Shown piece after piece: positions 1-64,000 of a stretch of DNA of 64,000 bases (position 1 is its first letter; each line of letters starts with the position of its first letter). The notes under the pieces are model-generated. The model was not told where the DNA came from. It searched no databases and was given only the letters and a program-made list of their open reading frames with translations. Made by a program: the position numbers and the translations under genes. The DNA lies in contig OZ024741.1 in NCBI GenBank assembly GCA_964016885.1, forward strand, positions 133,858,001 through 133,922,000, read 5' to 3'. Source of the stretch: Eledone cirrhosa. Taxonomy: Eukaryota.

Positions 1-99
1 CATTATTTGGACTATGTTATACATAAGCCTTGCATCTTCGAAATATATATAATAAAATAGAGATGATCTAAAGTAAATATCTTTTGTTTATTATTATTG

Positions 100-578
100 A
101 TGAGTTCAAATCCCGCCGTGGTTAACTTTGCCTTTCATCCTTACGGGGTCGATAAAATAAAGTACCAGTAATGCACTGGGTAATTGCCTGTCTTGTGCCA
201 AAAATAGAAACAATTATTATTGACGAGGCGGCGGATTGGCAATATCGCTAGAGGGTCGGACGCCATGCTTTGCAGCAAAGAGTTACGGCCCTTTATGGTC
301 TGAGTTCAAACTTCGCCGAGGTTAACTTTGCCTTTCATCCTTACGGGGTCGATAAAATAAAGTACCAGTAATACACTGGGGTATTTGCTGGCCTTGTGCC
401 AAAAGTAGAAACAAGTATTATTGATGCATAGAGTTACGGCCCTTGCCATTCTGAGTTCAAAGCCCGCCGAGGTTAACTTTGCCTTTCATCCCTACGGGGT
501 CGATAAAATAAAGTACCAGTAATGCACTGAAATAATTGTTGGCCTTTTGCCAAAAGTAAAAACCATTATTATTATTAT
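100..578 (+). mobile_element. Three tandem copies (two 5'-truncated) of a tRNA-derived SINE
   Basis: A-box-like TGGCAATATCGC and B-box GAGTTCAAATCCC, then the shared core TTAACTTTGCCTTTCATCCTTACGGGGTCGATAAAATAAAGTACCAGT and the tail CTTGTGCCAAAAGTAGAAACAATTATT. The same unit recurs about 15 times in the window. Confidence 0.85.
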
Positions 579-581
579 TAA

Positions 582-626
<45 letters not shown>

Positions 627-763
627 GTTTAGGCATTTATGCGCGAATATTTATCTTGTATATGTATGTTTGTGTGTACATATATATTCATTTACATATA
701 TATTCATTTACACCTGCGTATGTATATTTACTGTGTATATGTGTGTATATACGTTTATATGTA

Positions 764-1212
764 TAGGCAGAATTCTAGGAGAAGGCCATCCAAAATCACC
801 GGGAGAGATGACCCCTTAGCCTTTGTCAACGCAGAATTCTAGGAGAAGGAAAACTCTGATATAACACCTGCAACCCTGATGGTATCCAATGATGTTGACT
901 TGTTCTTGTTTTTGGTAAATATCATCTTGGTTAAGAGAGTGGGACTGGCTTTGTGCAGTGCCTTTGCTCACTATAAAAGCTTCACGGCACAGGCATTGCT
1001 TTATATCTGTAGATCTCTCTGCACTTGTCGTTACATGGTACCATGGGCCCAGCACTATGTGTCAATAATTGTCACAAGTGTAGTGTTTGTACCAGAGTTT
1101 TCAAGTCGCTGGCTGGACTAAAAAGTCACACTCGTTCAGCGCATCATTAGGGGTTCTCCTACATGGATATAAAGTAGTGGCCGTACTCGAAAACGAGTTG
1201 GCAGCCACCATG
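764..1212 (+). mobile_element. 5'-truncated copy of the ORF-less (TATG)n-associated element (full copy 27396-28005)
   Basis: Near-identical to 27578-28005; ends in the GTGGCCG-ACTCG-AAAA-CGAGT-CAGCCAC stem-loop followed by CATGTAT. Confidence 0.8.
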
Positions 1213-1411
1213 TATATGCGTACATATGAAATTGCATGCATTTGTATATTCAAACAACCACTTCATCCAGCCAACCCTACCAACCTTTTCACTAACCCCT
1301 AAACTCCCACCTTCACATTCATCACCTGCTTCCCACTGACCAGTTAACATTTTCATTCTATCATCTTCTTCACACAGCCCAGTTCTCCACCTACTGCCAC
1401 CACCACCAAAC

Positions 1412-2021
1412 AATAATAATAATTGTTTCTACTTTTTGGCACAAGGCCAGCAAATTAACAATGTATTACTGGTACTTTATTTTATCGACCCAATAAGGAT
1501 GAAAGGCAAAGTTAACCTCGGCGGGATTTGAACTCAGAATGGCATGGGCCGTAACTCTATACGTCAAAGCATGGCGTCCGACCCTCTACCGTTACTGCCA
1601 ATCCATCGCCCTTCCAAACAATTATGATAATGATTTCTAGTATAGGCACAAGGCCAGTAATTTGGTGGGGAGGGGAAAGTCGATTAAATTTACCCCAGTT
1701 CATTACTGGTGCTATATTTTATCGACCCCGTAAGGAAGAAAGGCAAAGTTAACCTCGACGGGATTTGAACTCAGACTGTAAAAGACCGTAACTCTATGCT
1801 GCAAAGCATGGCGTCCGACTCTCTACCGATACTGCCAATCCACCGCCCTTCTACGTTTGGCACAAGGCCAGCAATTTCTCCAGTGCATTACTGGTACTTT
1901 ATTTTATCGACCCCCGTAAGGATGAAAGGCAAAGTTAACCTCGACGGGATTTGAACTCAGAGCGTAAAGAGCTATAACTCTCTGTTACAAACCATGGTGT
2001 CTGACGCTCTACCGATACTGC
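1412..2021 (-). mobile_element. Three tandem tRNA-SINE copies
   Basis: Reverse complement of the SINE core, B-box (GGGATTTGAACTC) and A-box region, three times. Confidence 0.85.
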
Positions 2022-2031
2022 ATAATAATAA

Positions 2032-2856
<825 letters not shown>

Positions 2857-2998
2857 TTTATGCATTGAAACCGTGTGACGTAATGCATTATGTCGTTGTC
2901 ACGATGTTGTTACGCAACATACAGTCAGAGGATGAAGAAGCGAGCATTGTTTTTTGTTTGTCTGCGTCTCTTATGTAAAACGCCCACAAATGTTGTTT

Positions 2999-3070
<72 letters not shown>

Positions 3071-3170
3071 ACATACATACATACATACATACATACATAC
3101 ATACATACATACATACATACATACACACATATATATATATATATATATATAGATATAGATAGGTAAATAT

Positions 3171-4032
3171 ACACGGGTGTGTATGATTGTGTATAGAAGA
3201 TTATATTAATAAGAGGAATTCCAACTTTGTCTGATTTACTCGTTTTATTTACAATCCTTTAAAATATATATAATGGTATTATAATGAAATAGTATGATAG
3301 AATATTAAATTCTAAGTGTTAATTGAACAAGTACTTTCATGCTTTCGCAATCTTCAGGTTCATGATATGTGGTGACAGTCGAGTTTGCAATTTTCAACTG
3401 TAATGAGATGGGTAAATTTCCTACCTTTTATACATTTTATACAGAGAAAAGTGGCTCCAGAATGCAAAGCCCTGTAAACTGTATTTCGACCAATCAGTGT
3501 GTAGTTTCACTGAATTACTACAGCTGATTGGTTTAAGCGTCACGGCTGGTTGAACATGCTAACGACCAATAGTCATATCCAACGTATCAATTGTTTTGCT
3601 TTTTTGAAATGATGAAAATGCTATTTTCATCATTTCAAAAAAGCAAAACAATTGATACGTTGGATATGACTATTGGTCGTTAGCATGTTCAACCAGCCGT
3701 GACGCTTAAACCAATCAGCTGTAGTAATTCAGTGAAACTACACACTGATTGGTCGAAATACAGTTTACAGGGCTTTGCATTCTGGAGCCACTTTTCTCTG
3801 TATAAAATGTATAAAAGGTAGGAAATTTACCCATCTCATTACAGTTGAAAATTGCAAACTCGACTGTCACCACATATCATGAACCTGAAGATTGCGAAAG
3901 CATGAAAGTACTTGTTCAATTAACACTTAGAATTTAATATTCTATCATACTATTTCATTATAATACCATTATATATATTTTAAAGGATTGTAAATAAAAC
4001 GAGTAAATCAGACAAAGTTGGAATTCCTCTTA

Positions 4033-4040
<8 letters not shown>
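3171..4040. mobile_element. Fold-back (palindromic) PLE pLTR-type insert, arms 3202-3619 and 3623-4040
   Basis: 418-bp arms are reverse complements around a 3-nt loop (GCT); each arm carries an HHR motif; a sister copy lies at 34491-34905. Confidence 0.85.
3880..3918 (+). ncRNA. Type I hammerhead ribozyme motif (mirror copy on - strand about 3324-3362)
   Basis: TGAAC-CTGAAGA-T-TGC/GAAA/GCA-T-GAA-AGTACT-T-GTTCA: stem I TGAAC/GTTCA, CUGANGA and GAA cores, palindromic stem III. Confidence 0.75.
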
Positions 4041-4076
<36 letters not shown>

Positions 4077-4090
4077 CATATATATGTGTC

Positions 4091-4170
<80 letters not shown>

Positions 4171-4202
4171 TGTGTCTGACGCTCTACCGATATATATATA
4201 TA

Positions 4203-4500
4203 TGGCGGCGAATTGGCAGAGTCGTTAAGACGTCGGATAGGATGCTTTACGGTATTCGTCCCACTTCTTTGCGCGCTCTGATTTCAAATCCCGCCGTGGT
4301 CAACTTTGCCTTTCATCTTTTCGAGGTCGATAAAAAAAAGTACCAGTCCAGTACTGGGGTCGATTCTTCCTCTATAGAAAAAGTCGGCTGTGTTCAGGCC
4401 TGGAGAGGGGGAGAGGGTTGGGCTCCGCCAGGTTTAAATATGCCCTAGACATGCCGTATGATTGCCTCTACGAATCCACAAGGAGTTATGTGATCTTTAT
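4203..4500 (+). mobile_element. tRNA-SINE variant with a different 3' tail
   Basis: Same head and core (TTTGCCTTTCATCTTTTCGAGGTCGATAAA), followed by a tail (GGCTCCGCCAGGTTTAAATATGCCCTA...GGAGTTATG) also seen at 23870-24050. Confidence 0.7.
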
Positions 4501-4519
4501 CCTATATATATATATATAT

Positions 4520-4665
4520 GCTGGACTCCACCAGAGGGCGCTAGCCCCGGTGTTTGCATAGCTACGGCTTCCTAAATGTTTTACCCTGTAAACATACCGT
4601 GTTTCTTTAGAAATACGAAATTCTATAGATATCTGTTGTACAGCTATGCTTGAAGCTAAATCCTA
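4520..4665 (+). repeat. Fragment of the ~330-nt retrozyme-like family at 59666-60460
   Basis: Shares CCACCAGAGGGCG...CCGGTGTTTGCATAGCTACGGCTTCCTAAA...TTTCTTTAGAAATACGAAATT; flanked by (TA)n on both sides. Confidence 0.75.
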
Positions 4666-4818
4666 TATATATATATATGCATAAATGAAGTATTTCTGTA
4701 GGAAAGGTAACGGAAAAGAGAGTGCTCTATGTAGGCTACAGAGTTTTTTAGTTATGTAATAAACAACATAAGATAATTATTTCATTTACCAGTGGTTTCT
4801 TGAGGACAGATATTTATA

Positions 4819-4876
4819 TCTTCTGATGACTGAAGACAGATATAAATATCTGTCTTCAAGAAACCACTGGTAAATG
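4819..4876 (+). ncRNA. Hammerhead motif inside a small fold-back insert (4753-4905)
   Basis: CTGATGA-C-[TGAAGACAGATAT/ATATCTGTCTTCA]-A-GAAACCACTGGTA; 4753-4820 is the inverted copy of 4839-4905. Confidence 0.65.
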
Positions 4877-4900
4877 AAATAATTATCTTATGTTGTTTAT

Positions 4901-4951
<51 letters not shown>

Positions 4952-4965
4952 TATTGAAAGGTTAG

Positions 4966-5011
4966 TTATCTGATGATCCTGTGATAAACAGGCGAAAACC
5001 CAGAGTAATAA
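4966..5011 (+). ncRNA. Type I hammerhead motif in a short (TA)n-flanked insert
   Basis: TTAT-CTGATGA-T-CCTG/CAGG-C-GAAA-AC..GTA-ATAA; stem I TTAT/ATAA. Confidence 0.65.
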
Positions 5012-5684
5012 GACTCACTTTTTATCCTATATATATATATGGCAGACACAGTATATATATGGAAGAATTGGGGTGGAGAAGGAGGTAATAATAATAGAGA
5101 AGGTGTAATTATAATAAGATGGGCAGGGAGGTGGTGGCAGTGTGGAGGGGAAGAGATAAAGGGTATTCATTGGTATAGCCAAAAAAAATAGAAACTTAGC
5201 CATCGCAATTTAACTGGTCAGTGTGGAGGTGAATGTATAAGGGGTGAGTGAAACATCTTGATGGGTTTGGTGGAAGGAATATACACATACATACAATTAC
5301 CTACACGTAAACATATCTACATGTAAAACCACATAAACAGATGCTATATTAGGGGTGGTTGGAGCATTTCTGAATTGTGTGTATAGGGTGGGTGGGGGTA
5401 ATTTGTGATTAGTTTAGCACTGTGCACTTTATAAAGGTCAGAAAATGCAATGTGAGTCCAAGCAGGCCATATTACACTTGCAGCTTTCAATACTTATAAA
5501 GTGATTATAGCAAAATAACCTATGAAATCTGTCTCTGAAGACACACACTAGCAATTGCAAATAGTGATACATGCAGACGAAATTATGCCATGACAAAAGA
5601 ATTTACTATGAAGCTTAACTTAATATATTACACTGTTATTATCAAATATCAACCAAGATACAAAAAAAACTTATGCGATAAACA

Positions 5685-5743
<59 letters not shown>

Positions 5744-5752
<9 letters not shown>

Positions 5753-6016
5753 TAAAACATGTCTATAGAATCACAAGATAAAATATATACTATTTCCTCT
5801 CCCAATTAGCATAATTAACTATATAAAAAATCGAATAGACCAGGCTATACGAATGAGGCTTCTATGAAGGAATCTCTATGAAGGAGATTCCTTCATAGAA
5901 GCCTCATTCGTATAGCCTGGTCTATTCGATTTTTTATATAGTTAATTATGCTAATTGGGAGAGGAAATAGTATATATTTTATCTTGTGATTCTATAGACA
6001 TGTTTTATGATATATA
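5744..6016. repeat. Perfect palindrome with 133-bp arms and a 7-nt loop, abutting (TA)n
   Basis: 5744-5876 is the reverse complement of 5884-6016. Confidence 0.85.
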
Positions 6017-6339
6017 GCTCTGATTGTTTAATTTATTAATTTTTCATTAAGCCAAAAAGTGACCAGTTGCAAAAGACGTATATGTATGTGTATGTGTATG
6101 TATATGTAAACTTTTATATATATATATATATAATGTGTATGTATGTGTGTGTGTGTGTGTGTATTCATTAATTGAGTTATTGTCGTTAAACTTAAGAGTA
6201 TCATTGTTGAATATCGTGGAACTTATATACACATGCAAACCCAAACATAAGCATATACATAAATAAATAAATACCCGCAAGTACTCACACGCACACATAC
6301 ATACATATATGCACAAATAGATACATACACATATATAAA

Positions 6340-9073
6340 CAAATAAACACACAAAGGAGTTTTTCTACCACAACAAATAGATGACCAAACAGAGGCACAG
6401 TTTACCATAGCTAGAAATAAACTTAGACAGGTAGTAGAACAATATACTTGGAGACAAAACAGACCATAGATTCAACATCTTGGAAGAAAACCTGCAGAAA
6501 GCCTACTTAGCCTCATGCAGCGCATAAGGGATGGTGAGGTAGTGTGTCTACCTTCAGACAAATTCGGTAGGATGTCAATAGACAACATGCCAAACTATAT
6601 CATGGCTATGCAACCCCACTTCATCAACACGAGCGAAATAACACCATAAACACACGAGGAAAGAGAGAAGATACTCAATGCTCACATGATGATGTGGACC
6701 GACATCCTAAAACCAAGTAGACGCACAGCCAATAATTTCCAAGCCTCTGACAATGACACACCATCCTTGTATGGGCTCCGCATAGACCATAAAACAACTA
6801 ACGACCCTATGACAGGACCACCAACAAGACCTGTATGCGCAGCCAATATTGCCAGTAACTACAGGATCTCCTGCTTCCTCTCTATGATTATACGCCCCAT
6901 AATTAAAATGTCCCCAGATATATGTGAGGACCTTCTCAGTAGAATCAATGAATTAATGCAACAATAACGAAAACTTAACAAATTGCATACTAGGCAGAAT
7001 AGATGTAATATCCCTGTACCCATCCATTGATATTGATTTTGCTGTGGGAAAATGTGTGGAAATAATCAATGGGGGTGAGGTAGAGTTCTGCGACCTTGAC
7101 ACAGATGAACTGGGCCTCCTACTTAGACTTACATATGACAATGAACACTTAAATAATTATGACCTTAGCAGTTTCTGCCCCTGTAGGCCAATAAGAGGTA
7201 GACCCCCAACCCACCATAACTTCAATGTCTAAAAAGACTCCAATAGGAAGATGCAATGGATGGACCAAAGCCATAAGGACACCCCAAAACAACAATCAGG
7301 TAAGAAAAATGGTCGCACATGCAGTAGGGGCTAGCATTAAAACTACCCTAAAGGCCACATATTTAAACTACACCCAGAATGAGGAAGTAGCTATTGGCGT
7401 CAGCATAGCTGGTGATGTTGCCAACCTATTGGGAAAGGAGATTCAGATAACTCCTAGGAAAGAACACCATAGCCCTCGTCATGTACTCTCGTTACGTAGA
7501 CGATATCAATATAGTAATAAGAACACCCCCACAAGAGAGTACCAATAAACCTGAACTAGGAAATAACACACTGGAGAGCATCCAGCAGATAGCTAATTCC
7601 ATACACCAGAGCATAACAGTAACTATTGACTACCCTTCCAAACACCCCAACAATAAACTACCAGTATTAGACACGGAACTCTGGTAAAACACTATAAACG
7701 AGAGGGCCCAAATTCTCCACTCACATTATGCTAAACCCATGGCCTCCAAACACCTTACACTAAATAAACTAAGCAATGTCCAATAGTGCTAAGTTTAATA
7801 TTCTGATCGCAGACTTGGTAAGAGGGATGAAGAACGTGTCCCACATGTGCGATTCAACTGAAATGGAAAGGCACATCCAACACTTCATCAATCGCATGTA
7901 GTTCTCTGGTTACAACCAAAGAGACAAAATCAGAGTGTACAAAGGAGCCATAGAGAAATATAAGACCCTCATAGAAATGGACACGAAAGGGATTTTCCCA
8001 TTCTACAGGAGCAAATCATGGAATAGCATAGATAGAACTAAACATAAGGTAGGGAAAGCCATTTCATGGTACGACAACCAGAGATACTAGAGTGTCATGT
8101 TCGTGGATGGAACCCCTGGAGGGAAATTAGCTACCCAATTTAGAGATTAAAGTGGTAGAAAAGCCAGGAACTACAATAAAATCCCTGATCAGCAAAACAT
8201 ACCCCTTTAAGAAAACCCACTGTACGAATAAGAAATGTATTATATGTAGAATAAATCCTCAAATAAATTGTAAAACTAGAAATGTAAGCAATAGCATAAG
8301 ATGTACAGAGGGTACTTGCAGAAACATGACACGATATACATAGGTGAGACAGCTCGAAGCATAGGAGAGGGAATAGACCAACACTGGGGGGAACTAAAAG
8401 GACGAAAAGACGGTTCGCTACTATATGAACACGCCAGACAAAGACATGGTGGTAATATAGACAACATGGAAATTAAAATAATATCTAAGCATAGAAATGA
8501 CTCAACAAGTTGACAAATCAGAGAAGCAAATGAAATAGAACTTAAAAAACCAAAGTTAAACAGAAAGAACGAATGGAATAGCAACAACCATACACAAACA
8601 CATAATACTGACCTAAGATGAATATAAATAAATAAATATACACAGATACAATAATAACAACCACATATAAACACAGACTAGTGAACAAAGATAGAATACA
8701 CACATAGACTCAGACACAAACACAAACACACACCAAACAGAAAACACACATGCAATCGCATGCGCAAACAGAGACAGAGACAAGAATAAATAAATAAATA
8801 AAATAAAAATGGTGTAGATATTACAATACAACTGGAGAAAACATAATAGTACCACTGATGATGTCACAAGTGTGTGATGAAATAACTTTAATAGACTATA
8901 TATGTTTATATCTGTATTTTTAACCGTTGGTCAATCAATGAGAAACACTGATTGCCAGATAAATTAACTATGGAGATATAAAAGATACAGAAGCGAAAAC
9001 CAACCCAAACCAATCAGTGAGCGTGTTCTATTATTTCTGGCAATATTATAACAATATGACCCTCCTCAAATAT

Positions 9074-9078
<5 letters not shown>
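6340..9078 (+). mobile_element. Decayed Penelope-like retroelement (RT plus GIY-YIG pseudogene) with 3' pLTR
   Basis: Fragmented frames contain PPTRPVC, DVISLYPSI, YSRYVDDI, LPVLD, a CxxxxCxxC linker and IYIGETARS. The 3' end has a degenerate HHR (CTGATGA..GTCACA/TGTGAT-GAAA, 8855-8882) and ends in (TA)n. Confidence 0.85.
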
Positions 9079-9133
<55 letters not shown>

Positions 9134-9329
9134 TTTACACATTTTAAATCGTGAATTTCTATTTTTTCCTTTCCCTTTTCCATATCTCTCTCACTCCCTC
9201 TCTCTTCTTTTGTATTTTTTCTACCTGCATTTCTTCTGAGAATGCCACACATAGCAGTATCTGCTTCATTCCTTGTAACCATACCAGCTACGTTGAAACT
9301 GTGGGTCGCATCTCATTAGAAACAGACCC

Positions 9330-9500
9330 AGAAATGTCATCGGGGGCCCTTTACCCCTATTTCAAGAAACCTCAAGACAAAGTCAAGACAAAGATTGGTA
9401 AGACATTCTGAGCTCTGTTAGAGAAGTATTTTCCACAGATAAAGTAAAATATTCAACGAACGTCCGGTTAAGATGATCTATACCTGTACTCCTTACATGT
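9330..9500 (+). pseudogene. PLE (Neptune-type) RT C-terminal fragment
   Basis: Reads KVKTKIGKTF*ALLEKYFP..KIFNERPVKMIYTCTP, resembling the NIGKxFLxLIDKHFP..KIFNRNTVKVSYSC region of PLEs. Confidence 0.5.
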
Positions 9501-9724
9501 ATGTTGCTTTCGTTAATTTGTTTTAAAGACAAAAACCGCTCCTAACTGCATTATCCTTTATTTTCCAACAATCTGGATTAGTTTATACTATTTGAGTTTG
9601 AGTTGTATTTCTGACATGAAAGTTTTGTCATTTTATTGCAGAGATAATCACAGTTAATGAAAACGTTATAACCCACTATAATACATATTTGAGATTCTAC
9701 CATTATCTCTCTCGTTTCTCTTTC

Positions 9725-9858
<134 letters not shown>

Positions 9859-9884
9859 TATCGGTGCTCTGAAATAGAGATGTA

Positions 9885-10322
9885 TACATGAATGTATGTA
9901 TAGTATACTCGTATTTGGCAATATGCCGTATGTTTGTATGTTTAATTAAAAACATTTAGAAGACAATTCGCTAAGAGTTTAAAATAGTGACATAGTCACT
10001 ACTTTAAACTCATAGCGAATGCCCTTCTAAATGTTTTAATTAAACACACGGTAGATTTCCAAATATACTATACATACATTTACATATATATATATATATA
10101 TATATATATAACCAAATTAAAAGATATATGTTTATATAAAGAGAGAGAAAGAGCCATATATCGTAAAAGAAACACGGTAATTTGTATATACGATTCCACC
10201 CGTATACATATTCTTCTATAGAATCTGTATTTGGTATATATATATACAATATACCGTGTTTCTTTTACGATATATGGCTCTTACTCTCTATATATAAACA
10301 TATATCTTTTAATTTCGTTATC
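9885..10322. repeat. Two adjacent older, imperfect fold-back inserts (about 9885-10085 and 10107-10322)
   Basis: Centre TAGTGAC-ATA-GTCACTA at about 9992; the second pair is GAGCCATATATCGTAAAAGAAACACGGTA versus TACCGTGTTTCTTTTACGATATATGGCTC. Confidence 0.7.
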
Positions 10323-10422
10323 ATGCCTCTAGATAAAGTCTATTGAGCTTACTTATTGAGAAACACAAAATTCTAAACATATTTGATATGTTTTGATTCA
10401 TCATTTGTGTGTGTGTGTGTGC

Positions 10423-10499
<77 letters not shown>

Positions 10500-10788
10500 A
10501 GAGAGAGAGAGCGGACGAGCTCAGCAGAGTCAACGGCCATCCAATAAAGTTGTTTTTTTGTGAAACGAGAGACTCCTAGTCTTCATTAAGACATGTCTCT
10601 AGAAGATCACTCTGATATAAAACCTGCGACTTCGTTTGCGTCCAATGATATAAATCAGTTATACTTTTTGGGTAAATGCACTCGATATGTGACATTTTTT
10701 GCGATGGATGGCATGACTAAAAAGCCATGTCCGTGATACTCATGCTTAAGTATTAAGCGATGGCATTATTCGAAATCGAAGTGCAGCC

Positions 10789-10924
<136 letters not shown>

Positions 10925-11169
10925 AGAGGTGAATTTCTTAAAAAATATACCGTAGCTCTTTTAAAAAACTTTCTGCGTCATTTCAGTGATATTTAATGTA
11001 TTTTACTATATTTTCTTCTAGCCGTATAGCGCAAAGTCGATTCCTGTGTAATAAAATATTGAATATATTTTTACAAAATATATCTAATTTCCATAAATAT
11101 AAACTTAAAATGGTATAGATGAAAATACGTAAACCTTACACACACACACTATATATATATATATATATA

Positions 11170-12090
11170 TCGTTTTTAAATTTGTTTTGCAAGATTTCTT
11201 ATCTGAAAACGTGTGTTGCAACAGATATTGTTATACTTTGGGAGGGTCATGCTGCCAATAAAAACACACGCACTGTTGATTTTCACTGCAATTTATTATG
11301 AATTTTCGTTTGGTTGGTTCAATAAGCGGATGGTTGATTATATATTGTCAAAGCTCTTTCGTCACACATTGTGTGACTTCCTCAGTGACAGGGTTTTTAA
11401 TTTGTGTCTCTCCTTTGTTCTGTCCTACATCTTATTTTTGTATGTTGTGTGTTGTGTACTTGCTTTGCGCATGCGTTACATCCAGGTGTGTGTGTGTTTA
11501 TCTATCTATTTATGTGTTTATTTACTAGTTGTTTGTTTGTTCAATCTGTGTGTGCTTCATTTGTTTTATTGGTTTGGTTTTTGTGTGTGTTTTTATGTCT
11601 TCATTTTGTCCTTAATTACTAGTTGTGATGCTGCTATTCCACTTTTCTGTTTAATTATGGCTGGAGTTCGTTTATGTTTGTCGCCTCTGTAATTTGTCTG
11701 GGCATTGCATCTTTTCTGTGTGTGGATATAATTTTTATCTCTATGTTCTCTGTGTCCCTATGTTCTATTTTGGCATGCTGGTGGAGTACTGATGAGTTTT
11801 TCCCATCCTGGAGTTCTCGCCAGTGTTCACTTATCCTTTCTCTTATGCTACGGGCTGTTTCACCTATGTATGTTGTGTTCTTATTCCTACACTGTTTCTC
11901 AGTACATCTTATGCTATATACTACGTTTCTAGTTTTGCAGTTAGTTTGCAGGCTTAGCTTGCAGACTCTGCATTTCCTATCAGTGCATGGGGTTCTTTGA
12001 AATGGATATGTTTTACTAATTAGGGTTTTTATGGGAATACGTGGTCTTCCAACTATCTTAATATTCAATTTACTAAGTCTGCAATCAGTA
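11170..12090 (-). mobile_element. 5'-truncated Penelope-like element: GIY-YIG domain plus 3' pLTR
   Basis: ORF 11655-12143: CTDRKCRVC, NVVYSIRC, TYIGETARSIRERISEH, R..TE..IN; homologous to 8150-9078. Confidence 0.9.
11346..11390 (-). ncRNA. Type I hammerhead ribozyme in PLE pLTR
   Basis: TGTCA-CTGAGGA-A-GTCACA/TGTGAC-GAA-AGAGCT-T-TGACA: 5-bp stem I, 6-7-bp stem II, minimal stem III. Confidence 0.8.
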
Positions 12091-12546
12091 TATTGATTTT
12101 CATGCGATAATGTATGTTGTATTATATATTCCGACATATTCACACATGTTCAAATATATAATCGCTCATATTCATACACATAAAGTTATCGCTAACCCTC
12201 TAAGACAGATACACACACTAATCAGCCCTCGGCGAGAATCGTATAATGTTTATTAACAGAAAGTTATTTTTAAATCTTAGCGTTTAATATATTCATTTAC
12301 ACCAAATAATGAAAATATATAAATAATATTCTAGACTCTTAATAAATCACAAGGAATGTTTTAAAGAATGTTTTGTAATTCTTTAGGGAATTTATCATGA
12401 AAATATGTATGTATGTATGTATACTTGTATATATGTATGGTTGTATGTATGTGTACATGTATGTATGTATGTATGTATGCATGGTTGTGTGTATGTATGT
12501 ATATGTAAGTATGAATGCCTGCATGTATGTATGTGTATGTATGTTT

Positions 12547-13835
12547 GTTATCTCTTTCTCTTAATTTCGAGTATATTTTTTGACCGGCCACATTCCTGGT
12601 GGCAAGGTTGTAAAAGAAAAGAAATTGTCATCCCTTGAATCGCAAGAATGTTTTGCTAATTTTGAAGGTGCCAGCTATCGCAGCCATTTGTAGACTATGA
12701 ATTAGGGAGCTGCGCTCTTTGTCCGCAAATCCAAGTTCAGTCATACTTTGGTCCAAACGGGTTGGTATATAACCCGTAGCTCCAATAATGATGGGTATGA
12801 AGCTAAAGGTGTATCTTGGATACTGGATTTGTAAACTCCTCATCAATAGTCCGTAAATGTCCTCCTTCTCCTGTATTTTTCTGACAACGTTTACATCAAG
12901 TGGGCAGCTGATCTCCACAACAGAACACGTGTTCAATGTGTGGTCCCAAACAACAATATCAGGCCGGTTGTGCTTTAATTTGGTGGTAGTTTTTATTTTC
13001 AGGTTCCATCAGTATTCCTTAGTGCCATCTGCCTCAATATATTCTTCCTCGCTTGTTGTTAATTTTGTTTTCCGAAGTGCGTTCCAGATGGTTCTAGCTA
13101 TCCCATCGTGTCTCATGGAGAGGTAGTAGCGAGATGACATTCTTTCGCAGCTGGCAACAATGTGGCTTACATCCTCGATCTTTGTTTTACATAGCCTACA
13201 TTTATTGTCAGTTGATGGCCCTCCCCGTTTGTGCAGCAGATATTTGGTAGGGAGTTCTTGTTCCTGTATTGCATAGAGATATTCTTCAATGTGTGATGAC
13301 ATAAACTTGTCGGAACTCCATGCCAGGCTTTTTGGGTGGTTTATCCCCTCTATGGTCTGTGTTTTACGTCTCAAGTATCCATGCACAACTTTTTCTGTAA
13401 ATTGGTCAATTTTTTCATCTTGTTTGAACATTGAATAGGATCTTCCGATTTCTCTGGGTGAGGGATTTATATCAGGCTTTATTCCATATCTCTCCTCCAG
13501 ATCAGTGGCTATTCTAATGATATATTTTTTTCACGCTCATAAACCTCGGCAAGATGGTTGCCAACCTTTTTCCTCTGTTGAAGGTGTTGCTTCAGTGTTA
13601 CTATCCGGGTCTCATATGATGTTAATATGGATTTTAGACTCCGGCCACCTTCCTTACGTGAGAAGTATAGCCTATCCAAATCACCATTGATGTTAAAGTT
13701 CCCAGTAAGACTGAGAAGTTTGCGAGTTCTAACATCCATCTCACTTAGTTCTTGCAATGACCAGTTCAGTAGGCCAAATGTTGGCGTTAGAATTTTCACA
13801 GCATAAGTATTGTGGGCAATATATTTGTTGTACGC
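12547..13835 (-). mobile_element. RLE non-LTR retrotransposon family 1 (R4/Dong-like), 5'-truncated
   Basis: CRLC..EDVSHIVASC zinc knuckle, RHD, RPDIVVWD..VEISCP..K endonuclease; frames disrupted; flanked by (TATG)n on both sides. Confidence 0.9.
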
Positions 13836-13898
13836 TGTTTGTATATATGTTTGTATGTATGTATGAATGTATGTATGTGTGTATTTATATGTATGTAT

Positions 13899-15358
13899 GT
13901 CGGGTCACTGCTGAGTGCTATTGGTAACATGTAACCCAGTACAACCTGTCGCATGGTCGGGTCATCGGCGACTAAACCGGCAACCCCACCAAGTTTACTT
14001 GGTGAGACGGGTGATTTTGGACACCCTGCAGGACAAAAAACAAAACCTGACAAAGGGCGGAAGAACTCATAAGAGTCAACGGCCATCCAAAAATGTGTAA
14101 ATATGTATATATACACATGTACATATGTATGTATATGTATATGTGTATATGCATGGGTGCGTGTGTATGTATATGCGCGGGGACATAGAAAAGGTCGGCC
14201 TGGACACCCGATCGCGCGGTTAAACCACTGGGAGTGAAGAACCCCTAGCCTTTGTTAGGGCATTTTTCTATGTTCGGGTCGTCGGTGACTAAACCGGCAA
14301 CCCCACCAAGTTTACTTGGTGAGGAGGGTGATTTTGGACACCCTGCAGGACAAAAAACAAAACCTGACAAAGGGCAGAAGAACTCATAAGAGTCGACGGC
14401 CATCCAAAAGTGTGTAAATATGTATATATACACATGTACATATGTATGTATATGTATATGTGTATATGCATGGGTGCGTGTGTATGTATATGCGCGGGGA
14501 CATAGAAAAGGTCGGCCTGGACACCCGATCGCGCGGTTAAACCACTGGGAGTGAAGAACCCCTAGCCTTTGTTAGGGCATTTTTCTATGTTCGGGTCGTC
14601 GGTGACTAAACCGGCAACCCCACCAAGTTTACTTGGTGAGACGGGTGATTTTGGACACCCTGCAGGACAAAAAACAAAACCTGACAAAGGGCGGAAGAAC
14701 TCATAAGAGTCAACGGCCATCCAAAAATGTGTAAATATGTATATATACACATGTACATATGTATGTATATGTATATGTGTATATGCATGGGTGCGTGTGT
14801 ATGTATATGCGCGGGGACATAGAAAAGGTCGGCCTGGACACCCGATCGCGCGGTTAAACCACTGGGAGTGAAGAACCCCTAGCCTTTGTTAGGGCATTTT
14901 TCTATGTTCGGGTCGTCGGTGACTAAACCGGCAACCCCACCAAGTTTACTTGGTGAGGAGGGTGATTTTGGACACCCTGCAGGACAAAAAACAAAACCTG
15001 ACAAAGGGCAGAAGAACTCATAAGAGTCGACGGCCATCCAAAAGTGTGTAAATATGTATATACAGATGTACATATGTATGTATATGCGCGGGGATATAGA
15101 AATAGTCGAGTTGTACACCCGATCGCGCTTTTAAACCACTGGGAGTGAAGGACTCCTAGCCTTTGTCAGGGCATTTTTCTAGAAGGCAACTCAGGAAACT
15201 GGGATAACTCCAATATAAAACCTGCGGCTCAGTAGTTACCGATGATGTTGATCTTTTCTTCTTTTGGGGTTATAGCTACTATCGCTCAGAGAGTGGGATT
15301 GATTGGCTCAGTGCACAGTCTTTCCTCACTTTAAAAAATATCTTCACGCACAGGCATT
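13899..15358 (+). mobile_element. (TATG)n-associated ORF-less element with an internal 317-bp tandem expansion (4 units)
   Basis: The 5' end is homologous to 27396-27590; CGGGTC recurs at 13958, 14275, 14592 and 14909; the last unit continues into sequence homologous to 27640-27792. Confidence 0.8.
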
Positions 15359-15438
15359 GTACGATAGAATTAAGTAATAATTATTAATAATGGTATATCG
15401 TGCAATGGTCATACTCGGAAACGAGGGGGCAGCCATCG

Positions 15439-15507
<69 letters not shown>

Positions 15508-15510
<3 letters not shown>

Positions 15511-16590
15511 GTGATGTTCTCTCTGAGGCAACTACAGATGAAGTGCATTGAACATGGAATGGATTTGTATCACGTCTTTGTTGATTTGCCAAAAGTTTTT
15601 GATATGGTGACAAGAATTGCCCTATGGAAGATTCTGACCAAACCCGGTTGTCCTGACAAGTCCGTATCTTTTCTGAACGTTTTTCATGATGGTATGCAAG
15701 CTTGTGTCAATATAGGTGGACAGGTGTCAGATCCCATTTTTGTTGAAAATTGGGTAAAACAAGAATATATACCAGTACTTACACTGTTTGCACTGCATTT
15801 CTCTATGATTTTCCTTATGGCATTTGATGACTGCACACATGGAATTTATATCAATATATATATATTTATTCGACGGACAATTTGTTTAACATTAGACGGT
15901 CTGCTGCCAAAACATAGGTGTTCACTTCATTAATACGTGAAATTTTGTATGAGATGATTGTGATTTTGTTGCTCACTCTGAGGGTCACATGTATCACCTG
16001 ATGGATTCTTCTTCGGAGGCATGCAGCGCATTGGGACTGAAAATCAGTTTGACCAAGAGAGTTGTCATGTATTAGCCTGCTCCGGGCAAGGATTTCACTA
16101 AGCCTAACATTTATGTGTATGACAAAACATTGAAGATTCTGGATAAATTTGTGCATTTATGCAGCGCAGTTAACATGACAAACACGCATAATGATGAAAT
16201 CTCGTTACGACTAAAGAAAGCAAGTGATTCTTTTTGGTAAATTAGATGGGCGTCTGTAGTATCGTGCTTGGGATTTTCATTGATACAAAGTCAAAGGAGT
16301 ATTGTCTTCATTGTTACAAGCATGCGAAACTTGGGTCACATACTAGCGAAATATATAACATTTTCATCAACATTGTCTTCGCCGAATACTCGGTATCCAT
16401 TGGCAATCACATATAAGTGATGTTGAGGTGCTGGAACGAAGTCATTTTGAAAGTATTGAATCTCTCATAATTCTATAATTACTGCGCTGGAGCGGCCATG
16501 TTGTAGGAGTACAAAATTATCGTATTTCTAAGCAGTTACTGTAGGGGGGTTACTCAAAAGCAAGCGACCAAGGCATAAACCAAAATTGGG
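15508..16590 (+). mobile_element. Decayed RTE-clade (BovB-like) LINE, RT and C-terminal region
   Basis: MFSLRQLQMKCIEH..FVDLPKVFDMV..LWKIL..GCPDK..FHDGM..VKQ; downstream frames resemble LRWSGHV and KQLL motifs. Confidence 0.8.
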
Positions 16591-17089
16591 CAAATAGTTT
16601 TTTCATTGATATAATTAGAAAGTATGTGTCTTATTTCTAAATATTAGGTTGCAGCTCATAAAAAAAGGAGAGATATTAAGGACCCAGTTTTCGAATTTAA
16701 AGTGCTTATAAACCAGCAAAATGAGCGCATTGTCTTTTTCAGCACACCAACGTAAACAGTATATTAATACGTAATTGAACCTTTCAGCCAATCATCTCCC
16801 TACACACTACATGGCTCACACCTTGTTATCCAATAAAAGAGTAGTTATCTGACTAGTTATTAAAGTGTACAACATATATAACGATTGATTTCCCTCTTGA
16901 GCGGTTGTTACTCTTTCCTTATCTCATCTTTGTGTTTATTTTATGTATACAAATAGTTTTCCAGTGACCGAGTTTTGTTCTTACTTATTTCTAGTAGAAT
17001 TATTTCTCCTAGTACCAACTACAGCCAAGATATCGAGTTGGTATATTTGTTTCCCTAGTTATTTATTTGACTCTAGTCATCTAGTATCC

Positions 17090-18440
17090 GCAGGGTTACA
17101 AAAAGTACAATCTTCGACATCCCTCATTGTTGAAGCATAAGGGATACGAAAAAAACATGAAAGCTAATGTTTTAAGAAAAATCGTTATGCAAACAGCAGT
17201 CTATTTTTAAAAGAGATATCAATGAAAACCAATTTATGGAGTGTGGAAGGTAATTTAGAAAAAAAAAGAAGGAAAATTACACTTAGAAAGCATATTTGTT
17301 AAAATGGGTATTAAAAGTGAATCTTAATTCTAGAAATGTCAGATTGTTTGTGAATAATAGTTTATCATCGAGGAGAGTTCTGCTCCATATGAGTGACATG
17401 GCTAATGATATCCAAGTATCCTTGAAGTAAGTGAAATCGAAATTTGTGTTTTATTCGATAGCTGTGGATAAGGTAAATATGGCACAGGTAGTTATATTTA
17501 TACAAGCGATAACGACAAAACTTTATCATATGATATTTACGTGCTTTACAGCTTCTACATGGGAATACCAGAGTTGAGAAATGCGTTATTCAAATGTACA
17601 TACCCCTCTACCCTACTCCTACAAAAAAATGAGGAGTAGTTTCAGATGGTGGGATCTCAAAATAGGGTTTGTTTAGCAACTAAACCCTAATATCTTAATA
17701 TTGTATCGACATGTGGGGCGTAGACATGGCTGTTGTTAAGAAATTCACGTGTGTTTTACATTAATCCTGGGGTCGACAAAAGCGTGTGGTTACGGAGACT
17801 GTGTGGAAGCCAATCAAGTGAATCGTTCACGGGTAGTGTTTAATATCATCATCCAACTCCGGCTTGTAGGTAACGGAGTACGCCTTGTTGGAAGCATTTG
17901 GACAACCTTTTCTATTTGTGAATAACTTCCCTCTTTCCTGTCACCAGCTTGCCCTTTCACCTTTCATTCTTGGAAATAAAAAAATTCAACATCAAAATTT
18001 ATTTGCACATTCTCTAAGAAAAATCGATGTAGTGAAAGTGATAACAAAACGTATTTACTTCCTAAAACGAGGATTTAAAGATATTTTGAAGGACTTCGAA
18101 GCAGAATAGGGTTCGAGTAATTTCTTGTACTATTAGAAGTTTTGCTGGCTAAGTAAATTTCAGAGCTCAAAGCACTTCTATGAGCTAAGAGATAAATTGA
18201 AACGTTTCGAGGATTTTAAAGATATTACATTGTTGAGTTAGAGGTCCAAAAATGTTGATGTAATTTAGAATTTATGATGGATAGCGGCATTCAGTTCTTC
18301 GGATTGGCTTATAATCTCTCTTCAATTATTGTAACTCAATTTAAAAACAGTCTGGTAGGTTTTTCAACACTAAAGAAAGACAGACTAGAATCCATTTCGG
18401 TGTATGCCGCTAGAGTGTTTCAATATTCTCGATAAATTTC
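17090..18440 (+). mobile_element. Highly decayed hAT (Charlie/SPIN-like) transposase remnant
   Basis: Patchy translations such as SDMANDIQ, DVVKVITK and a WLS motif; no clear TIR found. Confidence 0.3.
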
Positions 18441-18457
18441 AAAAGATGTTTATAAAA

Positions 18458-18791
18458 TAATTGTTTCTACTTTTGGCACAAGGCCAGCAATTACCTCAGT
18501 ATATTACTGGTTCTTTATTTATCGACTCCATAAGGATGAAAGGCAAAGTTAACATTGGCGAGATTTGAACTCAGATCATAAAGTGCCGTAACTCTTTGCT
18601 GCAAAGCATGGCGTCAGACGCTCTACTGTTATAAAATAATTGTTTCTACGTTTGGCACAAGACCAGCAATTACCCAGTGAATCGACTCCGTAAGGATGAA
18701 AGGCAAAGTTAACCTCGTCGGGATTTGAACTCAGATTGGCAAGGGTCGTAACTCTATGCGTCAAAGCATGGCGTCCGACCCTCTACCGATA
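18458..18791 (-). mobile_element. Two tandem tRNA-SINE copies
   Basis: SINE core and B-box in reverse complement, twice. Confidence 0.8.
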
Positions 18792-18917
18792 CAAAATAAT
18801 GAGCTCAAACAATCAAAAAGCCTCCTTCGATCAGGGCTGACCATGGGTGGTATCCCAGTTGCTGTCTGTTCGGCTGGAACAGCGTTTCCTGTGACTAAAC
18901 AGACCTATGCGTGAGTG

Positions 18918-21151
18918 CAGTGGCATAGTTAGGGTAAACGGCGCCCAAGGCAAGCATCAAAATTGCCCCCCCCCCCCCCCCCCTTCCAAGATCCACAAAG
19001 ACGAAATTGCGATAGAATTTGTAATAAAAAAACAAAAAACGGTTACAACTTGATTTTTCGAGCTTTTAATGACGCAAACTGGTTGATAATTTCCTCGAAA
19101 TCAGTTCGTTCAAACTCTTCGATTTCTACACTCAAAAGGGCGAGGTCAGTCAGCTGTTGTTGGCCCATTGAGGTTCGCAAATACGAATGTATTAGCTTCA
19201 GCTTGCTGAACAACTGGCAATTCAAATAGAAATCGTCAACATTATTTGAATGATGATTCGCAAATTGGGAAAAACACATTCATCGCCGTATTGTATGATG
19301 AATTGGAGAAATGCCTCCGGCTTTAAAATTGGGTCAGCTGTCCTAGTAGCCAGCAAAGATCGGCAGTCCAAGATTTCCTCATACAATTGCTCTCCATCGA
19401 TGTCGGAGTTGTATAGTTCCGCACGACTGTTGCACCTTTGTTTAAGGACAAGGTTATCAGGAGCAGCCAAATAAAACAGATAGTTGACATCAAGAAGAAA
19501 GCCAAAACTTGAGTCGGTTTCTTTAAGTCGAATAAACCGTTCTTCCATTTCTGTTTGAAGACGATTGAGTGAACTTTGCACTGCTCTCTCTATCTCTTTT
19601 CTGGCGCAGCCACCTCGACGTCCTCAGTAATTTCGGAATTGGTTTGTCGTCTTCCTCGCCTCCTCGGAAAATCGACATTCCATTTCTGGCAGAGGTCGAA
19701 GCCCATTTCAAGAGACTCGTGGGTTAAGGATGTTCCTTCTTCTTTAAAATAAAGTTGAAGGGCTTCTATATCAGTTGCAGCATCGTGAAAATTCATTCTT
19801 TGATATTGAAGTCTCTTTTGAACCCGGTCAATTCGTGAGAGAATCGTGTTCCAGAATCCAATCAAGTTCAGGAATTCAGAACTCAGTATCCGATTATGGA
19901 GATTACTGGCATCACTTCTACTCTCACATGTCTCTGTTTCATCATCACTAATTTTTTCGAGAACTTGAACAATCAGCGTCAAATAATTCGCCACCGGTCT
20001 GACTGCGGTACATCTAGCACTCCACCGCGTGTCGGAAGGATATTTAACACCCACTGGAGCAAATTCTTTAAGGGCTTCCCATCGTCGTGTTGAACGAGAA
20101 AAAAAGTTGTATAACGAGTCAATGCAACTGAAAAAGTTCACCATAGCAGAATCGTTTTTGGCTGCATGAAGACCAACCAGATTAAGTGAATGGTTATCGC
20201 AATTAACGAAGTGAATCAAATTATTCTTCTCTCTCATTCTCTGCTGAACCCCACTGTGGTGCCCAGCCATTATGGCAGCATTGTCATAGCACTGCGATCG
20301 ACAGTTCTGCAGTGGTAGATCATCTTTTTCTAGCTCTTTCACGATTGTTTCAACAAGGCTTGCGGCATCTTTTTTGATTACTTGAATGAATCCAATAAAA
20401 GATTCCCTCACAACGACCGTCTTCATATTGAAATCAACATCGACATATCGCACAACTTTTGACAGTTGTTCTCGGTGCGCCTGGTCAGGGGTCGAATCAA
20501 TCAGCAGACCATAGTATCTTGCTTTTTGGATACGATTTAGTAAATTCTGACGAACTGTATTATAGAAGAAAACATTGAACCATCTAAACTGGAGTCAAAT
20601 TGAATTACTAATAGAAGATATCCGATCCTATCTGTCCATTTGGATTATGGTACCTTTTCTATACGTCTTATGTACCAGTTGTAAAAGACAAACTACTCTG
20701 TTTTGTAAACCAGCTTCATAATTATAATTATCTTGTATTGGTCATTGCAATGCATTGCTAAAAATAGCGCCTGCATGTCCACCAGTTGCACGTCCAAAAC
20801 TACGTCCCTTCAGTCAGTGTGTGTGTGGGGGGGGGGGGTTGTGAGGTCAAGTGAGGTATCCGCTGTTTTGCAATGTATAGCTAAAAATAGCGCCCGCATA
20901 ATTGCAACCCACCCTGCTGTCAGTGTGGAGGGGGCGTTTTTGTGAAGTCAAATCAGACATCTGCTCTGTCTAGTGCACTAGACATGGCGTGGAAATCGGA
21001 TATCAAGAAATCACATGCTTCATTTTTGGCTTATATTTTTAAAAATGATAAAAACGATATGGATGTAAATCGATCTAGGTCGAAATTGCGCCCCCCTAAA
21101 TATGGCGCCCGTAGCATGTGCCCTGCTTACCACACCCTAGCTACGCCACTG
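18918..21151 (-). mobile_element. hAT DNA transposon (Tip100/ZMYM1-like) with internal deletion
   Basis: TIRs CAGTGGCATAGTTAGGGT and ACCCTAGCTACGCCACTG; 8-bp TSD CGTGAGTG at 18910-18917 and 21152-21159. Confidence 0.92.
19043..20555 (-). pseudogene. Frameshifted hAT transposase (catalytic and dimerisation domains)
   Basis: DSTPD..EQLS..RYVD, CYDNAAIMAG, CDNHSLNLV (CxxH), TRWS, FSKLKLIHSYLRTSMGQ..L..LALLSVE across three ORFs; N-terminus missing. Confidence 0.88.
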
Positions 21152-22048
21152 CGTGAGTGACAATCTCTGTCACATAGGTTCGAATTATAAATATTTTTTA
21201 TGTGATGCCGGACAAAATTCTTGATTTTTTGCGAATCGAATTAATTCTTTGAATTGAATATTTTTGTTTGTTTGTTTGTTTGTTTTTTGTTTCGTTTTTA
21301 TTTTTTATTATTTTGAAATTATATTTTTCTGTTTTGAAATTATAGAATCCAGTGTAGGTATTTTAAAATAACCACTTTGTGGGTATTTCAGTTTGCACTA
21401 TCGTTTTTTAAAACTTAGCAATTTTTAATGCTTATTTTGCCACTCGTTGGCCTTATGGTCTATTTTATTGTTTTATTTTATTTTATATTTTAATTTAGAT
21501 TTTCTTTTTATATTCACTTATCTCTGTATATCTTGTTTTTGATTCTCAACAGTAAGAATTACTATGTACTTCTCTTAGTCTGTCATGGCTTACAAGTTCT
21601 AACCGGATTTAAAATTGATCAAATAAATAAAATAGGTTTATGCGAGAATCCTTTACGTGTTCAAATTATATTTCATATCAAAATTGCTGGATTGTCAATC
21701 ACATTTGACATTCTGATCTTTCCGAAGCAACACAGAACCAACGTTCTCATTAAGACACCAGGTATAAATTTTCTTTAGATTTAATCATTGTATTTGATGC
21801 GCATTTTCTTTTGCCAATTGATAAATTAATTATGTGATTGCGTGCCCACCTGTCAATTTGTAAAATTTTTAATAAATTTGTTTCCTGGCGAAAACTCCTA
21901 CTTGTACTCATATTTCTTCCCTTGTGCTAACAAATGTTCTCATAGCTAAATCGTCCTTGAACTAATGTCCTAAAGCATGAAGGACATATATAATGTCATC
22001 TTAGATATTATTTTCTCCAAATAATAGAATCAGGATAGTAGCCATGGA

Positions 22049-22088
<40 letters not shown>

Positions 22089-22156
22089 TATTTTTCTAGA
22101 TGAACTGTTGAACTATATGTAAAACTATATTACACGATGGCACCTTGATTTTGTAT

Positions 22157-22332
<176 letters not shown>

Positions 22333-22587
22333 CCAATAGTGACCATATCGCTAGAATGTAAGAGGGATCAAAATTGTGGCCTATCTTCAGGCGCTTATAT
22401 GAGTTTATAAGATACCGTTAAAATATGTAAGATTACTTTTACATTCTGGCGATATGGTCAATATTGGGCCTTGAAACTGCTGGTGCTTTTGTCCGTGTAT
22501 GAACATAGATAAACAATATAATATATCACCTCTCTTCCCAATTGAGCACCATTTTCCTTTTTCCTTTTTCACACCTGCGCATATTGT

Positions 22588-22711
<124 letters not shown>

Positions 22712-22819
22712 TATAAAAAGATATAAAGATGGTGAAATGAAAAGACCTACTTTTTCTCTGAGAAATATTTTCGTTTCTGCCCCTCTATCTTTCTATTTCT
22801 TCTTTAATTTCTCATTCTA

Positions 22820-22856
22820 TTTTCTGATGAAGGACTCGCGTCCGAAATGTTAAAAC
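22820..22856 (+). ncRNA. Minimal hammerhead motif (same family as 31631-31666)
   Basis: CTGATGA-A-GGAC/TCGC/GTCC-GAAATGTT; shares the upstream ATTTCTCATTCT with the 31.6-kb copy. Confidence 0.65.
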
Positions 22857-22997
22857 GTTTCCTACTATATTAAGGGTGAAACAAATATATATATATTCAT
22901 TATACTTCATCGTCTGTTGTGTTTTTCCGTTAACGTTTCGCATACATACACACATATGCATATATGTATACGTATGTATATGAATATATATGGAGTG

Positions 22998-23082
<85 letters not shown>

Positions 23083-23477
23083 GGGTGGGCTGAACCGTAG
23101 CAACACAACAATGATCAAAAGACCGAGAGAGCCTATATGCCGTCGTTCGACCATCTATAAGTAATAGTTAAATGTCTACGGAGGTAGGTCATATTGAATA
23201 AAACAGTTTTTTATGCACACTATATTGAAAAAAATGGTGGAACGCCTTTGATCATACCTTTTATCGATCTATGTTGAGGTTTTATTTATTTGTTTTGTCT
23301 AGGAAATGGCTGGACTAGTGACCCGGGGCTAAACAACAACAAATAGATCTTCAAGCTACTGCCTAGTTACAAATAAGTGTAATACAGGTGACTACGAAGT
23401 TTCCACAGAGTTGCTTCATTCGGTTACGTGGAGTTGTAGGTGCTTAAATATAGATACGGTTAATATATATATAATTT

Positions 23478-23557
<80 letters not shown>

Positions 23558-23573
23558 CATATATACATACATA

Positions 23574-23758
23574 TGGTGGTTGCCAACTCGTTTTCGAGTA
23601 CGGCCACTACTTTATATCCATGTAGGAGAACCCCTACCGATGCCTTTTAGTCCAGCCAGCGACTTGAAAACTCTGGTAAAAACACTATTATTGACACATA
23701 GTGCTGGGCCCATGGTACCATGTGACGACAAGTGCAGAGAGATCGCCAGCTATAAAGC
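23574..23758 (-). mobile_element. 3' module of the (TATG)n-associated element, standing alone
   Basis: Reverse complement of 27793-28005 with two short deletions; CATACAT repeats on both sides. Confidence 0.8.
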
Positions 23759-24164
23759 ATACATACATACACACATAATTACATATACATATTATGTATA
23801 TAGAAATAACATCTAAAGGACTAGAATTGTTTCATTCGAATGATTTATGCGAATTAATGAAATAATTCTAGTACTGGGGTCGATTTTTCCTCCATATCTC
23901 TTTCGCAATCTCTATCCTTCTCTGGAAGAAATCTGCTGTACCAAGGCCTGGAAATGGAATGGGCTCCACTAGGTTTAATAATGCCCTAATAAAATCCGTA
24001 TGTCAATATGACGCCTTTACGACTCACTCGGGAGTTATGGATCAATACCATATATGGGTTCTTTAAAAAGAAAGTAAAATTTGAGGAAGTAAAAAAAAAT
24101 CTCGTAAACTTTTTAAGAAATAATTTTTAAATTAGACACAAGGCTATCAGGTTTGAGATGAGGA

Positions 24165-24332
24165 TTAAATCGATTACACCGACCCCAATAAATAATTGGT
24201 ACTTTACTTGGTCGATTCTGTAAGGATGAAAGGTAAAGCCGACATCGGAGAGGTTTGAACTTATAACGTAAAGAGCCATAACTAAATGCCTCAAAGATTT
24301 TTACCCGACGCTTTAACAATTCTGCCCATCCA
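24165..24332 (-). mobile_element. Diverged tRNA-SINE
   Basis: TAAGGATGAAAGGTAAAG..GGTTTGAACT..TTCTGCCCATCC. Confidence 0.6.
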
Positions 24333-24387
24333 AACAATGTACTCTGACTATTGTATTTGTTCTACACACACACACACACACACACAC

Positions 24388-24438
<51 letters not shown>

Positions 24439-24511
24439 CATATATACATACACACACATATATGCGTATGTATGTGTGAATATCTCTCTCTCAAAATGTA
24501 TATACACAGAG

Positions 24512-24565
<54 letters not shown>

Positions 24566-24872
24566 GACAAGACAAACACAGAGATGCAAAAATAGTCTTA
24601 TTAGTTTTACTCTCTTGCTCAAAGATATAATGCCTGTCTAGGAATCGAGCTCACAAACCTCGAGATTGTGAATACACCACTCTAACCACTAAACCACACC
24701 CTTTCTACACACACACACACAGAGACAGACTCATACACACACACACAGACTCATACACACTCACAAACACGGGCCCACGCGCATATACATATACATATAC
24801 ATATATATATATATTGTTATACTTTGGGAGGGTAAAGTACTCCTGGAAACAGAAAAGTGATCAGAGATCTAG

Positions 24873-24907
<35 letters not shown>

Positions 24908-24934
24908 TATATACATATATATATATATATACAC

Positions 24935-25045
<111 letters not shown>

Positions 25046-25245
25046 TATACAGATCAGAGCAAACAGCACGGACACTCTATCTCAAAGTTATTTTTGAAAA
25101 GCATTTAGAAATGCGCAACCGGTAAACACTTAAAAACTTAAAACAACAACTGAATACTAACCCATACAATCACTAATACTCTTTTATTCCTAATTAAACC
25201 ATTTTTCAACTGTGAACAATTTGTCAGCATTTTCTATTCCGTTTA

Positions 25246-25381
<136 letters not shown>

Positions 25382-25814
25382 TATACATGAATATATATGT
25401 GTTTGTGTGTATCTCTGTGTATCTCTGTGTGTATCTGTGAGTGTGTCTATCCGTACGTGTACCGAGTATATAATTCTTGAAATTAATATAATGCCTTACC
25501 TGACTGAGAAGTCTTTTCCCGCGCACCTTATATTATGCTGTGTGTATACTGATTGAGTTGTAGTCTCACGTGTCTGTGTGTGTGTCTGTGTAGATATGTG
25601 CATACATATGTGTGTGTACGTGTTATTGTATTACTACACGACGTGTTTCAGCCGACAGCCTGAGGCCATGCTCGAGCACTGCCATTATGTATGCATCTAT
25701 GTATGTATGCATGCATGCATGCATGCATGTATGTATGAATGTGAGTGTGTGTATATATGTGTGGATTGATAAATATATATGTTAGTTTTCGTGAATGTCG
25801 GCTTTGATTGTAGA

Positions 25815-25887
<73 letters not shown>

Positions 25888-26705
25888 GGTGGTGGTGGTG
25901 GTGGTGGTGGTGGTGGTGGTGGTTGTTGTTATTGTTTGCACATCTTTTTGCTAATGTTGCTGCTGAAGATATTATTGTGATGGTGATGGTGGTGGTGTTA
26001 TTATTGGTGTTGACTGTGGTGTTGATGGTAGTGATGATGTTGGCGGTAGCGGTGGTTTTGATAGTGGTGTTAGTGGTGGCGGTAGCGTTTGTAGCTGGCG
26101 ATGATAGTTGTGGTGGTGATGTTGGTAGTGATAACGATATCACTGATGGTAGTTGTACTAGTATTGGTGGTGTCGGTGGTCAAGCGGTTTGTGGCTTATA
26201 TGATAGTGGTGTTGACGATAGTATTGATGGTGATGGTAGGGTTGGTTTCTTTGATGATGGTAAGGGTTGAGGTGGTAGTAGTTTGATAGTAGTATTGGTG
26301 GTGGTGGTGGTGGTGGTGGTGGTGGTGGTAGTCGTCGTTATAGTTGTGTAGTAGTGGTGGGGGCTGTATGTACAGTGGTGGTTGTGGATGTAGTAGCGGT
26401 ATTGACAGTAGTGGTGATAGCGGTGTTTAATGGAATATGTAGTGGTGATAGGAGGGGTGTGTTGTTAGTGGTAGTGGTAATAGTGATGGTGATAGTGGTG
26501 GTGATGGTTGTAATAATGTTGTTATTGTTGTGGTTGTTAGTGATGGTAATAATTGTTTCTACTATTGGCACAAGGCCAGCAATTCACCAGTGTATTACTG
26601 GTACTTTATTTTATCGACCCCGTAAGGATGAAAGGCAAAATAATGTTATTATTATTGTTGTTGTTGGGGGTGGTTGTGGTAGTGGTGGTGTGGTGATAGT
26701 GATGG
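25815..26705. repeat. (TAG)n/(TGG)n and degenerate trinucleotide low-complexity tract with a SINE fragment at 26549-26638
   Basis: Direct inspection. Confidence 0.85.
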
Positions 26706-27395
26706 TCCAAGTCCTAGTGTTGCAAGCAGACCGGAGATCAAATAGCATTCTAGTCGTGACCATCCCTTTTGTTTGGAGTTGTCTAGGTCTAAATTATCTA
26801 TTAAGTCATTTCTTTATATGAGATGTTGAAAGTAGATTTTGCTACTATTTCTAGCAGTTAGAACGCCCACATAAAGGTTTTCCCACTACCTCCTGTCTAC
26901 ACTGACTGAGCTGAGAAAAATTTACATAAACTAACGATAGCATTCTATACAGCCACCCAGTTTTCGTATCTAGTTTCATACAACATAGCTTATTTTAGTT
27001 TTAATTAAGCAAATTACACTTGGCCAGGAAGGTGCTTAACTCTTTTTTTTGTGTATTAAAGAGTCTGTATTTGGTTGAGGGCGAGAAAAACAAAGCCGAT
27101 GAGGCCGAAACACGTGTCCATATTTGCTCAACACTTCCGAAACAAAGACCAGGATATCCTTTTCCTGAAGCATATTAATTTAACCCTGAATTTATGTTTA
27201 TTTTTTATAAGTATTGCCTCTTCTAATTCAGATTTATTAATAATTTTTTTTTTTTCCTTGTCTAGGAGGGAAATTTTGATAAGTTAAAAATTCATCCTAT
27301 ACGGCATCCTGCACAAACACATTATAATTATGTATGTATGTATGTATGTATGTATGTATGTATGTATGTATGTATGTATGTATGTATGTATGTAT

Positions 27396-28005
27396 GTCAG
27401 GTCACCAGTTGGTGCTACTGGTAACATGTATCCCAGTACAACCTGTCTCATGGTCGGGTCGTTGGCGACTAAACTGGCAACCCCACCAAGGTTTCTTGGT
27501 GATGAGGGTGACTTTGGACATCCTGCAGGACTAAAAACAAAACCTGTCAAAGGGCAAAGGAGCTCTTAAGAGTCAATGGCCATCCAAAATCACCGGGAGA
27601 GATGACCCCTTAGCCTTTGTCAAGGCAGAATTCTAGGAGAAGGAAAACTCTGATATAACACCTGCAACTCTGATGGTATCCAATGATGTTGACTTGTTCT
27701 TCTTTTTGGTAAATATCATCTTGGTTAAGAGAGTGGGACTGGCTTTGTGCAGTGCCTTTGCTCACTATAAAAGCTTCACGGCACAGGCATTGCTTTATAT
27801 CTGGAGATCTCTCTGCACTTGTCGTCACATGGTACCATGGGCCCAGCACTATGTGTCAATAATTGTCACAAGTGTAGTGTTTGTACCAGAGTTTTCAAGT
27901 CGCTGGCTGGACTAAAATGTCACACTCGTTCAGCGCATCGGTAGGGGTTCTCCTACATGGATATAAAGTAGTGGCCGTACTCTAAAACGAGTTGGCAGCC
28001 ACCAT
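27396..28005 (+). mobile_element. Full-length ~610-bp ORF-less retroelement inserted in (TATG)n
   Basis: Bounded by (TATG)n on both sides; homologues at 764-1212, 13899-15358, 23574-23758 and weakly 10525-10680; 3' terminal stem-loop. Confidence 0.75.
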
Positions 28006-28021
28006 GTATGAATGTATGTAT

Positions 28022-28391
28022 GTTCTTCTGGTTTTATAATTTCACAAAGTTTTACCAATAGAGAGAGAGTCGGTTTCTAACATAGACACAAGACTCTCTC
28101 ATTGGAATTTATACAACATCAACTAGGTAGATATGTATGTATGCATGCATGTGTAGATATGGATGTTATTGTATGTGTGGATGTGTATGTTTTGAGTTGT
28201 ATGTGTGCATGTGTATATGCTTTGCATCTGTACATGTGTATATGCAGTTATTAGATGCAACATTTTTGGAATGTTTTACATATTTTTACTGTTCCATTAA
28301 TGGATTGTACTTGTAATTTCCTAACTAGTTGTGTTCTTTCTGTTCCTGTGAAGCCTAGCTTCTCAAGATTTGTATTGAGGCAGTTACTAAC

Positions 28392-28392
<1 letters not shown>
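28022..28392 (-). mobile_element. RLE family 2, 3' fragment
   Basis: VSNCLNTNLEKLGF..GTVKICKTFQKCCI plus a 3' UTR near-identical to 55620-55990; flanked by (TATG)n. Confidence 0.9.
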
Positions 28393-28425
<33 letters not shown>

Positions 28426-28466
28426 TGTATGTATGTATGTATGTATGTATGTATGTATGTATGCAT

Positions 28467-30326
28467 GTTATATCTTTCTCTTAATTTCGAGTATATTTTT
28501 TGACCGGCCACCTTCCTGGTGGCAAGGTTGTAAAAGAAAAGAAATTGTCATCCCTTGAATCGCAAGAATGTTTTGCAAATTTTGAAGGTGCCAGCTATCG
28601 CAGCCATTTGTAGACTATGAATTAGGGAGCTGCGCTCTTTGTCCGCAAATCCAATTTCAGTCATACTTTGGTCCAAACGGGTTGGTATATAACTCGTAGC
28701 TCCAATAATGATGGGTATGAAGCTAAAGGTGTATCTTGGATACTGGATTTGTAAACTCCTCATCAATGGTCCGTAGATGTCCTCCTTCTCCTGTATTTTT
28801 CTGACAACGTTTGCATCAAGTGGGCAGCTGATCTCCACAACAGAACACGTTTTCAATGTGTGGTCCCAAACAACAATATCAAGCCGGTTGTGCCTTAATT
28901 TGGTGGCAGTTTTTATTTTCAGGTTCCACCAGTATTCCATAGTGTCATCTGCCTCAATATATTCTTCCTCGTTTGTTGTTAATTTTGTTTTCCAAAGTGC
29001 ATTCCAGATGGTTCTAGCTATCCCATCGTGTCTCATGGGGAGGTAGTAGCGAGATGACATTCTTTCGCAGCTGGCAACAATGTGGCTTACATCCTCGATC
29101 TTTGTTTTACATAACCTACATTTATTGTCAGCTGATGGCCCTCCCCGTTTGTGCAGCAGATATTTGGTAGGGAATTCTTGTTCCTGTATTGCATAGAGAT
29201 ATCCCTCAAGGTGTGATGTCATAAACTTGTCGGAACTCCATGCCAGGCTTTTTGGGTGGTTTATCCCCTCTATGGTCTGTGTTTTACGTCTCAAGTATCC
29301 ATGAACAACTTTTTCTGTAAATTGGTCAATTTTTTCATCTTGTTTCAACATTGAATAGGATCTTCCGATTTCTCTGGGTGAGAGATTTATATCAGGCTTT
29401 ATTCCATATCTCTCCTCCAGATCAGTGACTATTCTAATGATATATTTTTTTCATGCTAATAAACCTTCCTTGCGTGAGAAGTATAGCCTATCCACATCAC
29501 CATTGATGTTAAAGTTCCCAGTAACACTGAGAAGTTTTCGAGTTCTAACATCCATCTCGCTTAGTTCTTGCAATGACCAGTTCAGCAGGCCAAATGTTGG
29601 CGTTAGAATTGGCACAGCATAAGTATTGTGGGCAATGTATTTGTACGGTGACAGTTCTGATGACCATATTTTCTTTACTCTTCTGAGGTATTCAGTTCTG
29701 GTTCTCTCCTTATTTATGGGTCCATCATATCTGACATTCGCACCCTGTCCAAGATATCTGTAGTTGTCACCTGACTGTAGAGGTTGTATTGTCAAGCCAT
29801 TCATCTCTAGATTTCTAGAGGAGGGCACAGCTCTTCCACGTATTACTGCCAAATATGCACACTTGGACTCACCAAATTTCATTTTGATGTCTGTTGAAAA
29901 TTGTGTAATGAGGTCCAATTGTTTCTTGATGTCATTGATATTTGGCCCAAACAACTTCAGGTCATCAACAAAGAAAAGATGGGAGATACTTCTGGACCCC
30001 CTTCTTTGTCCACCTTGTTTCCTGAGTAGGTAAGATAGTGGATTTAGTGAGAGAACGAAGAGTAGCACTGACAAGCTATCACCCTGAAAGATGCCCTTCT
30101 GGTAATGTATCTCATCAGTCTTAACTTGCTCCTTCTCACCTCTAAGGATCAAATTGGTGTACCAGTTCTTGGTCAGACGTTCAACAGCAGCTACCAGTGG
30201 TTGTGGGACTTTGGCTAACTGTAAAGCCTTAACAATCCACCCATGAGGTACACTATCAAATGCTTTTTGATAGTCCAGCCACACCACAGTCATGTTTCTG
30301 CGATTCTTTGTTGTTTTTGCGATTCT
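28467..30326 (-). mobile_element. RLE family 1 (R4/Dong-like): RT, CCHC and endonuclease, 5'-truncated
   Basis: WLDYQKAFDSVPH, GIFQGDSLS, HLFFVDDLKL, YRYLG, CRLC..H..SC, RHD, D..VEISCP..K; highly similar to 12547-13835 by inspection. Confidence 0.93.
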
Positions 30327-30448
30327 TATGTATGTATATATGTATGTATTTATTTATGTTTGTATGTATGTGTGTATCTATGTATGTATATAATATATAT
30401 AATATATGCATTTATAGATATGCATACATATGCCAGTGTTGCTGCTAG

Positions 30449-30581
<133 letters not shown>

Positions 30582-31085
30582 TAAAAGTCGATCGATATAT
30601 ATGTAATAAACATATCAAACGTTGACAGGGGATAATTTGTAAAGAGTGTAAACAAGGACTCGGCTGCGATTTCAAGCTGTCGATAAGCCCATTCACGCCA
30701 CTGGCTTGATGGCGGCGCGATGTGTATTTACCAAAACACATGTGCTTTTCGTCGTTATTGCTGATTTGTTCTTAGTGTGTAATCACTGATAGTTAAATCT
30801 TCTTCTTTGCTGACGATCCAAGTTTTAACATCTGTGATTCACCGATTAATGGTGAAATATATTTCTCTGATGGAATATGTACAAAGGTTCTCGCTAATTT
30901 TTAGTATGTTACCTCCGTAATTATGTGTTTTCACTCTTTACAATGTTATTCACTATCAATGTTTCATATGTTTATTTTATACATATATGTCAATCGACGT
31001 TTAATTTAATTTTAATAAATGCTCGGATTTATTCCTTAGAATCTTTTATATTCTCAGACATGACATCTTTAATTTAATTTTGTTA

Positions 31086-31134
<49 letters not shown>

Positions 31135-31194
31135 AGGTAGTAACATGTGCATACGCCATATTTGACTAAATTGAATTAGTCTGTTAGTTGGGAT

Positions 31195-31267
<73 letters not shown>

Positions 31268-31309
31268 AGTAAGTATGTTTTGAAACAGTGAGCGAGTTTG
31301 AAATTAGAA

Positions 31310-31489
31310 AATATATAGCTTTCACCGTATTTTTAACTAAAGGAATTTTAGCTTGATAACGGGGTTTAGAACCCTCAGATAATGGAAAAAGATGAGTATT
31401 GACGTCAATACTCATCTTTTTCCATTTATCTGAGGGTTCTAAACCCCGTTATCAAGCTAAAATTCCTTTAGTTAAAAATACGGTGAAAG

Positions 31490-31497
<8 letters not shown>
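31310..31497. repeat. Near-perfect palindrome (about 93-bp arms, centre GACGTC) between (TA)n tracts
   Basis: AGCTTTCACCG...GAGTATTGAC|GTCAATACTC...CGGTGAAAGCT; a 45-bp unpaired extension on the left. Confidence 0.85.
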
Positions 31498-31531
<34 letters not shown>

Positions 31532-31630
31532 GTGTGTGTGTGTGTAAAAGGTAAACAGAAATAACAACACAATCGCTACAGTATATGGAAGGAATATATT
31601 AGGTCAACGCTTGAAATAGCAGGAAGAGGG

Positions 31631-31666
31631 TCTTAACGTTTCGGACGCTAGTCCTTCATCAGAAGA
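31631..31666 (-). ncRNA. Minimal type I hammerhead ribozyme
   Basis: TCTT-CTGATGA-A-GGAC/TAGC/GTCC-GAA-ACGT-T-AAGA; palindromic stem III. Confidence 0.8.
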
Positions 31667-31707
31667 AAGAATGAGAAATAAGATCGATTGAGGACACACA
31701 CACACAC

Positions 31708-31762
<55 letters not shown>

Positions 31763-31785
31763 TATATATATACAGTATATATATA

Positions 31786-32945
31786 CAGGGTGCGGACGGT
31801 ATTTGAGAACATGCATTTTTAGTCATTTGGATTGGCAGTATCGGTAGAGGGTCGGACGTCATGCTTTGCAGCACAGTTACGTTCCTTTACGGATTGCGTT
31901 CAAATCCCGCCGAGGTTAACTTTGCCTTTCATCATTACGGGGTCGATAAAATAAAGTACCAGTAATACACTGGGATAATTGCTGACCTTGTGCCAAAAGT
32001 AGAAACAATTATTTTATTTGACTAATTTTTATTGAACTTCTATTTCAGAAAATAACAATAAAAATAACTATGCTTACTAATGAAATGAAAAGGCATGCTG
32101 TGATTGTGGCTTTGAAGGCTAAGCATGGTGATTTAGAAATTTCTCGTTTTCTGAAAGTTGCAAGATTCGGTGTGAGAAAGATGGAAGCGTATTACCTGTA
32201 TCAAAACTTTAAAAATATTCCAAATGCTCTGATTCTATCAGAACACCTGAATTTATTCTGGAAGTTAAGCAAAACATTGATGACAATCCAGGAAAATCAA
32301 TATTTGCTGTCAGAAAAAACAACCAGAAATGCTGTGCATGAAGACATCAGATACAAATCTTACGTGTTGAGGAGAGGTCAATTCATGTCAGAAAAAACAA
32401 AAGAAAACCGTTTAATCAGATCCAAAAGATTTTTGAACAAACCTAAAAAATCCATCAGAATATGGTGTGATTTGGTTTGTCTCAGATGAGAAAAACTTTG
32501 ACCAGGACCAGAAAACTAACAGAAGAAATGACAGGTAGCTATGTGCAGACCCTTCTGAGGTTCCAAGAGTAATGCATACAAAACTTCTTGCAAGTGTCAT
32601 GGTTTGGGGTGTTGTTAGCAATGAAGGACATGTGATCCTCCTCACTTTTTTCCACAAGGCCTTAGGGTGAATGCTGCTGTGTATATTGAGGTTCTGGATA
32701 AAGTTGTTAAGCCTTGGATCAACAGTATATGCAATGGAAGGTCTTATGCCTTTCAACAAGATTCTACACCACCACACAAGGCTCAAATGACACAAGAATG
32801 GATGGCCGTAAAATTGCATGATCACATCACCCCCAACATTTGGCCTCCTAATTCTGCAGATGTCAATCCACTGGACTACTATGCATGGAGCATTGTTAAG
32901 AAAAATGTCAATGAACACCCATAGCACCAAAGATTCTTTGAGAGT
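31786..32945 (+). mobile_element. Tc1/mariner DD37D (maT-like) transposon, decayed and 3'-truncated
   Basis: Starts TA-CAGGGTG; SDEKNF, VMVWGVVS, FQQD-(37 aa)-D in WPPNSADVNPLDY; SINE inserted near the 5' end. Confidence 0.88.
31829..32013 (+). mobile_element. tRNA-SINE nested in the maT element
   Basis: Full head, core and tail; ATTTG repeated on both sides. Confidence 0.85.
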
Positions 32946-33009
32946 CGCAAAAGCTCTCAAAAGTGCTCAAACGGCCTACCGCATACAGACGCTTTAAGCA
33001 CCCAACACC

Positions 33010-33070
<61 letters not shown>

Positions 33071-33075
<5 letters not shown>

Positions 33076-33592
33076 GGTGTTGAATGCTTAAAGCGTCCGT
33101 ATACGGTAGGCCGTTTGAGCACACGTTGCTCTCATAGAGCAGAGTATGATATCACAGAAAAAAAGAGAATCAGTGTTGCGACGAATGGAATTTATTGGAC
33201 ATATTACAATCGTTTATCTGGCGACCAGCTCGAGGCACGATCGATGTGATGATCGAACCTGACTCTGAAAATCGCAAGGTCCTCAAATACGTCTTGATTC
33301 TACGAAGCAGATCTGATTCGTAGAATCAAGACGTATCTGAATGACCTTTAAGAAAAGAAAAGAAAGTTGCAAGTGTAAAGGAATTTAGACACTGTAGGGA
33401 ATTTTAGTTTCGAATAAGAAATCTCACTAATAATCTGGTTTTCTTAATAGGTTTAAATGTATGTCTGTTAAAGTTTTGTTAGAGTGTTGAATATAATGTA
33501 ATATATAGTACTCATTAATAGTTAATTATTTAAAACAGTTATAAGGATGAGATATAGGATTGAATCTATGGATTAATTCTAATAGCAAAAAA

Positions 33593-33656
<64 letters not shown>

Positions 33657-34311
33657 TTTTTTCTTTTATATGTTTCTCTTTATTTATTTATTTATAATAC
33701 TTGAATGTCTTTCTAATTCTATGGTTACATGCGATAATTAATTCCTGTCTTTTATTTAATAGAATGTCTTTCGATTTATTAATTTCAAAAATTTCTTGGG
33801 AACATAGTCCACACTCCTTTCTATTTCCCCGATAAGAATGGCTCTTTTAAGAATCTTCCAAGTTAGGTTATAATTAATTTTCTTCTTTTTACAATGATTA
33901 ACTACTTCCGCTAAAGAAGTGGTATTAGCTAATCTTGTTTTTCGAAAACTGTGGGTGTGTGCATAAAATCTCGATTTAATCGGATTAGATGTGGATCCAA
34001 TATAGGATTGATTAGAGTCCTTAGTGGTAATTATACATTTATACACTATATTATTAATTAAGCAATTTCCATTTAAGGGGCAATTACTTTTTACTCTACA
34101 ATTACAACCGTTTGTACATAGGGTTTCAGACGTGCTTTCTATATTCCCAATAATAGTGCCAGTATTTGAATTTACATTTTTAACCAGATCTGCTTCGTAG
34201 AATCAGGTTCGATGATCACATCGATCGTGCCTCGAGCTGGTCGCCAGAGAAACGATTGTAATATGTCCAATAAATTCCATTTGTCGCAACACTGATTCTC
34301 TTTTTTTTTCT

Positions 34312-34318
<7 letters not shown>
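33071..34318 (-). mobile_element. 5'-truncated PLE (GIY-YIG) with inverted pLTR termini
   Basis: NCRVKSNCPLNGNCL..IVYKC..SYIGSTSNPIKSRF..H..W.IL; 33148-33315 is largely the inverted copy of 34185-34318; 32964-33013 mirrors 33072-33122 across (TA)n. Confidence 0.8.
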
Positions 34319-34352
<34 letters not shown>

Positions 34353-34353
34353 A

Positions 34354-34483
<130 letters not shown>

Positions 34484-34490
34484 AGAGAGA

Positions 34491-34897
34491 TACACGGGTG
34501 TGTATGATTGTGTATAGAAGATTATATTAATAAGAGGAATTCCAACTTTGTCTGATTTACTCGTTTTATTTACAATCCCTTAAAATTTATAATGGTATTA
34601 TAATGAAATAGTATGATAGAATATTAAATTCTAAGTGTTAATTGAACAAGTACTTTCATGCTTTCGCAATCTTCAGGTTCATAATATGTGGTGACAGTCA
34701 AGTTTGCAATTTTCAACTGTCTGTTGAAAATTGCAAACACATATTATGAACCTGAAGATTGCGAAAGCATGAAAGTACTTGTTCAATTAACACTTAGAAT
34801 TTAATATTCTATCATACTATTTCATTATAATACCATTATAAATTTTAAAGGATTGTAAATAAAACGAGTAAATCAGACAAAGTTGGAATTCCTCTTA

Positions 34898-34905
<8 letters not shown>
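34491..34905. mobile_element. Second fold-back insert of the 3171-4040 family with a different turn point (about 34720)
   Basis: Same 30-bp leader and same right end; HHR at 34747-34785 (+). Confidence 0.85.
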
Positions 34906-34942
<37 letters not shown>

Positions 34943-35212
34943 GAGTGGAGAATAACACGGATCAGCTATACATTAGGGTTTATTCCAAGCATTAACAAAT
35001 GTTTCATTGATACAGTGTGTCTAAAAATGACTATCCGCAGTGTTACCATAACAATCGATTTTAAGTACAGTTTCCACCAGCCAGATTGTCAAAATACTAG
35101 TTCGGTTTTGTTGGTACAACGTATTTATACTGATAATAACAAGAAAAATAACAAACAATATCAAGAAGAAAAGCATAGCAAGGAGAGAGTAGTAGGATAA
35201 TGGTATGAAAAA

Positions 35213-35399
35213 ATAATTGTTTCTACTTTTGGCACAAGGCCAGCAATAACCCAGTGCATTACTAGTACTTTATTTTATCGGCCCCGTAAGGATGAAAGGC
35301 AAAGTTAACCTCGGCGGGATTTGAACTCAGAATGTAAAGGGCCGTAACTCTATGCGTCAAAGCATGGCGTCTGACCCTCTACTGATACTGCCAATCCAC
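35213..35399 (-). mobile_element. tRNA-SINE
   Basis: Complete reverse-complement copy. Confidence 0.85.
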
Positions 35400-36311
35400 A
35401 TGGAAAAAGTGATATGAAAAGACAAGATAAAAATACCAATAAAAATCAGATAAAATAAGAGTTGAAAGTAAAATTAAAGAATATAGAGTGAGGATACAAA
35501 GTAACATCAAACAAGTGTATAGATATAGGTGTACAGGCGCTAGGATGAAAGAGTTGTGGACAATATAATAAAATTAAATTAAATTAAAAATAAAAACAGA
35601 CGGACAAATGGTTTAAAAGATATTTTGAGAGATAAAGGCTTAATGGGTGATTATGAAGTAAGGGTGTAGATTGGGGGTGACAATGGCAATACTTGATGAT
35701 TGATATCATATGTGTGGGAAAGAGAGTTGAAGGGGTGTGTCTACAAAGAAGGAATACTTAATCACTGAGGAAATGTCAACCACTCTTGCGTCCGATTGGT
35801 TAGGAGTTCGTTTTTTGCATTCTATTGGTTAATGGTATAACCCTTGAAGTGCTTGGATTATTTGGTTGTTTATAATTGTTGTGGTGATAGAGTGTCCATG
35901 TTCGTAAGGTGATTTACGGGTACGTTTTTTCGTTAATTGTGATAAGGAGATGTTAGAACGGTTCGGTGGCGCACTTTTTCAGACGTTATAAGTCTGGGGA
36001 ATGATGCTGTTTATACAGATAGTAAGGTTGCGGGATCGAATCCTATTTATTTTGGTTTAATACTCCAGGAAACACTTGCCTAGGAACTGTTTGGAATGGG
36101 CCACCCGAACACCACAACTAAGTAAACATCTTGTCGAGTCAAACAACGCCGAACGTTAGAATCATCCACGGTACAGATTACTCATAACCTCTACTTGCAT
36201 TACCTTAAATGATACCTCGTTTACTTAAATATATATATCATCGTCATCGTCCGGCGACCTCAGCCGAAATCGACTCACCAATTGATCACCACGTGGGTCT
36301 GTCGTTCATTG

Positions 36312-36413
<102 letters not shown>

Positions 36414-36445
36414 TATGCACACACACACACACACATTATAAATGT

Positions 36446-36537
36446 CTTCAGCTCGGACTCCGAGTCCGAGCTGAAGATCCGCTAAGGTAAAACAATTGTT
36501 CTTGGTATGGTGAACTAACTGTTGTGTTACCACTTCT
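36446..36537 (+). ncRNA. Hammerhead-bearing short insert (family also at 46073-46115 on - and 48277-48350 on +)
   Basis: CCGAG-CTGAAGA-TCCGCT(T)AAGG-T(G/A)AAACA(A/T)TTGTT-CT(C/T)GG; this copy has G12A; 5' snap-back TCTTCAGCTCGGACTC-C-GAGTCCGAGCTGAAGA. Confidence 0.6.
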
Positions 36538-36559
36538 ATATATATATATATATATATAT

Positions 36560-37650
36560 AATATATTTAGAAACACACAGATACATGCGGACACACACAT
36601 ATACATGAATGCATCCGCACCCAACCATGAGTTAAGGGTGCCAACTTCACCGATGTTGCTCAATGAATGACTGGGACAGACCAATCCGGTTGAACCAGAC
36701 TGAACCAGTATCAGAGTTAAAAATACATTATGAAGAGAGAAGAAACATTTAGATATAATTAGTAATAAAATGTATCATACCTAAACTGCTCCTAGATTCC
36801 TCGACTACGTAGTTTCGTGGCATAAACAAAAACAATATATCATAAAGATATAGAGTCCTTGCGAGGTCTGCCGACTTATCAAGAGGATACCTCATTTTAC
36901 TAGTCTCAAGAACGCGTCTCCACAACGTGAGAAAGAATCCCAAAAGGCGGAGGGGGAGATAGTCACGCGATATAACGGTCGAGAAACAGAGCTAAGCCTC
37001 TTATAACCCCGAAGAAAATACCACGGAGGCGGAGGGGGTATTTATATCGAAGCCGTAGAAGAGGTGGTGAAGGAGGCGAGAAGTATGAGTAATGAAAGAT
37101 TTCCAGCAGTCCCCACACTTCAAAGATTGCTCGACCAGAGGGAGTTATTAACAATATATTTAGAAACACACAGATACATGCGGACACACACATATACATG
37201 AATGCATCCGCACCCAACCATGAGTTAAGGGTGCCAACTTCACCGATGTTGCTCAATGAATGACTGGGACAGACCAATCCGGTTGAACCAGACTGAACCA
37301 GTATCAGAGTTAAAAATACATTATGAAGAGAGAAGAAACATTTAGATATACTCCGTGGTATTTTCTTCGGGGTTATAAGAGGCTTAGCTCTGTTTCTCGA
37401 CCGTTATATCGCGTGACTATCTCCCCCTCCGCCTTTTGGGATTCTTTCTCACGTTGTGGAGACGCGTTCTTGAGACTAGTAAAATGAGGTATCCTCTTGA
37501 TAAGTCGGCAGACCTCGCAAGGACTCTATATCTTTATGATATATTGTTTTTGTTTATGCCACGAAACTACGTAGTCGAGGAATCTAGGAGCAGTTTAGGT
37601 ATGATACATTTTATTACTAATTATATCTAAATGTTTCTTCTCTCTTCATA
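36560..37650. mobile_element. 593-bp HHR monomer as a 1.33-mer plus a 300-bp inverted copy
   Basis: 36561-36757 equals 37154-37350; 36730-37026 is the reverse complement of 37352-37650; (TA)n on both sides. Confidence 0.85.
37492..37581 (+). ncRNA. Hammerhead ribozyme, U3-A8 core variant (mirror 36798-36887 on -)
   Basis: TCCTC-TTGATAA-GT.GGCA...TGCC-AC-GAA-ACTACGTAGT-C-GAGGA. Confidence 0.72.
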
Positions 37651-37731
37651 ATGTATATATATATATATATATATACACACACGCGCAAGCACACATACAC
37701 ACATATATATATACCTACACATATATATATA

Positions 37732-37766
<35 letters not shown>

Positions 37767-37968
37767 ATACACATATGTGTGCGTGCGTATACACATATGT
37801 GTGCGAGTACCTGTTTGTAGTGAGTGTACCATTATATAAACACCATAAATCCCCAGTCGATGTAAAGCTGTACCACAAGCGAATATTTCTATTTAACTTT
37901 ATACTTATTATTTACTTTTTATACTTATTTACAACACACGGACACATATACACGTGCGCGCACACGCA

Positions 37969-38073
<105 letters not shown>

Positions 38074-38728
38074 CTGAATAAGTAGGTTAAAACAACCAAA
38101 TATTTATATTTCTAGCTTGATATTTGATATTTAACACTTCGAAAAAGAAGCAAACGGACGGACGGATGTGTCTTAGTGTAATGGTTCAAAGCTTTCGTCC
38201 AAAGTGCGAGAGGTACATGGTTCGATTCTCGCATGCGCTGTGTCAAGTTTTTTTCCGTCACCAGAATTATTTTCCAAGACATTATCAACTAATTACCTAT
38301 AATCGTCTACATTATATATCTATTATTCATGAAATATAACTGAAACAATATACTATGAATATAAAGAGCAAGCAAGTTCTACTATTTTATGTTATATTAT
38401 AAATTTTTGAATTATGCAATATGATTTATATCCGCTTTTTATGTAGTATATATACATGTGTGTGTGTACTACAAACTAATATTTATACATTATTTTACAA
38501 GAAGAAATTTCCAGTATGAATAAATAAGTTATAAAATATAAGCTGCTATATTTTTGCATAGAACATAATTTATTTCCGGTTGTCTTAAAGATTCCTAGAA
38601 ACAGAAAGTAATATCGGAAATCTATACATATATATCTAATATTTATATGTATAGACTTCCGATATTACTTTCTATTTCAACTGTATACGATTCTGTTGTT
38701 ATTTCTGTTTGCCTTTTACATATATATA

Positions 38729-38878
<150 letters not shown>

Positions 38879-39002
38879 AGTGGTAGCTATGGTGCTTCCG
38901 TAGGCGGTATGCCAAAATTACCACTTGATATTCATCAAAGTAGAGTGTAGATATTATCAAGAAAACGAAAAATCAGTGATGCATCTGGACTTAGTTTATT
39001 TC

Positions 39003-39091
39003 GTGTTACAAATGTTTCGCCGGCATGTAGCTCGAGTCATGGTCCTTGTATGGATCTGGCTGATTCTACTTCTGAGGGTTCTTTCAGACAC
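39003..39091 (-). ncRNA. Degenerate hammerhead motif
   Basis: GTGT-CTGAAAGA..long stem II..C-GAAACATTTGTA-ACAC; one extra core nucleotide. Confidence 0.45.
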
Positions 39092-39219
39092 GGGTGTTAT
39101 GTCCGGAGCAAATTTTATCAAACTGACTAATACATAGTTACAATTTCAAGGAAATCGGTCTGACGTAACGCCTCAAAAAGACCCTAAAAAGCTTTAAAAA
39201 CGCAGTTTTTCACCTAATG

Positions 39220-39650
39220 CAAGCCCTAGGAGATCAAAAAGTTGAATTTTATGTGCATAACACTCCCTGAAACATAAGTAATACACATGTAAAGTTTGAA
39301 AAAAATCGGTTGGGTACTTCTCGAGTTTTAGGGATTCAAATTCACAGACACACACACACTGACAGACATCCTCAGGAAAGCGACGTAATTCAGACAGGCA
39401 GGCATACAGACAGATATTATAAGGGCGCGACGTTATATGTATGTATCTATCTAAAAAGAGAAAGAATAAGAATTACAGAGAGAGTTCGCCAAATCGCCTA
39501 ATGCGGTCCCTAGGGACATGAAAACGGTCCCTGAAACATAAGTATTACATGTGTAAAGTTTGAAAACAGTCGGTTGAGTGGTTCTCGAGTTTTAGGGATT
39601 CGTACTCACATACACGCAGACAGACATCCTCAGTTATATATATATATATA
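39220..39650 (+). mobile_element. Two non-autonomous Helitron-like (Lep1/HINE-type) fragments
   Basis: CCCTGAAACATAAGTA..TGTAAAGTTTGAAAA..TCGGTTG..TTCTCGAG, a CA/GACA microsatellite and ACAGACATCCTCAG occur twice; the same sequence is at 59477-59600. Confidence 0.55.
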
Positions 39651-39671
39651 TAAATCTTTAATTAAAGATTT

Positions 39672-39738
39672 CTATCTGATGAACGACTTCAGACGCCTCG
39701 CTTAGAATTGTCTGACTTCGTGAAACCTAGGGTAATAG
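39672..39738 (+). ncRNA. Type I hammerhead ribozyme
   Basis: CTAT-CTGATGA-A-CGA..TCAGAC/GTCTGA..TCG-T-GAAAC-CTAGG-GTA-ATAG; (TA)n on both sides. Confidence 0.75.
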
Positions 39739-39758
39739 TATAAGTATATTGCGTTGTT

Positions 39759-39825
<67 letters not shown>

Positions 39826-40003
39826 AACACACACAGATGAATAAAATATTTTGGGTATTAAGAATCTATTTCTATTATAGTTCTTTCGCCTCATAATAAT
39901 ATAATTTTTTCTTTTACACCGATGGCATGATAGTTGAAATTTTTTAAAAGTCTTTGTTATACATGACTTACTTATATTTTCAATTTGTTAAAGTTCCTTT
40001 AGA

Positions 40004-40064
<61 letters not shown>

Positions 40065-40119
40065 TGTACACACACATGCACACACACGCACACACACACA
40101 CAGACATATATATATGTTT

Positions 40120-40192
<73 letters not shown>

Positions 40193-40294
40193 ATGTGTTT
40201 GTGTGTGTACATATATGTATATATGTGTGTATATATATATATAATATATATATATATATACACACATATATACATGTATGTACACATAAACACA

Positions 40295-40342
<48 letters not shown>

Positions 40343-40639
40343 ATTATATACATCCAAAGATATCAGTTCTTTAAATAATACATACATTCTTTGAGAGTTG
40401 ATAGACGAACCTCAACGTGGTCATTGGACCTCTTAGAAATCGCGGCCAGACCTTCCCTAAATCATGCCTTATCATTTAAATGAAAAAGAGAAACTCATTG
40501 AATCATGTACTCCTTGGTATATATATACCACTCATGAAACATGACTACCTGTTTTCGACTGGTAATACTTTAATTATATACAGTATTAGATACCTTTCCC
40601 AATCTGCCATATCTTACCAGCTCTTTCAATTGACTGAAT

Positions 40640-41039
<400 letters not shown>

Positions 41040-41127
41040 TCTGTTCGCTCGAACAGGGTTAAACAACATTAACAACGATTTTATCAAAACTTTAAAGTTT
41101 TCATGTTTTTTCCTCAACTTTTTATCT

Positions 41128-41181
<54 letters not shown>

Positions 41182-41266
41182 AAAGTTATATTTAAATTGT
41201 TGGGTTAACAACGAGTAAATATTTATAACTGATATAAAAGCACTCAACAAGTATTTGGAGTATATT

Positions 41267-41798
<532 letters not shown>

Positions 41799-42029
41799 CG
41801 CTGGTTGGTTTCTATATGTGTGCCAGAATATCCATTTTCCCAGCAGATATTTTAGTCTGGTAAATATTTCACCTATCAATATTTTATCGAATTGCTGTTC
41901 TTTTTTGACACAACAGTTCTTTATTTTTATTTTTATTTTTTTTTTAACTGGCGATATCGCGTCGAATACATGAACACCAACTGCAGGCGGTTCTCCAGTT
42001 ATGAGAAACTGAAGATCAAACACAAACAC

Positions 42030-42158
42030 ATGCATACACACACACACACACCACTCACACACACACACACACACCACTCACACACACACACACCACTCAC
42101 ACACACACACCACTCACATACACACACACAGCCCTCACACACACACACTCACACACCA

Positions 42159-42192
<34 letters not shown>

Positions 42193-42833
42193 ACTCACAC
42201 ACACACACACACTACTCACACACACACCACTCACACACTCACACATACACACCACTCACACACACACACACACACACACCACTCACATACACACACACAG
42301 CCCTCACACACACACACTCACACACACACACACCACTCACACACACACACACCACTCACACACACTCACACACACCACTCACACACACACCACTCACACA
42401 CTCACACATACACACCACTCACACACACACACCACTTACACACACACACACACCACTCACACACACACACACACCACTTACACACACACACACCACTCAC
42501 ACACTCACACATACACACCACTCACACACACACACACACCACTCACACACACACACACACCACTCACACACTCACACACACACACCACTCACACACACAC
42601 ACACCACTCACATACACACACACGCACCACGCACACACACACACACACATACACACACACACACACCACTCACACACACACACACACACACACACCACTC
42701 ACACACACACACACACCACTCACACACACACACACACCACTCACACACTCACACACACACACCACTCACACACACACACACCACTCACATACACACACAC
42801 GCACCACGCACACACACACACACACACACGCAC

Positions 42834-42864
<31 letters not shown>

Positions 42865-42950
42865 CACTCACACGCACACACACACACACACACACACCAC
42901 TCACACACACACACACCACTCACACACACACCACACACGCACGCACGCAT
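42030..42950. repeat. (CA)n/CACCACT compound micro/minisatellite
   Basis: Direct inspection. Confidence 0.9.
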
Positions 42951-43126
42951 ACAAATGTCGATACCTTTGGCGCACCGTGTGTCACGACGTCACAACTACC
43001 ACAGGAGTTGAGGCCCTAACTCTAACCGAGATTATGTAACCGAGATTATGTAAATGTGTATATAAATTTACACATTAAGTGTATAGAAATGTAAACATGC
43101 CAAATATATATATTTCCCTGTAAATT

Positions 43127-44265
43127 CTTCTTCTTCTTCTTCTTCTTCTTCTTCTTCTTCTTCTTCTTCCAGCGGGTTCTGCCAGAAGCAATAGTCTCCA
43201 ACTAATCCGGCTGGATACCCAAACGAGACCAGTTAAGCTCATGGATGTTATCCAACCATTTTGCTCGGGAGCTACCCCCTAGGTCTCCTGTCGGTTGGTT
43301 TTTGCCCGTAAAATCTGTCCAGCGATTCTTTCCTGAGACATTCTAACTACATACCCAGAGTATCGGAGCTGTGATCTCTCAATTCAGAGAAGTAGCGGCT
43401 CTACCTGGAATGGCTCTCTGTTCTCCAAGTTACGCACTCTATCGAGTAACGTTACACCAAAATCCCTTCGGAGAAACTCCACCTAGCGGGATCTACTCCA
43501 TAACACATTCTGACAGTCCGGAACGTGTGAATATCCCCATTCCCGCGTGTGCAGTCATTTCTAGTGTCACATCTGAATAGTGGAGTTTCCATCCTCCATC
43601 GAAATCTACAGTATCAGAACGACTGAACTTTGTTGAGGAAAACCCGACTATATCTAGCCGGTAGCATCTTGTCTCCTCCATTAGTTCCTGCTCCTTACCT
43701 GTAAGGGTTGTGATGTTCCAGGTTCCAACTGTTAATGTTTTCTCCCTTCCTGACCCTTTTTGGGATCTCGGGATACACAATCTTTGTGCGTCCATCCCAC
43801 GCCTCCCAGGACAGGTCACAGGCCCATTGTCAATTTTTGAAGCATAAAATGGAGACTGCAATATATTTTTCGAACAGGTCCTTCTACCTAAGGCCTGGAC
43901 GCGTCCCTTATTAACCCGTGCGAAAGATGGTGCGGTATGATTCTTATTTATTTTCCTCATCGTATTGCAGTTGCAATTTCAGTGGTCGTATTCGCGCCAG
44001 TCACCAATCTGCCAATTTGGTGCTTTCTCGAACACACGAAGACTAGGCTTTTTTAGAGGCGACTTTTACTCGCCTCGACGTAGCTACGTCACTGGGTTGT
44101 GAGAATTTTCTTGAGAGCTACAGGTATCAACCATTGCTTCATCTCTCCTAGTACTTTACCGCTGTTGATTCGGGGTTGCTTATTCATTCGTCAGTTGCCC
44201 ACTTATATCTCAACTAGCCATCATATCTGGTGACCGTATCGCCACCCGCCACCTGCGACCCGTTC
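43127..44265 (-). mobile_element. Internally deleted RTE element (5' leader, APE N-terminus, RT C-terminus, (GAA)n tail)
   Basis: LTVGTWNITTLTGKEQEL..YRLDIVGFSSTK joins near 43475 to GVTLLDRVRN..WLDNI; (TTC)n at 43127-43168. Confidence 0.8.
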
Positions 44266-44558
44266 TCTAGCAGAAAAGCTCTGCCGAGAAGAGATGTATT
44301 TATATCTATTAATTTAATAATTCAAAATTTAGATATGAAATTCAATTTTCGCAATTAGACGAAGTAGGATATGATTTGAAAGAAATTTAGCATTTGAAAG
44401 ATTCTTCTTAGGCTTCTAGTAAAACGAAGGAGCCTCTTCCTAATCACACAAACTTTGGGGTTTTTTATGGAAAGGACACATTAAACTGATATATATAAAC
44501 GAATAAATAAATAAAGACGAAATGGTCACGGCTAGAATGTCTTGAATCAGGAGCTGCT

Positions 44559-44592
<34 letters not shown>

Positions 44593-44687
44593 GCTACTAC
44601 TACTACTACTAATATTGCTGCTACTACTAATTTTACTACTACTACTACACAGTGGAAGCAAAGTAACCCTACATTATTTAATAAATA

Positions 44688-44882
44688 AGGGCGATGGATT
44701 GGCAGTATCGGTAGAGGGTCGGACGCCATGCTTTGCAGCAAAGAGTTACGGCCCTTTATGATCTGAGTTCAAATCCCGCCGAGGTTAATTTTGCCTTTCA
44801 TCCTTACGGGGTTGATAAAATAAAGTATCAGTAATACACTGGGATAATTGCTTGCCTTGTGCCAAAAGTAGAAACAATTATT
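44688..44882 (+). mobile_element. tRNA-SINE, full length
   Basis: GGGCGATGGATTGGCAGTATCGG head, B-box, core and tail. Confidence 0.88.
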
Positions 44883-45226
44883 TAATAAATAAATAACTAT
44901 TTCGGAAGCGCAAAGAAATTGATAATTGAAGTAATGGCACAGAAAATTGTTCAAAATTCTTTAAGGTCATCGTTCATTTAACCGATGTTGTCGATTTTAA
45001 CAATAAGTAATTCGTAATTAAATTTACCCCGAAAATAAGACACACTGCATGAATTACAGTATTCTTCAGAGAATAAACTGCCCGATAATCTGAGTTAATG
45101 TATTAGTTACAGTTATTTGATTACTATGTGATGTAAACAATGTAGATAATAAATTTGGAGATATTTCTGTGAGCATCCTGTGTGTGTGTATTCATACATG
45201 TGATTATGTGAGTATATATATAGTCA

Positions 45227-45294
<68 letters not shown>

Positions 45295-45302
<8 letters not shown>

Positions 45303-46055
45303 GATCGAGTATCGAAAAATCGGCGCACGAGTTCACGATAAACAATATTCGAAATGAGCGGCAGAGGGCTCAATAATTCAATTGAATCAGAGCTATAACT
45401 ATCGTTAAAATACCGTCACACATAGAACAAGTCTACAATCAACCATACGATAAAAAATCGATAATAGAAGATTCGGGACAAACAGATAAAAAATATCAAT
45501 AAAACAATACATCAATAATTTAAATGAATGTAAAATCATACCCGGACCCACTAGAAAGGTGTTAAATCTAGCTTCTTGGGTTTGTGTAAATCCTTAGACT
45601 GTACTCTATCAGCTCACATATAAATATAAAAGCCTACTAGAGCAAGAGGAATGGAGTTTACTTCATCAACGAGCTTTTTTCCTAGCGGACAAGGGGCTAA
45701 CCACCAGTGAAAAACGCACATGGCATTAGACAAGGGAGATAACCTCTACATCCGCGAAAACTATTCGAGGAAATGTGGAAATACACATATCGAATAAGAG
45801 TGCTCAATAGACATGTTAAAATAAAACAAAAGCTATTCATCACTCAATAGAATCGACAAAAAATGAGCAACAAAATTAACTGGTGGATAGCTATGTCCAG
45901 AGCTAAAAATATTAGAAAGATCGAGTATCGAAAAATAGGCGCACGAGTTCACGATAAACAATATTCGAAATGAGCGGCAGAGGGCTCAATAATTCAATTG
46001 AATCAGAGCTATAACTATCGTTAAAATACCGTCACACATAGAACAAGTCTACAAT
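45295..46055. mobile_element. 616-bp monomer with a 145-bp terminal direct repeat, in (TA)n
   Basis: 45295-45439 matches 45911-46055 with one mismatch seen. Confidence 0.8.
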
Positions 46056-46114
46056 ATATATATATATATAGCTCACCGAGAACAAATGTTTCACCTTAAG
46101 CGGATCTTTAGCTC

Positions 46115-46196
<82 letters not shown>

Positions 46197-46198
<2 letters not shown>

Positions 46199-47612
46199 CG
46201 AAGGAAATGTGGTAAGGAACCAGGTGGACCATAACGCGCCAAAGTACTCAATACTTAGGGTAGTAGAGTGGGTAATAGGAACCAATAAGACCCCGACGGC
46301 TGAGCTCAAGCCGTTTCGACGGCTAATTCTGGACTAAATGAAAATTTATCCTGGTATTTAAATAGCCGAGCTTCTCAAGGGGTAATTCCATATATGGTCA
46401 AAGTGATTGTCACAAGGATTTGTCACAAGTTAGTAGTAATTCTGTGATGGCAAATTAGTGGGGGAAGGGGTAGCTAAACCTGCCAGTAGGAGAAAGAGGG
46501 AAGGGGGTGGAGTAGACCCATTCATGCGTTGGTGGTGCCGGCTACAGCTGGGCGTAAGATCAAAGAAGATACTAGGGAGGGGGAGGGGGAGGAAGTCGAA
46601 ACGGTAAGTAGAACAATGAAGGGTAAAAATATACTGAGAGTGAAGCGAATAAAAGTAAAGAAAAAAAAATAAGCTATTTCTACGACCTAAGTCTCTCGCT
46701 ATTGCTAGGCTAAATAAATAAATAAATAAATAGATAAAGAAATAAAAAAATAATAATAAAATAATAAATAAATAAACTAGGTAGGACGGAATAGGAAAGG
46801 ACCCTTTTAAGAGGTATAAGTACGTATATCATACAGTGGCGGGTCAACAAAGGGGGGCCAAAATACTAATGAAACACACGAAATAATTAATAAAGGTTTC
46901 TACCCCAGGCACAAGGCCAGCAACCACCCAGTGCAGAAAAGTAAACTAGTACGAAATAATAATTCAGAGTCCCGAAAAAAATATACTAATGCTAACTCTA
47001 AGGGTACCGCCACGCTACAAAAGTTCTTATACAAGCTACATGAAAGTTCGTACGAAGTAAAAGTAAAATACGGAAAATTAAATCAGAATCCACCCCGCCC
47101 AGAAGAAAAGAGAAGAAAGAAATACTGAATAAACGAGAAATTAAAGCAGAGATGCCACTAAGAAATATAGAAGGCACGGAAAAAAGGGGGAGCGGTCGGG
47201 TAAGGAGGCAAGTATCCGAAGTCTAACACAACTGCTATAGAAAGCGGAGTCCGCCGAATCTATCATAGACTAGGGGAGGGTGGCGGTACTGAGGCTACAA
47301 GGGGCTGAGGGGCTGCCTCGGGTGGGCGAGAAAAAGACGCCGACAAAGAAACGAACTAGGGTAGAAGGACTAGGGAGGGATGGGGGAAGAAGGAAATATA
47401 CCTACTGGCAGGTTTAGCTACCCCTTCCCCCCACTAATTTGCCATCACAGAATTACTACTAACTTGTGACCAATCTTTGTGACAATCACTTTGACCATAT
47501 ATGGAATTACCCCTTGAGAAGCTCGGCTATTTAAATATTAGGATAAATTTTCATTTAGTCCAGAATTAGCCGTCGAAACGGCTTGAGCTCAGCCGTCGGG
47601 GTCTTATTGGTT

Positions 47613-47617
<5 letters not shown>
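46197..47617. mobile_element. Insert with ~215-bp inverted pLTR-like termini carrying an HHR
   Basis: 46276-46490 is the reverse complement of 47401-47617; (TA)n on both sides; 80-bp extension on the left. Confidence 0.8.
47509..47602 (+). ncRNA. Hammerhead ribozyme, U3-A8 core variant with full stem III (mirror 46290-46383 on -)
   Basis: ACCCC-TTGAGAA-G..CGGCTA...TAGCCG-TC-GAA-ACGGCT/AGCCGT-C-GGGGT. Confidence 0.75.
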
Positions 47618-47675
<58 letters not shown>

Positions 47676-48560
47676 TATGTTTGTTTGATAACTTCTGGTT
47701 GAGTGCTTAATTCGGTTTGTCTCAGGGAATTTCATTCCTTTGTCTCCAATTTCGAATTTACCTCTCTTTGAGAAAACCACGTGTCTATAGCGAAATTTAC
47801 TGCTACAACACACCCGCTGAGGCTATAGAACGCAAGACTTGTTGACGAAGTAAATCCTTTGTTCTGTCGTCAAAGGCCATTAACTTGCAGACCCCTGGAT
47901 GTTGTATGTTATATGTGGATGTTGTATGTTATATGTGATGTATATCGTATGCTATACGATATGCATTATGTGTTGCATTCGGTCTCCGCGTTATGGTCCG
48001 GATCAGTCAAAAATCTTTTCCTGAGTCCAGTCTTTTTCGTTGCTATGGCAATGCGACTGGACTGCCGATCGCTATATTTGATTTGCAAAGCAGTCTAAAC
48101 GTATTGTTATAACTCTGGGGTATTATTCTCCATCGAGTGCTAAAGCTACATTCCGAATTTGCATTCGTTAGCTTAGCCGCAGCCTAAAACTTCGTTAATG
48201 CTGTACTAAAATTTGTATATATATAGTAGAACACTGGAGGGTTATATCCGTAATAGTAGAGCACTCAGTCCATGGGACCGAGCTGAAGATCCGCTTAAAG
48301 TGAAACATTTATTCTCGGTATGGTGATCTAACTGTTGCGGAACTACTTCTATATATATATCACGATAAATTAACGGAGCCATAGGCCCTCGCCAGTTGAG
48401 CACACTTCTCTGAGTGGTTTGGGGCTGCCCTTTCTAGCAGTTCGTCCCTCAGAGGCCACTGGTTCACTGCCCTTAAACACGCTGTGACTTCTCTCTCCCA
48501 CGTGTAGCTGGACAGTCACTTTTAAAATTCTCTTAGTGTTGTCTGAAATGTATAGCCTTA

Positions 48561-48641
48561 CACACGCTGATGAACCGAGGTTATTCCATTTCTGTCAACA
48601 AATTACTGGCGAAACATCTCTTTGGATTTGTACATGTGTTA
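48561..48641 (+). ncRNA. Hammerhead motif
   Basis: CACACG-CTGATGA-A-CC..long stem II..GG-C-GAAACA...TGTA-CATGTG. Confidence 0.55.
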
Positions 48642-48803
48642 TATAGTTATAGAGGTATTTATTTACGCTTTAATTTATATTTTTAATTATCGTGTCTATA
48701 GTCTGCCTTTCATAGGTTATAGATTCCATACACTGGTGGTTTTTTCCCTGTTTTATTGATAGCGCACTGTATATCTCTCTCTGGTGTGTTACCTTTTCAA
48801 CAT

Positions 48804-48840
<37 letters not shown>

Positions 48841-49179
48841 ATAATAATAAATTTGAAGACTAAAATCCAAAGACGGCTCGATAAGGATAAATATATATCA
48901 AATATATAAGAACAGTGTGGTTTTGTCTTTGCGTGTAATTGTTTTTCACCGCTCCAAATAATGACGTATTATATTCGTTTTTTCCCGTTCTTTGCCAGGG
49001 AACGTTTCCACGAACCAAAGTATCGTCTTCCTGTCTTCCTCGGTTTTTTGAAATATTCACTTCTGCGTTCACAGATTGACTTCGTTAGTTTCAGAAGATC
49101 CCGTTAAGGGTGAAAGCAGCGATTGTTTGCTTAAACTTTAATCTGTTATTTTAATAAATATATATATATATATATACAC

Positions 49180-49306
<127 letters not shown>

Positions 49307-49670
49307 TTTTATGTGTTGTTCATTTGTATGTGTAAAATATGTATGGTTGCAATTGATTGAAAGAATTGAGCTGCCAGGGTTCATTAATAACAAGATTACC
49401 GACGAAGAACAAAACATCAACATCAACCATAATATCTGCAACAACACCAACGACAACAATAATAACGTTAACAACAATAACAATTGCAACAGTGATAGAA
49501 GCAAGTGAAATATCAATAACAACAGCGGTGTTAGATAACTGCAGCTGACTTGGAGCTAGTGGCATGGAAATTAATTTTATATCATCTTAGGAGGAACTAA
49601 TTTCGGTTCATTTTAAATGTCATTTGTTTAGCGAAATATTGGTACAGAAACATTCAAAGACATACGTAAT

Positions 49671-49736
<66 letters not shown>

Positions 49737-49740
<4 letters not shown>

Positions 49741-49945
49741 TACTTTGGGAGGGTCATGTTGCCAATAAAAACATACGCACCTGTCTATTTTCACTTCAAT
49801 TTATTATAAGTTTCCGGTTGGTTGGTTTGATAACCGTAAGGTTGTTTATATATTACCAAAGCTCTTTCGTCACACATTCTATGACCTCCTCAGTGACTAG
49901 ATTTTTATTTTGTGTCTCTCCTTTGTTTTGCCCTACCCCATCTTG
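49737..49945 (-). mobile_element. Solo PLE pLTR (family of 11170-11430) with a decayed HHR
   Basis: Aligns by eye with 11228-11430; CTGAGGA-G-GTCATA/TGTGAC-GAAAGAGC. Confidence 0.8.
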
Positions 49946-49954
49946 TAGATGTTG

Positions 49955-50690
49955 TAGGACAGACCCTTCGGAGGAACCCCATTTCGGCTGCTTGTATTCG
50001 CGATCGTATTCTTTCGGTCATTACCCAAGATTCAAGACCATAGGTAAGGGTTGGCACGAATATCGAATTGAAGATAGCGAGTTTGGCTTTTTCACCTACC
50101 TCCCTTCTTTTGATTACCGAATGCTGAAGCTGGCGCATAATTGCACCAGCTCCTGCAATTCTTGCATTAATTCAACTTCCTGCTTTTTATCACTTCGTTA
50201 GTTGCGATTTAAGCAGGCAGCCTCCAGGCGATTAAGCAACCCCGGACCAACAGCGGTAACCTACTAGGGGAGATGAATCAAAGGGTGACACCTGTAGCTC
50301 CAAAGAAAACTCTCACAACCCTGTGATGTAGCGAGAACGAGGCGAGTAAAGTCCGCCTTTAAAAGCCCCTAGTCTTCGTGAGTTCGGGTTAGTACCAGAT
50401 TGGTGATTGGCACGAATAGGATCATCAAAACTGCAATAGGGCGAGAGGAATGAAAAATATCTATGCCGCATCGTCCTTCGCGCGGGGTAACAAAGGACGC
50501 TTTCAGGCCTTAGGTAGAGGGGTCTGTTCGAAAAATATATTGCAGTCTCCATTACATACCGCAAAAACTAGCTGTGTCTGCAGCATGTCCTGGAACGCGT
50601 AGGATTGACGCACAAAGATTCCGTATCCCGAGACCCCAAAGAGGATTCGGAAGAAAGCAAACCTTGACAATTGGAACCTAGAACATATTA
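49955..50690. mobile_element. RTE fragments in divergent arrangement: RT C-terminus (-) and 5' leader/APE start (+)
   Basis: 49955-50200 (-): KAKLAIFNSIFVPTLTYGLESWVMTERIRSRIQAAEMGFLRRV; 50200-50690 (+) is homologous to 43710-44200. Confidence 0.75.
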
Positions 50691-50734
50691 TTTCGAAAAA
50701 ATTATTTCCGTTTTGCCTTGTTTTCGTTGTTTAT

Positions 50735-50845
<111 letters not shown>

Positions 50846-51039
50846 GCGTGTGTCATTGAAAGTTTGTGCACCAAGGTACCAATATTTCGAGACCACGCAC
50901 CTTAGCGGATTCAATGACATATCGACCTACCCACTTCCACAAATAGAGGACTTAGGAGGCACCACCGTATCCGGACGTTTACCTAAGCGTCACATTCACC
51001 CGATATACCGAGGTTGCAACATCGTTATCAAATGATTTT

Positions 51040-51560
51040 TGTTGGTATACACCGTAAAACTCACTTACAGCACTACTAACTTTGCACAAAATATCGTTTC
51101 CTCTAACTCAACTCTAGTAGGATACACACCGACCAAAACATAAACTGAACCAGGCAATGTAACTGCACCGACTGAAATAACTGCTCACTCAACATTAAAT
51201 GTCAGGAGAAAAATCTTGTACATAAATGCAACCATCCCAAAAAATCGTACACAGAGGTTTCAATGCCAGCGAATTCAAAACAAAATGTTAACTGCATCAA
51301 CACACCTTTAGAAACCCGGTTCGGAAAAGCACAACGACACTATCGAGCCACACATGACACTTGAGGAAAAAATACAACTTTTAAGTTGCAATGCAATATC
51401 TTAACCTAGACAAAACCCTACATCGAGAAATGCCATTCATGCAATATTTGCTCTGGGGAAACTATAAACATACTGTTTGCCAATGAATAACTACTCATCA
51501 GTAAGAACAAGCTCGATACATCAGGATATACAAAACTTACCCCAACCTCAAGTCCTTACA
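51040..51560 (+). pseudogene. Decayed PLE GIY-YIG region
   Basis: TVKLTYST, NCSLNIKCQEKNLVHKC and CNICSGE parallel the 33.7-34.1 kb element. Confidence 0.5.
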
Positions 51561-51999
51561 CGACTGCGTCGGGTATGACTATTAACTACTATGAAATGCG
51601 CACGAACACACACATACATACCACTCATGTCACAAGACCCATACCAACAACACATACAAACGAGGTACAAACTGTGTACGCATTAGATCATATACACAAA
51701 TACCAAATAACTACGTACTGCACCCACACCACTAAAACTCTCTGTGTCGGATTAGGCATAGACTACCTATATGTGTACAGACACTGTCAACGCTATAACA
51801 CTTCACAGCTGCCAACATAATTACCTCAACGACGGAAATGGAAGATTACACACACAAACACACGCGCACACACACAAATCTCACACACGTACACACACGC
51901 GCACACACGCGTGCACATGCACGCACGCACGCACGCATACATACATACATACATACATACATACATACATACATACATACATACATACATACATACACC

Positions 52000-53222
52000 T
52001 ACTATCTACCTATGAGGCATGATGCAGTGGCCAAAACACTGTACAATGCACTTCGTAAAAAAGATAGCCCCGATAATAAACACATTAAAAGCTACAACAA
52101 TGTGGAAGACATCCATGTACATAATATGAAAGAGTACTGGTGGAATGTTCCAGTAAAATCCCCAATAAAATGCAGGCATAACAGACCAGATATTATGATA
52201 TGGGACAGGGAGAAGAAAACATGCACAGTAGTGGAAATTAGCTGCCCAGCAGATGCCAATATAATATCAAAGATTAGCGAAAAGGAGAATATTTATGCAG
52301 AACTGATGAGAAATCTGCAGATACTCCACCCTGATTACACCTTCAGATTTATGCCTGTGATTATTGGAGCTCTGGGGTATGTTAGTAACTGCCTCAATAC
52401 AAATCTTGAGAAGCTAGGCTTCACAGGAACAGAAAGAACATAACTAGTTAGGAAATTACAAGTACAATCCATTAATGGAACAGTAAAAATATGTAAAACA
52501 TTCCAAAAATGTTGCATCTAATAACTGCATATACATATGTACAGATACAAAGCATGTACACATGCACACATACAACTCAAAACACACATCCATATCTACA
52601 CATGCATGCATGCATACATAATCTACCTAGTTGATGTTGTGTAAATTCCAATGAGAGAGTCTTGCGTCTATGTTAGAAACCGACTCTCTCTCTATTGGGA
52701 AAAAATTTGCGAAATTATAAAACCAGAAGAACATACATCCATACATTTAGCGAAAAGGAGAATATCTATGTAGAACTAATGAGAAATCTGCAGATACTCC
52801 ACACTGACTATACCTTCAGATTTATACATGTGATTATTTTGGCCACTGGGATATGTTAGTAACTGCCTCAGTACAAATCTTGAGAAGCTAGGCTTCACAG
52901 AAACAGAAAGAACACAACTAATTAGGAAATTACGAGTACAATCCATTAATGGAACAGTAAAAATATGTAAAACATTCCAAAAATTCTACATCTAATAACT
53001 TCATATAAACATGTACAGATACAAAGCATATGCACATGCACACATATAACTCAAAACATACACATCCACACATTCGATAACATCCATACCTGCACACACA
53101 TGCAGACATGCATACATATCTATCTAGTTAATGTTGTGTAAATCCCAAAGAGAGAGTATTGTAAATATGTTAGACACCGACTCTCTCTATTGGCAAATAT
53201 TTGTGAAATTATAAAACCAGAA
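52000..53222 (+). mobile_element. Two 5'-truncated RLE family 2 copies (52000-52731 and 52746-53222)
   Basis: RHD, HNRPDIMIWD..VEISCP..K; both end AAACCAGAA(GAA) followed by CATACAT. Confidence 0.9.
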
Positions 53223-53237
53223 CATACATACATACAT

Positions 53238-55990
53238 ACTCAGACGAAACCAAACATCAGTCTATAGAGATATGAAGGGCAAAATAATAAGTGTCACTGA
53301 GGCCCCATCCCAGAAAGACATAGATTCCTTTTGGAGAAAAATATGGGGTGAAAAGAAGAATTTCAACCAAGATGCAGTGTGGCTAAGAGAAATCCAAAAG
53401 AACTATTGCTCCTACACTACAACAAAAACATACGAAATAAGTGAGTGTACCCTTGAGACTGTGATAGGAAAACTCCAAGATAAGAAAACACCAGGAAGAG
53501 ACATGATTGTCGGCTACTGGTACAAAAAACTAATATTCTATCGGAGGTATCTTACTGACCTCTACCAACAAGTTCTTAAGGGAGATACCAGAATGGTTGA
53601 CATTAGCACAAACGTTACTGGTCCCCAAGAACAAAGACACCCACTTGGCAAAAAACTACCGACCCATTGCATGCCAGAACCTGATGTATAAGATGTATAC
53701 AGCCTGCCTGAACCTATTCCTCCAAGATGACTGTGAAAATAATAACATCATCACAGATGAACAAGCAGCTGGAAAGAAAAGGGTTTGGGGATGTGCTGAA
53801 CAACTCCTAATCAACAAAACTGCGATGTCGGAGGTGCGACAACTTAGGAGGAATATGACTACAGTCTGGCTGGACTACCAGGAAAGCTTTCGATTCTGTT
53901 CCCCACTCTTGGATGATAGAGGCCCTCCAACTTGCTAAAGTCCCAGACATTATTGTCAGAGCCATAGAGAGGCTGTCTTCTTCTTGGGCTACTATCCTAA
54001 GGTTAAAGACAGAGAGGGAGGACTCTATTTTCACTGATAAAATAAAATATTGCAGGGGTATATTTCAGGGGGACAGTCTCTCTGTGATATTATTCATCTT
54101 GTCATTAAACCCCTTGTCCTTTCTGCTCAAGAAATGTGAGGGATACATCATTGGCTCATAGGAGGACAAAAATACGAACCTAACCCATAACTTCTTTGTG
54201 GACGATCTGAAACTCTATGCCAAGAACATGGATGGGATGAAGAAAATTCTTGACCTGGTTACAACGTTCTCAAAGGATATAGGAATGGAGTTTGGCCAAG
54301 ATAAATGCTCATACATGACTGTAAAGCGGGGAAAAACAACAACCCAATCTAGCAACATTGTCATCAATGGTCTAACTGCTTCGCCGATATCTGATGAGGA
54401 CTGCTACAGATACCTGGGGATAGATGAGAACATATCCTATAATGGTATCTGTAATAAAGAACGCGTAACCAGGGAATACTACACCCGATTAAGAAAGATC
54501 TGGTCATCGGAACTCTCTGCGCAAAACAAAACAGTGGCTCACAATGTGTTTGCTGTGCCTGTCCTAACACCAACGTTTGGAATACTCAATTGGACGATAG
54601 ACGAAATCCGAGCAGTTGATGTTGGAACTCGAAAAATACTGAACAACACCGGAAACTTCCACATCAACAGTGACATAGACCGCCTTTACTTGAAACGTAA
54701 GCAGGGAGGCAGAGGCCTAACATCAGTCCAGACAACATTTGAATGTCGCATCATATCTCTCCGACAACATCTACGAACCTCGAAGCGTAGGAGCCCGCTT
54801 CTCGAGCAAGTCTATCTGCATGAAACAGATAAGATCATGAGAGTTGGGAAGGAACTCCTTGAGAGATATTCCCTGTGTGATAATCAAAAACTCACACCCA
54901 GGGATGTCGCTCAGCAGTATCGCAGTGAATCCATGGATGAAAAACTGCATGCCTATTAGCAACAAATCATGCATGGATATGTTGCCAGGAAGCTCCAGAT
55001 GAGAGTAATATAGATAAGGAAAGTAGTCTATCTTGGACCAACAACCGCTATATTGGCTCCCACTTTGAAGGATATGCTTTTGCAATCCAAGAGCAGGAGA
55101 TTAGCACGAAATACCTGATTACCAAAAGAGATAGGGATGCAGGCAAAATACCTAGATGTGATAACAAGTGCAGACTCTGCAGAACTAACATCGAGGATAT
55201 CACCCATGTCATCAGCAGCTGTCCAAAGATGTCATCGTGGTACTATCTACCTATGAGGCATGATGTAGTGGCCAAAACACTGTACAATGCACTTCGTAAA
55301 AAAGATAGCCCCGATAATAAACACATTAAAAGCTACAACAATGTGGAAGACATCCATGTACATAATATGAAAGAGTACTGGTGGAATGTTCCAGTAAAAT
55401 CCCCAATAAAATGCAGGCATAACAGACCAGATATTATGATATGGGACAGGGAGAAGAAAACATGCACAGTAGTGGAAATTAGCTGCCCAGCAGATGCCAA
55501 TATAATATCAAAGATTAGTGAAAAGGAGAATATTTATGCAGAACTGATGAGAAATCTGCAGATACTCCACCCTAATTACACCTTCAGATTTATGCCTGTG
55601 ATTGTCGGGGCACTGGGATATGTTAGTAACTGCCTCAATACAAATCTTGAGAAGCTAGGCTTCACAGGAACAGAAAGAACACAACTAGTTAGGAAACTAC
55701 AAGTACAATCCATTAATGGAACAGTAAAAATATGTAAAACATTCCAAAAATGTTGCATCTAATAACTGCATATACACATGTAAAGATACAAAGCATATAC
55801 ACATGCACACATACAACTCAAAACATACACATCCACACATACAATAACATCCATATCTACACATGCATGCATACATACATATCTACCTAGTTGATGTTGT
55901 GTAAATTCCAATGAGAGAGTCTTGTGTCTCTGTTAGAAACCGACTCTCTCTCTATTGGTAAAACTTTGTGAAATTATAAAACCAGAAGAA
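53238..55990 (+). mobile_element. RLE family 2 (R4/Dong-like): RT, CCHC and endonuclease, disrupted
   Basis: KTPGRD, NYRPIACQN, WLDY..FDSVPH, GIFQGDSLS, FVDDLKL, YRYLG, CRLC..H..SC, RHD, RPD..E..K; 3' UTR hairpin GAGAGAGTC/GACTCTCTC; TACA flanks. Confidence 0.93.
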
Positions 55991-56203
55991 CATACATACA
56001 CACAACTGTACATACGCAAGGCCAACATATCTCCCATCGACTAACATACATTAGGTCATAAACCCAAATACCGCACGACTACTGCCCTTACACTAATAAA
56101 ACCTTCTTTGTCGAATTAGGTAGATATACACTTCACAGCCCGACAATGAAAATAGTTTATGTACACACACACAGAACCGAACGTATAACAAGTACCATTA
56201 GTC

Positions 56204-56631
56204 ATGGTGGTGGTGATGGTGATGGTGATGGTGATGGTGGTAAAGATGATGACGTCGAAAGTAGCGGCGATGGTGATGGTGATGGTGATGGTGATGGTGG
56301 TAAAGATGATGACGTCGAAAGTAGCGGCGATGGTGATGGTGATGGTGATCGTGGTAAAGATGATGACGTCGAAAGTAGCGGCGATGGTGATGGTGATGGT
56401 GATGGTGGTAAAGATGATGACGTCGAAAGTAGCGGCGATGGTGATGGTGATGGCGATGGTGATGATGATGGCGGTGATGATGACGATAGGGAAGACGATG
56501 ATGATAACAATGATGAAAATGTTGATGACGATGATGATGGCGATGATGATGATGATGATGATTACGATGGTGATGATGATAGTGATGGTGATGACGATGA
56601 CGATGACAATGATGAAAACGTTGATGATGGC

Positions 56632-56666
<35 letters not shown>

Positions 56667-56702
56667 CGATGTTGAAGACGATGGTGATGATGATGATGAT
56701 TG
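56204..56702. repeat. (GAT/GGT) low-complexity tract with four 54-60-bp minisatellite units
   Basis: GGTAAAGATGATGACGTCGAAAGTAGCGGC four times. Confidence 0.88.
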
Positions 56703-57199
56703 CGATAATTCTTTTTGAAATTTCCTTGTGGCTTATTTTCCCCATTTTGTTTTCTTAAAATTGGTCATTTTGTATTTTTAGATTTTATATTTTATTAGAA
56801 ATGACATCAACAATAAATTATTGAAATTAGGAAATCATGTGCTAACTTGTCCATAATATTACAGACGATTTCTCTTGGCTGGCATTTTTTTTTTTTTGCG
56901 CATAATTTTCCCTTTTTGTAATTTTAATTAATTCTATCGTTTCAGTTTTAGTAATGCTGTTATCCATATCATAATTATTGTTATCATTGTTAGGTATTTT
57001 CATTCATCATAATTATTGTTATTATTGTTAGATATTTTCATTTGTCAATTAATATTCCTTTGTTGTTCATCTCACTTCTATAGAATTTAGAAATCTTCAA
57101 ATGCATTTTCCTTTTCTTTTCTTGTTTGTTCTTTTACTTCAACAACAACAATAACAGTAACAACAACAACAACAACAACAACAACACTGCCACATATAT

Positions 57200-58250
57200 A
57201 AATATAAATTTTTTGTCAAACGGAATCACAATTGAAAAAAGAACAGGTTTGCCCATATTATTTCCTATAAAGTGTTTCTAGATATGGATAGGGCACAAGC
57301 TCAGAAAGAGAAACAACAAAACTGGGTCACCAAACATTACCCGAGGAATTTATTCAGGGAAGAGAAAGCTTACGTATCTTTGCTTCACTCAAAAAGTAAC
57401 AGGGATACCTTCAACGTAGAGCAATTGAGGAAAGCCTTGGGTGATGTAGATCAACATTTCATCCTTTGACGGAAGTAAGGCCAACAGATCTATTGGCCTC
57501 CTCTTCAAAATCGAGACCAAAAAGGGCAGACAGAAATATTTCACGAAACAGCTGTTCATAGCTCAATACATAGATCGGTGCTACCCAAAAGTAACTTTAA
57601 ACCATGGAGACTGACGGTGCAGGGAAGAAGACTCACTTGTTATATGTGTGGCAGCAAAATTTGGTTAAAATACGTATTGTCCTGTAGAACTGAAAAAAAA
57701 CAAACAAAACAAAAACGGTTACAGCTGCAAAATATAATGATTACCGTTACAACAATACCACCAGTCAAAACTCTGGAATTGGTGGAGAAGATCGTCTCAT
57801 CCTTGGACTCAGAAGCTGACCAAGAATCCGAATGATCCCCTCAACCGCACACAACCAGCCGTGATAGGAGGAAATGGAAGAAGAGAGTAGTGGACAACAG
57901 TAACAACAATAAACACCACTGATTGAGTGAATTCAAAGTATATCTCATATTTGATCCATGAGTCCGATTAGCAGGAATCCTCCTTTCCCACTACCAACAA
58001 CACTACTACATAATTGTGTTACAAAGGGTGGTGTGATAGAGATCAGAGAGGAAGGGAAAAGGCTAGAAAGAAACGTAGGGAGATAAACCAATCGATGAAA
58101 AATGTCCGATCTAAAGGCATGTAAAACGCAACTATATGACTACATCGAAGACGGCTTGAGATTCGCAATTCTCCAAAAATAGAATAAACTCCTCATAAAG
58201 AAAATAAAAGCTACATGGTGCAAAGAATATTGCGGAGTGAACCTAGTAAT
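57200..58250 (+). pseudogene. Possible decayed LINE ORF1 (zinc-knuckle) remnant
   Basis: VQGRRLTCYMCGSK resembles the first half of a gag-type knuckle; frames are broken. Confidence 0.3.
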
Positions 58251-59302
58251 GCAAGACCAACTAAGTGAACTGGAGTAACATGATATAAAGTGTTTTGCTC
58301 TAGGACACAACGCACCGCTGGGAATTGAATTCAGTAACTTACGACCGTGAGTTGAAACACTCTAACTACTAAACTCGCCTTCACAGAGAAGCCAATATTA
58401 CGTAATCATGCGCCTTTCCATTTTTTTAATAGATTAGATTATTATTGCATGCCATGTGACTGCCTCGAGGCTCATTCATTGAACTACTGATTCGTGTTGC
58501 TACTGTTGACGCCTTTCTTGTTTCGCTTCGGCTAACTGATTAAATGAACCTATGTTCCAGCTTGACCTGTCTCTATATTTTTGAAATTGTGTATTGAAGC
58601 CTATATTATACAATTTTAAAGATGGTTTTGTGTGATTTGGGATATTTGGCTGGTGTTTCTAACATAACAAATCTAATGACTCTGAAGATGTTACCTCAGT
58701 GGCTCGTTTATGTTATTATCGTTTAGCCCCAAGTCAGTCCTGAGTCAGCAGATTATCAGTAAACTCTATTGCCAATAGAGTTGATTCTTTCAATTGTCAA
58801 TGTCTGATATTTATATGTCCAGTTACCTATCGAAATTGAGAGAAAGTGAAAGAGGAAGAGAAAGACAAGGAAAGAAATAGAAATAGAATGGAAAGAGGGG
58901 GAGATAGTGCGTGTGTTAACTATTCAATGTGCTAAGGAGTAAGAATAAACAGAGAAGCGAGAGTGAGTATGTGGTTAGGATATATCGCATCTAAAAGATA
59001 TATGCACACGAATTAATTATATATCGCGGAGTTGTCTTCTTTTTTATTCTTTATATATGCGAATAACAGATTACTTCATATTTTCAGAAAATCCAGTTTC
59101 TCACAATGAAAACAATCGAAAATAGATTTTTTTTTTTTCAAATGAAAGCAAATCAGATTTGAACGCTCAATTACAAAATATATCGAATCTAGATTTACAG
59201 AAATGTTGCTTATCTCAAGTTAAAGTGCGGATTAAGGTATTTCCTGTAAGGTTATCTTGTCTTTTTTCAAAACATATTCTATCTAGGACTCCTTTATAGA
59301 AA

Positions 59303-59588
59303 ATACTAGCAGTGGTACCCGGCGTTGCACGGGATAAGGTATTTTGGAACGCGGGCTACCAACATACCTAATTGTGGAAAAACTGCATGTGTGGACAATA
59401 TGTAAAGAAAATAAACCGAATACTCTGATGGCTGGATAATCTTTAAGATTTTCCTCGATGAAGCAGGAAAAATGCGAGCCCTAGGAGATCAAAAAGTTAA
59501 ATTTTATGTGCATAACACTCCCTGAAACATAAGTAATACACATGTAAAGTTTGAAAAAAGTCGGTTGGGTACTTCTCGAGTTTTAGGG

Positions 59589-59664
<76 letters not shown>
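59303..59664 (+). mobile_element. Non-autonomous Helitron-like element
   Basis: Starts ATACTAGCAGTGGTACCCGGCGTTGCACGGG (subterminal hairpin); shares its body with 39220-39350; (CA)n. Confidence 0.55.
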
Positions 59665-59667
<3 letters not shown>

Positions 59668-60460
59668 AGGTGATTAATCTCATTTGCATATGAAGCTGCA
59701 TAAGTTGGCTCAACTTATAATAGGAAAGAAATAAGGTTTCGCTTTAGCATAGCTTTATACAATATGAATACAAATTTCGTATTTCTAAAGAAATACGGTT
59801 TTAGGAAGCCGTAGCTATGCAAACACCGGGGGGCTAACGCCCTCTGGTGGTGTCCAGCAGAAGCAAGGGGGACAACCGTCTATGCATTTCAAGCTTGGCT
59901 GGCCTCCGTCAGGACGGTCCCTCCCACCGCTTGCTACTGCTGGACTTGAAAACAGTCGAGAATATATAGTTTTCTCATCTGTGTAAATGAGGAAGACCAG
60001 CCAAGCCTGAAATGCATAGACGGTTGTCCCCCTTGCTTCTGCTGGACACCACCAGAGAGCATTAGCCCCCCCCCCCCCCCCCGGTGTTTGCATAGCTACA
60101 GCTTCCTAAAACCGTATTTCTTTAGAAATACGAAATTTGTATTCATATTGTATAAAGCTATGCTTAAAGCGAAACCTTATTTCTTTTCTATTATAAGTTG
60201 AGCCAACTTATGCAGCTTCATATGCAAATGAGCTTAATCACCTCATTTACACAGACGAGAAAACTATATATTCTCGACTGTTTTCAAGTCCAGCAGTAGC
60301 AAGCGGTGGGAGGGACCGTCCTGACGAAGGCCAGCCAAGCCTGAAATGCATAGACGATTGTCCCCCTTGCTTCTGCTGGACACGACCAGAGGGCGTTAGC
60401 ACCCGGTGTTTGCATAGCTACGGCTTCCTAAAACCGTATTTCTTTAGAAATACGAAATTT
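59665..60460. mobile_element. Retrozyme-like array: one inverted ~325-bp monomer plus 1.4 direct monomers (period 334)
   Basis: CCAGCCAAGCCTGAAATGCATAGACG at 59997 and 60331; 59665-59992 is a circularly permuted reverse complement; ends in (TA)n. Confidence 0.88.
60315..60358 (+). ncRNA. Type I hammerhead ribozyme with extended stem I (mirror 59875-59918 on -)
   Basis: CGTC-CTGACGA-A-GGC/GCC-T-GAA-ATGCAT-A-GACG; stem I extends via GGGA/TCCC, GCAAG/CTTGC and GTCCAGCAG/CTGCTGGAC. Confidence 0.85.
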
Positions 60461-60480
60461 ATATATATATATATATATAT

Positions 60481-60804
60481 ATACAAATGAATATATGATA
60501 GGGATAAACACTAATACAAGTATATAAGTGTTTGTATTGCATATGACCCAGTTAGCTAGATTGAAAAATACTAATTAAAATAATACAGTTTGCCTGTCTC
60601 GATTTAAAATAATAAATCAATAAAAACAAACCTATATTGGCAATAGCCGTGATACCTGGACAAATTAAAATTTCAAATCTTAAATTTGTTTCGCAACAAT
60701 TAAGTGAAATTTCCTATTCCTGTGCTCTTCTAACTTGGTCATTTGCAATACAAACACTTATATACTTGTATTAGTGTTTATCCCTGTCATATATTCATTT
60801 GTAT
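60481..60804. repeat. Inverted repeat with 75-bp arms and a ~175-bp spacer, (TA)n-flanked
   Basis: 60481-60555 versus 60730-60804 with few mismatches. Confidence 0.75.
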
Positions 60805-60869
60805 TACACGGCTCAGAAATATCCCTTTCTTTGAGCTATTTAATTGTAAAAGACTATTTGAGTTTATAA

Positions 60870-60932
<63 letters not shown>

Positions 60933-62100
60933 AAACGACAACAGAAGGCCGTACTGGAAGATATGCAGTAAATTTTAATTCCGTGAAACCACTATACATA
61001 TTTCAATGCCCCAGCTCCATTTTTATATATATATATATTTATATCTATCCTTATAGTGCAGACCAGGCGCCTTCTGTCGCGCCACCAACACAACCACCTT
61101 CCAAAAGGTGGAATGGCTGCTTATTTATCATGTCACCAGCACGGAGGACTAGGATTCTCGGTTCGTAAATCTGAAACCAATAGGTATAGGTGACAATGGC
61201 ATAGTGTATTCTGTTGTAGACAGTGAATGTGAAAAAGAAGTTTCTATAAAAAAAATATGCTTCTCTGATAATAAGAGTCACAAATATGCATTCCCTGGTA
61301 GAGTACATCTGGCATGGTCATTGTTTTCAATTTGAATCAACGTGTGTTCCCTGTAAATTGACAGTCCTGGTTTATCTTCTCTTTGCTGTGACGACACATG
61401 TCACTAAAAGTTGAGGATTACTACTATAGTCACTTGTGTCCAGCAAAGTGATGTACTAGCACGCTATACGGGACTTTCCATTCCAGGGAGTCTTACTAAC
61501 ATTACCTAATTTCTGCACATGGTGGTTCCATTCGATTCACTGCCGACAGATCGGGATCGTAGAAATTGGTACATCCGTCCAGGTGTCTCAAATTTCTGAC
61601 CCACACGAAGTCGTCTTCCTCGCTGATAAACGTATAAGTGTACACTCTAATCGGTTTGGATCGAACTTTAATAATACTGACTTAATTAAATTATTCTATT
61701 CGATAAACTTCGATCCAGAATTGTGTGTGCGTGTGTTTGTGTGTAATAAATCGAGGTGAGAATATTGAAATAGTACTGTGTTGAGTTGGAATGAGATGAA
61801 TTAAATGCAAAGAAACGAGTGATGATGGGGCGAAATACGAACAGACAGGATAATACAGAGACAAGCAAAAAAAAAAAAAACTGGGTAACATGAAGAAATC
61901 AAGGAAAATTCCGATTTTCAGCCAACTCCTCTAAACTCGCGATTTTTTGGTAGGCAAGATTAGTAATATCATATTGTTATAGGTGGCACTTGTTTGAACA
62001 CACCATGGTTTTACGTGAATTGGATATCCAGTTTTATAAATGTGTATTAATACCGATATCTGCCTGTTTTTGTCGTAATATGCAGAGTGTCTATATCAAG

Positions 62101-62290
62101 TAATAATTGTTTCTACTTTTGGCACAAGGTCAGCAATTACCCAGTACATTACTGGTACTTTATTTTATCGACCCCGTAAGGATGAAAGGCAAAGTTAACC
62201 TCGGCGGGATTTGAACTCAGACCGTAAAGGGACGTAACTATGCTGGAAAGCATGGCGTCCGACTCTCTACTGATACTGCCAATCCACCGC
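62101..62290 (-). mobile_element. tRNA-SINE, full length (further fragments at 62680-62770 on - and 63205-63300 on +)
   Basis: Reverse-complement head, B-box, core and tail. Confidence 0.85.
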
Positions 62291-62838
62291 AAGTAATAAT
62301 ATACATATATATTATCTATAAGGTGAGAGAGAAAGAGAGAGAGATTATAATAATTAAAGGTTAATATGTGATATTGTATTCTTGAACAGTTCGTGTAATT
62401 CATTTGACATCTGCTATGTTGAAGTGGTTGTCACACTGTAATTAGTTTGTACACAAATAGAACCTATCTTCTATAAATCATGTATCATGTTATCAAGTGA
62501 GTTAAGAGTTAATGTCTGGGATTTTCTTCGACAGTTCGATATGTATGGATATATTCAAGAAGAGCCTTTGGTTAAGGTGTAGAATTCACGTCTGAAATCT
62601 CAGTTTTCCATGTCTGAACACAGCCAATATCTTCTATAGAAAGACAGAGAGAAAAGAAACGAGAAAGAGATATAGAGGAAGAATCGACTCCAGTACTAAA
62701 CTGGTACTTTATTTGTAGACTTCGAAAGGATGAAAGTCAAAGTTGACCTCAGCGGGATTTGAACTCAGTGCGCAGAGAGCCAAAAAGAATAACGCAAATC
62801 ATTCTATTCAACGAATATATATATATATATAAAGATTT

Positions 62839-62908
<70 letters not shown>

Positions 62909-64000
62909 CAGTATATATACTGTATATATATACTCGTATATACAGTATATATCTAAAGATTTACACAGATATCTTCTGTGTATATATATATATATCTGTG
63001 TGTGCGTGTGCGTGTGTGTACCAGTCAAGTACCAGTCAAGTAATATTGGGTGGTCAATTTATTCGACTTCCCTCCACCACTCAAAAGAAACCTTTATTCA
63101 ATTGATATAAAATGCAAGTCATAACATAATCTGCGTGAAGTAGAACTGAAAAAAAAAAAACATTTATTTCATCATTGATGAACACGAGGTACGTTCCTTT
63201 ACGTTCTTAGTTCAAATCCCGCTGAGGTTAGCTTTGCCTTTCATCCTTACGGGGTCAATAAAATATAGTACCAGTAATGCACTGGGTTGATTTAATCGAA
63301 TCCCCCCCCCCCTGACACAGAAAAGAGCTGTACAAAAGAGCAGGGACAGCGGGATTTACATTAGGAAAAAAAGGAAAACGGGTAAAAATTAACAATAAAT
63401 TAATAATAGCAGAATTCCTAAATAAGGGCAAGGGGAGCATCACCCAGGGTTAATTTATGAACCCCTACTGATCTGAAACCACCCCAATCACCAAGAGTAC
63501 TGTAGGAAGGTGTGTGCCCCCCCCCCCCCCGAACTCTCCAGTCAACAGGCACAAGCTCAAAGATCGACCCCGTTGAACAACTGTATAAGGTCTGGGATTT
63601 TTTGTTTTTTGTTTTTTTTATGGTTTTATGGTTTCAAGCAGAAACTCCTTGTTTTACCTCGAGGATTAAGCCGGGTCCTCAAGGTACAGAACCCAAATAC
63701 CGTTATTGTCCTTATGTATGCTTAGTGGTAGAATGGTTGCAAACAAAACAACTGGTCGTTAGTTGAAGCGATAATATTATACAAATAATAGATTGGTGTG
63801 TAGAGTTTACTGCTCTCCCCTCCCCCAACACCACCTCATACTTTCACTATTTCATTATTTATTTCTCTTTTTTTTTTATTTTTATTGCAAACATTAAATA
63901 ATTCAATTAGTGTTTGTGAGCAGAAAATATCAGCGATTTGACAAATATCAACTTCATAAAGAAATACCAACAATACTAACAAACTAATAGGCTGCTTAGG

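Follow-up and report, generated by a model that had tools for sequence, protein, structure and literature searches.

A two-armed copy of an abundant 322-nt hammerhead repeat family with Penelope-type insertion anatomy in Eledone cirrhosa

The mechanism by which hammerhead repeats move in animals has been proposed, and not shown, in the retrozyme and Penelope literature cited here. Li, Clavereau and Pollet (2026, bioRxiv 10.64898/2026.07.22.740005) proposed that non-LTR retrozymes are mobilised by Penelope-like elements (PLEs), and reported a monomer share that ranges from 0 to 1 depending on the family. Hallmarks of PLEs are 5' truncation, partial tandems, an inverted copy adjacent to the 5' end and a tail of 30-40 bp, often at one end, and a CX2-5CxxC linker is characteristic of Neptune and Nematis (PMC8557442). 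The PLE protein of the anole cleaves and extends both DNA strands, reverse transcription begins at two internal RNA sites delimiting the tail, and in vitro uncut RNA was preferred, with unprocessed RNA being the dominant substrate (PMC11167929). Hammerheads with a one-pair stem III and a palindromic tetraloop cleave poorly as monomers and well as dimers in axolotl and newt (PMC7229834), and 8 of 9 predicted Xenopus dimers failed to cleave (bioRxiv 10.64898/2026.07.22.740005). In the giant squid, 235 hammerhead-1 matches were counted (PMC6962438). Our literature search found no paper on cephalopod retrozymes, while supplements may list such families, and a term search of the main text of PMC13282606 returned neither "ribozyme" nor "retrozyme".

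Here, we describe a hammerhead-containing locus at positions 59665-60457 of a stretch of 64,000 nucleotides from E. cirrhosa (assembly GCA_964016885.1, contig OZ024741.1, positions 133,858,001 to 133,922,000 of the forward strand), which is called the window and to which plain coordinates refer. The locus consists of two arms that lie head to head, a 328-nt copy on the minus strand and a 470-nt partial tandem on the plus strand (Table 1; unit positions are numbered such that c1 is window position 60190). The plus arm had originally been predicted to be a head-to-tail 1.4-mer, and it indeed has a period of 322 nt (60080 versus 60402) and spans about 1.4 periods; its first pass measures 334 nt from site to site because of a poly-C expansion. 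The inverted copy is 96-98% complementary to the plus copy and is bounded at both ends by ATGAGG/CCTCAT, and its length is one period plus 6 nt. The inversion junction lies inside the hammerhead core, as had been predicted, and the plus arm begins at the U4 position of that core. The passes at this locus differ by 6 of 217, 2 of 110 and 7 of 131 aligned letters, the divergence of the locus from the column majority is 2.9%, and no credible ORF was found in the unit.

With respect to its ends, the plus arm is a normal arm of the family that terminates at a fixed site, termed site A, and the approximately 40 nt between site A and the second fixed site, site B, are a Penelope-type "tail". The left arm overruns the usual site-B end by 59 nt and abuts the (CA)37 tract of an interspersed repeat; the short 3' terminus of that repeat, present in sister copies, is missing at this locus. 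This non-canonical end fits either an arm once about 590 nt long that was later shortened by a deletion or an unusual priming site, and therefore the unit length of the left arm is best read as a coincidence. Because the end is non-canonical, an inverted duplication at the DNA level or gene conversion between the arms is possible for this copy.

Several other repeats were observed in the window. The interspersed repeat at 59305-59665 is of high copy number, ends in (CA)n and is also present at 39216-39338 and in stretches L004, L013 and L164; similar elements interrupt copies of the 322-nt family in L018 and L200. It is reminiscent of non-autonomous Helitron-like (HINE/DINE-1) elements. An element with 75-nt inverted ends (96%) at 60481-60804, found also in L063, L081 and L088, is unrelated to the hammerhead unit, and a 317-bp tandem repeat at 13953-15086 (3.6 copies, 97% alike) lacks CUGANGA on both strands. 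The dispersed relative that had been predicted at 4520-4665 is real and is 75-77% identical; it terminates near site B and is flanked by (TA)n on both sides. The subfamily to which it belongs carries an additional insert of about 19 nt after c243 and was also seen in L117, L140, L177, L179, L246 and L283.

Table 1. Features of the two-armed locus, its flanks and the dispersed relative in the window
Feature	Position	Strand	Remarks
Inverted arm, 328 nt	59665-59992	-	c52 round to c57; non-canonical outer end
Plus arm, about 1.4 periods	59988-60457	+	c133 round to c268; ends at fixed site A in (TA)n
Head-to-head junction	59988-59992		5-nt overlap TGAGG/CCTCA, inside the CUGANGA core of the plus arm
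Complete type I hammerhead (predicted)	60288-60381	+	Core CUGACGA 60321-60327, GAAA 60343-60346
Half hammerhead (middle copy)	59988-60047	+	Lacks C3 and the 5' strand of stem I
Inverted-arm hammerhead, damaged core	59852-59945	-	CUGACGG (A9>G); top pair of stem II is G-U
Poly-C expansion of plus arm	60066-60082	+	Within first pass
Hairpin	60113-60132	+	Followed by the inter-site stretch
Hairpin and inter-site stretch	60113-60189	+	Site A about 60135-60148, site B about 60184-60190
Left flank, (CA)37	59592-59665		End of unrelated interspersed repeat 59305-59665
Right flank, (TA)n	60458-60484		Usual target of the 322-nt family
Dispersed relative	4519-4666	+	3' piece with one arm, from a variant subfamily that has an extra short insert; lacks the hammerhead

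The complete hammerhead on the plus strand has the sequence features of type I, namely a CUGANGA core, GAAA, UH, stems I-III and an open stem I, and the predicted CUGACGA/GAAA core was found in place. Stem II is AGGC/GCCU, the UA is located at 60351-60352 and the cut is predicted after A60352. Stem III is a single A-U pair capped by the palindrome UGCA (A-UGCA-U-A). In the MFE fold of 60280-60395 stem I is interrupted and has about 26 pairs (z -2.2), in agreement with the predicted stem of about 25 bp with internal loops, and the whole 322-nt unit folds at z -5.0. The ribozyme had been called intact; this holds in that core and stems are complete, but 60356 G>A introduces a C-A mismatch into stem I, and a rare loop-2 change is present as well. 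The Rfam hammerhead models matched neither this stretch nor a sister copy at E<=10, and otherwise Rfam yielded only matches driven by microsatellites or chance. Because Rfam gave no match, the identification is based on motif and fold; the short palindromic stem III together with the long stem I may explain the miss.

The locus contains a single complete hammerhead on the same strand, not two or more consecutive ones. In the half hammerhead in the middle, GAAAUGCAUA and the 3' strand of stem I are still present, as is the site of the cut predicted after 60018. In a cofold, the 5' half of the complete ribozyme paired with this upstream cleavage site via the palindrome (-51.5 kcal/mol), which would make a double-hammerhead cut at 60018 feasible; for the reciprocal cut at 60352 the partner half is absent. 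Efficient cutting is predicted only for a dimer formed through the palindromic stem III, in which case the locus would cut at 60018 and would not efficiently release a monomer unaided. Since only one complete same-strand ribozyme is present, the locus is a poor candidate source of a 325-335-nt circle.

The locus is one, partly decayed, member of a large family. In the genome (G000, 3.0 Gb), a first look gave 3,158 candidates. A 23-mer was matched exactly at 1,454 places and a core pattern at 1,600; reversed-pattern controls gave 0 matches, versus 209 and 1,600 forward/reverse matches. The family comprises at least 1,454-1,600 exact motif copies. We analysed 235 distinct loci in four samples, with 21 stretches dropped as a repeated place or segmental duplicate. 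Sample S1 contains the 51 best BLAST matches, among them the target locus, and is biased to long copies; S2 contains 22 loci chosen by core pattern; S3 contains 82 loci that cover the first 100 of the 1,454 23-mer matches and is the least biased; and S4 contains 80 new loci chosen by core pattern. The median divergence from the column majority was 3.4% (155 loci). Contigs from three runs of one study, the kind of which is not on record, contained many family variants. At G000:C1:143.35-143.80 Mb (L122-L128), seven matches of one family copy are spaced 58-106 kb apart, which probably represents a segmental tandem duplication.

In its sequence the family corresponds to a non-LTR retrozyme, as it is non-coding, within 150-450 bp, equipped with a type I hammerhead and devoid of an LTR/PBS/PPT layout. 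Two or more consecutive complete hammerheads do occur in the family: the sampled stretches contained 7 tandem pairs of intact cores, and further pairs and an array of about 11 units were found among 20 loci chosen for tandem motifs. In 141 of 183 passes the hammerhead was intact, with the full set of 11 core letters, both stems I and II and the palindromic stem III. Changes at the level of subfamilies sit at N7, at position 10.1, in loop 2 and in an internal loop, and the 11 core letters are spared; in 7 loci, probably of one lineage, a pair of stem II is A-U instead of G-C, and a subfamily of 29 loci has U-U at the base of stem II. The avoidance of the core and the G-C to A-U swap hint at selection on the ribozyme in source lineages, a hint that is weak because S2 and S4 were chosen by core patterns.

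In S3, 114 of 133 outer 3' ends were located at site A (c268-292) or site B (c307-c9), two arcs that make up 15.5% of the unit; end calls beside (TA)n are blurred by several letters, and the two sites are 40 nt apart. A dinucleotide tract was present at most 20 nt beyond the end for 101 of 114 A/B segment ends, versus 7 of 31 others. The 5' ends, in turn, were scattered over the whole unit and beyond one round. The original prediction had looked to a permutation of start points among genomic copies, with shared fixed ends as in a SINE or MITE as the opposite outcome. Free permutation was not what the survey gave, and the opposite outcome came about by half: the 3' ends are fixed and the 5' ends are variously truncated, in the manner of Penelope insertions and not of a SINE or MITE.

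Head-to-head, two-armed loci accounted for 51 of 82 loci in S3, 42 of 80 in S4 and 131 of 235 overall. The inversion is thus the usual insertion form of the family and no peculiarity of this copy. Where both arms could be fully classed, they ended at different sites, A and B, in 33 of 37 (S3), 19 of 22 (S4) and 68 of 79 two-armed loci overall, whereas about half would be expected (p 1.1e-8 against independence, first 57 loci); the remaining 11 of 79 were AA or BB. The median arm was about 285 nt long, and the longest measured 744 nt in the four samples and 874 nt in one chosen later; 42 of 114 arms in S3 and 30 of 89 in S4 were longer than one period. Lengths of the two arms were not significantly correlated (rho 0.22, p 0.13). 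Non-canonical outer ends were found for 74 arms across the 235 loci, and 5 of these arms span 314-333 nt, with 3, 5, 0 and 3 in the neighbouring 20-nt bins. Arms of unit length were thus not enriched, and the inverted one-unit copy, true of the target locus, is not above chance family-wide. Taken as a whole, the insertions combine fixed 3' ends and an optional tail with 5' truncation, partial tandems and an inverted 5'-adjacent copy, and they mostly occupy microsatellite targets of the Neptune/Naiad type. The family is a new, abundant and moderately old non-autonomous hammerhead repeat with Penelope-type insertion anatomy, of the non-LTR retrozyme kind.

Subfamily haplotypes were used to compare the arms. 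At 12 subfamily-diagnostic sites, the arms of the same locus agreed in 877 of 981 comparisons and successive rounds in 383 of 430, against a background of 91.8% at other sites and 52.5% between different loci. A minority was discordant, with 14 of 129 arm pairs differing at two or more diagnostic sites. At the target locus, rare letters at c272, c276, c299 and c308 are common to both arms and one at c146 is common to all three passes, and its marker set is unique among the 235 sampled loci. The agreement within insertions fits an origin from one RNA or one source locus, and gene conversion between inverted arms could add to it.

Coding PLEs that might supply an enzyme are present in the same genome. 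GIY-YIG candidates numbered 10,596, of which 150 were scored. The long frames carry a reverse transcriptase (RT), two of three scanned also carry GIY-YIG, and four of five long-frame proteins have the CX2-5CxxC linker. Three coding elements (L103, L105 and L096) are each two-armed with one tailed and one untailed end, both in (TA)n, a layout identical to that of the hammerhead family. The coding family L094/L103 has a minimal type I hammerhead, CUGAAGA...GAAA-GUAC-UU, whose GUAC loop is palindromic, as is the loop of the 322-nt unit. Hammerhead-like motifs with altered cores are carried by two abundant coding families of Neptune type, represented by the L061-L090 3' regions, L091, L092, L101 and L105; in these motifs UUGAUAA or UUGAAAA precedes stem II and is followed by GAAA-CCGG-UA; the alterations are common to all copies seen, and the motifs are possibly variant or inactivated ribozymes in recently spread elements. 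L091 (G000:C1:145,868,000-145,877,000, minus strand), in which a 938-aa open frame with RT and GIY-YIG stands between two pseudo-LTRs, is a near-complete PLE. In the window, decayed fragments of a Penelope-like RT and GIY-YIG with stops in the frames lie at 6530-7181 and 11637-12002 (tblastn E 1e-4 to 6e-6).

We regard it as likely that the locus is a two-armed copy of the 322-nt hammerhead family that was written by a borrowed Penelope-like RT/endonuclease priming from both ends of a microsatellite cut, and, as judged from sequence, the family appears to work like a non-LTR retrozyme mobilised by a Neptune-type element. The first step would be a nick in each strand of a (TA)n or (CA)n tract, made by a Neptune-type protein. 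The element RNA would then be reverse-transcribed from internal positions with the two DNA ends as primers, site A serving one end and site B the other, a split as expected of a dimeric enzyme. The template RNA would be continuous across the cleavage site, and both cDNAs would stop at variable lengths and be joined head to head. At the target locus, the plus arm ends at site A. The left arm would lack its site-B end either from the start or by later loss, with a deletion at the (CA)37 tract as the most likely cause.

The form of the template was addressed with several analyses. Of 93 arms extending as far as the cleavage site, 92 continue across it, so that a cut linear monomer was not the template, and the stops at the cleavage site that it would give were not in excess (1 seen, 4.2 expected). 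At the unit boundary, taken as c1 or c164, no indel hot spot was found (5 of 126 and 9 of 212 alignments). In the discovery set, 5' ends at c270-284 had been in excess, as for a stop after one round on a circle (11 versus 2.5 expected); with the test fixed beforehand, 80 new loci gave 3 versus 3.0 expected, and the one-round stop was rejected. In the replication set, 5' ends at c310-c3 were not in excess either (5 versus 4.6 expected). A sense-strand excess of A-to-G changes, as for an edited RNA stage, was not found (A>G 140 versus T>C 196 in one count, 221 versus 306 in another), although subfamily structure influences these counts. For the family, a circular template is plausible: a religated RNA circle on the one hand, and an uncut multimeric transcript or a precise template jump on the other hand, have about equal chances. 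Since the family is older and its arms are short, genomic sequence by itself does not tell a circular template from a linear one, and the target locus is not the best substrate.

The alternative that survives best is a linear sub-case of the reading with a borrowed Penelope-like enzyme, in which uncut multimeric transcripts from tandem source loci were copied and the hammerhead was a passenger. We hold this to be a serious contender, albeit at somewhat below an even chance. Arms seldom exceed two periods, and cleavage by the hammerhead is dispensable for the anole PLE in vitro, where unprocessed RNA dominates (PMC11167929). Possible sources also exist, in the form of 70 same-strand cleavage-site pairs genome-wide and the array of about 11 units at G000:C2:83,920,630-83,923,935 (L303:1431-4301, L323:1-935), which belongs to a diverged subfamily, has many intact cores, ends at site A and is the best candidate source of multimeric RNA or circles; the idea that no long tandem source exists was dropped after it had been found. 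However, chaining of the 70 pairs gave no exact triple, and the array has a haplotype that differs from that of the target locus and contains internal duplications that point to local duplication of DNA. Furthermore, arms of more than one period arise from several haplotypes, although repeated 5' truncation by itself would presumably have eroded such lengths over generations. The passenger role also agrees less well with subfamily changes that spare the 11 core positions and with the G-C to A-U change of the stem II pair in 7 loci, a point weakened by the choice of two samples by core patterns and by the probable single lineage of the 7.

In its strong form, the original prediction would be that a 322-nt circular RNA is expressed, that the genomic copies are permuted monomers from one round of reverse transcription with arbitrary starts, and that the target locus is a source of the circle. 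Circles have been shown for retrozymes of coral, mussel and axolotl (PMC7229834), and the crossing of the cleavage site, the many arms beyond one period and the smooth unit boundary are in line with this proposal. The fixed 3' ends, the lack of enrichment of unit-length arms, the failed replication of the one-round stop and the single, stem I-mismatched complete hammerhead of the locus argue against it, and we consider it improbable. The retrozyme reading as such stands in so far as the unit is a non-coding hammerhead repeat spread by retrotransposition, with copies that cross the unit boundary and the cleavage site; the argument from permuted full monomers does not.

Still less probable is the view that an autonomous PLE has the unit as its 3' end (pseudo-LTR) and that the copies are 5'-truncated pieces of this element. 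It draws on the homology of Xenopus retrozymes to PLE pseudo-LTRs (pLTRs; bioRxiv 10.64898/2026.07.22.740005) and on the insertion layout, which the family shares with the coding families of this genome. However, the unit carries no ORF with RT and GIY-YIG, arms of more than one period continue backwards into the unit again and never into an ORF, the 104 single-armed copies have no common 5' flank beyond two pairs, and none of the 256 family stretches (L249 was checked) continues into an RT/EN frame. Homology to the sampled coding families was likewise absent: at 46 GIY-YIG loci nothing beyond weak AT-rich similarity was detected. The 3' UTR of one Neptune-type family resembled the unit over 27-31 AT-rich nucleotides (E 0.04-0.46), and this parent candidate was judged to be chance. 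Finally, an ordinary MITE, SINE or satellite that was rearranged at the DNA level and bears a hammerhead-like motif by chance would suit the silence of Rfam, the inverted structure and the atypical left end of the target copy, but deserves hardly any credence, given that core, stems and palindromic stem III are kept in most copies, 5' ends are not fixed, terminal inverted repeats of fixed length are absent, and arm lengths vary freely while the outer ends pair as A and B.

Within the preferred reading, a Penelope-like enzyme priming from both ends of a cut, a more specific version is conceivable, which we put forward tentatively and consider rather unlikely: a dimeric Penelope-type enzyme on one ribozyme-made circle, with its subunits obligately priming at two sites 40 nt apart and both copying round with strand displacement. 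If this were true, every two-armed copy would be the fossil of one circular RNA molecule, the copies would be direct genomic evidence for the proposed retrozyme life cycle, and the presence of a PLE tail at one end only would be explained. Irrespective of this version, the counted footprint ties a non-coding hammerhead unit to Penelope-type priming: two fixed sites are used, one by each arm, insertions carry a single haplotype, and the cleavage site is read through. The family also provides a defined RNA with two priming sites, and candidate enzymes are present in its own genome.

Compared with known systems, the 322-nt family resembles the metazoan non-LTR retrozymes in its non-coding unit of 150-450 bp, type I hammerhead, head-to-tail arrangement and autonomous PLEs alongside; a stem III of one pair with a palindromic tetraloop is shared with the axolotl HHR_Amex1, and the U-U at the base of stem II in one subfamily (29 loci) with HHR_Amex2 (PMC7229834). 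In contrast to those retrozymes as described there, it consists mostly of dispersed 5'-truncated arms of less than two periods and not of long arrays, and it is two-armed with paired fixed ends. The evidence of Li et al. is co-occurrence and pLTR homology, whereas here it is the insertion anatomy, and pLTR homology was not found at the 46 GIY-YIG loci; with one complete hammerhead instead of two consecutive ones, the target locus would not be "active" in their sense (bioRxiv 10.64898/2026.07.22.740005). Among the non-coding PLE dependants, Chlamys elements such as MRC1 likewise have pLTRs and multicopy head-to-tail insertions, but they are green algal, mostly lack canonical hammerheads in the account of PMC8557442 and resemble their autonomous partner at the 3' end. 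With canonical EN+ Neptune-type PLEs, the family shares 5' truncation, partial tandems, the inverted 5'-adjacent copy, the tail at one end, microsatellite targets, two internal RT starts and a hammerhead near the 3' end, while its unit is closed and has no ORF (PMC8557442, PMC11167929). For the anole enzyme in vitro, start sites did not differ between the strands (PMC11167929), whereas the genomic copies described here pair A with B in 68 of 79 cases.
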